This document shows, in pieces, positions 1 through 64,000 of a DNA stretch of 64,000 nt (within the stretch, counting starts at the first letter, position 1; every line of letters starts with the position of its first letter). A model generated the notes under the pieces. The model worked only from the letters and a program-made list of their open reading frames with translations. It did not search any database and was not told the origin of the DNA. The stretch is taken from assembly GCA_965112735.1 (NCBI GenBank), contig OZ218954.1, positions 1,364,001 through 1,428,000 of the forward strand, written 5' to 3'. The DNA is from Phaeosaccion multiseriatum (lineage: Eukaryota; Protista; Ochrophyta, other classes). The translations under genes were made by a program, and so were the position numbers.

Positions 1-290
1 GTCAGGACAGTTGGTGGGTGTAGTATGTCCATTGGTGGGTGTCAGGACAGTTGGTGGGTGTAGTATGTCCATGGGTGGGTGTCAGGACAGTTGGTGGGTG
101 TAGTATGTCAATGGGTGGGTGTCAGGACAGTTGGTGGGTGTAGTATGTCAATGGGTGGGTGTCAGGACAGTTGGTGGGTGTAGTATGTCCATGGGTGGGT
201 GTCAGGACAGTTGGTGGGTGTAGTATGTCAATGGGTGGGTGTCAGGACAGTTGGTGGGTGTAGTATGTCCATGGGTGGGTGTCAGGACAG
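1..290. repeat. 40-bp tandem minisatellite (~7 copies) in an ABCG intron
   Basis: Unit gtcaggacagttggtgggtgtagtatgtc(c/a)atgggtgggt repeats from base 1 and decays after ~290. Confidence 0.95.
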
Positions 291-524
291 AAAGAGAGGG
301 CGTCAGGACAGCGAGTGGGTGTCAGAACGTCAGGACAAGGGGATGGGTGGGTATCAGGACCAGTAGTGGATGGGTGGGTGGGTGTCAGGACAGAGGGTGG
401 GTGGATGTCAGGACAGTGGGGGTTCGGACAATCGGTGGGTGGGTGGGCGCGCGTGTGAGGTCGGTGGGTGGATGGTCGTGGATCCACCCTCCTCTCCCAT
501 GTACCTTATCGTATGTAATCTTAC

Positions 525-660
525 ATGAGATCTTCCATCTGCTCGAAGACCTGCCCGCTCGGTTGGTGAATCGTCATGATGCACACCACAGACTGAGAAG
601 GGGGAGGAGTATAATGATGGTGATGAATGAAGGGCATGGTGATAATGGTGGTGATGGTAG

Positions 661-715
<55 letters not shown>

Positions 716-2098
716 AATGATGAGGAGGAGGAGGAGGAGGAGGAGAATGAATGCATACATGGCGAGGTTAGAGGAGGGCGTGCGTCAGTGTGTGAGTGCG
801 TGAGGGTGTGACTCATTGAGAGCGAGAGAGATAGGAAGAGCGCGGCGACGTCTAGTCGAGAGGTACTCTGTAACCAACTGCACTGCTCCAACCTTACCGA
901 TTGGCGAACAATCTTGGTAATGTATTTGACGAGCGCGAGGGCGGCGGAAGAGTCCAGGCCTGTGGTGCACTCATCCAGGAACAGCACGACAGGCTGACTT
1001 GCCATGCCCAGTCCTATGGACACACGCTTACGCTCTCCACCGCTCAGATCCCCCACTTGCTCATTGGCCTGCGCCAGAGGGGGAGAGAGGGAGGGAAGGA
1101 GGAGAGAGAAGAAGGCAGTCAGTCAATCAGTCAAGCCTGTCTGTCAGTGCGTCAGTGAGTCAGTGACAGCTCCACCCAGCTCTGCGCGGCTCTTCCCTCC
1201 CCCCTCCCCACCCCTCCCTCTCCCTTCCCTCTCCCACTCCTCTCCCACCCCTCTCCCACCCCTCTCCCGCGGCCTTACCTTCCAGCTGAGCCCCAGGGTG
1301 CCGATGAGCTCGCTCACGTGCCTTGCCCTGTGCTGAGGCTTCATGTGAGGAACTTTCATGCTTGACATGTACAAGAGAGACTCGCGCACTGTCATGAACA
1401 GGTTCTGAGGACATGCGTTAGGGGGTGTGGCCATACGTTAGGGGGGTTAACCGTACGTAAGACCGTACGTAAGGGGGAACAATTCTAGCCTGGGGGGTAA
1501 CCCTCGCTTCCTCATATGCCCTCCCCCCCCCCTTTCCCTCTCTCTCTCCCCTCTCTGTCAGCGCTTGCGTATCATCAAGGGCGTCGAATTGGGGCACATT
1601 GCCAATGGACTCCATGGGCCTTTTGGGCCAATTGGGCCTATTATTATCAACAGGTGATGACATCAAAAATACTGAGGCCAATACACTTGAAACTCAAACT
1701 AGTGGTGGTACTCACAAGGTCGTCGAACTGGGGCACATAGTAAATGTCCTCGGGCTCCATCGGCCTATCCCCGAGGGTGATGCTTCCTTCGAGCTGTGCG
1801 TACACCGCCCGACCCGACAGGGCATTTAGCAGCCTACGGGTGGGTGGGTGGGTGCGTGCGTGCGTGTGTGGGTGAGGTGCGCGGGCGCATGTGGGTGGGT
1901 GCGTGTGGGGTGAGTGTGTGGGTGTGTGGGTGGGTGTGTGGGTGGGTGTGTGGGTGTGTGTGTGGGTGGGTGTGTGGGTTTGAGGTAGACGTGGGTGCGT
2001 ATGTGCTTCTTTGCTGACTTACGTTGTCTTTCCTGCTCCGGAAGGGCCCATGAGCTGCGAGTGTGCGTACATGAATACATGGAGACAGACACACAGAC

Positions 2099-2159
<61 letters not shown>

Positions 2160-2218
2160 CACAGACAGACAGACAGACAGGCAGACAGACAGACAGATAG
2201 CCAGACAGATAGACAGAC

Positions 2219-2257
<39 letters not shown>

Positions 2258-2345
2258 TAGACAGACAGACAGACAGACAAGACAGACGGAGAGACAGACA
2301 GATACAGGTACAGAGACAGACAGGCAGACAGAAAGACAGACAGAT

Positions 2346-2377
<32 letters not shown>

Positions 2378-2465
2378 GGACGGACAGACAATGCAGATAG
2401 ACAGCAGCGAGTAGGGAGAGGGAGAGTGAGAGAGGGAGAGGGAGAGCGAGAGAGAGAGCGAGAGC

Positions 2466-2500
<35 letters not shown>

Positions 2501-3536
2501 AGAGCGCGAGAGCGAGAAGGCAGAGGGAGGGGAAGGGGGGGGTGTTTGCTCAGCACAATACCCCCCTGATCTCTCTCACACACATACACACGCACGCACA
2601 CAACCACACACATGCACGCACACGCGCACACACGTACACGCGCACACACACATACACACACTCACACACACGCACACACACACTGAGACACTCGTGGCTA
2701 CCTCTTACCGCTAGAGTTCGTCCTGCGCTCGCATACCCTGTGACGTGGTCAATGAGAACCTTCCCATTGGGCAGCGACAAGGTGATGTCTCTCCATACTA
2801 GACAGGTCTTGGACTCTGGCGACGGGGGGATTCCAACACGACAAGGGAGGACGGGGGTGGGTGATGAGGTGAGAGGGGGTGGAGGGGGTGACGCTTTAAG
2901 GGAGGAAAGAGCATTGAGACTGGTGGTGGTTTATAGAGAAGATAGATGGAGGGATAGAGAGACATGGAAGGACAGAGAAAGGACAGAAACAACAGAGCGT
3001 AACACACAGAGACGACTCAAAAGACCAGAAAACAAAAGCAGCAGCACCAAGTACTCCACCCACCCATTGACTTGTATTCCCCATCCACCCACTGATCTAC
3101 TATTCCCCACCCACCCACTGACTCATGAATCCCCCCACGCACCTGGTGCTACTGTCTCCTGTGGGGTGATGCCTGTAGTGCTCATCCTTGCATGCTCTCT
3201 CTGAGCGTCGGCCGCAGCTGCCACTGCGTCGTCGAAGCTGTTGCGATAGTCTGTGGGAGGGAGGGAGGGAGGGGGGCGGGGAGGGAGGGAGGGAGGGAGG
3301 GAGGGAGGAAAGGAGGGACGGAGGAGGGAGGGAGGGGGGGAGGGATGGAGGGGGGGAGGGAGGGAGGGGGGGAGGGAGGGAGGGTGGGGGGGACCGCAGC
3401 ATGTGGAGAGAGAAAGGCGGTCGATGCTGAGGATGCGTTCGACATATCGATATATCCGTCCCAGCTTCATCTCAAGCGGCACGTACGCACACAACCAACG
3501 CATACACGCACGCGCACACACACGCACGCACACGCA

Positions 3537-3584
<48 letters not shown>

Positions 3585-3764
3585 GGACTTCCTTTCTTCC
3601 GCCAGTACACGAACGAACCTCTACTTCCGCGGTTGGGCGACTCCGTAACACCTGCGCTCCCCTCCGGCCCCTCCCCCTCGCGAGGCGTTTCGCCGGCACT
3701 GTCCGCACTGTCTATACGCATCAAAGAACCGCCCAAGCCAGCCGCATCCCCCGCAGGAGTTGGT

Positions 3765-3811
<47 letters not shown>

Positions 3812-6800
3812 TGGTGGTACAGTAGGAGCAGCAACAGGAGTAGGAGTGGCGTCTTCGAGTCCGTCGCTCGGCACAATCCGTGGGTTGGCTGCGAGGTACC
3901 GCTCCCTCCCTGAGGGGGGCATCCGCTTGGACAGCATGGTCACCTCTCCTCGAAGTCGCTGTTGAGTACACGTAGACACACACAGGAGAAAGAAGAGTGA
4001 GGATGCGCCACAGGGGGTGACCCGAGACAGACTCCATCAGTTCCTCCCTCGCTCCCTCGCTCCCTCCCTTCCTCCTTCCTTCCCTTCCTCCCTCCCTCCG
4101 TCCCTCCACTCACCATGACCTCCATCTCAACGTCAAGTAGGGTAGTTTGGGTGCTGCTGGTGGCCCAATCTTTGACTCTCTGCACCACAGTGGATACGGG
4201 GCAGCGCAGCAGCAACAGAGACAGGAAGCGGAAACTCACAAACAGCACCGCGAGATAGCCCAGGAACTTGTAGCGAGAGCCTGAGAGTCCGCCTGCCGTA
4301 CTCGATATCGACAACGAAATGTGTGTCGAAGGGTTTGAATAAAGTTCGGTATTTCGGGCGATTTTCAGGGGGGCAAAGCAGCGAGAGAGAGAGAGAGGGG
4401 GGGGGGGGGGGGGGTAGAAGGCGGGGTCCAAAGGGGGAGAGGGAAGAGGGCAGATGGCAGCAGAGGGGAGGGTGAGGTTGGGGGCATGACATTTTTGATA
4501 AGGTTACATAAACTGAGAAGCAAAGTAACCAAAAAACCGGGCATGAGGAGGAGGAAGGGGGAGAGGGGATGGCGGAGGATGGTATGGTACCACTTGACAC
4601 GAAGAGCTCAAGAGAGGAAAGCCACGCCTGCATCCAATGCCACACAATTGCGGAGACTTGAATGGGAGGGGAGGGAGCTGCGGGAGGGGATCCTGTCCTC
4701 GCTGGGGTGGGTGGCGGCTATTTGCTGGGGCCTCCGAGAGTCTGTCTCGCATATGTGCATGCACGCACACACGCACGCACGCACGCACGCACGCACACAC
4801 CCACACACCCACACACGCATACACGCATACACGCACTGGCGGGGACGACAGAGCGCCCCTCTGCCTCTCTCCCCTCTCTCTGACCTGTGATTATCTCGAT
4901 AACCTCCAGGCCGGGGGTCGTGCATCCACTGCCATCTTCGGTGCAGGGGATTAGGTACGCGCCGGCGTCACACACCGTTCCAGTGGGGCTGCGAGGGGAT
5001 GGCAGTGGATGAGGGGAGGGGGAGGCAAGGGGGTGACTGAGTGGGTAGAAGGGAGGGAGGGCACAGGTACAGAGACACACACTCACACACACACACACTC
5101 TCTCTCTCTCACACACACATACACATACATACGCCCACAAACAACCACCACATCTCTCTTTGACGTGCAAAGTCTATTCCATTTCCAATCCCTGCAGCAC
5201 TTATACACAATTACGTAAGCCTTAAGTTGACTCCTCCTCCAAGGAGACGGACATGATATGATGCGATATACCTGCTGGCGTCGGCGGAGGAGGCCCCCTC
5301 AGGGCAAGAATAGTCAACATCTCTGTAGTCCCCCAGCAGTGCCGCTCGACTCGCCTGAGAGAAGAGCCCCAACTCACGCAGCCATCTGGGGGAGGAGAGA
5401 CGATGGCAGTGGATGGATAGATAAGGGTATGGGATGGAAGCAGATGGCAGTGGACGGATAGAGGATGGGCGAGGACGGCAGCGGATGGATAGAGGACGGC
5501 AAACGGATAGAGGAGGGGCAGAGGAGGAGAGTGGATGGCAGCGGATGGATAGAGGATGGTAATGGACGGATAGAGGAGGGGCAAAGAAGGAGAGATGATG
5601 GCAGTGGATGGATAGAGGATGGTAGTGGGTGGATAGAGGAGGGTAGCGAAGTGTGTACGGGGGGGTTGCAGTGGATGGATGGGGGATGGCAGTAGATGGA
5701 TATGGATAGAGGAAGGGCAGAGAAGGAGAGAGGATGGCAGTGGATGGAAGAGGATGGTAGTGGACGGATAGAGGACCGGTTCGGGGGGAGGGGGGAGGCT
5801 CTTGAGGCCTACGCCTACTACTTGACTCCTCTTTCACTACCTACCATACACCTAACCTTACGTACGCACCTCCAGTAGACTGGCACCCCGTCGAAGGGGA
5901 TAAAGATGCCACCGGCGAAGGCCGTGAAGATGACGAGTGCCGCCTGAAAGAGGAGTGAGATGGCAGTAGACAGGGGGATTGTGAAGTGGGATGGCAACAG
6001 ACAGGGATGTTGAAAGAGGAGTGAGATGGCAGTAGACAGGGGGATAGTGAAGTGGGGTGGCAACAGACGGGAGTGTTGCAGTGCCGCTGTGATATCCGCG
6101 CCTCTCCTTCTCTTCTCTCAAGTGGTAAGTAAGAAGGTGAGGGTTAGGCCGTGAGCGGCGATCGGTGAGTGGTGAGAGGTGAGCGGGGCCACAATTGGAC
6201 AGGGCCACCGTTTGTCCAGCACTCTCTCTGTTCCTCCATCTCTCTCTCTGTCCCTCCATATCTCTATTTCCATCCATCGATATCTCTCTCATCTCTCTCT
6301 CTGCCTCTCTCCCTCTATACCCATCCAGCTTTCTATCTCCCTATCTCTCACTGTCTCTCTGTCCCTCTGGCTCTGTGTGCCTCTGGCTCTGTGTGCCTGA
6401 GTGTCTCTCTCTCTCAAACTCTCTTATCTCTTTCTTTCTCTCTGTGGAGTCTTCAGCGTTCGGCCAGAATCGCGGCCCCGAAGCCTGGCCTGAAAACTCC
6501 CTCCGTCCCTCTCTCTCTTCGCGTCCCACCGCCTCACTGTATCACCAACTCCCCCACCACCTCACCTGTGCGACAACGATGGCGTAGCTGACACCAGAGG
6601 AGAGCTTCGTCACCACATTGAGCATCGCCTCAGCGGTAAGAGAAATCAGGTACGTCACCTTCAGAGACGAAATGTAGAGGCATATGGGTAGAGTACACAG
6701 GCAGGGAGGCAGGGAGGCAGGGAGGCAGGGAAAGGGAAAGCGGCACAGACAAGCAGAGGCATATGGGCAGACAGGACGGCACGTAGGAGGAGAGACAGAC

Positions 6801-7118
6801 AGCGGGGAGAGGGAGAAGATGTGAGTTTGCAGGCAGTGGGGGGCGTACGCAGGTCGGCAATGAGTTGCCTCTGTTTGCTTCCCTTTCTGGCCTAGCTCAG
6901 CTTTCTAGTCCTCTCTTAGCCTCGCTTAGTGTCCCAGCTCTGCTTACCAGGACGTGGAAGCCGAAGTTGGCACCGGGGAAGCGTCTGTTTGGGCAGGGGG
7001 CGAACAAACACGCACAGAGATGAGGCAGAGAGAGGCGTCCCGAGGGGAGGCAACCAAGGAGAGGGGGAGGAGACAAGAGAGGCCAGGACAGCGGTGAAGA
7101 GGTAAAGAGGGTGAGACA

Positions 7119-7155
<37 letters not shown>

Positions 7156-10100
7156 TATGTATACACACATAGGATGACGAAGAGACAAACAAACAGAGGA
7201 GATCGAGAGATAGTTTGTCTCCCCCCTCCCCCCTACTCTTACGCACATCATAAAGAAGGCGATGGCCTGCCCGGGTATGAAGAGCACGTGCGACAGCCCG
7301 GAAACCGTGAGGTCCGCCCAAAAGAAGGCAGCAGACGAGTACGAGCCGTTGGCGTGTTCGTGAGAGTAGCGCGTGTCGCTATTGAAGAGGTGCATCACTT
7401 TGAACACGTGTACGTAGGCGTTGAGCTGAGGGGAGGGGAAGGGGTGAGGGAGGGGGGGGGGGGGGGGGAGGGGTGGCGAGGGGTGCAATTTCAGCCGGGG
7501 TGGAGGAAAACTGCAAACTCATCAGTGTCCACCCCGTATTTTCCATGACGTACTACCACACTAGAACTACCACCGTATGCTTCCTACTTATGGACTCATA
7601 ACCTCACCCTTACGTACTACCCCAAATCCTTACATCTCACCATGAGCATCCACACGACGGAACCGGGTCCGTAGAGCAGGGTCTTGTCCATCACCCTCGG
7701 CACGTCCCAAAACAATACCCCAATGAGGAAACCGTAAACGAGATGAAGGGGTAGCTGAAGGTAGTAGAGGGTAGGGTCCCTCGTCGCAATCATTGCCTCT
7801 CGCTTGAGCAGCGTCCAGTACTGTCGAAAGAAGGATGTCTCCCGCTGCCCCGGGCCTCGGGGGTGGGAGGACGCCAGCAGATCATCATCATCATCACCAC
7901 CACCACCACCACCACCACCACCACCACCACCATCACCACCATCGCCACCCCGCTCCTCCAGATCGCCGTCGTCGTTGCGGCCGGCCCCCGTGACGTCTTC
8001 TCTTCTTCCTCTCCTTCTTCTGGTGTTGTTGAGCATGCCCAGTGCTAGTGCGGTGTCCCTGCCCCTCGCCAGTAAGTCATTGACGCTCTTGGCCAAGTCA
8101 CTTGTGGCATACAACACCTTGAAATCGGGCGTTGCTTGGTTGCCGTGCGGGATGGCGGAGAAAGTCTGGTCCGTCTCTGATAAGATGACATCTGTGGGGT
8201 TCTGACCAGCAGGAGGCACCACCCCAAAACAGCTGAAGTGAAAAATGGCCTCCGGGAGGGTACCGAAGAAGACGGAGCCGCCATCGCTGAGGAAAAGAAT
8301 GTAGTCGAAGCAGTTCGCTATGCGAATGGTGGGCTGATGGACTGACATCATGACACTGAAACTGCCGTGCGACTCCTCACACACTCGGGACATGGTCTCG
8401 GCAACGTCGAAGGCGGTGGTGCCGTCCAAGCCGGAGAGAGGCTCGTCGAGGAAAGCACACGCACTGTAGGAGGGGGGGAGGGAAGCAGGGGCTTAAGTAG
8501 ACACCAATAAGTCAACGTAGTCCTCCCCATGCCGCCTGCCACCCACCCACCCACACATATGCAATTCTTCGGTTGATTCCGGTAAGTCAATGCATTCCTC
8601 CCCATGCCGACCCGCCTACAGTTGTACCTGTTGCACATGATCTCTTGCCCCACCATGACGCGTCTCTTCTGACCGCCCGAGAGGCCCCTTTTGAGCACTG
8701 TACCAATGACATTGTCCCCCACCTCGGACAGGCCTAGTGTGTCAATCATGGCCTGGGCGTCGTCTGTGGAGGGGGGAGGGGGGGGGGGGGAGAGACGCAC
8801 ACGCACACACACGCACACACACACAATGTAAGACACCACCACACATGCATAATACAATTGCACCCTCACACGCACGTAGATAGAATCACATACGCACATC
8901 CTTCCCTTTGAAGTACTCTAGTACTACGTAGTACAAGACATCTTTAGACGTTACGTAGAAGTTATCTTGTTGCTGTTGATGCTATTAAGAGCGTAGGCAT
9001 ATCATTGTGTGTGTGTGTGTGTGTGTGTGCGGCGAAATGAATCCCCCTCCCTCACCTTCGCTCTTGGCATTCGACTGCTTCTTCCTCAAGCCGGCAGCGA
9101 CCTGCACAGGCAAGAGCGCCTTGACATGAGGGGGGACAGTAATAGACCTAGACGATCGCCCCTCCCCTCTCCCCTCTCCCTTCCCCTCCCCTCCCCTCCC
9201 CTCCCTCCCACGCCCACCCGCAATACAAAACGCACCAAGAAGGTCTCTCTGATGGTGAGGTCTCCAATGAGCACTACGGAATAAGTGGAAGGAGGGGAAG
9301 GAGGGGAAGGAGGGGAAGGAGGGGAAGGAGGGCAAGGAGGGGAAGGAGGGGAAGGAGGGGAAGGAGGGGAAGGAGAGGTATAAGCTCAAGCTCCAAGGTC
9401 GTCACAAGCAGTACGGGCCGTGTTGGTCGCAAACTGTTTTGATGACATCTATCTTTACTTACAGTCCTCTTGCGGCACAAAGCCGAAGCCGTTGGCAGAG
9501 CTCGTGGGGTTGATGTCTTCCCCGTCGAGGGTCACGTCTCCGGTGTACTGCAGCTGAGGCACGCGTCCGCAGAGGAATCTGGGAGGGTGGTGAATAGGGA
9601 TGGATGCATGTGGGCAGGGAGGGAGGGAGGGACGGAGGGGAGGAGGGACGGACGGACGGAGGGAGGGAGGGAGGGAGGGAGGGAGGGAGGGAGGGAGGAG
9701 AGGGAGGGAGGGAGGGAGGGAGGGAGGGAGGGAGGGAGGGAGGGAGGGAGGGAGGGAGGGAGGGAGGGAGGGAGGGAGGGAGGGAGGGAGGGAGGGAGGG
9801 AGGGAGGGAGGGAGGGAGGGAGGGAGGGAGGGAGGGAGGGAGGGAGGGAGGGAGGGAGGGAGGGAGGGAGGGAGGGAGGGAGGGAGGGAGGGAGGGAGGG
9901 AGGGAGGGAGGGAGGGAGGGAGGGAGGGAGGGAGGGAGGGAGGAAGGGAGGGAGGGAGGGAGGGAGGGAGGGAGGGAGGGAGGGAGGAAGGGAGGGAGGG
10001 AGCTTAAGGGTTGGGCCTGCCTTTGTTTTTTGGGGCATTCTTTGATTCGGTGGTGTGAACATGGGGCGAGGTGTGTGGGACGGGTGAGGTTATCTGAGGA

Positions 10101-10851
10101 GGGGGATCAAGGGCATGCAGGTATAGGGGGTAGTGCATGGGCAGGTAGGCAGACAGACGGGCAGGCAGGCAGGCACATGGGTAGGCAGACAGATGGGCAG
10201 GCAGGCATACAGACGGGTAGGCAGACAGATGGGTAGGCAGACAGTCGGGTAGACAAGCAGTACGTGGGCACTCTTGTCCTCTGCACACCCTCCTCCCCTC
10301 CTTGTCCAAGTTTGTTAATGTACGAATGAAAGGGAGGACACTCACTTCATCAGCAGCGACTTGCCCGACGAGGACGTGCCCATCACAGCCGTGATCCCCC
10401 CTGTACGTGGTACGATGCACAAGAGGGAGGGAGGGAGGGAGGGAGGGAGGGAGGGAGGGAGGAGAAAGAGAGAGAGGCAGAGATTACAATAAGGCAAAGC
10501 CGCGCTTCACTGCTTCCGCCGTGATGCAGTCAGATCGCAAGCCTGTTGCACTGCCTCCTCCCCCCCCGCCTCCCTCTCCTTCCGGCCGAGCGTGAGTCAT
10601 CTTCGAAGGGCCCCGTCCCTCTCACCCTTAGGCACAAACCCAGTGACATCCGTGAGAAGATGTGCGGGCGGGTTGAGCGTGCTGAGCGATAGCTGCCGGA
10701 AGCCCACGGCTACTGCGTCAGTCGTGACACCGTAGGTGCTGGGCTTGGTGTTAATCTGTTCCAGCTCCACCCGCATGGTGCCAGCATTGCTTGTTGCCGT
10801 TACGCTTTGAGCAGGGGGTGGGGCACGCCGGCCCTCGTCCTCCTCCTCCAT
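525..10851 (-). CDS. Full-size ABCG (White/PDR-type, NBD-TMD-NBD-...) transporter, multi-exon, 3' end beyond the left edge
   Basis: Spliced exons give NBD1 Walker A GTSSSGKS (~10345-10401), Q-loop GFVPQED, signature LSGGQKRR, Walker [12 protein letters not shown] and H-loop SVHQP. TMD1 follows ([10 protein letters not shown]...RDP; [12 protein letters not shown]). NBD2 has [11 protein letters not shown] (~2020-2058), [27 protein letters not shown] and TIHQP (exon 525-592). Confidence 0.93.
2082..2400. repeat. (GACA)n tetranucleotide microsatellite, intronic
   Basis: Direct inspection. Confidence 0.95.
5400..5775. repeat. Degenerate purine-rich minisatellite (gatggcagtggatggatagag-like units), intronic
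   Basis: Many imperfect copies of gatggcag(t/c)ggatggatagagga. Confidence 0.85.
9617..10001. repeat. (GGGA)n array (~380 bp), read as (TCCC)n on the ABCG sense strand upstream of a 3' splice site
   Basis: Near-perfect tetranucleotide repeat; acceptor at ~9579. Confidence 0.97.
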
Positions 10852-11478
10852 CTAACAGCTGGGACTCTCGGTCGTATAATTCTGCTGGAGAGGGGGGGCA
10901 CAGAGCAAAGAGGATAACGAAAACCAGGATTATCCAAAAGAAGGCGGAGCAGCTACTGCCTGTCTCCTGCAATACATCTCTGATTCTCGTCTGGTTGCTG
11001 CGACAAGGACTGTCAGGGGGAGGAAGACACACAAGGAAAGAAAGTGAAACGCCACTGCACACCCTTGCACACCTTTCCGTTTACAGCTCCCTGTCACCAA
11101 GTTAAGTATGGCTCTCCTAAGAAAGCCGTGTGCTCTATCAAAAGGGGAGTGCACCTATTCCTACTTCCCCTCCTCACCTTCTGTTTTCGTTTACTTTTCC
11201 AATCCGCCCATGTGGCAAGCTTTGCGGAGGCGGACTAGGCGGGGGTGCCGCAGATTTCAGTAAGTCAATAAAGATTCTTTCGGCCCTTCTTCTTTTTTCT
11301 TTTTTTCTTTTTTTTTTTTTTTTTTTCCTCCCCCGACCCTCGAGCAACCAACAGGCTGCTGCTGGCTGCGCAAATATCTGTACACGCTTGAATTTGCTGA
11401 TTTTGAGGGCGTGAGGGGAAAGAATGCATTCGCCATCGCGTCATGTGGCAGGAGGGCTCGCCAAAGTGAGCCGTGTGG

Positions 11479-11511
<33 letters not shown>

Positions 11512-11512
11512 C

Positions 11513-11552
<40 letters not shown>

Positions 11553-12301
11553 GTGTGTATGTGTGTGTTTGTGTGTTTGTGTTTGTGAGTGTGAGTGCTA
11601 GTGACATGAGAAACCTTAAAGGTGTGCGCCTCCCTCCCCCCTTCCATCCCCGGCGCGATGAGCCGCGGCTACTTCTTCCTTCCTTCTTTCTCTGTCCTGG
11701 GAGAGAGATACACAGCTGGCTTAGTTCGCATGATGGAATTCGTACGTGTGAGGGCTCCAAGCCCGGCAATGGGAGGACGGGAGGGGAGGAGGGCTTGCTT
11801 CCTTGGGCCAGACGGCGCCGCCTCGCTGGAGTCCCCCTGGGATCGCGTGGGAGGAAGGAGGATGGAGTATGGAAGGTAGGGAGAGCAAGCAGAGGGCCGG
11901 CAGCAGCAGGACAGAAGGACAGCGAAGCTTATCAGGGACCATCAGAAGGTCAGGAGGCCAGAGATCAGCGGGGAGGGTCGGAGGGAGGGGCAGCGAGAGG
12001 CAGCAAGCCAAGAGGAACGTTACAGAAGGAAGAAGGATGTGGGCGCGCGCGTTCTCTTACGTAAGGTTAGGATTTAATCCACCTCCTCCCCTTTCTCCTC
12101 TCTCTCCATCTCTCCTCTCCTTTTGACTCATTCAGGTCGTGTGTGGCTGCGTGCCGCTTTTGATTCTGCTCTGCTTTGCTTTCTGAATCCTGAGCTTGCG
12201 GAGAGGCACAAGGCGGACAAAGGGTGTTGAAGGAAATATTCACCTCTCACCCTTCAACACGAGAGCCCCTGCTTTGTGGCTTAGCGCCCGCAGACGATAC
12301 A

Positions 12302-15300
12302 ATGGCAACTACACAGGGCGACGGCGAGACGGAGGGGGCTGCCAAAGTAGACGCAGGAGCACTACAGGGGAGCGAGCCACGAGCAGCACCTGCTACGGAA
12401 GAAGGATCTTCACTCCCTCCGCCACCCCCACTGGAAGGCCCAGCAGCACGAGGAACCACAGCAGCGCCAATGAGTAAAACGAAGCTGCGTTCCAAGAGGA
12501 GGAAAGGGGGACAGAAAGTGTTGGGAGGAGTGGGAGGGGGCGACTTTAGGGCGGCTCTCTTGCCAAGGCTGGCGGCCTGGGCAGCCGACGGAGGGGGAGT
12601 CGGAGGAGAGCCTAGAGCCGGCCCAGGCCCTCTTCTGGAGGGCACGCCTCTCCCGCCCTTGCGGTGCCGCCGAGCGGGTGAGATTCAAGACACCATCTTT
12701 GCAACGTCCGAGGCGGAGATATCCTTCCCTCCAACGCTCACGCCGTTCGAGCGCCAAGGTGAGTGAGCAGGTGCTAATTTCCGTATCCTTTACTTGTTGC
12801 GCGCGCTTGCTTGCTTGGACTATTGGGGTGTGTCTGTTCGTCGTTGTGCCCACGTACAAGCCACCCGTCCCCTGCCCGCAATCAAGGCGTGATATCTTGC
12901 ACGACCCTCTTAAACCCCCCCCCCTTTCGCCTTTCGCCTCCCGTTGCTGCGCCACCATCTTCTGTGTGGCTGATCAGCGGTGCACTCCTCGGCCCTGTCG
13001 CTGGGCCTTTTCCATGCCAGCAGCGGCACCGGTGACGACCGGCATGTCATCGTGTCTAAGACGGGGCTTTTTGAGGGGAAGTGCCCCACGGCCTCCGATG
13101 CCAAGTGGAGCAGGTGGGTCGGGAGTCTTTTTACCAGAGTGGGGAGAACGGGCAGCTAAGACAGACAGACAAGACAGACCGACCGACAGACAGAAAGACA
13201 AAACCGACAGACCGACGGACAGAAAGACAAGACACACAGACAGAAAGAAAGAAAAACAGACAGACAAGCAGAGGGGCAGACCCTGGGTAGTGGACCCTTT
13301 CTCAGGGTAGACCACAGTACTGCCTGCCTGCTCCTCCTGATGTTTCTGCCCGTTCCTTAGCTTGTTCTCACCATCCCTTGCTTCCCTCCTGCCCTCTCCC
13401 CCCCCTCATCCCCTCCTCTCGCCTCTCTCCTCTTGGTCTTGCCATACTCCCCTCCTGCCCTCCCATTTCTTGCCCACAGTTTCGATCCAGCAGTGGAGAA
13501 GCCCATGGGGGTGAGGCCCTTCATGCTTCAGCCCGGCGCCGATGCGGAGACTCAAGAGTGGGTGAGCAAGCTCGAGACATTTGTCAGCGCAGGTATATAG
13601 GTCCAGAGGGGGAACAAGGGGTGGGGAAGGAGGGAGAAGGGAGGGGAGAGACAGAAGGAAGGTCTCCAACCGATGGCTACCCCTCCCACTTTAATACCCT
13701 CATTATTATGTACGCGTATCATTCTCTCTCCGCTACCATAGATTGAGTACCTCCCCCCCCCCTCCTCCCTTCAGGCTGGGAGGTGACGACGGCAACAGGC
13801 GAGGAGTCGGCGGAGGAAGCAGACAGCAGCAGCAGAGAGGAAGAACAGCTTACCGCTACGAAGCTAGCCAGCAGAGAAGAGGAGTTGACCACCAAGCTCG
13901 CAAGCTTTCCAAAAGTAGGGGATGTGGAGCACATCGTTGTGGATCAGCCAGCAGCTTTGGCTGCTTTGGTCGGGAAACTCATGGTGAGTGCGCCATCCAG
14001 ACGAGCCGGACAAGACGACCTGGGGGAGGGGGGGGGGGGACGAGGAGAGGGAGAGGGGAGACTGGAGTCTCTCGTCTCTTTACCCTCCCAATGGCGTCCT
14101 TTCACGGCGGGCACGGGCTTTGTGCCTCTTCTGTCCCCTGCCTTCTGCTCCTTCTCCTTCCTCTGTACTGCTAACGGCCCCGTCTTCCCTTTCCACTTCC
14201 CTCTCTCTCTCCCTCTCTCCCTCCCTCCCTCTCTCCCCCTCTCTCTCTCCCTCTCTCTCTCCCTCTTCCTCTCTCTCCCCCTCTCTCTCTCTACGTCTCT
14301 ACGTCTCCCTCTCTCTGTATGTGCCTCTCTCTGTCCATGTGCAGGCGAGCAGCGTTTTCGGCTTTGATGTGGAGATGCACGCAGCACGATCTGTGAGTGT
14401 GTGTGTGGGAGGGTGGGAGGGTGAGGGGCACGAAGGGAAAGAGGTACAACACCAGGGGAAGAGGGGCGTCTTCGCACCGACCTGATAACACCTGATCCGA
14501 CTTGAGCTGAACTGACCTTTGACCCTCCTTGCCCTGGCTGCTGCCCGTGTAATATGTACATGCGCAGTACCACGGCATGACCTGCCTCTTGCAGATCTCT
14601 AGCCTGGATGGCTGTGACTACCTCATCGATCCGCTTGCCAAGGACATGTGGAGTAATATGGGCATGCTCAGGCCCGTCTTCGGCAGCGAAGCCATCGTCA
14701 AGGTGAGCGGGTGTGGTGTGTCACGCGTTTGGTGGGTGGAGTGGGTGGGTTGGTGGGGGCTTGAACGCGGCTCGTCCCAAACCCCATTGACACGTATTCT
14801 CTCTCCTCCTGCTCCCTGTCCCCCTCCTCCTCCTCCTCCTCCTCCTCCACCACCACCACCACCACCACCACCACCTCCTCCTCCTCCTCCTCCTCCTCCT
14901 CCTCCACCACCACCACCGCCACCACCTCCTCCTCCTCCTCCTCCTCCTCTTCTGTACCTACCTCGAAGGTGGGTTGCGGCATAGGAGGCGGTGACGTGCC
15001 GTCCCTCTACCGAGACTTTGGCATTGTCATCGTCAACGCATTTGACATCTCTGAAGGGGCGAGAGAGCTGGGCCTTACTCAGCTCGGTCTCGTCAACACC
15101 TTACTCGAGTTTGGCGTTGCAGAAGCTTTCGATATGGTGGAGATGAAGGACAAGCACCGGATGAGAGACTGGCGCAGTCGCCCTCTACCTGCTGAGGCGC
15201 TGTGCTACGCTGCCTTTGACTCCCACTACCTTGTGCCGCTGTTCCTTCTCATGAAGGAGAAGTTGCTCTCCGAGCAGTCGTGTTTCAACCGGCAAAAGGA

Positions 15301-16100
15301 GAAGGAGGGACGAAGTGAGTTGAAACGGAGGAAACAGGGGAAGGGGGGGTGCGGGGGTAGGGCAGGGCCCCGAGAGCTGGGTAGCTGCCACCGCTCATTA
15401 CGCCTTTGTTGGTGATCGTCTGTGCTCCTTTCTTTCGCTCATGCCCTAATACGCTTCCCACCTCCTCTTCGTCTTTCTGTACTCTTGGCCGTCCCTCTAT
15501 TTTCTCTGTACGCTTTCTTCCCTTCGCTTCCAACCACCGATCCACTGCCATCCTGCTGCAGTGTCGTTCGAAGAAATGTCTCCCGCACGCTCGCACTCCT
15601 TCTGTGAGCCCAAGGTGGGCATTATTACTGAGTCCTCGTCCTCTCAACTCTCCCCGAAAATCAGTGAGGGGGATGACGGCTTTGACGGAGAAGGCTGGGG
15701 GGGGAGAGGCGGAAGAGGAGGAGGAGGAGGAGGAAGGTATAGAGACGAGGATGATATCATCTCGCAGGGCGGGAGGTCCTCGATATACGACCCGAGCGAA
15801 GACCTTGAGCGGATTGTCGATGATGAGGATGAGGATAACGACGACGAGGAGGAGGACGAGGACGAGGACGAGAGGGAGGAAGGTCAGGAGAAGGGGATCC
15901 GGGAGGAGCGGCGACAAGCCTTACTGGCAGAGGAGATGCGCAAGAGGAGTGCGGAGGTTGCGGCAAACAATCTTGCTGCGGCACTCACTTCCATGCGGAT
16001 AGAGGTGGAGCATGTGGAGGAGGAGGATGACGCTGATGAGGAGGGCAGCCAACAACAGCAAGCCTTGGGGCAACCCGCAGCCGCAGCTGGAGGAGGGAGG

Positions 16101-16132
<32 letters not shown>

Positions 16133-17972
16133 GGGAGGAGGAGGGGGAGATGAAGACGAAGATGGAGGAGAGGAAGGGGAAGACGGAGACGAAGATGAAG
16201 ACATGTGGGAAGGGTGGGCAGAACCCCTTGAGAAGCTTGAGAAGGACTGTTATAGCATGGCTACGGACAACACCATGTCTCTCTCAACCCTGTCCACACA
16301 CTCCACCAATTCGGCCGCTAGCTCTGCAGGAGGAGGAGGAGGGTCGGCTGTGATACGATTGGGCAGGGGGCCCGGCTTTAGTCAATCCCCCCGGGGAACG
16401 CCCCGGGCGAGCCTCTCCCCGGCGGGCAGTGTGTCTCCAGGGGGGAGGAGGCGAAGCTACCTGGTGGGGGGGGGGGGCGGGCACCAGAGCAGAAGGCAGG
16501 GGGGAGGAGCAGGGACCAGCGGCAGCAGCAGCAGCAGCGGCGGGAGGCATTCGAAGAGCGCATCGATGTGAGTGTGGGGGGGGTCCCTTTGTTTCACATC
16601 ATCCCGACATTGTCATACCCGCCCTGTGCCCAGGATGGGGAGGAGACGTATCTTGAGGGAAGACAGTAGGGGCTTTCAGGCTCTTATGTATCACGCATGG
16701 AAGAGTGACTCAGAGCAACGCACCCACCCACCCACTTTTCCCTCCTCTCCGCTCTGCAACTTGTGACGACTTACGGTATCCCTTTGCTTTGACTCGCCCT
16801 TCCCCTCCCTCCCTCCCTCCCTCCCTCCCTTCTTTTGTGCGTCGTGCTCGCCCTCTTGCTCCTCTGTCCCCTGCGGTGTGGACCAACCAACGTACCTTCA
16901 AACCTCTCTCCTTCTCAGGGACAGCTTGTCGTCGTCTGCTGGGCTGGCGACATCTGGCTTGGAGCGAGTGATGGAGCGGTCGGCAGCCTTCTGCCAGCGG
17001 CTCTGGCAGCCCGCTACGGTGGACGAGCGTTCGGCCTTGGGATGCAAGCACTATCAGGTGGGTGCGTGGGTGCTTGCGTGCGTGCTTGCGTGCGTGCTTA
17101 CGTCGGTCCTTGGGGGGATGGGTGCGGGTGTGGCAGCATGCCCCCCCCCCGCCACCTTGTCCCCATCCTTGCGCTGCCGATTCTGACCGAGAATCTGACC
17201 CCTTCGCCCCGACTCTGGTCCTGATCCTGACGCTGACCCTGACCCGCTCTCTCTCTCTCTCCACAATCAGCGCCTGTGCCGGAGCTCATCCTGGGCAGAA
17301 GAGAATACGGCGGCATACAAGGCGCTCTACATATGGCGGGATCAGCTTGCTCGTGCTTTGGACGAGTCTCCTCGCTACGTGTGCCCATCGCCCTTACTTG
17401 TCAACATTGCGCAGGAGCTGCCTCGAACGCAGGACCACTTGAATCGTATTGCGAAACCGTTGCCTCCGCTGTTGGAGGGGGGCAGCATCCATGCGGTGCA
17501 GTGCTTACGAATGGTGGAGGATATCGTCAACAAGAGCGCCACGGGTGTGTGTGGTGGGCGGACGTCGCGTCATGGGAGCAGTAGTGAGGGGAGTGTAGGC
17601 GGAGGTGGAAACCTCACCCCTCGGAGTCGGGGCTCTTTTCATGCGGATTTCGCGTTGGTGGAGGGAGAGGAGGAGGAGGATGAGGACGACGGGGATGCGC
17701 ATTCACCAGCCAAGACCGGTCCGGCAGCAATAGGGGAAGGAGGGGGAGGAGGAGAAGGAGGGGGAGGAGAAGCAGGGGGTGGTGGTGGTGGTGGTGGTGG
17801 AGGAGGAGGAGGAGGAGGAGGAGGAGGAGGAGGAGGAGGAGGAGGAGGAGGAGGAGGAGGAGGAGGAGGAGGAGGAGGAGGGGGAGGAGAAGCAGGGGGG
17901 GGAGGAGAATCAGGGGGTGGGTCAGCAGAAGATGCGCCCTCCCTGCCTCCTGCAGATGGACGATGCCGTTAG
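12302..17972 (+). CDS. RRP6-like DEDDy 3'-5' exoribonuclease with HRDC domain, multi-exon
   Basis: ExoI FGFDVEMH, then GMTCLLQISS..DYLIDPL; ExoII GGDVPSLYRDFG; DWRSRPL; ExoIII YAAFDSHYL; HRDC ALYIWRDQLARALDESPRYV (~17320-17460). Start codon and N-terminal exons are less certain. Confidence 0.88.
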
Positions 17973-18037
17973 GGCTCCTTTCGGGCCACAGCGCAACGAT
18001 GTAAAAGCACAACAATGTAAAGCACTGTACCCTAACA

Positions 18038-18105
18038 CAGCTCAGCTCAGCTCAGCTCAGCTCAGCTCAGCTCAGCTCAGCTCAGCTCACTCAGCTCAGT
18101 TCAGT
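18038..18105. repeat. (CAGCT)n pentanucleotide repeat in the region 3' of the RRP6-like gene
   Basis: cagctcagctcagct..., about 12 copies. Confidence 0.9.
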
Positions 18106-18458
18106 TCCACTCGGTCCAGCTCATTCGACGCTAAGCGGACGTGAAGAGAAGGGGAAGGCGCGTTCTACATTGGTGCGTGAAGAACATTGGGGTACGCCTT
18201 AGCCACGTGTGAATCGCACTGCATATTTCTTTACAATACGCAATTGGTCCCCGCGATTGAGGCACTAGGATGGTTCAAATGTAGTAGAGGTTACGTAGGG
18301 TCTACGTACGCCTCGCGAAGACATCGGCCGGCCGGCCGGCCGGCGCCCCAAACACCGAATGTGAAAGGTGAAAGGGAGGTCACAGATTTCGATGGAGAAC
18401 CAAATCCTACAGATCCCTTGAGACACCCCGCTTCGTTTTGCGCGTCGTGTCGGTGCTG

Positions 18459-20621
18459 ATGAGCCTGCACACCCCTGGGCTGGGGCTCACACAAACACTT
18501 CCCAGGCTCTACTCTGCATCGAGGGAGTTCTGCTTCTGTTTACCGAGGAGGGAGCTGAGTTTCGTGGCCCCCTCATCAATCCCCCCCTCCAGCACCAAAG
18601 AAAGGCAGGATGAGCACTGGAGAGCTGAAAGCAGAGTGGAGCAAAGGAGGTTTCGAATTGCCACGAAGAGTCGCGGGAAGGGAAGAAGGAGGAGTACATT
18701 TATCGGGGCTGTGCATCAGCCCTCAGAGGATGGAGCAGCAGCAGTGGGGGCGCGTCTACTGCTGCGACGGCAGCGAGCGGCAGGCAGACGCGTCCCTCTC
18801 TTGCACGAGCTACTGGAGAGTATACCTGGCCAGGTGCTGACGGGGCGGTCTCGTCTCCAGCGACTCAAGCGACTGCAAGACGTGCTGGACCTTGCGCTAT
18901 TGCGCTCTCCAACAGCAGCTGGGGAGGAGGAGGAGGAGGGGGAGGAGGAGGAGCAAGCTCATGCAAACGTACGTGACGCTGCCTTACCAAGGCGAAGAGG
19001 AAGAAGAAGACAAAGAAGTATGACAGAGACCGGGAGACCTGTTGATGGTCATGGGGATGATGATGGTGATGACGGGGGCCTATGTCAGCGTCGGAGTCGA
19101 GTGATGGTCGACGTGGGCTGCGATCATGGGTACCTCGCCATTGGACTGGCAGCAGGGGGGGCGAATGTTATCGCTATTGACATGGCGGAGGGTCCGTTGC
19201 AGCGAGCCAGGAGCAACGCGGAGGTGTTCTTCGTCAGGGATCGGCAGGACCAGAGACAACAAGAACAAACAAATCATGATGAGGGAAATTGTGCTGGTGG
19301 CGGTGGTGGTGGTGGGTGTGGCTTCGAGAGCGTCCGGAGTCGTCCTGGGGGGAGGGAGGAGGAGGAGGTGGCGGAAGGAGGCACACCGAAGCAGCCAACG
19401 ACGACAGGAGGAGAAAGAGAGGGAGGCCCGGAGGGGCTCGAGCTGCGCCTCGGGGATGGGCTGACGGCATTGACCAGCGAGGACAGAGGTGAGGAGAGAA
19501 ATGCGAGTGTGAATGTGGGTGTAAAGAGGGGCGGGGAAGGCGTGAGGAGGGCGGGCGCACAAAAAGTGGAAGTGTATGGCACCGCATGAAGAGACGTATA
19601 TGCGTACTTGCCATCCCACTCCAGTTTTCTAAGCCCTTGTTAACTCGCATCGATTACGCCTGTGCCAGACGATCGTAAGAGACTCTTATGCCCTTGCCAT
19701 CCTCACCCGATTCCCCTCCAACACACGAATGTCTCAGTGGACACAGTGTGTATAGCAGGCGTGGGGGTCTCTACCATGCTCGATATTCTCGAGGGAAACA
19801 CTTGCGGTGGCCCTTCTGCTGCGTCCGGGAAATGTAGTAGTAATGACGGCAAAGAAGCCATCAAAGTAGCTCAGCAGCAGCAGGGGCAGGAACAGCAGCA
19901 GGAAGAGCAGCAGTGGGTGATACAGCAACCGAGAAGCATGGCAGTCGCCAGCCCACTCGCATTGGTGCGTCAGCTTGGCGTACGGACGCTTGTGCTTCAG
20001 CCGATGGACTCTCGCCTCACCTACATGTTCCGACTGCGTAAGTGGCTATCCGATAATGGGTGGCTGGCGAGGGAGGAGAAACTCGTTACAGTGGAGAATC
20101 GGCACTACATCACCGTGCGAGCGATAAGGAGGGAGGACAGCAGCGCGAGGGTGGGATCACCAGAGAGTGCGTATCGTTCAGCAGACTACCCTGCTGGCGA
20201 CCGCGGCCAAGAAGAGCAAGAGAAAGAAGACGGAGAAGAAGCAGATCCATCTCTGGCGCCTCTCCTGTTGGGAACGTGGTCATCCACTATTGCTGCCATG
20301 GCTGCGGCACAAGAGGGCGGTACTTCCACAAGTGTTTCTTTAGACACCCGTGCTGCCTCTACCTCTCCCTCTAGCTCTATCACAACTCCGGCCTTGTCCT
20401 CCTCCTCCTCCTCCTCCTCCTCGGAGGAGGAGGAGGAGGAGGACGGCCCCGCTGGCTTTGTGCGCTATGTGCTCAAGCAAAGGCAGTGGCTGCGGCTCAT
20501 CGTCAAGCAACACAGGGAGGCACTGAGAGCCTGCGAAGAGGAGCAGACCCAGCTTGAGGTGTTGGATAGCTTCATACGTACCTGCCCCTTGCCCCTCCTG
20601 CCCCGAGCCACCGACTCTTAG
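18459..20621 (+). CDS. trmK: TrmK-family tRNA (adenine22-N1)-methyltransferase-like protein; exons 18459-19488 and 19738-20621
   Basis: Ordered TrmK motifs: KRLQ, VDVGCDHGYL, AIDMAEGPLQRA, LRLGDGL, VDTVCIAGVG, LVLQP, LRKWLSDNGW, EEKLV..Y, plus a C-terminal helical segment. GT-AG intron 19489-19737 preserves the frame. Confidence 0.85.
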
Positions 20622-21471
20622 CAGCAGCGCCACGCCTTAGGGTGCGGGCATGATGAAAGAGAGGGAGGGCAGTGGGAAGTGCTTGCTTGCTTGCTGGCGT
20701 GCGTGCGTGCGTGCAAGTGTGCGTGTGTGCGTGCGTGCGTGCGTGCGTATGGGCGTGCGCGTGGACGTGAATTGGTTGACGGATGGACACGTTTTACCGC
20801 TCTACCGCGTGCGACACCACCAGTCTCTTCATCATCATCAGAGGCTAATTATTTGTTTAGTGTAAGAGCAAAAGGCAGAGGAGGAAGGCGGGGGGACGAG
20901 GGGCATAATAAGTGCCTGGTCCACATTATGTGCAATATCTGCATCTACAGGCTTCGGCGACGTGTAGAACAACAAATGATAGTAGACTTCCGGTAGACAA
21001 GGTACTTGAAGGAAGCCTGCAGATACCGCACAGAATGTGTAAAGTACCAGGCAAGGCACCTGAAGGATCTCAGCTCCTCGTACCCAATCTGCTGCCTTCA
21101 CTTCCCTTCTCTCTAGTCTATATGATGTCTCGTATGTCCAAGGAGAAGGTCCGAAGGAGCACTCTGTCTCGGGTGCCGTGCCACTCCCTTCTTTTCCAGA
21201 CAACATACTCCTCGCCGTGTCCGCATCTGCAGCTGCGCCCTCGGCCCCTCGCGCTACCCAATAGTCTGGCGTGCCTTCCTCGACAGGCGGGCGGTTCCGT
21301 CGGGTGTCGGGACCTCCACCGCCACAGGTGGTCGAAGCTCCCCTCGCTTATCGCCCTGATGCCCTGATACCTGAGACTTGGACCCCCCATGTCCCCCCCT
21401 CTCAACTTGAAGGCCATGGGGTGGGGTGGGGTGGGATAGTTTGGGTTTGCTGCCTCTGTCTGCTCGAACTT

Positions 21472-21508
<37 letters not shown>

Positions 21509-21954
21509 CACACACACACATAACACACACACTCTCTCTCTGCGGCTTTCGCTGCTCATACAAGGCATGGACCTAGGTGCCAAGTAGCCTCGTAACTGAC
21601 CCGAGAGGAGAGATGCACGGGCTCCTTCCTGGTGATCTGGTACCTCATGCGCCCACCTTCGTTCCACGCTTTGTAGCCCTCCGCTTCAATCTTAGCATCA
21701 TAACGTAGTCTCCTCTGTGCTTGACTTCGAATCAAGCTTTGCACGGGAGTTGTGCAGCCCAGTCCTCGTTCCTCCTGCCTCTCCTCCGAGCAGCTTGGGT
21801 AAGGTTCGGTTCCGCAGAGAGTCGAAAACCCGGAGCAAGAACAGCCTCATCTCAAGAATCCCTCCCGACTGGTCGAGTAGGCCAGTTCCAACTCGATTGT
21901 CGTCAAACTATCTTACTTGACGCACATTCTCCCATTTCACCCCCCCACGTTCCT

Positions 21955-22356
21955 TCAAGCATCTGAAGCTCCGTGCTGGACGTTCTCCTCCTTCTGATGC
22001 CGCTGCCGCGCTAGATCGTTGCAATTCCTGAGGTTCTTCACTTCCGTCTGGCACTTCCGCCAGTCCCTATCATGCTCACCTAAGCATTCCTCCAAGGCGT
22101 AGTAGATCTGCGGAGGAGGGACAGGGACAAACACACATCAAAAAAAGCACGACGAGGGTGAGAGGGAGAAACAACGAATTGAAGCTGGTAGTAGGTGGGG
22201 TGGGTCCACTCCTGGGTGTTGGGTGCTCACCGTTGCGCAGTCCGACTTGTCAATGAGCTCTCCCACATCCACGTCCTCGAAATGCCCCGCCGAACCGAGG
22301 TGGTGATTCTGCGGTGCAGCCTTTGGCACAGCAACAGGGGCAGGTGGTGCACTCAT
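21955..22356 (-). CDS. COA4: Twin CX9C mitochondrial intermembrane-space protein, COA4/CHCHD8-like; exons 22231-22356 and 21955-22107
   Basis: Spliced protein contains ELIDKSDCATIYYALEECLGEHDRDWRKCQTEVKNLRNC (C-x9-C..DWRxC-x9-C), the COA4 family pattern. Confidence 0.8.
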
Positions 22357-22573
22357 ATCTCTCCTCTCCTATTAAAGAAAGAAGATAGAATAACAGGCGG
22401 TAGAAAGGGAGGAAAGAAAGAGAAAGGATGGAGAAAGAGGGTGAAAAATGAAGAAAGAAAAAAAGAAAGAAAAAAGAGAGGTTGGGGATCACCAACACGT
22501 CCACTTTCAGCGTTTTTGTGCTTTTGGCTGGTTTTTGTGTTTTTGTGTTTTCCTTTTCTCCCCCCAATTTTAA

Positions 22574-22818
22574 CACTCGATTTGCGTAAGAATCCAGCTG
22601 TAACAATCGCCTAAATCGCCCCCAAACTCCGCAAAAAGACGCTGGGAGAAGCGCTATAGCTCTTCGTGTAGCTCTTTGAGATGCCTACCGATGGCATTCA
22701 TCGCTTTTTCCGTTCCCTACTTGTCAGCATTTCTGCAAGAGCACTCCCCCCTAACTCCCCCTTCCCACCCGACACCCAAAAAACGGGCGATTTGGGCGAT
22801 TCTTACGCAAATCGAGTG
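22574..22818. mobile_element. Non-autonomous TIR element (MITE), piggyBac-like by its TTAA target site
   Basis: Perfect 21-bp terminal inverted repeats CACTCGATTTGCGTAAGAATC (22574-22594 and 22798-22818), a further internal inverted match aatcgccYaaatcgccc, and TTAA on both sides (22570-22573, 22819-22822). No transposase. Confidence 0.85.
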
Positions 22819-23443
22819 TTAATTAAAAGGGGGGGGGGGGGAATCAAGAGTACTTAAAGTAAACGACTTTGCTTCAATACCCCAATACGTTAATTTTTTA
22901 ATTATAATTAGAAATAAAAAAAACTATTAAAATAACAATATTTGATTGCTTTCAATACGATACCTGCCCTATGTTACAGATGTTACAGACCAAACTTACA
23001 CTACACCACTTATTCAGATCAGGTGCGAGAAAAAAAAGGAACTGAAATGAGCCAGACCGCAGGCTGCTGGTTGCTTCCCTCTCCCTCCTGCCTGTGCTTC
23101 CCGTGCTCATCCTTGTAGCTGTACACAGTTGCAAATCTGCTCACCAGCCCACGCTCCGTGCCTCCCATCAATGAGGCAAACATACGAAAGATGCCGGCCT
23201 TATTCTGAGGGCCTTACATGATGAACTGCAGCAGCTGATCGTCTCTCCTCGCTTCCCCCCGACCCCGGCCGGCACCCTTGTTCGTGGTTACCCTCTGCTG
23301 TTGCCTCCCGTCGTACGTTCCTTCCTTTTAGATCCTAGGATGCGCTCGGCCAACTTTTGGTACCCGTCCCCCCCTCCCCCGCCTTCGGCGAGTCGCCGCG
23401 GCTCTTCCATAAATGTCTTCTCCTTCCGGAGCGAACTACTGTA

Positions 23444-23935
23444 CTACTTCTTCTCAGCAACGGCATCAGCAACCGCGTCAGCATCAGCATCAGTAGCGGC
23501 ATCATTGATGACGGGCATCTTGAACTTCCACTCCTCCCAAGAGCCCTCGTCCAATATCAGATCGACCATGTACTTTGCCACGTTGGAGCGCCTTACCGTG
23601 CCTGCACCTGAGGGAGGGAATGAGGGAGGGAGGGAGGGAGTGGGTCGGTGGATGGATGGGTGAGTGAATGAGTGAGTGAGTGAGTGAGTGAGTGAGAGAG
23701 TGAGTGAGTGAGTGAGTGAGTGAGTGAGTGAGTGAGTGAGTGAGTGAGTGAGTGAGTGAGTGAGTGATTGAGGGAGTGAGTGAGTGAGTGAGTGAGTGAG
23801 TGAGTGAGTGAGTGAGTGAGTGAGTGAGTGAGTGAGTGAGTGAGTGAGTGAGTGAGTGAGTGAGTGAGTGAGTGAGTGAGTGAGTGAGTGAGTGAGTGAG
23901 TGAGTGAGTGAGTGAGTGAGTGAGTGAGTGAGGCA

Positions 23936-23970
<35 letters not shown>

Positions 23971-24703
23971 AGCAGGCAGGCAATCGCAATCGATCAATTA
24001 GGGTGTAAGAATGTAAGTCAGTCAGTCAGCCATTCAGTCACTGCCTCCGAGTCATCACTAACTAGCCCACTCACTCACCAAATAACGAGCCCTGCGGTTT
24101 GTCGAAGAGTGTGTAGCTGGTAACCTCACCGTCGATCAAATTAGTCGGCCTGACAACCGCCCATTCTACTCCAGAGGAGCCTAGCGAATGAAGGTATGCA
24201 GCGGCTCCTTCATTATCGGCGTGTGGAGGAAGCAGGTACCGAAGCAATGACAGCACCACTCTTTCCGAAAGCACCCGCACATCATCTTGGCCATTGGGAT
24301 TTGCAGCACCTTCAGTCCCCATCAAGATGAACTTGGTCTCCTTGTTGGAGGTGCCGATGGCCTCACACAGGCGCGTCGTGGCTTCGGTTACCAGCCTCCT
24401 AGGGTGTCCGTACATTCCCCTCAGGGTTATGTTGTGCCCGAGGCAACTGACCACCGCGTCGCAACCTTGAACATGCTCCTTCATCTGATCATCGGTGAGG
24501 TCCAGTAGGGAGGCTTCAGTCACTGCGAGGCGATCCCCGTAAGATTCCGATGTAGCGCCGCTCAAGCTCTCCAAGCTGTTGATCATGGCTTTTCTGTCAC
24601 TCACGACAACTTTCACATTGTGGCCCTTTTCCAGTAGCAAATGCACGACGTATTTGCCCGTCGCTCCACTTGCTCCCACTACTAAGGCTGTGGACAATCC
24701 CAT
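23444..24703 (-). CDS. NAD(P)-binding Rossmann oxidoreductase (flavin reductase/BVR-B-like atypical SDR); exons 24079-24703 and 23444-23607
   Basis: LVVGASGATG dinucleotide motif, CDAVVSCLGH, EWAVVRPTNL; second exon GTVRRSNVAKYM..WEEWKFKMPVI joins in frame. Confidence 0.88.
23660..23931. repeat. (GAGT)n microsatellite, intronic
   Basis: Direct inspection. Confidence 0.97.
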
Positions 24704-24902
24704 CGCAAGAGATAGGCTTATTGTTAGAAGGAGGAGGAGGGTGTGCACGCTGGAGACTCGAATGGTGGCTTGTTACCGAAAGAAAACTTTCGTCAAAACT
24801 TTCTTTCGTGGATGACCAACCGCGGCAGATGGTCGCCAATGGCGGGAGAGGGACGCCTGTACGATCCCTGTACAAAACCTGGATAAAAACGAAAGAAGAG
24901 GG

Positions 24903-26635
24903 ATGAACGAGGCAGCAGGGAGATGCGAGATCGGCTCCCAAGCGATTCGCAAGCTTTCGTCTCGACTCTTTTGCCTCCTCACTCTCCTCCTCCTCTTCTG
25001 CGTGGCCTTTCCTTTCTTCCTCCTCTCCGTCCTAGTCCTTTCCCCCGTGCGAAGGTTCTGGCAGCAAAAGGGAAAGTACTGGTGGTCGAAGCGAGTAAGG
25101 GGAACAGTTAAGCTACCGCGGTCCTCTGATGCTGCGGATGACTGGACAACCAACACGAATAAGGAGAAGCATGGGGGCGATAGTGGTGATGGTGGTGCAA
25201 CGAACGTTGCCTCTACTGCAGCTTTGGGTGCTGGGCCCGAAGGTACCGCATCGAGCGGGGCTGGAAACGCTGGGGTCGCGGATGAAAGAGTGTCAGGGAC
25301 AGCACGTGGCGCTGGAGCAAAAGGTTGGTGCTGCAGGGCAGTAGTAGACCACCTCACTACCTGCCACGTCTTCCTGCCCGACTATATCCCTCGCCATCTC
25401 CACTCCACTTCCTTAGCACGCACGACCCTCACCATGCTGCTCTTGCTCTTGCTGCTGGTGCTGCTTACCACGCTATTGCACAGCGGATAGCGGTGTCGCT
25501 ACGCTGAACTGGAGGAAGGATGTGCGCTACTTTTCGCACTACATCGAAATGAGAGATGGTAAGAACGAGGGACTCAGCAGCAGAAAACAAGGTCGAAAGA
25601 AGGGGTGGAGGGAGGGGTCGCAGAGCCGATGGATGAGGTGGCAGGTACCTGCGGGGAGACTCGTGTATGCGGAGTCCGGGGTCTGACACGCGTTCTGATC
25701 GCTGGCACAGGAAACAGGGGGGCTTCAGTCGCGCCCTCGAATTGGAGAGGAGGAGGAGCTGCCTCTGCTTCACAAGTAGCCGTTGTTGGCTGTGCTTGCC
25801 CCTCTGCTTGACAAGCAGGCCATGCTGAGGCCGCCTCCCACCCACCCACCCCCCCCCTTCCCTCCCTTGTCTCCTCGGTCTGACCACCTGTCCGACAGGC
25901 GTCAAGATTGCAGCAGATGTGTACATCCCTATCCCACCACCAGGCTGTGACCGTAAGACCTGCAACAGCAGCAAGCAAGGGAACCAGCGTCATGCGCAGC
26001 AAGGACCGGAACAGGCAGGGGAAAGGGGAGAAAGAGCCCGGGAGACCGTCGAGGAGGGCTACAGGGCGAGCCACCCAACGAGTGGAGGGAAGAAGAGAGC
26101 GCGGTCGGGACAGGCGGGTAGGACCACGAGCAGCAGCAGTAACAGCGGTGGCCCATGCCACCCTTTGCCAGTGGTCTTCAATCAGGTGAGGCCAACTGCA
26201 GACTGCAGAGGTCGTATCGACGACAGAGTTACACCTTTTGAGCAAGCAAGCAAGCACCAGAAAGTTTTTAAGCCCCCCCCCCCTCCCCCCTTCACGCACA
26301 CACATGCACGCACACGTACGCACACGCACACGCGCCCACAGGCCAGGTACTATCGGAGCACGATGCTGCGATGGCCTCTGAACCACATCGTCAACGGAGG
26401 CAAGCCCTTGAGCATTATGAATCGAAACTTCTACAAGGTGAGTGGGGCCCGTGGTGTGGTGTAGTGGGTGGTGATGAAGGGGAGTAGTTGTGAGGTGACT
26501 ACGGTGTGGCCAGCGGCGAGGTGCCACCGTTGGGGGGCGGAAGGCGAGAGAGCCACTGTCCTCGGCGACAGACCTTAGTCGTGGTCTCTCCCTCTTCTCC
26601 CTCTCTCCGTCACAGTCTTCCTCCCTCTCTCTCTG

Positions 26636-26669
<34 letters not shown>

Positions 26670-29600
26670 GCCCTCGCCCTCAGGACTTTGTCAACAGAGG
26701 CATGGCCGTGGTGAGCATCGACGTGAGAGGCACGGGTAAGTGTTCCTTCTGCGGTGATGAAAGAAGAAAAAGAAGAGTATTGCTGGACCCATCTGGACCC
26801 AGTGCTGCCCATATGCCTCATTGGCAATGCCCAGTTGTCGTCCTTGAATGCGCCTCTTCGCCTCAACGTCTGTCGCCTTACACCTGTTGTTCTTGTCTCT
26901 ACACTCTACTGTCCCATTCCCTGCCCTGCCCTGCCCCGGGGGGCGGCTCAGGTGCCTCCTACGGCATCCATTCCTCTCCTTGGAACGAGGAGGAACAGCA
27001 GGTGCGTGACAGTACGTCACTCAGTCAGTCAGGGGTATATCAGGGGTATATCAGGGGTATATCAGGGGTATATCCGGGGTATATCAGGGGTATATCCACC
27101 TGTCCACGCTGTCTGCTACAATGTTTGGGATCTTTTTTGGTGCCACGCCTTTTCGGTGGTCAACACCCTCCTCTATGAAAGGCGGCCACGCACACACGCG
27201 CACACACATGCGGATACATGCACACATGCACGCACGCACGCACGCACGCACTCTCATCGGGTCTCCGAAGTCAAGAAGGAAGAAGGATATCCTTACTCAT
27301 ATCTCTCTTCTCTCTCTCACACACACACACTCACGCACATATACACACCCACACACGTACACACAGGACTCCGTCGAGGTTCTGGACTGGATCGCAGCGC
27401 AGCCCTGGTGTAACGGCAAAATCGGGCTGTGGGGCACCAGCTACGAAGGTACGCGTGGAGGTGATGCGAGGAGGAGGATGAGGAGGAGGAGGAGGAGGAG
27501 GAGGAGGAGGCGGTACTGAAACAAGGTCACCCTCTCTGTCTCATACATGTATGAAGGAGATACGAGGAGGAGGATGAGGAGGAGGTGGTATTGAAACACG
27601 GCCGCCCTCTCTATCTCATTCTGTCATGCTCTCCCCCCTCTCCTCTCCTCTGCTCTGCTCCGCGGCACCAACCCCCCAGGCACGGCCGCCCTGTTCACAT
27701 CGCTGAAGCTTCATCCCGCGGTGGGGGCTTGCTGTCCGATGTTCGCCTTCTGGTGCTTGTATGACGACCTGGCCTTTCCGGGTGAGAGAGAGAGGCGAGA
27801 GTGAGAGTAGGATTGAGCGTGGGAGTGAGTGTGTGTGTATGTGTACGTGAGAGAGAGAGAGGCAGGCCGCGGTGCGCGGCAGAAAGAGGAGAGAGTCCGA
27901 TTAAGAAGCCACGGTTTGCGCACCCGCACGCCACGGTTCGCACTCAATCTCTCCACCCTCCCCTGCACCCCCCCTCCTTCACACACCCTGGCGCGCCATC
28001 TTCTGCATCGATGGTACACACACATGTGACGTGTCGGCAGGAGGGATTCCCATGCAAAGCTTCACATCGCAGTGGCAGAAGCTCCTGACGGCACTGGACT
28101 CCGGCTCAATGTCCAAGGTTAGCCCTATTTGGGGCCTGCTGGCGGAGTCCGTGCAGCCCGTGGAGCCCGACGGTCAGGGTTGGGGCCTTGGAATACGCAA
28201 GCTCACACGGTGAGAGTGAGAGGAGGGTGAGGGGTGAGGGTTGCGTGTCTTGCCTTTCGTCTGCCCTGATATGAATCGATCGATGGGTGGAGGACCCTTC
28301 TCCCTGCTATCCTCTCTCTCTCTTGCCGGCCGATGGATCTCCTCGCCCCCCCCTCTTTCCCCCTGGGGCAGTAGAAAGTCCAAATTCATTTCCCTCGGGG
28401 CCCTGAGCATTCCTTCCTCCCTCTGGCCTCCACTCTGAACAACAAATGCACTCTCGTGTGTGTCACTTTCGGAAGGTTTTCTAGGGAGGTCAAGGTTGTC
28501 AATCCTCTCTCGGGGCCTTCGCTTTGCTTCGCTTCGCTTACCCTGCCTCTCTGGCCTGTCCTTCTGTCCTCCTCTTCCCCTCTCCTGCCTGATCTTCGGT
28601 CTTCCCCCATGCCCTCTCGTCAATGGACTGGGCGGGTTTGGGCAGCGGTCGAGAGCGATCTAACTGGGGCCTGCAGAATGAGGCCATACGCTATCTTGAT
28701 GACCAAAGTTACCTCTCAGGTAAGCGGAGCTCGGTATGACGCACGCACGTGCACACACACACATACACACACATGCACACACACACACACACACACATGC
28801 ACACGAGCACACACAAAACACACGACTTACAGCTCGGAGGTGGGGAAGACTCTCTCTTTGTCTACTCCATCTCTATCTCTTCCTACCCTGTCCACTCACC
28901 TCACCCACCCATACATACCCCCCCCCCTGCTTCCCTTGGGTCCCCCCTCAGGCGCGGTGGTGGAGAGCGCGTGCGTTTGGAGGGCCGCCAACGCCCTCCT
29001 CTCCTCACAACCGACCTCCGAGCTCACCAAGAGCCTTCCACACTTCCTCCATGTTTCGGGTTGGATGGACGCCTCTGCCCACGCTGCCCTACTGGCACAC
29101 GCACACCTTCCCTCCAAGGGAAAGGAGTTGCTCATTGGTGGATGGAATCACGCAGGACTGCAGCATGTGAGGCTACACCACAAGACGGGACTCACCAGGT
29201 CAGCGGGATTGGAGTGGGGTAGGGTGGGGTGGGTTGGGTTGGGGTTGGGTTGGGTTGGGCTGGCTTGGCTTGGGTCGGGTCGGGTTGGGTTGGCTTGGGT
29301 TGATTTGGGTTGATTTGGGTTGGGTTGGAATGGGTTGGGTTGGGTCAGGTAGGGTTGGTGTGGGGTGGGTTGGATTCGATTGCGTTGTAGTGGGGTGGCA
29401 ATATTACCCAATAGTGGTGTGTGTACTCTCATTCACACGCTAAGTCAATGACGTACCCTCCCCCCCCCTCCTCCTCCTCCTCCCCATACACGGTATGTGT
29501 CCTCCTTCTTTTCTTCTTCTGACAGTTTCAACCTCGTGGAAGAAGTGGGGCGTTACTTTGAGAGAGTTCTGTGTGGATCTTCCCACGCCGAGCACGCTCC

Positions 29601-31977
29601 ACAGCCCCGACCTGGAGCGAGCATGCCGCAAGGAGCAGCAGCTGTAGCAGAAGGAGGGGGGGGGGGAGGAGGACGAGGAGGAGGAGGAGGAGGAGGAGGA
29701 GGAGGAGGAGGAGGAGGAGGGAGGGGGGGGGGAGGTGGAGGAGGAGCAGCAGCAGCTGAAGCAGCAGTAGCAACAGCAGTAGCAACAGCAGTGGGGGACA
29801 TAGCAGTAACGGCAACCGTTGGTGATACAGCAGCAGCTTCAGCAGTCCCACCTGTCCGCTACTGGTGCCACCAGGTAAGAAGGGTTGGTGGAGGAGTTCC
29901 CACACATGACTGGATCCTCCCTCTAAGAAGAGAGAGTCAAGAGTGAGAGAGAGAGAGACTTGCCTCACTCTCCCCCATGATAAGGGCGTACTTGAACTGT
30001 CCCTAAGCTACCATGATCGGTTTGAACTATTCCAGAGCTCCCATGATGGTACAGGAAGCGTTCCAATACAAACGAACACACAGTAACATCCTCCAAAGGA
30101 AGGACTGAGTCGCGTTTCGCAGAGCACATACATGTACGCAGACAGAAAGAACGTATTCCCTGATCCAGATGCTGCTTGTCTCTCTCTCGCTCTCTCACTG
30201 TATGTGTGTATGTGCGTGTGCGTGCGTGCCACCAGGAGGAGAAGTGGCATCAAGGGAGCACTTTCCCCTTTTTGCCCAATCAGCGAGAGGATGTACGGCT
30301 GCTGCTCGCTGAGGCGCAGGGTGGGGTGGGACAGGTCGCAGGAGGAGATGGAGAAGCTGGCGAAGGGGAGGGAGGGGGCGCGGGATGGCAGTGGACGGGG
30401 CGAGGCAGGAGGCTTCTACCTGCTTCCTCAGCGACAGCCGGAGTGGCGGCAGAGGGTGACGGCTCTGGCCGGGCCGCCGCCGGAGAGGGGGGCGACGACC
30501 GTGAGGGAGCGTCAGGGGCAGGGACAGGGGGGGGGGGGGGGGGCGGTCTCCGAGTCGAGGGGGAGGCGGAGACGCTGACAATTGGCGGCGATCGGGTTCG
30601 CATGTTCACGATCTGCTTGTGGATGTGAGGAAGGATGTAAGTTGGTTCAATTACGTAGCGTGAAGTTTCAGTGCCAGTGCTTGGGCGCACGGCTCTGTGC
30701 GGCTCTGCCCCCAATGTTCGAGCACACGCCCCCGCTAACTGGCTAACGTGCGCGTGTGCGTGTGCGTGTGTGTGTGTGTGCGTGGGTTTGCGCGCATGTA
30801 TGCATGTGCATGTATACGTGCGTGTGTGTGCGTGTGTGTGCAGGTGGACGCCATGGGCAAGAGCCGGTGGGAGGCCATGACGGACGTAAGTGATAAGTGA
30901 TGGCTTGGGTGAAGAGAGGGAAGGGGAAGGGAGCAAGCAAACACACAACGCAGTACCTTCGTACCTTGGGGCGTTCGACAACCCTTAGTGGGGATGTCCT
31001 AGAGGAAGGGAGGGAAGCAGCACCACGGAAAGATGTACGGAACGATGCATGAACCTCTTTTTCTCAGCCACTGAAGTGTGCTCCCCTCACGGTCTATCCC
31101 CCGCGCCGATGTGCCTATCTCGATGTGTCAATGTCGGTGCGTTAATCTCAATGTGTCAAATCTCGATGTGTCACTCTCGATGTGTCGATCTCGATATCCT
31201 AATCTTGCACTACTCAGGTGTTCAAGCTCATCTCCTACGACTTCTCTCACAAGAGCGTCAATCATCTCCGCTTCACATCAGCGCCTCTGCAAAGGTGAGG
31301 CGCAGTAAGAACACACACATACACACAACCACACACGCATGCTCACGCACTCTGGTCTACACAAACTCACGCATTCACACATACGCACACGTACGCGCAC
31401 ACACGCACGCATGCACGCATACCTCTCCTCTCGCTGTCTGCCCTCTCCTCTCCTCTCCCCTCCTCTTCCCCCCCCCTCCCGGTACACTACCGACAGAGAC
31501 TTGGAGGTTACGGGCTACCCGGTTGTAACGCTGTGGGTGAGCTCTCCCTGTGTAGACGGCATCCCCTCCAGGCCAGTGCTGGACGTCTTTGCGTATCTGC
31601 AGGCAGTCCGACCTGAGCCACCCGACGCAGGAAGGGGCAGCAAAAATGGCAGCAGACGAGACGCCACGATATACGTGTCGGAAGGCTGCTTCAGGACCGA
31701 ACATCGACAGGAGGTTCCTCGCGACGCATCAGCAGCAGCAGCAGCAGCAGTTGGTGATACAGCACCTGTGGCCGATGCCCGAGCCCTCCCAGACCCTGCC
31801 GTCCCCATCCATACCTTCCACAGAGGGGACGCGCTGCCCCTCCCTACTGCACCCTCGGCTGCTGTATCACCAACTGTTGGTGGTGGTGGTGGTGGTGGTG
31901 GTGGTGGTGGTGATGGTTCTTCGGAAACGCTTGGCGACGACGTGGAGAGAGGGCAAGCGGGGAAGGCTGTGGAGCGG

Positions 31978-32008
<31 letters not shown>

Positions 32009-32433
32009 TGTTGAAGCCCGTCTGTGTGCGGTTTCGTCTGATGCCCACCTCCTTCCTCTTTCTCAAGGGTCAGCGCGTGAGGCTCAGCATCGGAGGCGCT
32101 GATTCACGGCACTTCCACCCCCTTCTGTACGACAACCAAGAGACAAGTGATGGCAGGAATGGCAGTAGCAGTGGCGATGGTGGTGGTGGTGGTGCTGTTG
32201 CTGCTGAAGGAGGAGGTGGTGGTGGTGCTGTTGCTGCTGGAGGAGGAGAGCAATCGAAGAAAGGAGCAAGGGCAGGGGTGGTAGGGAAAGACAACAAGGA
32301 CGTCGACAACGGGCTCCGCGTGCTTCGGGTGCACACCGGGGGCATGTTTCAGAGTAGCTTGCACCTGCCATGCTGCCCTCGCGTTGAGCACGTTGAAGAC
32401 CGCGGCCAGGAGCGGCTGCAGCAGTTGGTGGTA

Positions 32434-32465
<32 letters not shown>

Positions 32466-32661
32466 GCGGCAGGAGGAAAAGGAGGAGAAGGAGAAGGCGG
32501 AGGAGGAGGGCGAGAAGGGGGGGGGGGAGGAGGCATCGAAGGGTTCCTCCCTTGCCCTTCTGTCACTGGACAAGAGCAAGGCAAGGCGATCTGGAGAGGG
32601 CCAGCCCAACCCGTCTTCCTCCTCCACCTTGTCCACGTCGCTCTTTAGGGAATCGTGGTGA
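24903..32661 (+). CDS. CocE/NonD (peptidase S15 / X-Pro dipeptidyl-peptidase) family alpha/beta hydrolase with an N-terminal hydrophobic anchor, multi-exon
   Basis: YIEMRDGVKIAADVYIP, VSIDVRGTGAS.G, LDWIAAQPWCNGKIGLWGTSYEG (nucleophile GxSYxG), SGWMD, IGGWNH, and a C-terminal domain DLEVTGYPVVTLWVSS...PTSFLFLKGQRVRLSIGGAD. Confidence 0.9.
27030..27096. repeat. 11-bp tandem repeat (caggggtatat) x~6, intronic
   Basis: Direct inspection. Confidence 0.9.
29216..29372. repeat. (GGGTT)n-like G-rich pentamer array, intronic
   Basis: Imperfect gggtt/gggct/gggtc repeats. Confidence 0.85.
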
Positions 32662-32712
32662 CCCCCCCCCCCCCCATGCCTGGGGGCCGCACGCACACAC
32701 ACACTCACACAT

Positions 32713-32761
<49 letters not shown>

Positions 32762-33090
32762 AACCATGTTGAGCTCACTTTTGTTGTTTTTGTTGTTGTT
32801 GTTATTTGTTGTTGTTGTTGTCTTTGGGTCAAGTGCATAATAATTTCACCTCATTTTAACCGGCGAACTTATCGTACTCTGTGGAGCATCACCGACTACG
32901 CTGTTGTGTGTGTTGTCCCACGCACTCCTAACTCTAAGGAAAGGAGTGTATCCCCCTCCTTTGTGTAAGTTGGCACAAGTCGAGGACAAGATGAAATTGA
33001 GGGACAGAGAGAGAGAGGTCCTTTCAGTCTTCGGTCTCTCAGTTAAGCCAACAAAAATCTTCTTCGAGTTACCCTTTGCTTCAATTCAAC

Positions 33091-35792
33091 TTAAGCGGCG
33101 AACATGAATCTCTTAAAGATGTCGACTTCCGCCACCCCTCCGTAGCACACACCCAACCGCTGCTCCAGAGACTTCACCTCGACGTCCAGCACCGAGCAAG
33201 GAGCCACAGCGTCAACACCACCTCCACCACTTGGTAATACAGCAGCAGCAGCCGCAGCAGCAGCAGCAGCAGCAGGGGGGGGGGCGATGCAGCTTGCTCC
33301 ACCCGCTGCTTCGATAATGAGGGCGATGGGAGCGCACTCGTAGAGTAAGCGGAGCTTGGCCTTGGCGGCGGGGGAGGGTACGTTGCTGAACACGCCCTTG
33401 CCCTATACGGTACATTGGGGGGGGGGGTAGCGGTGCCGTGCGGTGAGGTGGGGGGGTGGGGGGAGGGGCCGGGTGAATGGACTTTGATGTACTACGAAGT
33501 ATGTGTCAGGGGGGAGGGTGGGGGAGGGACGAAATGAATGGATGGGTCATTGGTGCGTGCGTGTGTGTCTAAAGGCTGTGTGGCGGCCGAGAAGACAAAA
33601 CCCCTTCCGAAACAAAGTCGAGGTCGAAAAAACTGCCCAACTCTTTTACAAGCAAGTCTTACGTACCTTGATGAGAATGTGGTTAACGTCGGGCACCTGC
33701 GTTAAGGCAGAGAAGGAAGAATGAAAGGGTACAACGAGGGGAATGACAAGGCATTAAGAGAGGCAGGTAGAGAGGAGGTTACAGGATTAGAGAGAGTGGA
33801 CTTGAGAGAGTGAGATAGCGCGGGGCCACGGAATTACTCACCATCCCCCCGGTGTACCGTAATGTATACCGCTCGTCCACCCAGTAATCAAACAGCTTCC
33901 TGTGAAGGGGAGAAGGAGGAGGAGGAGGAGGCAGACAGCATGAGAAGGGGGCGGAGGGGAAGGCGGGGCTGATGCACAGCACGGCGTGCAGCAGGAGTGA
34001 GCTGAAGAGCGAGAAACACCACCTGGCCATCTCAACTATCCATCGCCTGCGTCTCTTCGCCGTTGGGCTTCCCCCTTCCCTCCCAACTAATCAAGTAGTC
34101 CCTCCATTCGGAGCGGAGGACTGTAAAGGGGCGATCAAGCATCTGCTGTTTGCCCCTTCCCCCTTTTCCCTGCACCCATACGCTTCTTGATGCTGTCGTA
34201 CTTGTATGCGGGGCAGTCTGCGGTGGCTCTGAGGTTTCCCGGTGCGAACACCTTGCCACTGCTCGCGATGCTTAGCTTGGGTCTCGTGAGGTACCAATGC
34301 CCAATTCTGCCGTTCCAGGTCATCTCTACACACACCTGATGGCGGCGAACAAGAGAATGCGTACAGCGTGTGGGTGGGTTGGGGGGGATGGGCCGGTGGT
34401 GGCAATGTGCCGCGGAGACAAGAAGGAAGGAGGGGGGAGCAGAGGGCGAACACGAGGAGGAAGCGGGGCGGGGCACGGGAGGTGCATTGGGCTGCTGTAT
34501 AGGCAAGTAGGCAAGTAGGCATGTGGCAGATAGGTAGGCAGCCATATGCATATCGGCCCTTCTCTTCGAAGGCGATCAAAGGCAAGGTCGACCACCATAG
34601 AGAGAGATGACAGCGTCGAGAGTTAATTTGCCTTTCTTACCGAGCCCTTTTCTTGACCGGTGGCTGCCTCTGGAATGGCGATAATCTGAGAGAGAGAGGG
34701 GGGGGGGGGGGGGGGGGGAGATGAGAAAAAAAGCACTTGGCAGGCGAGCAAGGAGAGCGGCGGGGCGCGCGTGCGCACGTTCGAAGCACACGCGAAGGAA
34801 GGAGCGGAGAGAGAAAGCCCTTCCTTTTTAAGTCGTACCATTGTCGTGCGAGGCCCGTAAGTGGTGATGACTGCGGCGGCTTGCTCCTTGCCAGTAACGC
34901 CAATGAGGCGGGACCCCGGCCCTGCGGGACCGTGAGCAGCAGACGACAAGCGGGGCCAACAGCAGCAAGGAGAGAGGAGCAACCCATTAGCAAGAGTGCA
35001 GCAAGAGAGGGGATGATAGACGGGTGAAGCCAGCCAGCGAACCAACCAACCAATCAACCAGGAGGAGCACTGCACTCACAAACGCCGAAGATGCTACCAA
35101 CTGCAAAGTTGGGCTCAATAACCGACGACCCATCCAAAGGATCGAAGGCCACGCTGTATCCTTCGCCGCCCAGAGCTACCTCCTCCGGCTTCTCCTCGCT
35201 CGACGCTGTGGCAACCACGCCGCTATCCTTGAGGTGCGAGAAGATCGACCTGAGGAGGAGGAGGAGGAGGAGGAGGAGGAGGAGGAGGAGGAGGAGGAGG
35301 AGGAGGAGGAGCGAAGAGTGTGTGAGGCACTGATCGCGGGCGAGAGAATGAAAGACTTTTCGCTGGCGTCAGTCACCCCATGCCCTCACGTACTGGTCAG
35401 CCTGTAGATCGATGGCGAGCTGACCGTCTCCGAACTCGTTGCTCGTCCCTGCCGCAGCGTGGCCCTCCTCTACCGTCCTGTCGAGGTGAAGGGGAGCTAG
35501 GGACATGAGAACGGGGAACATATTGTCCTTCTCCGTTCCCTGACAGAGCCGGGAAAGGGCAGAAAAGGAAGCAGTCCAGGAAGAACGAGGGGAAGAAGCA
35601 CCCGTCGAGTCACTCGTCCTGCCCTCACCTAAGATGATCGCCAATCCATGCTGAGGCATCGGCGATGGCTGTAAGCACCTTGATGAGAGGGTTCTCCTTT
35701 CCCTTCGAGTTGTGCACCAGGCCAGAGAGGATGTCCTCTACGCTGTGGTCCACCTCTCCACTCTGCACCTTCTTGGCTGCCAGTTCGGCCAT
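33091..35792 (-). CDS. SBP: Sedoheptulose-1,7-bisphosphatase (FBPase class I family), no N-terminal targeting peptide, multi-exon
   Basis: NEFGDGQLAIDL, SSEE, VAFDPLDGSS, FGVWPGSRLIGVTG, YGPRTT, FAPGNLRAT, YTLRYTGGMVPDV, KLRLLYECAPIA. The WPG..L.G.TG, PGNLRAT and LRYTGGMVPDV motifs are SBPase-type. In-frame TAG four codons upstream of ATG 35792. Confidence 0.92.
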
Positions 35793-36148
35793 GGTACAGC
35801 TCTACACTGCTACGATTGCTGCTGCCACCGGCTCCTGCAACACCAAAGAAGGGGAAGGGAAGGGAGGCAATGGTTTGTGAATCTTTTGGCTGGGAGCTCC
35901 CCCCCTCCTTCCAAGGGAAATAACCGTCAGCATTACCCGAGCATGTAGCTATTAACTGATCTTACAGTTCTTCTGCTGCTGCTGCTGCGGTGCTGACTTC
36001 TTTTTTTTTGTGTGGAAGGAGCATCTGTGAGTCGAAGAGCCATCACGTGTAGATTGGCTGCTTGGGCTTGGTTGCTTGCTTGTTGTGCTCGTTGAGAAGG
36101 ATTGTCAAGTGGGGTTGCACAGAGATTCATTCTCGCCAGTCCGCTTTG

Positions 36149-36708
36149 ATGTTGTCTGCAGCTCACCGATGGACTGGACTTCTCTCTCGTAAGCTCCGGC
36201 CCAGAATTCCAGCACCCTCGAGAGCAGCAGCACAACGACGATGCAGGTTTTCGGGCCCGCTTCGGGCAGTGTTCGCACCCACCAGAGGAGTAGCAGCAGG
36301 AGCAGCACAGCGGCGCAGGCTTTCGCAGCAGGCGACAAAGCCACTCTACTTACACATTGGTCCATCGGGGGACTGTTGGACAGGGCCTTCCATTTTTGCG
36401 GCGAAGCACCTGCAATCCGACTACGTCAGGGTGAGTGCTGGACGCCAGGAACGGCTGGCGATTGACACGCATCTGCTCTATCTACCACTCTCCCCTACCT
36501 CCCTATATCTCCTCCCTGTCCTCTCTTCCCTTTCCCCTGTCCGTGCCTGAAGAGCATTCTCTTACCAGATAGTGTTGCCATTGAGTCTTTGCTGGAAGCC
36601 ATTCAAGAGGACACGCCACTTCAGCACCTGATCTACGACGAGCAGCGGATACCGCCGTCTTTATTGGAGAAAGCAACGAAGCGAGATACTGAGGACTCAG
36701 ATACGTGA
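36149..36708 (+). CDS. Small hypothetical protein (145 aa) with an Arg-rich mitochondrial-like presequence; exons 36149-36430 and 36553-36708
   Basis: Phase-0 GT-AG intron joins LYLHIGPSGDCWTGPSIFAAKHLQSDYVR to SILLPDSVAIESLLEAIQEDTPLQHLIYDEQRIP. The N-terminus is rich in R/S/A with no acidic residues. Confidence 0.65.
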
Positions 36709-37571
36709 GAGTCATCGGCATCAAGAGTGTGGGCATTTCCTTCTGTTTGCAGGCGCTGTACTTCCGTTTTGTCAAGCAGAGCAGCCAAAGAAGGCCTCAA
36801 TAACTGTTCATACATGTATTTTATTGAGCGCGCTGCTGGCGGCTAGAATTGGATCGGTGGCCGTGGGAGAGTGATTTTCGTGAGCTCGTCTCTAAATAGG
36901 GAGTAGGCGTCTCCGAGGCGATTGCAGCTGATTCAACCGCAGGAGACGACCGAGGCAGGAAGAATCTCCCCCTGTCTTAGAATTGCGGACACCCGACGCT
37001 ACATACGCCAAAGTTCGGCGCCCTGCTGTTGCGGGCGTTTCAAGCGATAGCCGAGCCACAGCACTGGGCTCAGAGTAGCTCTTTTGGCTGGATACGCTGC
37101 CGCTTCACTCCCCCCTGCCTGCCCGCTTCGCGAGGGATAGACCGCACCCCAGGACAAGGGAGGCCTGAAGTTAGGGGGCTCGAGGCTTATCGAGGGTGAG
37201 TGGCAGGGCCGGGAGTGGCAGCGACGCATTGTTCTCTCTTCTGTAAAGGACAGTCGAGGGTCGTCGTCCCTACCGCTGGAGCAAAGTCACTTTGAAGAGA
37301 GAGAGAGAGAAAACTGAATTGGAGGAGACATGGGATGGCATTAAAGGTCCAAGTAGTCAAGAAGAGGAGCAGTGGCAGTACGAGCACCAGTAAAACACCG
37401 ATGACTCGTTTCTCAGAGTCTGCCGTAAAAAAAAAACTTCATGTTGCATCTTGCCGTTCTCGCCCCGCTCAGAGTCTTGTTACGAATGCCTCGCTGGGCT
37501 GGTGCTACAGTACCTGCTCTCCCTGAGTCGCTCTTTCACAGCCGCCCCAAGAACAGTATAGGCACTCACGC

Positions 37572-39152
37572 CTACGCGCTCTCCGTGGATATGCGAGAGA
37601 GGATGCGATGCTGCTCCACACTCAGGCCATTGCCCAATTTGCCTTCTCCAATGGACTCCAGGGCAGAGGCGGATATCTCCAGGTGCGGCTCTTTCATGCC
37701 AGCGAAAGCGAAGTGCAACGCATCGCGGGTGGGGTCAAGGACTTGTTTGTAGAAGCACGCATGGGCCGCCGCCACCGCCAGGCGCAGCTCGTGTGTGGGG
37801 GGCAGCAAGCTCTCCGCCTCCTCTCGGGCGGCCTGAGCGATGAGGCAGGAGAGTGGGGCACCAGTAGGACATAGGGAGCCCGAGGGGGAGGCAGAGAGAG
37901 GAAAGAAAAAGGCGAGGAGGTGAATTGAGATAGCGACAGCGAGAGGTGGGCCGAACAAGTAGAGCCGCTGCTTCGATGAGAGTGGCGAGGCTGCTGAGGA
38001 TGGTCGTCAGTGATGACGATGCCCCAAGCTTCTTCCTTCCACCTTCCTTCTTTTCCCCACCCACTCTCACCTCAAACGAACGCAGCGCTCGGTCCACGAA
38101 GTATGCGCGCTCTTCGCTGTCAGACTCTTCTTGCCGCTGGAGCTCAACAAGGTGACCTGCATATCACACGTGCGAGTCGGGGGGGGCACGTGAACAGTGG
38201 GAGTGGACCGGCCGAGGGAACGTCAGTGAGGAAAGGGCAGGCCGGGCTGGATGCTGGATGTGCCATGGCTGTATGTTGGAGCAAGAGGCGGCAGGGTTGA
38301 GCTCTTGCAGATGGCTGAAGAGCAGGCAGGTAGTCCTTATCACTCACCGGAGTAGCGAGCCTTCAAGTAGAGGAAATGCACCTTCTGCTGGGCGGCTGAG
38401 CCAGAGGAAGCAATTTTCTCCCGCAGAGCACCAGTCTCATCAGCCAGCAACTCGTCCAAAACGTAGTTGCAGTATTCTTCAAGGACGGCCTTGGAGTGGG
38501 CGAGCAGGGCCTTGCTGACTTGGCCAGCTTGAGCCTCGTCTATCCTTATCTGAGCGGCGGGCATCTGCCTCCAGAGCGGGAGCTGATCCGACCCAACCTC
38601 GAGCGTGTGGGCCTCTCTCCAGCGGATCAAGTGCGGACTGATGACCTTGCCAATCGCCAGTACGAGCAAGCCCAGGGCCTGGGAGCTGACCTTGTCCGGG
38701 CCGCCCTCGTACTCTGTGTGCCTCCTCACGAGGTCGAGGGCCGCCTCGTACCTGCAGGTTCGGTGTGTGAGCGAGCAGGACAGTATATTCGTTTGGCTGG
38801 CGCGGCCAAGATGCTGCTCTTGTGATGCGTGTGAGGCGCTGCTTCGCTAAAGGGGCTGATAAAGGAGACGGCGTTTGTAAAGAGAGAGAGAGGGAAGATA
38901 AAGCAGAGCCTTACTTCTTCCAGTCAGATTACCACAAGTCAATCTCCTTTTGAAGGCCCTGCCTCGCACATCCTCCATCACTCACCTCTGATCCCTATAC
39001 GCTTCGTAGGCTTTATACACCAATGCATCGTCTCCCTCCAATCCTGATGGCTTGGCCTTTGCAGCAGCTCTTGCTCTCACCACACTGTCCACTACTGCCA
39101 CTCCCATGAAAGCCACCACAATGAGAATCACTGATCCATGGGAGGGTGGCAT
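37572..39152 (-). CDS. Highly divergent 14-3-3-like protein (305 aa) with a predicted signal peptide; exons 38986-39152, 38348-38751, 38071-38156 and 37572-37832
   Basis: Three GT-AG introns with consistent phases (2, 1, 0). Colinear 14-3-3 landmarks: LVYKA..A....RYE, LL..A..VI.....WR, LEEYCN.VLD.L, KVHFLYLKA.Y..L.E, AL..F.AA...A..LLPPTHELRL.....FY..VL. Confidence 0.78.
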
Positions 39153-40653
39153 GGAAAATCGCCGCCTTGCTTGGCGCGGTGCTTTCTGTGTGCCTGCCTC
39201 TTTGTTTTATTTCCTTCCTCTTCCTTCCTCTATATACTCTCTCCAAGAATAGCACTTCGTTGTGGCTCCTGCCTTGCTGTGCGCCTCCTTAGTCCTGTCT
39301 CTTGTGCCGTGCGAATAGTCACCATGATCACCACCAAGGGGAAGGCAAGTTTTGGACCGATGCGATTTTCTGAAACAGCAGTTGGTTCACCGAAGTTGGC
39401 CCTTCCCGCCAGAATATCCCGCCAAGCTATGATACGTGCGCTTCGACCATGGAACTGTACATCGAAACAAATATGGCCATCGATATCGCGCAGAGCGGGA
39501 TCGATTCCGCCCGCGCCGCCTTGGCCTTAGTCCCGGGGGCTGGCGACGACGCGGCGTAGGCGGAATCCATTGAGGGAAGTACTGTATCGCATCCAAGAAC
39601 CCTAGTAGCCTAAAGATGTGCTATCCACCAAGGCATTATGACCAAGGTGTGTATCTCCCTCTCGTTGACACCTCTAACTGCTTCTTGGTGCTGAAAGCGT
39701 GAGAGAGGAGAGAACAATGATGTTGGCCTTGCCTTTCCGCCCCCGCTGCGTCTCGATCCCTCCACTCTCACGCTCCCTTACTTTACGAATTGAATACCAT
39801 TGTGCCTACTCCTGTGCCTTTGCGCGATAGCCTCCCACCCACTCACCCACCCACCCACCCGCCGATGGGAAAGGGCAGTCCCCACTCGCTGAAGCTCAGC
39901 ACCGTCGAGATGAGGACCCGCTTGAGCGAGCTTTCTCCTTCTCACTGCCTCCCACCGCTCTGTCTGTGCGTGCGTGCGTGCGTGTCGATCCTCTGGACCT
40001 CTCTTAGTACCCCTCCGCTTTCCGCGAGCGCAGCAGTTCTCCTGACGTCCTTCCCTCCCCCCCCCCCGCCCGCTGCCCCCTACCCGCTGCCCCTCTCGCT
40101 CATCCTGACACTGTGTGCCGTTTTCTGGGGCGTCTCAGTGGTCCTTCAAAGCGTCGCTGACCACCGCAGCAATGTCCTCCTCGTACCGGCCTACGCAAGC
40201 GGAGGCCACCGTATGGGACGGAAGCGGTTCGAAAGACGGCAGGTCTGATGTATGCAAAGGAAGTGCTGCCTCGCTGCCTCTGGTGCCTGAGCTCGATGGA
40301 CCGGGGGCCGACAAGGGTACTTGAAAGGAAAATGACGTCACTTCCTTTAAGCACCCTTGGGGCCGATGGGGACAAGTGCTGGGGGCAGGCGGCGCTTCTT
40401 TCTGCCCCTGCTGCGCGCACTCTTGCTGCTGCGCTGAAGGGCTGCACGTCTCAGTGCCAAGAATCTCCTCATCCGCACCACAGAATAACTGCGCCAGAAG
40501 CGAGCTATTTCACTGCAAAGCGAGCTCTTCCATCCAATAGGGTTCCCCAAGCATCTCTCACGCACTCCACGCAGGCGTCCAGCTCTGTTCCATTTCTCTG
40601 TCTTTCTCTCTCTCCCTTTCTCTCGATGCGTGCGAAACGCACTACCGGTCATT

Positions 40654-40991
40654 TCACGGCCTCACTCGCAGCCTCACCACCCCTCCCTCACTCCGATAGG
40701 TCAGAGACCGCTCCAACATCTCTCTGGCTCTCGCTCCTCGTCCTCTTCTTTCCCCACCTCCCACTGGTGCTGCTGGTGGTGCGGCTGCAGAAGTGGTAGG
40801 GCTTTCCTCGTACACAGCACGAGGATAAGGACTCACTGCGAGCCTGAGGCTGTTACTGAACGTCGCCTTTACTTCCGCGTGACGTACCTCAAGGTCCGAG
40901 CTATACACGCTGTACGCAGTCACCGCCTCAACGTGCACACTGACACCAACCGACACGTCTCCTCCTTCTCCTTGTCCTCCTCCTCCTCCTC

Positions 40992-41034
<43 letters not shown>

Positions 41035-42844
41035 TGCTCCTGCTCCTCCTGTCCTCAGAGCTCCTGTGCATATCGAAATTAGCAGAGGCTCTGCCCCTTG
41101 AGCGAGAGGCACTATATTGAGGTCTAAAGCGGCCTCTGCGTCGCTGCATTGAGCGAGGAGGTAGCGCAGAGCTTCGAAGGAGAGTCCTCCCGACTCGGTG
41201 CGGTTAACGGCTCGGAGAACTGCAGGTACGTTGGTCCGAGGAACGGCGGATACAAGCAACACAAACATGGAGAGAGAGAGAGAGGAGAGGGAGAGAGAGG
41301 GGAGGGGGAGATACGGATAGAGAGATAGAGAAAGAGTGAGTGTGTGAGTGTGTGCGTGAGACAGAGACAGAGACAGAGAGAGGTCATCAGGAGCGAGGAT
41401 TGCCCACCCCACTGGTGAGGAATAACCAGAAGCAGCCCCAAAAGGGGACCCACCCCCTTTCCCCCTGCCCTTCCCTCTACTCAAGCACTACCGTCGAGAA
41501 GGGATGCAGACATAAGGGATGTCCCCATTCATCAAGTTCCCACACACGCACCTAACTTGGCGAATGCTTCGAGGACGCCCTCCTGAGGCACACCCGAAAC
41601 CGAAACCCGGAGCACGCAAAGTTGCAAGAACAAAGTTCAGCACCACAGGGCCAGATGTTTACACATGGCGGGGAGGAGGGAGAGCAGCGAATGAGAGGGC
41701 AAAGGGGTCAGCGCGCCGCGGGTGAGAGTCTCCATCTGTCCCTTTCTCGTGTCTCTCTCTCGATGCTGGCATCGACGCTGCATTGATAGCCTTCCTCGAG
41801 GTTCAAAGAGCCAAGGAGATTGGGGGGGGGGTACCTGAGGAGGGAAGAGCAGGGTCTAGGCCTCGTCGCTTCACCGCCCCACCACCACCACCGGCGCAGA
41901 CTTGGAGTTGACTGACTGCCTGACTGCCTTCCTGCCTGACTGACTGATTGACTGCCTGACTGACTGACTGCCTGCCTGACTGCCTGCCTGCTTGACTGCC
42001 TGACTGCCTGTCTGACTGACTGACTGACAGACTGACTGGCTGAATTGCTGCTTGCCTGCCTTCCTCCTTGACTGACTGACTGAGCGACTGACATTGGACG
42101 CACCTCCATCTTGACGACTGCCGCAGCCTCCAGTCTTCGGACGAGGTGTTTCAAAATGATCGAATAGCCAAGTGCACCCCTGAGGCTTTGCCCGTCAATG
42201 CTAACCATGTCGCGTTCTAGGTCTCTTACGGCCTGAATATGCCTGCTGTCCTTCTGCTCGCCCTGTTGTCCCGGTGGTGCTTGAAGGAGTGTGACCGGTA
42301 CCAGCACAGAAGTATACGCTGCTACTCGCGTCAAGAAGTCGGGGAGGGGAGAGGTGACAACGTCGGAGACTAAAATCTCCTGCGAGTCCCTCGTTTCAGT
42401 TGCACCCGTGAAAGGTGAAGACGGAGGCGGAGGTGGGAAGGTGGCAGAGTCTTGGCGTCCAGTTGGTAAGGTTGGAAAGCCCCAAAGCTCTGCCTGCAGC
42501 TCCGCACGGAGCCTTTCCAAGCCTAGCACCTCCTCCTCCCCGAGCAGCAGCTCGGACCCCTGTCCCCCGCCGCCCACCTTGAGCCCGTCTTCGATCAGCC
42601 TCAACCTCCTTCCCTGAAGGAAAGTGTACGCACTTGCAGCAGCAGCGGCAGAGGATACGGCACCGGCACCTGTCCCATTCCTTCCTCTCTTCCTTACCAA
42701 CGCCCGAGCTGCGTGCAGGACATCGTCTTCATCATCACAAGCAACAGCATCCTCGAGGCCATCGCAGTGTTCGCTGTTGATATCGTCCAACCCTCTTTGG
42801 ACGTCACTCCACTGCAGCCCCTCGCTGGGCCAACAGCACTCCAT
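40654..42844 (-). CDS. Hypothetical protein, 3 exons (42104-42844, ~41552-41582, 40654-~41219)
   Basis: Frame-consistent splicing gives ...QAVRDLERDMVSIDG...KME|EGVLEAFAKL|VLRAVNRTESGGLSFEAL...; complex, non-repetitive coding-like sequence; no family recognised. Confidence 0.6.
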
Positions 42845-43147
42845 CACACACTCTCAAGAGCCGCAATGGGTTCGAGTAAAAGAGGGGGAGAGGAGGGGGG
42901 AGGGAAAAAGGGAGGAGAACGAACTTGATCAGGTCCAATAATGGAGAACCAACAGCCCACCCCTTTTCTCTCGATCGATGTGTACAGTATCCTCTCAATT
43001 TCAATCCCTCCATCCCTTACCACTGCTTAAGCTACTGCCTCCTTCCACATTTTCCTTTCTTTCTTCCTTCCTTCCCTCCACTTTCCTTCCAGTCGTGTGG
43101 AGGGGGGAAGAGAAGACAGGATCAAGGACGCCCCCCCCCCCCCAAAG

Positions 43148-44146
43148 ATGCAGCTCCTCCTCAGAACAATCACAGTCGTTCTCTGCTTCACTCCGGTACG
43201 ATCCTTCGTCTCTCCGGCCGGCCTTCGACCGGTATATCGCAAGCGACTGCCGCGGGAATACGAGACTCGCCATAGCTTCCCGGAAGAGAACAGGCACAGA
43301 AGCCGCAGAGGAAACACTCGGAGCAATGCTGCTGGCGTTGCGACTTTACCACAGCAGGCACCGAAGAGGAAGCTAGGGGTGCACGTGAAGATATCGGGCC
43401 GCACTTTGACACCGTACGGCGTCTACTTTGGCCTCATGGCCTGGACTACAGGCTTCCTGCTGCTGCCAGCGCTTCTGGTGGGCGCTCTTGTCAGTCGCAT
43501 TGTGGATCGGCGCCGACTGCGCTTGCCCACACAGATAGGCAACATGTGGTGTCGACTAGTAGTGAAAGCGATGGGAGCACGGCTTCACATTGAAGGCAGC
43601 GAGAACTTGCCACCGGCGACCGAGGCGGCCGTGTACGTAGCCAACCACGTGTCATTCTTGGATATTCCCGTGGTGACGGCGGCCATTCCTCGCGCCTGCA
43701 AGTTCCTAACGAAAGCGGAGCTTGTGTGGATGCCATTAATCGGCTGGAAAGCGTTACTTGCCAACGATCTTCTGGTGTATCGCTCCAGCCCCACCACCTT
43801 CCTCGCACTGATTGAAAGGGCTGTGGGTGAGCTGAAGGGAGGAAACTCGATTATTGCCTTCGCGGAGGGAACACGGAGCAAAACCGGTGTGCTGAGGCCT
43901 TTCAAGAAGGGCCCCTTTCTCATGGCGCAAAAGGGGGGGGCGAGAGTGGTGCCTATTAGCATGACCGGCGTAGTAGAATCCATGCCGCACGACTCTATCG
44001 CGCCGGTGCGGAGACCTACTGACCTTCGCGTGGTGATCCACCCACCGATTGAGACGAAGGGGAGGGATACGAAGGAGGTGATGACGGAGTGTCGCGAGGT
44101 CATTAGCAGCGGCATCTTGGAGTGGCAGCGGCCGCCCAAGACCTGA
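43148..44146 (+). CDS. plsC: 1-acyl-sn-glycerol-3-phosphate acyltransferase (LPAAT/PlsC), probably plastid-targeted, intronless
   Basis: NHVSFLD (Hx4D), FLTKAEL..MPLIGW, FAEGTRS, FKKGPF, VVPISM. N-terminal MQLLLRTITVVLCFTPVRS-FVSP resembles a signal peptide followed by a Phe-starting transit peptide. Confidence 0.93.
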   Translation: MQLLLRTITVVLCFTPVRSFVSPAGLRPVYRKRLPREYETRHSFPEENRHRSRRGNTRSNAAGVATLPQQAPKRKLGVHVKISGRTLTPYGVYFGLMAWTTGFLLLPALLVGALVSRIVDRRRLRLPTQIGNMWCRLVVKAMGARLHIEGSENLPPATEAAVYVANHVSFLDIPVVTAAIPRACKFLTKAELVWMPLIGWKALLANDLLVYRSSPTTFLALIERAVGELKGGNSIIAFAEGTRSKTGVLRPFKKGPFLMAQKGGARVVPISMTGVVESMPHDSIAPVRRPTDLRVVIHPPIETKGRDTKEVMTECREVISSGILEWQRPPKT

Positions 44147-45619
44147 GATGTAACCGTAGTGACCACACGCGGGAAACGCCCCTCCTCCGTGCGATGGTAC
44201 CCCCTCCCCCCCTCTGCAGGCCGATGGTGGGGTCGACTGTGCGCATCAGGTCCAGGGCAGTCTGTGGCGCGAAGAGCTCCGCTGCTGCCCACCCTGGCGC
44301 AATCACTTTGCTTCTGTGTGGAAGAATCGCTCACTCGTCGATCAATTTGGATTGTTGGAGGGGTTTTACTTGGGTTAAGGCTCTCTGGCTGGATTCGAGC
44401 CACACGAAACGAGACAGATATATTTTTTATTAAAATTAACATTGTAAGGTTTAATTTAGAGGAAGGAAAGAGAGAGGAAAAAAAGGGAATGTTCAATGAG
44501 ACTCGCACCCCCTCTTGCCGATGACGCGTATCTCCAGGGGCAACCCTCTGAGGTGATGAGGCGCTCGATAGGTGGTTAAGACGGGCAAAAAGTGATTCTG
44601 TTGCACTCCCCGCCTTGCCTGCAAACCCCGGAGCAGAAACATACGGAGGCTGTGATCCAGGCGGCGGCGAAGGGTAGGGGATGCATCCTCCTCTCCTCCC
44701 GGACCTCACAGCTTCCACCTTCTGCTTCCCCGTGCGTCTTGCCCTCCTCCTCCTCCTCCTCCTAGACAGAAGACCAAAGAACAGGAGTGAAGCCTCGCCC
44801 TCCCAGCCGAGCAAGTAGGGAATGAGTGGATGGATGGATGCTATCCGGCAGAAGACCTTCCCAACTCACTCCACGCCACATTGCAGCAGCCCGTCCCCAT
44901 AGAGAGCCCACACCCGGGGCAGCATGGGCTTGACCCCAGACGACCCAGGCCCAAGCAATTCGGAGGTAGCGTCGGGTACCATCGCCAGGAGGCATCGCAG
45001 ATAGAGCCATACATCATGGCGTGGTGGTGTCCTTCATCCCATACTTGTAGCAGAGGCTTAAGCTTCCAGTCCCATTCTCCCAGCGTCTCCCCTGTTGTTG
45101 TTCGATGGGGGTGGTGCCTGTCTGATATGGCGACATGGCAGGTGTCATACTTTTTGTCTCTCTTCTGCGGTGCCGGTGGTGGCTGCTGCTGCTACCGCGG
45201 GGCTGGCTGCTACTGCTGCGTCATCGGGAGCACGGCACTTCCATCCAAGCAAGTCGCTGATTCGAACATCTGCGCCCAGACATGACCAAGCCATGACCAA
45301 GCCGCAGGCAGGGGCAGGGCCTGGCGGATGAGAAGACGCGAGGGCATGACAGCGTCGCCGGTGCAGTCATCCTCCAGCGGCCTTGCCACCCGGCCTCCTT
45401 GAAGCGGCCCCAACGGTTACTCTTTGCACCTGCACTGCTCAGTGGGCAGATCATACCCATATGCTCAGGCGGGAGGGGGGCCGTGCATCCTGACGCACCC
45501 CCTCCTCCTCTTCCTGCCTCACCTCTGCCCATCAACTCTCAGCTCAACAGCACTCTGCTGCTCGTCATGCTGCTGCTGCTGCTGCTGCTGCTGCAAGTGG
45601 GTCACCAACTTGCCTACCC

Positions 45620-46947
45620 TCACTTCTTATTCTTCTTCTTGCCACTCCCCACCGAGGCCCCAAACGACCCAAATGAGGCTCCTGTGGACCCTCCAAAGCT
45701 AAAGGCACTCGTCGAGGTGAGACCAGGAGTAGGGGCTGCCGCAGGAGCAGGGGCAGCCGTTGCTCCGAAGCTGAAGCCCCCTGTTGGCGCAGGAGCCGCC
45801 GTTGCTGCAGGGGCTGGAGCTCCGAAAGTGCTCCCAAATCCACCGAAACTGCTACTCGCTGCAGGGGCCGCAGGGGCCGGTGCTCCTCCTCCCAGTGAAC
45901 CAAACAGACCCCCCGTAGTACCCGCCTGCTGTTGCTGTTGCTGTTGCTGCGGTTGTTGTTGTTGCTGCTGCTGCTGCTGGAATTGGTACTGCTGCTGCTG
46001 CATACTGTTGACACCTCCCTCCAGCTGTTGGAGCTGCTTCTCCACCCGACAGCGTCGTATATTGTCCTCCTTATCCGCCGCTTTGAAGGGGTCATACTGG
46101 TTGGAGAAGGATTGTTTGAAGTCAGCTCGCAGCTGCTCCATCTTCTCATGCACCACCGCCACCTTTGCTGACACGCGCATAAGAGCTTCGTGTTGCACCC
46201 TGTTCGGAGGAGCGTGACGTGACGTGAGGAGGGGTGAGGGGGGGGGGGGCACGCGTGATTGGGGCGGACAGGAGGGTGCCAAAGATGTTGTGGGGAAGAG
46301 GGTGGAAGGGCTTGGGACGATGGGTGGTGTGTGAGAGGTGGGGGAGAAAGGCCCAGAGAGGACCCATGGTGCAGAAAGAAAGATGCAATTGTAATCGCAG
46401 GGAGAGAGGAATGATCGCAGTACATTGAGCTCATTGAGCTCGCTCAAACTCAAACCAACGCAACACAGCGCAACGCAACCTAACGCAACACAAATGTAAC
46501 TGTAGCTCACCTCAGGAGATTGGCCACCTCTTCCACCGACACCCTGCCCCCCGCCCTGCCCTGATTGGCGGCTTCCAGCTTGGCCACGAGTTGCCGGTCA
46601 ATGTCCTCTATCTCCGCCTTGTAGCTCAGGCTCCTCTCCTGCAACCGGAGCAGCGCCCGCTCCATGTAGGGGGAGGGGCGTATCTCGTTCTGACGCACCG
46701 TCACCTTTTGGGGGGGTTGGGGTGGGGCGTTGGCAGTGGACCGGAGGGGAGGGACGGACGGAGGGAGGGAGGGAGGGAGGGAGGAAAAGAGAGTGAGGGA
46801 GAGGGGGGAGAAGAGAGTACAAAAAGGAGAAGGAGAAGGAGCATCTTTCGTGGGGACAGTCTAAATACTACAAGACGGGTACGGCCAAGAGGACGCGGGC
46901 GCGCGCACACGCACACACGCAGACAAAGCAAATGTGACACCCACACC

Positions 46948-46986
<39 letters not shown>

Positions 46987-47468
46987 GCCTACTGAGGCGC
47001 TGCAGCGGCCACTGCATGTACTTCTCGGCGTCGAGGTTTGCTTGCTTGGTTGATGCCTTGAGCTCGCGGAGGGACTTCTCCTCAGTCTAAGGGGGGCAAA
47101 GGATGGCAGGGGTGAGGGGGCACCGGCAAAGCACATCAATCACCATTGTAAGACCAGACCAGACAGGTGCTAAGAAATGACAAACAAACAGCCTCTCTCT
47201 CTCTCCCGCCCTCTCTATCTCTCCGTCTCTACCACCTACACATTCTCTTACGTTACCTTCTGTGTGTTCTTGACGGCCAGCACGGCTTGCTGCAGCTGCT
47301 TGAGCTGCTGGTCCAGCTGCTCTCTGTTGCCCGTGTCCACCAGGGAGAGCTCGTGCTGTAACTGGCGCTTGTGGTCAATGTCTGCCAGCACCATAATGAT
47401 GTCCTTTTGTAGACTCTCGGGGAACTTGGCCATATCGAAGCGAGCATCCATTTGCAGGGCCGGATTGG

Positions 47469-47504
<36 letters not shown>

Positions 47505-48126
47505 GTTGTTGTTGTTGCTGCTGCTGTCCCCCGAGCCCCCCTCTCAAGCCCCCAAAACTAAACCCCCCACCTCCTCCTGCTGGTGGTGCCGTGCCTGTCC
47601 CTCCCCCGAATCCAAACGCACTCGTGTTGGCGGGTGCGGCAGTCGCCGCACTTCCTCCTCCAAACGTGGACCCGCCAAAAAGCCCACCCCCGCCACCGCC
47701 ACCTCCCCCGAAGCTGAAGCCGCTGCTGGGAGCGGCAGTGGTAGCAGGCGCCGCCCCCGTAGAGCCGAAGCTAAATCCTCCCCCTCCTGCTGGTGCAGGA
47801 GCCGCGCTCCCGAAACTAAAGCCTCCTGCAGCAGGAGCCGAAGCAGAAGCGGCAGGAGCGGTGCTACCTCCGAAGCTGAACCCCCCACTAGCAGTAGTGG
47901 GAGTGGCAGCTGGGGCGGCGGTCGTCGCACCAAAGCTAAAGCCGCCTGGCGCAGGGGCGGGTGTGGACGCTCCCCCAAAGCTAAATCCGCCTCCTCCGGT
48001 CGCTGGTGCTGCAGCCGTGCTACCGAAGGCACTCGTACCACCACTGCTTCCAAAGACATTGCTGGCCGGAGCGGCTGTGCTACCGAAGGCGCTCGTGCTG
48101 CCAGTGCTCCCAAAGGAAAATGCCAT
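45620..48126 (-). CDS. NUP58: FG-repeat nucleoporin, Nup58/Nup49-like, multi-exon
   Basis: N- and C-terminal FSFG/FG repeats flank a coiled-coil core containing PSPY.....RL, V+AKV..+H...E.LR and DPF.AAD, as in the Nup58 family. Confidence 0.75.
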
Positions 48127-48765
48127 CTCTTCCGATCAGTTTGGCTGTTGGGACAAATCTTTTAAGACAGGCTGCAATTGCTGACGGCGATACAGCAGAA
48201 GCAGTTGCAGCAGGTGCTATCAGGGAGAGATGGTTTTCCCGCCTCTGCTGCTGGTGCTTGCCCTGTTGATCATCTCATCCTCTGTCTCTCTTTTCCTCTG
48301 CCTCTTCCTGTTGCTGCTTCGGTGTGTGTCACTTCAAGCGAAGCAACGATCCCAAGCGAGGAAGCTCACACAGCAGAGGAATGAAAGAGTATAGAGAAGA
48401 AGGAAGAGGGTGGAGGAGAGAGGACGAGGGAGGAGAAGAGACGAGGGAGGAGAAGAGAGAGGAGTGTGCTCTAGGGTGGGTGGTGGTTCTCCGCCGACGA
48501 TTCCCCCTTGGGGACGCGGCCTCATCTTTCGTCCATCGTCCTCACGGCCCGTAGTTAGGCGAGCTGGAGGCGACGATGCTCTGGATTGGTATTGAGGATC
48601 CAGCAGCAGGTGTGGCGCAGTGCTGGCTGTGGTAGTGCTTGCGCAGCGGGGGGCCACACCTGATTTTTTTCTTGGTTTCAAAAGCATCTCGGGAGAAAGG
48701 GATTTTCGCTCCCTCTCGCCGTCCTCTGCTCCTTGTGCTGCTGAGCAGCGCGTCGAAGCGACACG

Positions 48766-49681
48766 ATGATGAGGGTACGACCAGTACAGCAGCAGGCCGT
48801 GGCCCTCAGAGGCGCCGCAGCTTCAAGGCTTCGAAAGGCGCAGGCCAATCGAGCCATTACGGGAGAGGGAGGACAAGCACCATCCTGGCGAACACAGAGC
48901 GCCTCTTCAGCAGCCGCGGCGGCAGGACGGACTTTGCGGCGTCCACTGCCCATGGGTATATCCACTCAGACTATGGGTGCTACAGCAGCTTCGCAGGGCA
49001 GCTGGAGTGGCAGGAGTGGCGCTCATGAGGGATCGAATGGAGGAGGCGAAGGAGGAGAAGGAGAGCGCAGAAGATGGGCGCTCCTCACCACATTGCTCGG
49101 TGCGGCTGTCGCCACGGTGATATCAGGCGCCTCGCTGGGGCGAGGTGGCGGTCAGGAGGCAGCAGAGTGCAGAGGCTTGCAGGAGAGCGAACTGCAGCAC
49201 AAGGAGACACAGAGGCCCGTGGAGGAGAAGTGGCCCTTGGCTCCTCCTGTTGGCGTGGCCAGCAACGTTGGGGTGAGCAACCCCCATGTGCAGCTGGCAG
49301 TGAGCGCCACGTACGCAGCCAACGCGCCCTCGGAGGACAGGCACGATATTGTGGAGACCCGCGCCGGCGATGTCATCGCTGCTGTGGTGGATGGGCATGG
49401 AGGGGGGCAGGTGAGGCAGGGGGGGGGGGGGGGGTGAGGCCGGGAGGGGAAGGATTCAGGAAGGGGGGGGGGTGGTGAGGGAAGGGGTGTGGGTCATGGA
49501 GTGATTGGGTGAGCGAATGGGGGCGTAGGTGAGTAGGTGGCTGAACGAGAGGGCGAGTGAGGGAGGAAGTGAGTGGGTGAGTGGGATTTAGAATCGGCTC
49601 CCTCAGATACACTCCTTCCTTCTCCTCTGGGTAGAGAGCGAATCCTGCGAGGAACTAGCATATGCGCATATACTGCCTGGG

Positions 49682-49725
<44 letters not shown>

Positions 49726-49735
49726 GAGAGAGAGA

Positions 49736-49770
<35 letters not shown>

Positions 49771-51392
49771 CACCATTCTCGTACAACAGACCTTTGTGGG
49801 AGGTCAGTAGGCCGACACCCCTCTCTCGCTCCCTCCCTCCTCCCCCCTGCCTCTCAAGTGTGCTGAGTTTGTGTGGCGTCGCCTGGCATACACTCTGGAG
49901 AAGGAGATTCACAACGCGGGGGAGGACAACTTGGAGAGCACCAAGGAGGAGGGCATTCACAAGTGCCTCGCGAGGACCTTCATGAGAGTTGAGAGGCGCT
50001 TCCTGTACCAAGTAAGTCAGGGGGAATGGGGGGAGGGGGGCGGTTTCGGCGGGTTCGGGCTGGGCTGGGCGTGTGTGGTTCTCGGGTAGACGAGAGAATG
50101 AGTGACTGAGTGACTGAGTGAGTGCGTGCGTGAGTGAGTGAGTGAGACGTCGAGAGAGTAGAGAGAGGGGAAGGGAAGGGAAAGAGAGAGGAGAGAGACT
50201 CACAGAGAGAAAAGAGGAGTGTGTGTGTGCAGGCAGAGAGAGCCCAGTCAGATGAAAGAGAGAGAGAGAGAGAGAGGGAGGGACACAGAGAGGGGTTGAG
50301 GGAGCACGAGAAGAGGGAGAGGCAGAGGTAGAGTACGAAATGGAAGGGGAGGTAACATCTCTGACAGGATCAGTAAATGATGCCCCCCCTCGTCCCATAC
50401 TGGATGCCTCTAAATGGCCCTGGATCAACTCACCCCCCCATCTCCTTCCGCATCTACTTTCATAGGTGAAGAGCGCCTTCGACGTCGGCTTCGGTGACGT
50501 GGCGCGAGTGGGTGCGTGCGTGGTAATGGCGCTGGTGCGAGGGAATACCCTCTACGTGGCCAACGCAGGGGACTGTCGAGTGGTGCTTGGGCGGAGAAGG
50601 GAGGGGGGCGAAGGGGAGGGAGAGGAAGGGAAGACTCTGGCCATCGTCAACAGCGACGATGAGGAGGTGGAGGGCGTGGCATCAACATCAACAGCAGGAA
50701 CAGCAGGAACAACATCATCATCAACAGCATTGCCTCCGCCCACGTCGCTGGGAATGACTGTGAAGAAGGTACGGATGGAGGCCTTGCCCCTCTCCAGAGA
50801 CCACAGCGCCAACGAAGCAGAGGAGCAGGCCAAGCTGCGCATGCTGCACCCCAACGAGATTGACATCATCAACTGCAAGCGGCCGAAGGTGTGCTATGTC
50901 AAGGGCCGGCTGCAGCCCACCCGTTCCCTCGGGGATGCGTATCTCAAGTACTCGGAGTTCAACGCGTCGCCAGGTGGGAATGAGCTGCTCAAGGGGTCAG
51001 GCCGCTACCTCCCTGCCCCCTACACGCCACCTTACATTTCAGCAGAGCCAGAGATTGCCTCACATAAGATCGACCCCGCTCGAGACGAGTTTCTCATCAT
51101 GGGCAGCGATGGCGTGTGGGACTACCTCAAGAATGAGGAGGCCGTGGCGGTGGTGCAGGGCATGGTGGAGGAGGGAAGGGGGGATCAGGCAGGGGATGCC
51201 ATCGTGGAGGCCGTGCTGGCAAGGGCGGCGGAGAAGTATGACTTGAGTCGAGAGGAGTTGTTTCAACTCAGCAGGGGTAGGGCCAGGAGGACCAAGCATG
51301 ATGACATTACGTGTGTGGTGCTCTTCTTGGGTAACGCGAGGCCCAAGCAGGACCAGGCTACTGCTACTGTTTCTGCTCTACCGACGCCGTGA
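48766..51392 (+). CDS. PP2C-family (PPM) protein phosphatase, pyruvate dehydrogenase phosphatase/clade D-like; exons 48766-49410, ~49859-50011 and 50466-51392
   Basis: ANAPSEDR, VDGHGG, GAC...LYVANAGDCRVVLG, LSRDH, VKGRLQPTRSLGDAYLK, PPYISAEPEI, FLIMGSDGVWD, HDDIT. Arg-rich N-terminus suggests mitochondrial targeting. Confidence 0.92.
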
Positions 51393-51984
51393 AGGCAGTA
51401 GTAGAGACGGGGAGAACGGGGGAGGGAGGAGAGGGGGCGGTGGATGCATCCCTTTCTCCCTCTCTGCCTCCCTGGGGCCCTCCTTTGCCGTGATGTATGT
51501 GTTGTATATGTAACGTGTGGCCTCTGGCCTCAGTAAGGTACAGTTCAAGTGCCGCAGGTGAGTTAGTTGTTGAGTTAGTTTAGTTTTTTTATGAGGATTA
51601 CAATAGAAGTTTAGGAAGTTAAAAGAGTGGCAGAGCGCAGCGGCACTGTCCTTCACGTAGCCTCCAATGGTAACTGCGAGTGTAGGAGGAGGGTGTCGAC
51701 AAGGAGTACTACGTTTTATATGTATTATGTAATAATTATATCATATAATAGAAATGATACAACACAGCAGTACAATGGTGGGTACAATGGTGGGTTGAGG
51801 GTCATATCCATAAGTCAAGGATCCATCCAAGTCGCACCAAAGCCCCGCGACGGGTCGCCGCAGTCTGAATGAATGTACCGCATCCAACAAGCAGTATGAA
51901 TGAATGCAAAGAAGAAGAAGGACCGCATCCAACAACCAGTGTGATGTATATACACAAAGGGGTCTCTCTCCACACATGTCTGCG

Positions 51985-51987
51985 GGC

Positions 51988-52018
<31 letters not shown>

Positions 52019-52020
52019 TT

Positions 52021-52072
<52 letters not shown>

Positions 52073-52097
52073 TGTGTGTGTGCGTGTGTGTGTGAGT
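51985..52097. repeat. (CG)n followed by (TG)n alternating purine-pyrimidine tract
   Basis: gcgcgcgcgcgcgcgcgtgtgtg... lies between two convergent gene ends. Confidence 0.9.
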
Positions 52098-52108
52098 GGG
52101 GGGGGAAT

Positions 52109-55100
52109 CTAAGAGACGTTCATTGAATGCACTCCTCCGTTTCCTCCTTCTCCTCCTCCCCTTCCGCTGCCGAGCTGTGCATCCTGAATGGCCGCAAGGC
52201 GAGCCATCTCAGCCTTTGCCAAGCTCCTCCTCTTCTGGGCAGGGTCTCTGGTGCTGCTCCTCCTGCGGGCATGGGACCCTCCACCGCCGATGAGACTGCA
52301 AGTTGCTGCCCCCACCCGATGCTCTGATGACATTGCCTCGCCCAGGCGTACAGCAATCGGTGTGTCGAGCTTTACTCCTACTCCTACTCCTACTCCTTCT
52401 CCCCCCCCCCCCGATCCTCCTCCTTCTCCGCCTCCTCGCTCTCCCTGTGCTTCTTCTAGGTCTCCTCCTCCTCCTCCTCCTCCTCCTCCTCCTCCTCCTC
52501 CTCCTCCTCCTCCTCCTCCTCCTCCTCCTCCTCCTCCTCCTCCTCCTCCTCCTCCTCCTCCTCCTCCTCCTCCTCCTCCTCCTCCTCCTCCTCCTTCTCC
52601 TCCTCCTCCTCCTCCTTCTCCTCCTCCTCCTCCTCCTCCTCCTCCTCCTCCTCCTCCTCCTCCTTCTCCTCCTCCTCCTCCTCCTTCTCCTCCTTCTCCT
52701 CCTCCTTCTCCTCCTCCTCCTTCTCCTCCTCCTCCTTCTCCTTCTCCTCCTTCTCCTTCTCTTTCTCCTTCTCCTCCTCCACCTTCTCCTCCTCCTCCTC
52801 CTCCTCCCTCTCGTCCGTCCTCGATCGGATCACCAGGGCCTGCATTCCCAAACAGACGACTGGCAGCCCTAGACAGAGTTGAAGCCTTCGATACCGCCAC
52901 GGCTCCTGCTATCCCGGCAAGTAGGGGGGAGGCTTTCATCTTAGACACTTCACGTGAGCGCGTGACGATGTCCACACCGACGTGCCATCTGTTGAGGGAG
53001 AAGGAAGAGCCAGTTGTGTGGGGGAGGGGGGAGGAGGGGGAGAGAACCACACGTGAGACTTGCGCATCCATAGAAAGAAGAGGGGCTGCAGTAGGCATCC
53101 CTGTTTCCTGTATGCTGTATCCTGTAGACTGCGGATTGTAGACTTGGAGACCTCTGTAAAGCCGTACACGCCATGGACGGACGACTGTGAGATAGTGACA
53201 CAACACACACGCACACAAACGCACACACGCACGCACGCACACACACACATCCACACACACAGACACACACAGACACACACACGCACACACACAGACACAC
53301 ACACGCACGCACACACATGCACTCACACACGGCCACACACACAGACACACAGACACACACGCACACACACAGACACACACACGCACGCACACACACAGAC
53401 ACACACACAGACACACACACGCACCCACACACATCCACACACACAGACACACACAGACACACACACGCGCACACACGGACACACACACGCACACACACGC
53501 ACGCACTCACACACACCCACACACACACCCACACACACACGCACAGACACGCGCAGACACGCACACCCATACGCACATACCACACACGCATATATATACA
53601 CGAACACACGGACGAATGTAAGGTGGACTTGCCTGCCTTTGCCGCCGATGTTTGCGAGGCGTACGACCCACGCGCTGCAGTCAGGTGTGATGCCCTCACA
53701 CAACACGTCGGTGTGCACCTCGCTGCCAGTGCTGCCCAAGAAGCCGGCAATGAGGTCGTTCTGTGTACGCGCATGCACCCACAGACAGGGGGAGAGGGAG
53801 GGAGGGAGGGAGGGAGGGAGGGAGGGAGGGAGGGAGGGAGGGAGGGAGGGAGGGAGGGAGGGAGGGAGGGAGGGAGGGAGGGAGGGAGGGAGGGAGGGAG
53901 GGAGGGAGGGAGGGAGGGAGGGAGGGAGGGAGGGAGGGAGGGAGGGAGGGAGGGAGGGAGGGAGGGAGGGAGGGAGGGAGGGAGGGAGGGAGGGAGGGAG
54001 GGAGGGAGGGAGGGAGGGAGGGAGGAAGGGACGGAATGAGGGAGGGAGGGAGGGAAGAAGGGGGGGAGGAAGGGATGGAGGGAGAAGGACCACGCCACCA
54101 TGCACATGACAAAGGTCGCGCAGCAAGGCAAGGATTGTCGTTAGAGCCCCCCACGGAAGGATCCTCCTTCATATGAACCCCTCGCCATCGATCACCACCA
54201 CCGCCGCCCCTAGCTAGCCCGACCATCCCATCTGCCGCCATCTATTGCCATCTGCTCCATCTTTTACCTGCATGGCCGAGTTGAGGTAAGCAATGCACTC
54301 CTCCAGCCTCGTCCGGTCTAGCGAGTACAGCTCCGTGTCCGTGAGCGCCACGACCGTCTCGAGTCGGATACCCGACGAGCTGAGGAGACACGTCTCTCCC
54401 AAGTGATGTCCCACCGGCACCGCCTTACCCATCAGCTGATGCTTGCGTCGCATTAGATGTGCGGAGTACTTTGGTGCAGCCAGGAGCGTGACCCGGTCGG
54501 TCGTCATGGTCACACACACCACACCGGAGCGGACAAAGAAGATTTCCGACCCCATCTCCCCGGCTTCATAGAGCACGTCGTCATGCAAGCAGGTTTGCGG
54601 CACCATTGCCAGACAGAGCCGCTTCTTGGTGAGGGTGGGGCAGTCGGCAAGGATGGAGTACTCGTCCATCCAGGCGCCGTGCACGAGCGAGTAGAGGTCC
54701 ATGCGAAGGGGCTCGGACAGGGGCGCCATTAACTCGGACTCGTCGAGGACGCCCGAGGTGTGCCAGCGATGGTGGTGGTGCACTCGGATGGCGGCTTGGA
54801 GGTGCTCGGGTAACTCTCGAGTCCGCATGTAGCCCGACAAGCCGTGCATCTTCTCTTTGAACGCCGCACCCCCCACCGTGTCCTGCGTCTGGAACAGGGC
54901 GGAGAAGGCGCCGATGAGGCCCGCGACCCAGCAAGCCCCGGAAATCACCACCACCCATTCCCAAAACGTCTCCAACCGGGTGAGAGGGTGGATATCTCCG
55001 TAACCGATGCTGCTCAACGTGGTGAGCGTGTAGTAAAAGGCTCTCGCGTAGCACCGCCCCACGCCTACATTGCACACGTCATGCTCATCTGTTTCTGGGT

Positions 55101-58100
55101 CGGCGTGGGCGGTGGCGAGGCCGTCTTCAGTGGCCCAGGTGATGTCCTCGAGGTACTCTGCGTAGCGGTGGATGATGAACCAGGCACACGCCCACCAGTG
55201 GTTCACCTAATAAGCGGGGGGGGGGGTGAGGGCGGACGGTGGACAGAGACAAAGGACGGCACAGTTTCAGTTTCAGTTTCAGTTTCAGTTTCAGCTTCTT
55301 CGCTTCCGTTTCAGTTTCAGTTTTTGCCCACTTATCACTCAGCCACTCACCCACTTACTCACCACCAACTCAACCCACCTCCCGTCCCGCCCACCCAACC
55401 CCCCTCACCTCCTCACGCCCCTACACCCCCCCCCCACTCCCTCATCACTCACCAACACGTAGCTGCTGAACACCTTGAGCAATAACCGCATGGGCATACC
55501 GAGCCGTATTCTCCACATCAGCCCCGCCTTCTCTAGTCCCTCCATGTAGGTCGGCAGTCGCCACATTCTCAGCAGCCGAATGAGCTTGAGGAACAGCACG
55601 ACTGTCCGCTCTTCCCCCACCCCCCCCACCCACCCGGACAAAGCCAGGAGCTCCCACGGCATGGAGGCCACGAAGTCCAGCAGGAACTTGTCCTTGACGT
55701 AGCGCTCGATTCGGGCTCGTAGACTAATGTCTCCCATGTCTCCTTCTGCCTCATCCACCGCCGCTGTCGCCGCGCCCCCTGTCGCTCCTCCTCCTCCGTC
55801 CGTCGCGCATCCTCCCCCCCCTCCTCCCCCTCCTCCTCCTCCTGCTGCTGCTGCTGCTGCTACTCCTCCTCTTCCTCCTCCTCCTCCCCCTCCTCCTTCT
55901 CCTTCTCCTTCTCCTCCGTCTGCCGCCAGCACCCTTTCTCCGCCACCTCCGTCGCTAGTATGGTCCCCGAGGGGAAAGAAGATGGCTCGGAAGACCATAT
56001 CCGTCAGAAAGAAGGCATCTACCACGGTATCCAACGCGATCCAAAGCCCGCTGTACCCGCTACTATTGACACTACTACTACTACCCTCCACCCCACTACT
56101 CCCACCACTACTAATGCCGCTAAAGGCGAGGCGGAAGGGAAGTGAAACCGCCAAGTATGTAACCGCGAGGAACATCGAACACTCCCACAAGATCCGAAAC
56201 GTGCAAGTCGGATTCACCCACTCCGGTGGTCCCCTCGACCGATGCCGCAGCTTTCTATCGCGCCTCTTGACTTCAATCCACTCCAGCACAGGGAGCACCA
56301 CCACTCGCCCGAGTGTCCAGTGGAGCCATTGCTGCTCCGCACTCCCGTGGGTGGTGGTGGGGGTGGTCTTGGTCCTCATGGGCGTCATGCTTCGATCAGC
56401 TCTCTTACCTCTCACCGAACCTCCCATTGCCCCCTCTTCCCCCCCCCCCCCCTCTCCTCCTCCTCCTCCTCCTCCTCCTCCTCCTCCTCCTCCTCCTCCT
56501 CCTCCTCCTCCTCCTCCTCCTCCTCGTGACACTTCCAAATCCGACGCCGTCCCTGTCCATGTGGTGTCCTCCACGGTGCCCTCCTCTGACGCACTATCCG
56601 AGCCCTCCGCAACCCGCTTCAGCATCTCCATGTCACCCCCACGCCCCCGTCCCTGCCCCCCCCCCTCCCCGTTCCCCTCTCGCTTTGCTTGGGCCTTGGC
56701 CATGTCCACCTCTGAATCATCTTCGGCTGCCACGCGCTTGTGCAGTCTCCCCAGAAACCCCATGGCTCTGAACAAGACCCCGCCCATCACCGACCCACCA
56801 GAGTGTGTCCGTTTCTGCCGCTTCTGCTGCAGCAAGTGGTGGTCTTCCCTCCAGGCGCTGTCGCCATCTGCTGAAGCGGTCATCCCCGACCCCCCCCCCT
56901 GGGGAGTCTGGTCCACGGGGGGCGTGTTGGCGCGGCCGAGGGAATGGGGTAGGGCAGAGAATCGACGGGCCCGGTCCTTCTCACTGATGCCCATCAAGCG
57001 ATAGAGCTTCTCCCCTGGTATCTGCGCCTTGCTCCAGTTGCTCTGCACGGCTTCGTTCCTCTTTTGATTGCCGAGGCGAAGGTCGCATAAGTCATCGTTG
57101 AGTGAGTAAGGGTCGATGTTCGCGGCTCGAAGCTCCCTGTGATATCGACGTCGAAATGTGATGTCGTGTCGTGTCGTCCCAACAAGAAATAAGAACGATG
57201 GAGAGCAAATAGAGGCGGAAGGAGGCGAGTCATTTCAGTTTCAAGTCAGTCGTCCGTTTTCCATCCCCTATCGTACCTCAACGTCACGCAACGCAACGGA
57301 AAACACACCATCGGTGTTAACCCTCAACGCTTCATCTTCACGCTGAACCCTCAACGCACCTCTCAAAGTCCTCCTTATCGAGGCGCAGTAGCTCGCAAAA
57401 CGTCAACGCCCTCACACTCGCAGACCGTTCCGTCATGAAGAAGAGCGCTGTGTCACCAAAGAATGATCCCTTTCCGAGAATGGCCACCACCACGGAGCCG
57501 TCCAAGCGTTGACCGCGGCTTCCTGCTACCCGAGAGGAAAGTGGGGGAGACCCTCCTCCTGCTCCCCCTCCTCCTCCTGCTCCTCCTCCTCCTCCTCGTC
57601 CTCCTCCTGCTGCGCCTCCTCCTTCTCCTCCTCCTCCTCCTCCTCCTCCTCCTCCTCCTCCTCCTCCTCCTCTTCCTCCTGCTGCTGCTGCAGGTACATC
57701 CAGTGGCGCCACCCGCCGACTTGAGCGAAAGCCAATGCTGAGCCTCGGCAACCGGTGCCGCTGCGAAGATGGCTCAGAGTTTGATGGATTCTCGCTCAGC
57801 AACTCGATACCCTCATCCTCCTCCTCGCCGACCTCGTTGATCTCCTCCTTCTGCTGCTGCTCCTTGCTGGGCTCCTCGGTATGTGGCTTCAGTGGTACTG
57901 TTCCTCCCTTGGCTACGGTGCCTGATCGACTCACCACCACCTCTACCCTTCCCTTGTCCACGAAGAACATTTCCTTGCCCGTCTCGCCCTCCTGAATGAT
58001 GACGTCACCCCGAGCGTAGATCTGAAACCGTCACACCACAGAACCGAATGGATATATGGGGAGGCGTGCGGTAGTGCCACCAGCCAAACAGGCGGTAGCG

Positions 58101-59905
58101 AGGTGAGGCGGTACGAAGTTTCAGTTTCAGTTTCAGTTTCAGTTCTTTTTAAAGCCAAACACTCACTCAAGCACACCCTCACACAGTCAGTCACTCAGTT
58201 ACTCAGTCACACACTCACTCACTCACTCATTCCCTCAAGGAATCACGCACTCACTCACTCGCTCACTCACTAACTCACTCTCACTCACTCTCACTCACTC
58301 GCTCACTCCCTCCCACCCACCCAACTTCCCCCCCCACGCATGTACGCACTCACGCCCTCCGACACACACTCACCTCCTGATGTAGACACATACTCAGAGC
58401 CTTGAGCACATCCCCCCCGCAGCGCGTGAGAAAGTGACACGTCTGTAGCACCGCTTCTCTTGAACTCTCACATACGGCAAGACGAAGGGTCATGGGAAGC
58501 TCTTCGTATTGGGCCTCCTCCCTACCCAACAAACCCCCGTGCTGCCGCCACACGTAGTCCATAAAGGAGTTGACTCGCTTCGTGATGTCGTCGCTGAGAG
58601 CGTGACGGTGCATGTAGTTGCGGAGGGCGTCGGCGGTGGATAGAAACTCCGACTGGATGAGGCGATGAGGTGAAGGTAGGGGGGCGGGGGGGGGATGAGG
58701 CAATCAGTCATTCGAATGGACAGCGAAAAAGCAGCATGGGGATCGAAACTGAGACTGACACTGAGACGGAGGCTGAGACTGAGAGTTCCGTGGGGACAGA
58801 TGTACACCTCTCGGGGATATCATTCATCATTCATCATTCATCATTCATCCACTCTCTCTCTATGTCTCTGCTTGCATCTCCCTCCACAACTCACTTATTC
58901 ACTCATTCACTCATTCACTCACTCACTCACCTCCTTGGAATCGAGATTGGCCACGAGATTGGCGACATTGCCAATGATGGTGGCATTCATCGTCATGCCA
59001 AACAGAATGCACAGAAACACATATAGCGTCTCCCCGTAGTTGGCGGGAATGACGTCGCCAATCACCACGACAACCAACGTGGGAAGTGACCAATTCAGCG
59101 CCCGAATGTAACGGTCCACGGTAGATCCGCCGTCCTCCGCCACGAGGCCATTCTCGATCTGGAGGCCGACCCAAGTGCCCTATTTTTGGTGTCGTATTCG
59201 ATTATTGCGAATATCGATGTTCCAAATTTAGATGGTCGACAGTGTTGATGTCGATGTCGGTGTGGACGTCGATCCGGGGGTGCGGGGGTTGGGGTGGGAG
59301 GGGGTATGAGTACCCATGTGATACGTGGGGTATAGCGCCAGCACACAAGCACACACGCACCTACGCGCACACGCACACAGGGGCACACACACACACAAAA
59401 ATACATACACGCACGCACACACGCATGCATACACGCATCCACACATGTACACACACATACAGATATACATACACACACACGCACACACGCACGCATACAC
59501 ACACACGCAGGAACGCACCTCCCAGCTGTCCACATCCCCACGGAATCGCTTGAACTTGGCCATGAGATAGAAGCCGCACGCCGCCCAGTGCGAGATCATC
59601 AGCACCCCTCCAAGCAGCTTGGCCAGCTGCACCGGCAAGTCACTCAAACCGAAGCTCTGCGCCGCTCGCTCCACAGACAGAGCGGCCGAGGCGGTGCGAG
59701 AGAGACGTGCGAGCTTTAACAGCCGCATGACGGCAAGGACGACGATGGCCGCCGCAGGAGAGTGGGGTTGCACGATGAGAAAGCCGGCAATGTCCAAGGG
59801 AAGGCATGCCACAAGGTCTGACAACAGAGGCCCCTCCTTGTATGCCGTCCATATTGCGTCGTGATGCTCGATGAGCTCGCCCTGTTGTGAAGTGAGCGAT
59901 GTGTG

Positions 59906-59940
<35 letters not shown>

Positions 59941-61978
59941 TGTGTGTGTGCGTGTGTGTGTTGTATGTGTGGTTGTAGGTATGTGTGTGTTTGGGTAGTT
60001 TGGGAGGAAGGTGGGCGGTGGGGGGTGGGGTATGAGTGAGCGGAAATGCGGCGGAAGGGAAGGTGGGTACACACAAATACACACACACGCAGACACACAC
60101 AAACACAGACACGCACACACACACAACAACATACACAAAAACACACACAAACACAGACACGCACACACAAAACCACACACACACACACACTCACACTCCC
60201 CTCCTCCCCCCCTTCCTCTCCCTCACCTGACTAAGGAAGGAGAACCTCGTTGCCCTCAGCCAGGCATCCCCCCAGCGCAGCACATCCATACACCAGAGCA
60301 AGATGTAGGCCGACGGACCGGGCAAGAAGGCAAGGCGCACCGGAAAAGTGGTGAGGTTATACGTCTCCATCAGAAACACACAAAGGTCCCACAACGTGCG
60401 GGTGCGTGAGTCCGGGTGGATCTTGCGCCCTTTTTCGCCCTGGAAATGTGCCACCGTGTCCTCCCAGAGGGTTCTCGCGCTGAAGCTCTTGCCCGACAGA
60501 CCAAAGAGGTCGAAGAGCAGGTCGGCCTCGTTCTTCTTCTTGCCCAACTCATCCACCTGCACTCGCAGCTTGGAGTACCGGCGAATGTTGCACAGCACCG
60601 ACGAATGGCACTTGGCCTTCCGACGAATGTGGTCTGTCAACGCTCGTAAGATGGCCTCTCTCCACTCGGGATAGTTGTCTGTCACCATCATGAGGTCAGA
60701 CCGACTCAGCACGAAGGTGTCGACATATCCTTTAGCAAGGCCGGTGGCGAGGCGTCCCGTTGAGTGGAGGAGGCCTTCTTCGCCGAAGCACTCTCCCTTG
60801 TGCAGAACCTCCAGCGTCAGGCGGCGGTCTGCGGTGACCATGTGCACCTGTTTGGGGTCACATATTTGGGGTCACATACGTAAGCATTGGTAGGCATGGG
60901 TACGTAAGTCCCTACGGCAAGAGGTTGCTGGGACCAGAGGGTGAGGTGCATACGCTACATTACGGTGTCTTTACGACGTGCCAATCAGTGTGCAGGGCGG
61001 TGTAAGAAGTGTATATAAGAAGTATGTGCACCCTCCCACCGCACCCCTCCCTGATTGCACACACGCCCTCCCTCACGCACACACAGGCACTCACGCACAC
61101 ACACGCACACACTTACCGCTCCCAGCTTGATCATGAACATCTCCTTGCCCACATCACCCGCCTTGATGATGACGTCATCCGGCAAGTACACCCTCGGCTC
61201 CAGTACAGCGACGATGTGCTCGTATAGCCGCTCGTCGCCGATATTGAAGAAGCTGAGACGGAGGGAGGGGAGTGGAGGGTGAGGGGGAGGGAGGAGGAGC
61301 AGGAGACCAACTGCGTCACCACTTTGTGTTCCAAGGCAGCTAACGTGCCCAAGCCCTGTCCCAAGGCAGCTGCGTGTGTCTGCGTGGTCGGGTGCGTGCA
61401 ACAGAACACAACCGGCAACCGGACCCGACAAAACCAACCAGACCACCCCCCCCTACACACAAAAACTCATCCTCATCGCACCTGATGCTCTTGAGACTCT
61501 CTCCATTGACATGCATGGCTATCTTCCTCCTGAGTGGGGCGGGTAACTCATCCAGAATAAGCCCCTCCTCCAAACACCCCTGCCGGCTCCACATGTAGTC
61601 GTAGTAGTGAATAATTCGCTCTCTGAGTGACGAAGGGTAATTCTTCTTCTCCATGCTCTCCCGCATGTCCCCCACCTTGGTCCGAAACTCCTTCGCCGCC
61701 TGCTGAATGTTGGCAATGAGCGCCGACAGGCCTCCCACCACGGCAGGCAGCAGCAGACCACCAAACACAATGGCCATGGTGGTGCACCAGGTCTCAAGTT
61801 GGTTGGTAGGGATGATGTCTCCATACCCCACTGTGGACATGGCGGAGATGGCCCAGTACACGGCTCGGAGGTAGCCTGTTGGGTGATGGCAGTGGATGGG
61901 TGGGCGGGTGCGTGAGTGGGTGTAAGTATGTGCGCGTTTGTGTGTGTGCGTGCGTGCGTGTGTGTGTGTGCGTGCGTG

Positions 61979-62014
<36 letters not shown>

Positions 62015-62988
62015 TACGTGTGTGTGTGTGCGTGTTGTGTGTGCGCGTGCGTCGTACCTGCGGTGCCGGCTGCAACGGAGAAGTCAATGGCCGTTGACTC
62101 ATTGGCCTCATCGGCTTGCATCCAGTTGGAGGAGAAGTGCGATTTGCTGAGAGTCGAGACAGGGGGAGGGGGGGAAGGAGGTAGGGAGGGAGGGGGGGAG
62201 GGAGGGAGGGAGGGAGGGAGGGAGGGAGGGAGGGAGGGAGGGAGGGAGGGAGGGAGGGAGGGAGGGAGGGAGGGAGGGAGGGAGGGAGGGAGGGAGGGAG
62301 GGAGGGAGGGAGGGAGGGAGGGAGGGAGGGAGGGAGGGAGGGAGGGAGGGAGGGAGGGAGAGAGGGAGGGAGAGAGGGAGGGAGGGAGGGAGGGAGAAAG
62401 GGGACTTGAGACAGATGCAGCGGGTAAGAGAGGGGAGGCTCACGCTCGCACTCACGCACACACGCACTCACGCACCTTCGCTGGCCGACGAGCAGCCACG
62501 CACAGCCTGCGTAGTGGCACGCAAGCACCATCACCACGTTGAGCATCATGAAGCGCCGCACGGACAGGCCAGGGGAGTACAGCCATCTTGTCTTACGGAC
62601 AATGTCTTGAAGGCGGTCAGTAGCGGCAGGGAGATGACCTAATCGCAGGACCTGGGCGGGCATAGGGGTTTTGTGGGGGTGCGTGAGTGTTTGGGGGGGT
62701 TGTGAGTGAGGAAAGAAAGCATACAAACCAACACAGTGAGCGCGTCCGCCGGCCTCGGTCGTAACCTCCCTCACCTTGCTGAAGCGTAGCACGGCCAGCA
62801 GGTCTGGATAGCCCACTGCCAACAGGTCAAGCGGCAGGCCCGTCAGCAGCTCCAGCCACACGTTGTGTGTGCGGCGGAAGCGTCGATGCAAGCTCCGAGA
62901 GTCATGCACCAAAACCGCCTGAGAGAGAGAGAGCGAGAGGGAGAGAGAGGGAGAGAGGGAGAGAGGGAGAGAGCGAGAGAGAGGGAGG

Positions 62989-63025
<37 letters not shown>

Positions 63026-63691
63026 GGAGGGAGAGAGAGGGAGAGAGGGAGAGAGAGAGAGAGGGAGAGAGCGAGAGAGAGGGAGGGAGGGAGAGAGAGG
63101 GAGAGAGAGAGGGAGAGAGAGAGGGAGGGAGAGAGAGAGAGAGAGGGAGAGAGAGAGAGAGAGGGAGAGAGAGAGAGAGAGGGAGAGAGAGAGGGAGAGA
63201 GAGAGAGGGGGAGAGAGAGAGGGAGAGCGAGAGAGGGAGATAGGGAGAGAGAGAGAGAGAGAAAGAGAGGGAGGGAGGGAGAGAGAGGGAGAGAGAGAGA
63301 ATGAGAGTGAGACAGAGAGAGGGAGAAGAGAGCGAGAGAGCGCGCGAGAGAGGGGGGGGGGGGGGAGTACAAAGCGGATGAACGGCTCCATGACACTCGC
63401 TCACTCCATTGCGAGTCTTCGGGCCTTCTTATCGCCGCATGTACGCGCTACATAGAGGAACTTCTCTTCGAAACGAATATAGAGCCAGCCCTGTCCTTCT
63501 TGGATCTTTCTTGTTCCCCCCTGTTGACCTTTGAAGTGCAACGGGCGGTGCCTTCAGGGGCTTCCGGTGCATTTACATACCTCATCCATAAAGGAGAAGA
63601 AGGACAACTCGAGCAGGACATTAAGTAAGAAGATGAGGTCCACAAAGTATCCCGGCACCAACAGCCACGCTTGCTTGGCGAAGGACAACCT
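52109..63691 (-). CDS. Multi-repeat cyclic-nucleotide-binding-domain K+ channel (CNGK/tetraKCNG-like); at least 3 channel repeats in the window, 5' end beyond the right edge
   Basis: Three successive S1-S6 + C-linker + CNBD units: pore TVGYGD (61817-61834) with PBC FGEEGLL..GRLAT; pore VVVVIGD (~59054-59074) with FGDTALF..ERSASV; pore SIGYGD (54994-55011) with LGETCLL...RLETV. Units join in frame (ORF 60191-60847; splice 57360 to ~57137). C-terminal exons are less certain. Confidence 0.9.
53797..54025. repeat. (GGGA)n array, intronic
   Basis: Direct inspection. Confidence 0.95.
62183..62396. repeat. (GGGA)n array, intronic
   Basis: Direct inspection. Confidence 0.95.
62921..63352. repeat. 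(GA)n/(GGGA)n compound purine tract, intronic, abutting a splice acceptor
   Basis: About 430 bp of almost pure purine; acceptor CAG at 62919-62921 on the minus strand. Confidence 0.95.
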
Positions 63692-64000
63692 CTGAAGGAT
63701 GACGTTCAGTTCGATGGGGAGGATGTGGAGGGAGGGAGGGAGGGAGGGAGGGAGGGAGGGAGGGAGGGAGGGAGGGAGGGAGGGAGGGAGGGAGGGAGGG
63801 AGGGAGGGAGGGAGGGAGGAGGGAGGGAGGAGGGAGGGAGGAGGGAGGAGGGAAGGAGGGAGGGAGAGGGAAGGAGAGAAGGAGGGAGAGAGCGAGCAAA
63901 GAAGGGCAAGGTGAGGCTGTGCGCATGTGGAAAGGGGGAGACAGCAGGCACACGCACACAAACACGCACAACACATAAGAGACACGCACGCACACGCAAA

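Follow-up and report, generated by a model that had tools for sequence, protein, structure and literature searches.

Does an alga possess TrmK, a tRNA methyltransferase known from bacteria, and if so, how did it come by the gene and what would its product do there? Bacterial TrmK (YqfN, COG2384, PF04816) is the tRNA (adenine22-N1)-methyltransferase of Bacillus, Staphylococcus, Streptococcus, Mycoplasma, Geobacillus, and Vibrio. In the tRNA-modification literature of 2008, 2019, and 2024, it is described as having no equivalent in Eukarya (PMC2425500 and PMC6511850 for 2008 and 2019), and it has been promoted as an antibiotic target because mammals lack a homologue. The question is raised by a two-exon gene of the nuclear genome of Phaeosaccion multiseriatum, encoding a product of 637 amino acids and located on the forward strand at positions 18459–20621 of the window (the whole stretch of DNA that was analyzed; 64,000 nt). 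An initial annotation had read it as an intron-containing, horizontally acquired trmK.

Joining 18459–19488 to 19738–20621 results in an ORF of 1914 nt, that is, 637 codons and a stop (Table 1). The sequence in between is bordered by AG/GTGAGG at the donor and TCTCAG/TG at the acceptor site (the slash marking the border). As it contains an in-frame stop codon (19587–19589), the intron cannot be read through, and when it is removed, the motif GE.DTVCIAG, which is found family-wide, is regained together with its spacing (alignment A1). The single GT-AG intron initially proposed is thus corroborated, on grounds of sequence and homology, by its borders, by the stop codon, and by the restored motif. 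The four public sequencing runs containing this DNA consist of genomic contigs from one sample, in which the intron is present unspliced. A shared intron position lending support to the splice is absent, as the introns of the orthologues from Ectocarpus (four) and Chrysoparadoxa (two) are placed elsewhere; those in DIG/.DH and AG.G/, which these two algae have in common, are both lacking in P. multiseriatum.

An additional in-frame intron at 20167–20343, the sole candidate with a good acceptor, was dropped because its excision would remove the conserved L.LG motif. A weaker candidate of 120 nt, read by eye at 18969–19088, has a poor pyrimidine tract. Near position 18581, the contig of one run is one base short within a run of seven cytosines, which was taken as a read error; the window sequence is what the remaining three runs show, and the shifted frame, again read by eye, has no start codon.

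Table 1. Positions of the features of the trmK-like gene of P. multiseriatum within the window.
Feature	Position	Strand	Description	Basis
Exon 1	18459..19488	+	aa 1–343 and base 1 of codon 344; presequence, helix alpha-1, SAM-binding motif I, EGP motif, RLGDGL	ORF, translation
N-terminal presequence (putative)	18459..18833	+	aa 1–125, Arg/Ser-rich; without clear hydrophobic signal-peptide core	Composition, hydropathy
Helix alpha-1 region	18834..18902	+	aa 126–148, RSRLQRLKRLQDVLDLAL; holds R138 (R9 of Bacillus TrmK)	Alignments
Insert 1	18903..19094	+	Glu/Gly/Arg/Asp-rich, specific to P. multiseriatum	Alignment A1
Motif I DVGCDHGYL	19110..19136	+	D218, G220, D222 (D29 of Bacillus), H223	
Insert 2	19233..19436	+	Site also holding inserts in brown-algal relatives	Alignment A1
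RLGDGL	19446..19463	+	R330; D333 (D78 of Bacillus)	
Intron	19489..19737	+	249 nt, GT-AG, phase 1	
Exon 2	19738..20621	+	aa 344–637 and stop; IAGVG, LVLQP, LRKWL..NGW, Y467 beta-hairpin, C-terminal helices	
IAGVG	19752..19766	+	V352 at the place of M96 of bacterial TrmK	
Insert 3	19791..19958	+	Gln/Glu-rich	Alignment A1
LVLQP and LRKWLSDNGW	19989..20063	+	Q431 (Q121); R444 (R130); clade-specific 4-residue insertion between	
Insert 4	20136..20477	+	Retains the conserved L.LG motif (LAPLLLGTW)	Alignment A1
Two C-terminal helices (predicted)	20448..20582	+	aa 581–625; counterpart of the TrmK coiled-coil domain	

In the spliced protein, all sequence blocks of TrmK occur in the expected order: DVGCDHGYL (residues 218–226), EGPLQRA (244–250), RLGDGL (330–335), IAGVG (349–353), LVLQP (428–432), and LRKWLSDNGW (443–452). 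The Pfam model of TrmK (PF04816; cutoff 27 bits) matched exon 1 with 28.5 bits (E 1.3e-6, profile positions 1–43) and exon 2 with 24.9 bits (E 1.7e-5, positions 93–143), the two matches covering different parts of the profile. Against a profile made from 80 bacterial TrmKs, the spliced protein scored 93.5 bits (E 7.7e-25 at Z = 1e6) in three collinear pieces spanning positions 18–168 of 230, while none of 200 shuffled versions of it matched that profile; the Pfam matches of the exons and this control argue that the resemblance to TrmK is not due to chance. The match to the bacterial profile stops short of the first helix and the C-terminal domain, the latter in agreement with the low conservation of that domain in TrmK (PMC6511850). 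PF12847 scored slightly above PF04816 on exon 1 (39 bits), which does not really speak for another family, since genuine Bacillus TrmK also matches PF12847, with 183 bits and over the whole length of the model. A search of NCBIfam produced generic methyltransferase noise only; as Bacillus TrmK also remained unmatched, the library is without a TrmK model and its blank result is uninformative.

The fold pointed in the same direction. The top sequence match of exon 1 in the PDB was TrmK of S. pneumoniae (3kr9), and the seven best PDB matches of an AF2 model of the exon 2 product were, albeit weakly, TrmK structures. For the model of the Chrysoparadoxa relative (pLDDT 89.8), TrmK took the eight top places among the PDB matches, with chains belonging to seven entries (6q56, 3gnl chains A and B, 3ku1, 3lec, 6qe6, 3kr9, and 7o4o; 226–242 aligned columns), followed by PrmA with 161 columns, and both domains, including the C-terminal one, aligned with the TrmK crystal structures. 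In the exon 2 model, the C-terminal helices occupy residues 237–257 and 265–281 (pLDDT 81–93), and they line up with the Y..H..WL helix of the family in alignment A1; the C-terminal helical hairpin needed for TrmK activity is, by prediction, present. The family assignment of the initial annotation therefore holds, with PF04816, the bacterial profile, and the fold of the relative in agreement.

Do the residues on which catalysis depends in bacteria persist as well? The Asp, Gly, Asp, and His of motif I are invariant or nearly so among 55 algal and 56 bacterial sequences, and the Rossmann-type SAM-binding features are all present in invariant or nearly invariant columns (D218, G220, D222, H223, and the acidic D241 after strand 2). 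In the alignment, R138, D222, D333, Q431, and Y467 correspond to R9, D29, D78, Q121, and Y153 of the Bacillus enzyme, and R465 is opposite K151. R9, D29, and D78 have been mutated in B. subtilis TrmK, where R9 is essential and the D78A exchange almost abolishes activity (PMC6511850); Q121 and Y153 were highlighted from a model (PMC2425500). Five of the six experimentally important residues are retained. The exception is M96, the SAM-contacting residue of the AGMGG motif; its replacement by alanine renders Bacillus TrmK almost inactive (PMC6511850), and here it is valine (V352). Methionine occupies this column in all 56 bacterial and in 49 of the 55 algal sequences, and valine in three of the algal ones, including Ectocarpus (AGVG). 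The exchange, judged from the alignment to be conservative and recurrent, weakens the case for activity, not that for homology.

Also as initially described, the TrmK domain is padded in the style of the host: four low-complexity inserts break it up and make up about half of the protein, at sites of which three are common to brown-algal relatives. Compared with its bacterial counterparts, the protein thus shares the class I Rossmann domain, the N-terminal helix with R9, the motifs D.G.DH, GDGL, AGxG, and LQP, the Tyr-containing hairpin, and the C-terminal helical hairpin, it is matched by TrmK profiles from both exons, and models match all solved TrmK structures. It differs in being encoded by an intron-containing nuclear gene, in its length (637 versus ∼235 residues), which includes a presequence of ∼125 residues and the four long inserts, in the insertion of four residues after LQP, and in the valine at the place of the invariant Met96.

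As to where the gene came from, HMMER searches with exon 2 returned TrmK-like proteins of algae (E down to 7e-14), and the relatives so recovered all exceeded the PF04816 cutoff of 27, with 43–98 bits. A search of the word index for the region around motif I found nothing because the relatives have too few exact words in common, and a profile word search based on alignment A1 produced seven matches and was flooded by low-complexity words, whereas it worked with an alignment rebuilt from compact sequences (A2). Together, ∼70 algal proteins form a strongly supported clade (support of 99 with 112 rows; ultrafast bootstrap of 100 and SH-aLRT of 98 with 60 rows) comprising brown algae, Chrysoparadoxa, diatoms, and the chromerid Vitrella, within which the P. 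multiseriatum protein is sister to the brown algae (91/73). Members are Ectocarpus CAB1100275.1, Choristocarpus CAM9246892.1, Scytosiphon CAM9887299.1, Chrysoparadoxa CAM9668460.1, and Vitrella CEM11380.1 (UniRef A0A0G4FDX8), as well as proteins of Cylindrotheca and Chaetoceros and many metagenomic sequences named "tRNA A22 N-methylase" by JGI; no description of the clade was found in the literature. They have DTVCIAG and N-terminal extensions in common with the P. multiseriatum protein, which is the longest seen, and the clade is marked by the 4-residue insertion after LQP (LQP..SR...L..LR.WL), where this protein reads LVLQPMDSRLTYMFRLRKWL.

This distribution bears on the notion that P. multiseriatum itself took up the gene from a bacterium and domesticated it only recently. 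The family is indeed overwhelmingly bacterial, the literature sees no eukaryotic equivalent, and the nearest prokaryotic sequences among the matches listed, with the Chrysoparadoxa relative as the query, are from Bacillota (27–40% identity). The best matches of the protein are algal though (47% identity to Ectocarpus), it is nested in the 100/98 algal clade beside the brown algae, and it both carries the clade-specific insertion after LQP and shares insert positions with brown algae, which makes such an import very improbable. Even less credible, to the point of being negligible, is bacterial contamination or misassembly: nothing but the bacterial affinity of the family would suggest it, and it is contradicted by a spliceosomal-type intron, a GC content matching the surroundings, host-type low-complexity inserts, a sequencing depth even with the flanks in four runs (contigs up to 254 kb), and intron-bearing algal genes as the closest relatives. 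The gene is thus, as initially claimed, a genuine nuclear one, with host-like composition, even read depth, an intron of its own, and orthologues with introns in Ectocarpus and Chrysoparadoxa. Its nested position beside the brown algae argues for vertical inheritance within the algae, and for a clade that is old and not a recent bacterial import. Of the proposed horizontal acquisition, the lineage-specific part therefore falls; a bacterial origin, probable because the family is otherwise bacterial, stands, but as an ancient one. No cyanobacterial or other specific donor emerged among the best 80 of at least 536 confirmed prokaryotic loci, those 80 being Bacillota but for one Myxococcota MAG. 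Broad vertical distribution across eukaryotes had been named as evidence against the initial annotation; the distribution is indeed broad and vertical, but it was seen among red-plastid algae only, not in all eukaryotes.

Where the protein might act is suggested by its N terminus. Residues conserved in the family begin near positions 110–126 and the equivalent of R9 is R138, which leaves an extension of ∼125–130 residues, close to the ∼120 initially claimed and, with 21 Arg, 13 Ser, and a net charge of +13, as Arg/Ser-rich as stated, a putative presequence of the organelle type. Plastid import in ochrophytes requires a bipartite signal, consisting of a signal peptide and a transit peptide with a Phe motif (ASAFAP-like). 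In a crude hydropathy test of 75 relatives extended at the N terminus, 38 showed a hydrophobic core like that of a signal peptide, and several carry diatom-type SSAF or RAFS motifs, making the plastid the more likely compartment for the family. In the same test, the P. multiseriatum N terminus, which contains LSFVAP, reached a best 9-residue hydropathy of 1.46 and had no hydrophobic core. There is no upstream in-frame ATG, the in-frame sequence upstream running into a stop codon, and the possibility that a signal peptide is contributed by an unrecognized exon further upstream was rejected, as no ATG-started hydrophobic ORF exists between the stop codon of the upstream gene (17972) and 18459. 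As this N terminus is without a clear signal peptide, the plastid assignment of the relatives is not cleanly transferable, and mitochondrion, plastid, or both are possible for this protein.

Taken together, it is reasonably likely that the gene encodes an ochrophyte TrmK-family class I SAM-dependent methyltransferase of an old algal clade, which is imported into an organelle and methylates A22 of organellar tRNAs. Gene structure, family, two-domain architecture, most of the SAM-binding and active site residues, and vertical algal inheritance are in place; formation of m1A22 on organellar tRNAs is what we infer from them. The presequence of ∼125 residues would bring the enzyme into the organelle, where it would bind SAM via motif I (D218-G-C-D222-H), D241, D333, and Q431. 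To dock the L-shaped tRNA, the enzyme would use its catalytic domain together with the helical hairpin at the C terminus, and N1 of A22 in the D-stem would be methylated, as by bacterial TrmK, in those organellar tRNAs of bacterial type that have a purine13-A22 mismatch. In bacteria, this function has been kept over deep divergence, in Bacillus (PMC2425500), Mycoplasma, Geobacillus, and Vibrio. It speaks against the proposed role that m1A22 is unreported from eukaryotic organelles in the literature, as is m1A from the chloroplast tRNAs surveyed in Arabidopsis.

A TrmK fold might also serve a different target in the algal clade, be it another tRNA position, rRNA, or cytosolic RNA. The clade forms a long branch with its 4-residue insertion and a change from GG to GV after the Met, its diatom group has lost EGP and R130, the protein considered here has Val for M96 and no clear signal peptide, and altered specificity has already been proposed for divergent Gram-negative members by Roovers et al. 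(PMC2425500). As this protein and the brown-algal group retain R9, D29, D78, Q121, R130, K/R151, Y153, and EGP, as the Chrysoparadoxa model superposes on TrmK in both domains, and as m1A22 specificity is constant from Firmicutes to Vibrio, a changed target appears unlikely. More improbable still is an inactive or decaying copy, either a pseudogene or a noncatalytic relic. Low-complexity inserts do amount to some half of the protein and a SAM-contacting Met is replaced, but the 1914-nt frame is intact over two exons and all other key residues are retained. Valine is found at the same site in Ectocarpus and two other algal sequences, the inserts are situated in loops where relatives carry inserts as well, and none of the three further runs from this sample has a frame-breaking variant.

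Returning to organellar m1A22 formation, green algae offer a comparison. Chlorophytes have a eukaryotic TrmK domain too, in TrmK-AlkB fusions (PF04816 and PF13532; P0031 and P0033; an Atlas cluster of 166 members), which in an unrooted tree group with the algal clade on the nonbacterial side of one branch (95/73). They form a separate clade without the signature of the algal one and with a 2OG-Fe(II) oxygenase of the AlkB type attached, a domain that the P. multiseriatum gene lacks. Tentatively, and with a probability somewhat below even, a clade of nuclear-encoded, organelle-directed TrmKs may, throughout ochrophytes and chromerids, form m1A22 in the tRNAs of plastids (or mitochondria), with green algae having a relative of this TrmK domain joined to a demethylase-like one of the AlkB type. 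Nuclear genes for bacterial-type enzymes serving organelle-encoded tRNAs have a precedent in the plastid-imported MnmA, MnmE/G, TilS, and MiaA of the apicoplast (PMC10219651, PMC12069591), whose location and function are experimentally supported. In the portions of the apicoplast and chloroplast literature covered by a term search, TrmK was absent.

For annotation, the locus demonstrates that heavy low-complexity padding can bring a familiar domain close to escaping the usual profile cutoffs. With this gene and its ∼70 algal relatives, photosynthetic eukaryotes do have the TrmK family. Provided that these enzymes are active, diatoms, brown algae, and allied groups would have in m1A22 an organellar tRNA modification that has so far gone unrecognized; orthologues occur in tractable species (Ectocarpus, Cylindrotheca, and Chaetoceros). 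Given the lack of m1A among the chloroplast tRNAs surveyed in Arabidopsis, the modification could mark a difference between plastid translation in the red and the green lineage. If organellar m1A22 formation is true, primary producers of major importance in the sea would have one more modification in their organellar tRNAs, and a statement repeated in the field since 2008 would be corrected.

Two long ORFs in the same frame, joined across a single predicted intron (see the table of features), encode a protein of 637 amino acids. Every TrmK block named by the initial annotation is present in the spliced translation and in the listed order: DVGCDHGYL (residues 218–226), EGPLQRA (244–250), RLGDGL (330–335), IAGVG (349–353), LVLQP (428–432), and LRKWLSDNGW (443–452). 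Four low-complexity inserts together make up roughly half the length of the protein. An organelle-type presequence is supported; the N-terminal 125–130 residues are rich in Arg and Ser, with a net charge of +13. No other ATG stands between the preceding in-frame stop and the start codon, and no upstream exon able to encode a signal peptide is visible 5′ of the gene.

Features in and around the TrmK-type gene (window coordinates)
Feature	Position	Strand	Basis or content
Exon 1	18459–19488	+	ORF, translation
Intron, 249 nt, GT-AG	between 19488 and 19738	+	donor AG/GTGAGG, acceptor TCTCAG/TG, predicted from sequence
Exon 2	19738–20621	+	ORF, translation
Long same-frame ORFs	18438–19589 and 19662–20621	+
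In-frame TGA inside the intron	19587–19589	+
Start codon ATG	18459	+
C7 homopolymer difference	18581		presequence-coding region
Upstream ORF	17358–17972	+	weak HRDC-domain match at its start, E 7e-4
Microsatellite, (GCTCA)n	18040–18104		pentanucleotide, ∼13 units
Simple repeat, (TGCG/TGCGTGCG)n	20680–20760		directly 3′ of the TrmK stop codon
Downstream ORF	24071–24745	−	PF13460, E 1.6e-16

The gene also proved to be a genuine nuclear one. Its GC content is that of its surroundings, and the stretch is present, at even depth, as genomic contigs in four public runs from one sample; these runs represent DNA because the intron is unspliced in all four that span it. No frame-breaking difference was found among them, save for one X1 contig lacking one C of the C7 homopolymer, where the other three runs agree with the window; an error of reading or assembly is the probable cause. 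The domains of neighboring ORFs are unremarkable (HRDC, NAD(P)-binding, PepX_C, and ion-transport domain). In the upstream ORF, the HRDC match is followed by an uninterrupted stretch of ∼45 Gly residues; translated in the other frames, this stretch gives poly-Glu or poly-Leu. The microsatellite lies within the 487-bp spacer between the stop of this upstream gene and the TrmK start codon, and contigs of the public runs break at it. The simple repeat is probably located in the 3′-UTR of the TrmK gene, and the downstream ORF, with its clear NAD(P)H-binding or epimerase-type Rossmann domain, is an ordinary neighbor gene.

Affiliation with the TrmK family is well supported by matches of both exons to the Pfam TrmK profile (PF04816) and by a score of 93.5 bits against a bacterial TrmK profile of our own. 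Each exon alone matched successive parts of PF04816 (exon 1, profile positions 1–43, 28.5 bits; exon 2, positions 93–143, 24.9 bits). Our profile was built from 80 prokaryotic TrmKs; the spliced protein matched it in three collinear pieces (positions 18–168 of 230), and none of 200 shuffles of that protein did. NCBIfam includes no TrmK model. On both exons PF12847 scored slightly above PF04816. It was rejected as a rival family, because the genuine TrmK of Bacillus atrophaeus (258 bits for PF04816) also matches PF12847 with 183 bits over the whole model length, and because both profiles are present in every bacterial and algal relative examined.

The best solved structure in a PDB sequence search with exon 1 was 3kr9, TrmK of S. 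pneumoniae. The compact Chrysoparadoxa relative was modeled with a 75-sequence alignment (pLDDT 89.8, pTM 0.86), and the eight best PDB matches of the model were all TrmK chains, from seven entries (6q56, 3gnl chains A and B, 3ku1, 3lec, 6qe6, 3kr9, and 7o4o; E 1e-16 to 2e-13). As they extend over 226–242 columns, the match takes in both the catalytic and the C-terminal coiled-coil domain; PrmA, which ranked next, covered the Rossmann part only (E 1.5e-8). The exon 2 product of the window gene, modeled alone, comprised strands 4–7, a hairpin, and two confident C-terminal helices, and seven TrmK chains ranked first in the PDB, though weakly.

When the window protein was aligned with sequences from algae (55) and bacteria (56), residues linked to SAM binding or activity by mutagenesis or modeling of B. 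subtilis TrmK (PMC6511850, PMC2425500) were kept: R9 (Bacillus numbering; R138 in the window protein), D29 (D222), the acidic residue after strand 2 (D241), the EGP motif, D78 (D333), Q121 (Q431), R130 (R444), K151 (as Arg, R465), and Y153 (Y467). The sole exception among key residues is Met96, invariant in 56/56 bacterial sequences and replaced by Val. Because the M96A variant of the Bacillus enzyme is nearly inactive (PMC6511850), this exchange is a real reservation about the activity of the window protein; on the other hand, it is a conservative one, and Val also occupies this site in intact orthologues, namely that of Ectocarpus and two other algal proteins.

An exhaustive HMMER search with exon 2 yielded 24 proteins, one of them a low-complexity artefact and the others inspected algal TrmK-like, including relatives from Choristocarpus (43% identity), Ectocarpus (42%), Scytosiphon (44%), Chrysoparadoxa (46%), and Vitrella brassicaformis (45%). 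Searching with a profile of compact members added ∼70 eukaryote-like sequences (168–344 bits; Bacillariaceae, Cylindrotheca, and Chaetoceros among them), many labeled “tRNA A22 N-methylase” by JGI; bacterial TrmKs came next (84–126 bits). The fold is shared by an ESM Atlas cluster of 91 members, most of them from Bacillariophyta. The algal group, unlike bacteria, carries a 4-residue insertion after LQP. In all three maximum-likelihood trees, the algal rows formed one side of a branch (SH-aLRT 99 and 97 in quick trees of 112 and 116 rows; ultrafast bootstrap 100 and SH-aLRT 98 in a careful, unrooted 60-row tree). The nearest relatives of the window protein are brown-algal: it is sister to three brown algae (91/73), then joined by Vitrella (98/90) and Chrysoparadoxa (96/73). 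The initial annotation had proposed a horizontally acquired gene; an acquisition distinctive of this alga is not supported, as the protein nests in a supported algal clade beside brown algae. By this placement and its relatives, the gene was inherited vertically within algae and is no recent import. Of at least 536 confirmed prokaryotic loci, the best 80 were all Bacillota apart from one Myxococcota MAG; they shared 27–40% identity with the Chrysoparadoxa query, and none was close. The source may still have been cyanobacterial or another one.

The Ectocarpus gene (L081:3001–6005) contains four introns and that of Chrysoparadoxa (L082:3001–3921) two, with two positions in common, inside the motifs DIG/.DH and AG.G/ (the slash marks the intron). 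The window gene has neither; its single intron lies ∼10 codons upstream of the AG.G position, a pattern that suggests either that introns were both lost and gained in its lineage or that an intron slid.

Green-algal proteins encoded outside the window (P0031, 537 aa; P0033, 588 aa; P0127–P0140) combine a full TrmK domain with an AlkB-type 2OG-Fe(II) oxygenase (PF04816 and PF13532, ∼110 bits each). JGI names them “tRNA A22 N-methylase/alkylated DNA repair dioxygenase AlkB,” and their Atlas cluster has 166 members (94% Eukaryota, Chlorophyta commonest). The fusion couples an m1A writer domain with one from the family that removes m1A and m3C. The fusions form their own clade, distinct from the algal TrmK clade. 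In the unrooted 60-row tree, a branch of moderate support (95/73) separates both from the bacterial sequences, an arrangement compatible with one old eukaryotic origin, though it does not demonstrate one. No description of the fusion was found in titles or abstracts on TrmK and AlkB.

Bacterial TrmK methylates N1 of A22, requires an intact L-shaped tRNA with a non-Watson–Crick purine13–A22 pair, and uses both of its domains (PMC6511850, PMC9801127); enzymes from Firmicutes, Mycoplasma, and Vibrio share this m1A22 activity. As pocket and architecture are conserved, the same reaction is the most likely function of the window protein, which would methylate N1 of A22 in bacterial-type, organelle-encoded tRNAs. 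Among relatives that have an N-terminal extension, about half begin with a hydrophobic, signal-peptide-like core, and several contain diatom-type SSAF, RAFS, or SLAFQ motifs, which suggests a plastid location for the family. The N-terminus of the window protein contains LSFVAP and, by crude hydropathy (maximum 1.46), no hydrophobic core of the signal-peptide type; by such crude measures, its presequence looks more like a mitochondrial or stromal-type one.

TrmK was considered to be without equivalent in Eukarya in papers from 2008, 2019, and 2024, and a study of Arabidopsis chloroplast tRNAs reported no m1A. No description of eukaryotic members was found in the literature searched on TrmK in eukaryotes, apicoplasts, plastids, and diatoms, or on COG2384 and PF04816. 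As the databases already contain, and automatically name, many such proteins, the window gene adds a member to a known family, within an algal clade that has not been studied; it is no new kind of system, nor is it peculiar to this genome. Formation of m1A22 on organellar tRNAs by the window protein is plausible. Neither the enzyme type nor the logic of import into organelles is out of the ordinary, but a textbook-level statement is corrected and a concrete, testable prediction is provided for the organelle tRNAs of algae.

Follow-up and report, generated by a model that had tools for sequence, protein, structure and literature searches.

To our knowledge, all characterised 14-3-3 proteins are soluble phospho-readers of the cytosol and nucleus, and the family is among the most conserved in eukaryotes. 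Canonical isoforms are typically >50% identical across eukaryotes, with K49, R56, R127 and Y128 (zeta numbering) gripping the phosphate of the ligand and N173 holding the peptide backbone. Here we describe a far more divergent protein, pseudo-14-3-3, encoded in a window of 64,000 nucleotides (the whole stretch of DNA analysed) from the ochrophyte Phaeosaccion multiseriatum (assembly GCA_965112735.1, contig OZ218954.1, positions 1,364,001 to 1,428,000). It has the same domain length as canonical 14-3-3s (PF00244; e.g. human zeta, yeast Bmh1), is collinear with them from helix A to helix H/I and retains W59/R60 and the PPTH-x-x-RL motif of helix G. In contrast, the five ligand-binding residues above, together with L172, V176 and E180, are all replaced, the acidic C-terminal tail is missing, and loop insertions (12, 8 and 5 aa) and a 43-residue N-terminal extension are present.

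A precedent for a 14-3-3-shaped helical domain used in another context, and so far diverged that its sequence is no longer easily recognised, exists in SMG5/SMG6/SMG7 and Ebs1 (the EST1 family). These domains are, however, parts of large cytosolic NMD factors, and SMG7 keeps its phosphoserine pocket, whereas pseudo-14-3-3 aligns directly to true 14-3-3s, with no EST1-family or TPR-family Pfam match at E up to 10 on any exon piece. In a layout of short N-tail, hydrophobic segment, basic flank and all-helical TPR-like binding domain, it also resembles Tom20 and Tom70 of fungi and animals, although there is no sequence relationship and the likeness is one of architecture only. In plants, May and Soll (2000, as cited in PMC3542566) are reported to have described a 14-3-3/Hsp70 guidance complex that delivers plastid precursors to the envelope; this complex uses canonical cytosolic 14-3-3s on phosphorylated transit peptides, whereas pseudo-14-3-3 is without a phosphate pocket. 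In the Bigelowiella plastid proteome the 14-3-3s lack signal and transit peptides, and their possible part in periplastid guidance was only speculated upon (PMC3542566). We found in the literature searched neither a signal-bearing or periplastid 14-3-3 for ochrophytes nor a natural 14-3-3 lacking the whole triad.

Gene structure and relationship to 14-3-3 proteins

An earlier note, made from the letters of this DNA alone, had proposed that four minus-strand exons splice into a 305-residue protein with a hydrophobic N-terminus, a 14-3-3 fold and an erased phosphopeptide pocket. Scripted splicing of the reverse complement rebuilt that model from the window (39152-38986, 38751-38348, 38156-38071 and 37832-37572): the spliced coding sequence of 918 nt comprises 305 codons and a TAG, in frame, the three introns all have G/GTGAG donors and CAG/G acceptors, and each peptide string quoted in the note occurs in the translation. 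The features are as follows.

39231-39236, minus strand: TATATA, 79-84 nt upstream of the ATG
38986-39152, minus strand: exon 1, ATG at 39152, codons 1-55 and 2 nt of R56, donor GAG/gtgagtg; encodes the N-terminal extension and the beginning of helix A (LVYKAYEAYRDQ)
39090-39131, minus strand: hydrophobic core V8-V21 (VILIVVAFMGVAVV), 14 residues, Kyte-Doolittle 15-residue mean up to 3.0
39048-39083, minus strand: basic Ala-rich stretch V24-P35 (VVRARAAAKAKP), four positive charges, read from the translation
38752-38985, minus strand: intron 1, 234 nt, GTGAGT...CAG, phase 2
38348-38751, minus strand: exon 2, residues 56/57-190/191, end of helix A to helix E; G90 (for K49), L97 (for R56), W100-R101 retained
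38157-38347, minus strand: intron 2, 191 nt, GTGAGT...CAG, phase 1
38071-38156, minus strand: exon 3, residues 191-219; G191 (for R127), H192 (for Y128)
37833-38070, minus strand: intron 3, 238 nt, GTGAGA...CAG, phase 0
37572-37832, minus strand: exon 4, residues 220-305 and TAG (37574-37572), helices G-I; A241, A242 (for N173), C245, Q249
37737-37808, minus strand: best-conserved motif LLPPTHELRLAVAAAHACFYKQVL, residues 228-251, corresponding to canonical helix G in HMMER alignments

An in-frame stop lies 18 codons 5' of the start, M1 is the first in-frame ATG after it, and the preceding ~150 nt, read by eye, contain no further ATG; the TATATA is a possible core promoter element. Open-frame length alone is poor coding evidence in this GC-rich genome, because the window holds ~65 stop-free stretches of at least 200 codons on both strands, many of them mutually overlapping. 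The introns have a GC content of 0.53-0.61, whereas the coding sequence has 0.66, 0.42 and 0.71 at codon positions 1, 2 and 3, a pattern that matches real exons elsewhere in the window. The third-position value of exon 1 is low (0.49), and was considered as a mark of a non-coding or newly captured exon; this idea was rejected, as the value lies inside the spread of random 55-codon windows (0.58 +/- 0.115). The best available support for the three splice junctions is that the alignment to canonical 14-3-3 has no gap at any of them, with helix A, for example, aligning gap-free to canonical VYMAKLAEQAER across the exon 1/2 junction.

On the 3' side, a GTGAGTG heptamer (window 37563-37569, minus strand) begins 3 nt after the stop and matches exactly the donors of introns 1 and 2. 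A 3'-UTR intron or an alternative end may lie here, either of which would leave the protein unchanged, the TAG being upstream. Further downstream on this strand, the next gene (window 35600-35791, minus strand) appears to have its ATG near 35791 (MAELAAKKVQSGEVDH...) and reads into a GTGAGG donor; this gene bounds the 3' end of the transcript.

Alignment of the whole spliced protein to canonical 14-3-3 gives a Smith-Waterman (SW) score of 135, compared to 37.5 +/- 5.9 in 2000 shuffles, and bears out the 14-3-3 likeness claimed earlier; exons 1-3 alone score 62 (shuffles 35.3 +/- 5.5, p 0.0005). The alignment is collinear between residues 45-285 of pseudo-14-3-3 and canonical residues 8-220, with ~26% identity over 212 aligned columns. 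Its gaps of 3, 12, 8 and 5 residues, and one single-residue gap, fall in loops, and the insertions in pseudo-14-3-3 comprise 12 aa between helices C and D, 8 aa before helix E and another 5 aa. Among the residues retained are W59/R60 (as W100-R101), Y125 (as Y189), L129 (as L193) and the PPTH-x-x-RL motif. By the shuffle statistics, an unrelated TPR-like protein and a chance reading of motifs were rejected.

Single exons carry this signal unequally. Of the profile comparison proposed in the note, run here by exon, one part stood: exon 4 matches PF00244 at E 0.0031 (17.6 bits, profile positions 146-198), but this is below the Pfam gathering threshold of 33.2 bits, and the Pfam scan of the exon 1-3 pieces gave no PF00244 match. 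HMMER matches exon 4 to 84 PDB sequences, and 60/60 among the matches listed are 14-3-3 chains (best E 0.005); in the Atlas, 38/40 of its nearest clusters are 14-3-3, with a score of 0.94. Exon 2 alone has no Pfam or PDB match; the N-terminal two thirds of the protein are recognisable only by full-length collinear alignment, and an Atlas search with exon 2 returned only nucleoporin-like helical clusters, at low recognition. Single-sequence AlphaFold (AF2) models of exons 2 and 4 are entirely helical, and their helices coincide with those assigned by the alignment (B-E and G-I), but the pLDDT is only 52 and 50, respectively; in Foldseek the low-confidence exon 2 model reaches a best E of 1.3, which is not significant, most of the weak rows being 14-3-3 chains. 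In the alignment the helical scaffold retains its order and spacing between helix A and at least helix H, and we have high confidence that a 14-3-3 origin holds for the entire protein and not for exon 4 only.

The likeness of the C-terminal LSVEQHRILS to LTVEERNLLS had raised the idea of a further 14-3-3 domain downstream; this was rejected, as a tblastn search of the entire window with canonical 14-3-3 finds the pseudo-14-3-3 gene and no other. The C-terminal GKLGNGLSVEQHRILS (37596-37643, residues 283-298) shares 50% identity over 16 aa (pairwise E 0.1) with the canonical helix B/C turn AKLGAELTVEERNLLS, a resemblance that is probably due to chance, since no second 14-3-3 domain follows.

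The phosphopeptide pocket, signature motifs and dimer interface

The computed alignment places G90 at K49, L97 at R56, G191 at R127, H192 at Y128 and A242 at N173, reproducing the G, L, G, H and A mapped by eye in the earlier note. The call of G191 for R127 hangs on the exact exon 2/3 junction, its codon being split by intron 2, and that of A242 for N173 is fixed independently by the HMMER alignment to zeta chains. The groove positions L172, V176 and E180 have become A241, C245 and Q249. All phosphate-binding and backbone-binding positions carry small or uncharged residues. At the level of sequence the erasure of the phosphopeptide pocket is confirmed, and we infer that pseudo-14-3-3 would be unable to read phosphoserine or phosphothreonine as 14-3-3s do. 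It might instead bind a non-phospho ligand, as the note had it.

Canonical 14-3-3s carry two PROSITE-type signatures, RNL[LIV]SV[GA]Y[KN]N[IVA] and YK[DE]STLI[IM]QLL[RH]DN[LF]T[LS]W. Both are gone from pseudo-14-3-3, in which the matching stretches read QALGLLVLAIGKV and IGEGKLGNGLSVEQHRILS; the first (RNLLSVAYKN) is replaced and the second (YKDSTLIMQLLRDNLTLW) does not align. The final helix, described earlier as replaced, presents a mixed picture: the DSTLIMQLLRDNL signature indeed does not align after L285, and the helix I residues N224, L227 and W228 find no alignment beyond that point, but the low-confidence exon 4 model (pLDDT 50) still has a predicted helix over residues 291-304.

Changes extend to the canonical dimer-interface positions, in zeta numbering L12, A16, S58 and R18. 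In the computed alignment three of these have changed to charged residues (L12 to E50, A16 to D54 and S58 to R99) and R18 is kept as R56. The charged substitutions suggest a loss of the dimer interface in helices A-D, and pseudo-14-3-3 probably does not form the canonical dimer.

Relatives, expression and allelic variation

An exhaustive phmmer search with exon 2 against 1.84 billion representatives found no relative among matches at E <= 0.001, a search in which orthologues at or below ~35 bits would be invisible. Two matches, to a fasciclin-repeat protein and a tandem-repeat ORF, were set aside as repeat-driven chance. Word searches with the stop-free frames around exon 4 (79-252 aa) and exon 2 (92-294 aa) gave none, a 305-aa orthologue lying outside these length windows, and locus scans of JGI metagenomes with exon 2 and exon 4 gave no match. 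The orthologue search called for in the earlier note was thus negative within the length and E limits of these methods: across ~15 billion proteins and the JGI metagenomes, phmmer and word searches gave no relative in another organism beyond canonical 14-3-3s, and the length windows, together with an E 0.001 listing at huge database size, could miss orthologues under roughly 30% identity.

The public runs that contain the locus are four DNA data sets from one sample, without the exon joints, and no RNA run is among them. Two allelic differences are present in the source sample, 37761 A>G (H243, CAT>CAC) and 37788 C>T (E234, GAG>GAA). Both fall at third positions in exon 4 and are synonymous, which is weak evidence (n = 2) of constraint. 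Allelic variation clusters towards the gene's 3' end; unitigs of the source sample break and branch several times over 37344-37848 (the 3' UTR and exon 4), and 37819-39400 is a single unbranched unitig.

The N-terminal extension and the placement of pseudo-14-3-3

Canonical 14-3-3s begin ~7 residues before helix A, and the N-terminus of pseudo-14-3-3 exceeds theirs by 37-43 residues, made up of MPPSHGS, the V8-V21 core and DSVV-RARAAAKAKP-SGLEGDD. The hydrophobic N-terminal segment pointed out earlier is real, and foreign to canonical 14-3-3s. A bipartite signal of the usual size is about as long as this extension, and 14 residues are typical for the h-region of a signal peptide. Candidate cleavage sites lie after A19 (G-V-A19), S23 (V-D-S23) and A29 (A-R-A29), with V, R or A, all non-aromatic, at +1. 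The 43-residue N-terminus fits a cleaved signal peptide, possibly of periplastid type, the latter reading being made possible by the non-aromatic +1 residue and the basic Ala-rich stretch, although cleavage after A29 would leave almost no transit-like region. Charge is found wholly after the core (D22, R26, R28, K32 and K34; net +3 over the following 15 residues), with no K/R in residues 1-7. The charge-difference and positive-inside rules place the more positive flank in the cytosol, so that a signal anchor with its N-terminus out and C-terminus in the cytosol fits equally well. The basic stretch V24-P35 may be either transit-peptide-like or the cytosolic flank of such an anchor, and secretory or periplastid entry, itself unproven, competes with a second topology of comparable likelihood.

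Our preferred explanation, to which we give a probability of roughly 0.45, is that pseudo-14-3-3 carries an N-terminal ER signal and enters the ER lumen or the periplastid route. A fast-diverged ochrophyte 14-3-3 paralogue would have kept its helical scaffold and given up phosphoserine/phosphothreonine reading, and the added N-terminus, with its 14-residue hydrophobic core, would direct the protein co-translationally to the ER. Within the endomembrane system the domain would then serve as a helical scaffold that binds independently of phosphorylation. In ochrophytes the path to the periplastid compartment also belongs to this system, since the ER and the outermost plastid membrane are continuous there. 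The very hydrophobic core, short for a membrane span and lying directly behind a 7-residue start, favours this explanation; the n-region without positive charge, followed by four positive charges after the core, argues for the opposite topology.

The same protein with the hydrophobic segment as an uncleaved N-out/C-in signal anchor is a possible if doubtful alternative. The domain would in that case be a cytosolic, membrane-tethered docking scaffold, held, perhaps in the manner of Tom20/Tom70, at the ER or outermost plastid membrane or at the mitochondrial outer membrane. Besides the charge distribution already described, a short N-tail, moderately long core and basic C-flank form the classic signal-anchor pattern of outer-membrane proteins, and outside the present case no 14-3-3 fold is known from anywhere but the cytosol and nucleus. 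The uninterrupted hydrophobic run (V8-V21) is, however, short for a bilayer unless D22-V25 are counted, and small-residue cleavage motifs (V-D-S23, A-R-A29) follow the core. A mis-modelled N-terminus, with the true start at M16 or in an unseen upstream exon and the product cytosolic or bearing a mitochondrial-type presequence (MGVAVVDSVVRARAAAKAKP), is improbable: each of the two ATGs has T at -3, a weak context, no read data support the 5' end, and the Ala/Arg/Lys-rich stretch after M16 does resemble a mitochondrial presequence, but scanning ribosomes normally use M1, which as described above is the first ATG after the in-frame stop, with TATATA ~80 nt upstream. We also consider it unlikely, though somewhat less so, that the gene is a young or dying 14-3-3 duplicate without current function, silent or nearly so, whose hydrophobic N-terminus is an accident of exon 1. 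In keeping with such a copy, every functional hallmark of the 14-3-3 family is lost, the data sets above offer neither RNA evidence nor an orthologue, and exon 1 has its low third-position GC, though within the random spread. Yet, and this is the stronger argument, neutral drift to ~26% identity should have left stops and frameshifts, a random 305-codon frame being open with an estimated probability of ~2e-5, whereas here four exons are in frame with consensus splice sites, canonical helix spacing, the codon-position GC pattern of coding sequence and a retained structural core (W100-R101, Y189, L193 and PPTH-x-x-RL). A decayed copy is argued against because the frame is open across 305 codons at ~74% replaced residues and both SNPs, few as they are, are synonymous. 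The locus is an intact nuclear gene, probably functional, for a fast-diverged, lineage-restricted 14-3-3 paralogue.

If pseudo-14-3-3 does enter the endomembrane system, a more specific and rather improbable role can be imagined. The periplastid compartment is what remains of the red-algal endosymbiont's cytoplasm, and there the protein might act as a phosphorylation-independent guide or holdase for precursors that are imported via the ER-continuous outer plastid membrane and bound for the inner envelope translocons. Such a guide would be, on what is an equally long shot, a relocated and re-tooled counterpart of the plant 14-3-3/Hsp70 guidance complex. A scaffold kept, phosphate contacts gone and an ER-type leader would together show the 14-3-3 fold reused in a ‘pseudo-reader’ analogous to pseudokinases, and a periplastid location would contribute a new component to the machinery by which complex plastids handle proteins, which is poorly known; as it stands the case has limited weight, being one gene in one genome.

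A separate observation concerns a canonical 14-3-3 in an unexpected setting. The 3,968-nt ‘viral’ contig IMGVR_UViG_3300032915_000174 (L001:1-3764) has three ORFs, encoding an RdRP_2 (506 bits), a cysteine-rich Viral_P18 and a complete canonical 14-3-3 (363.7 bits), the last being a host-type gene at the place where hordei/peclu/furo-like RNAs end. The contig may have arisen by natural recombination, from an engineered vector read or through chimeric assembly.
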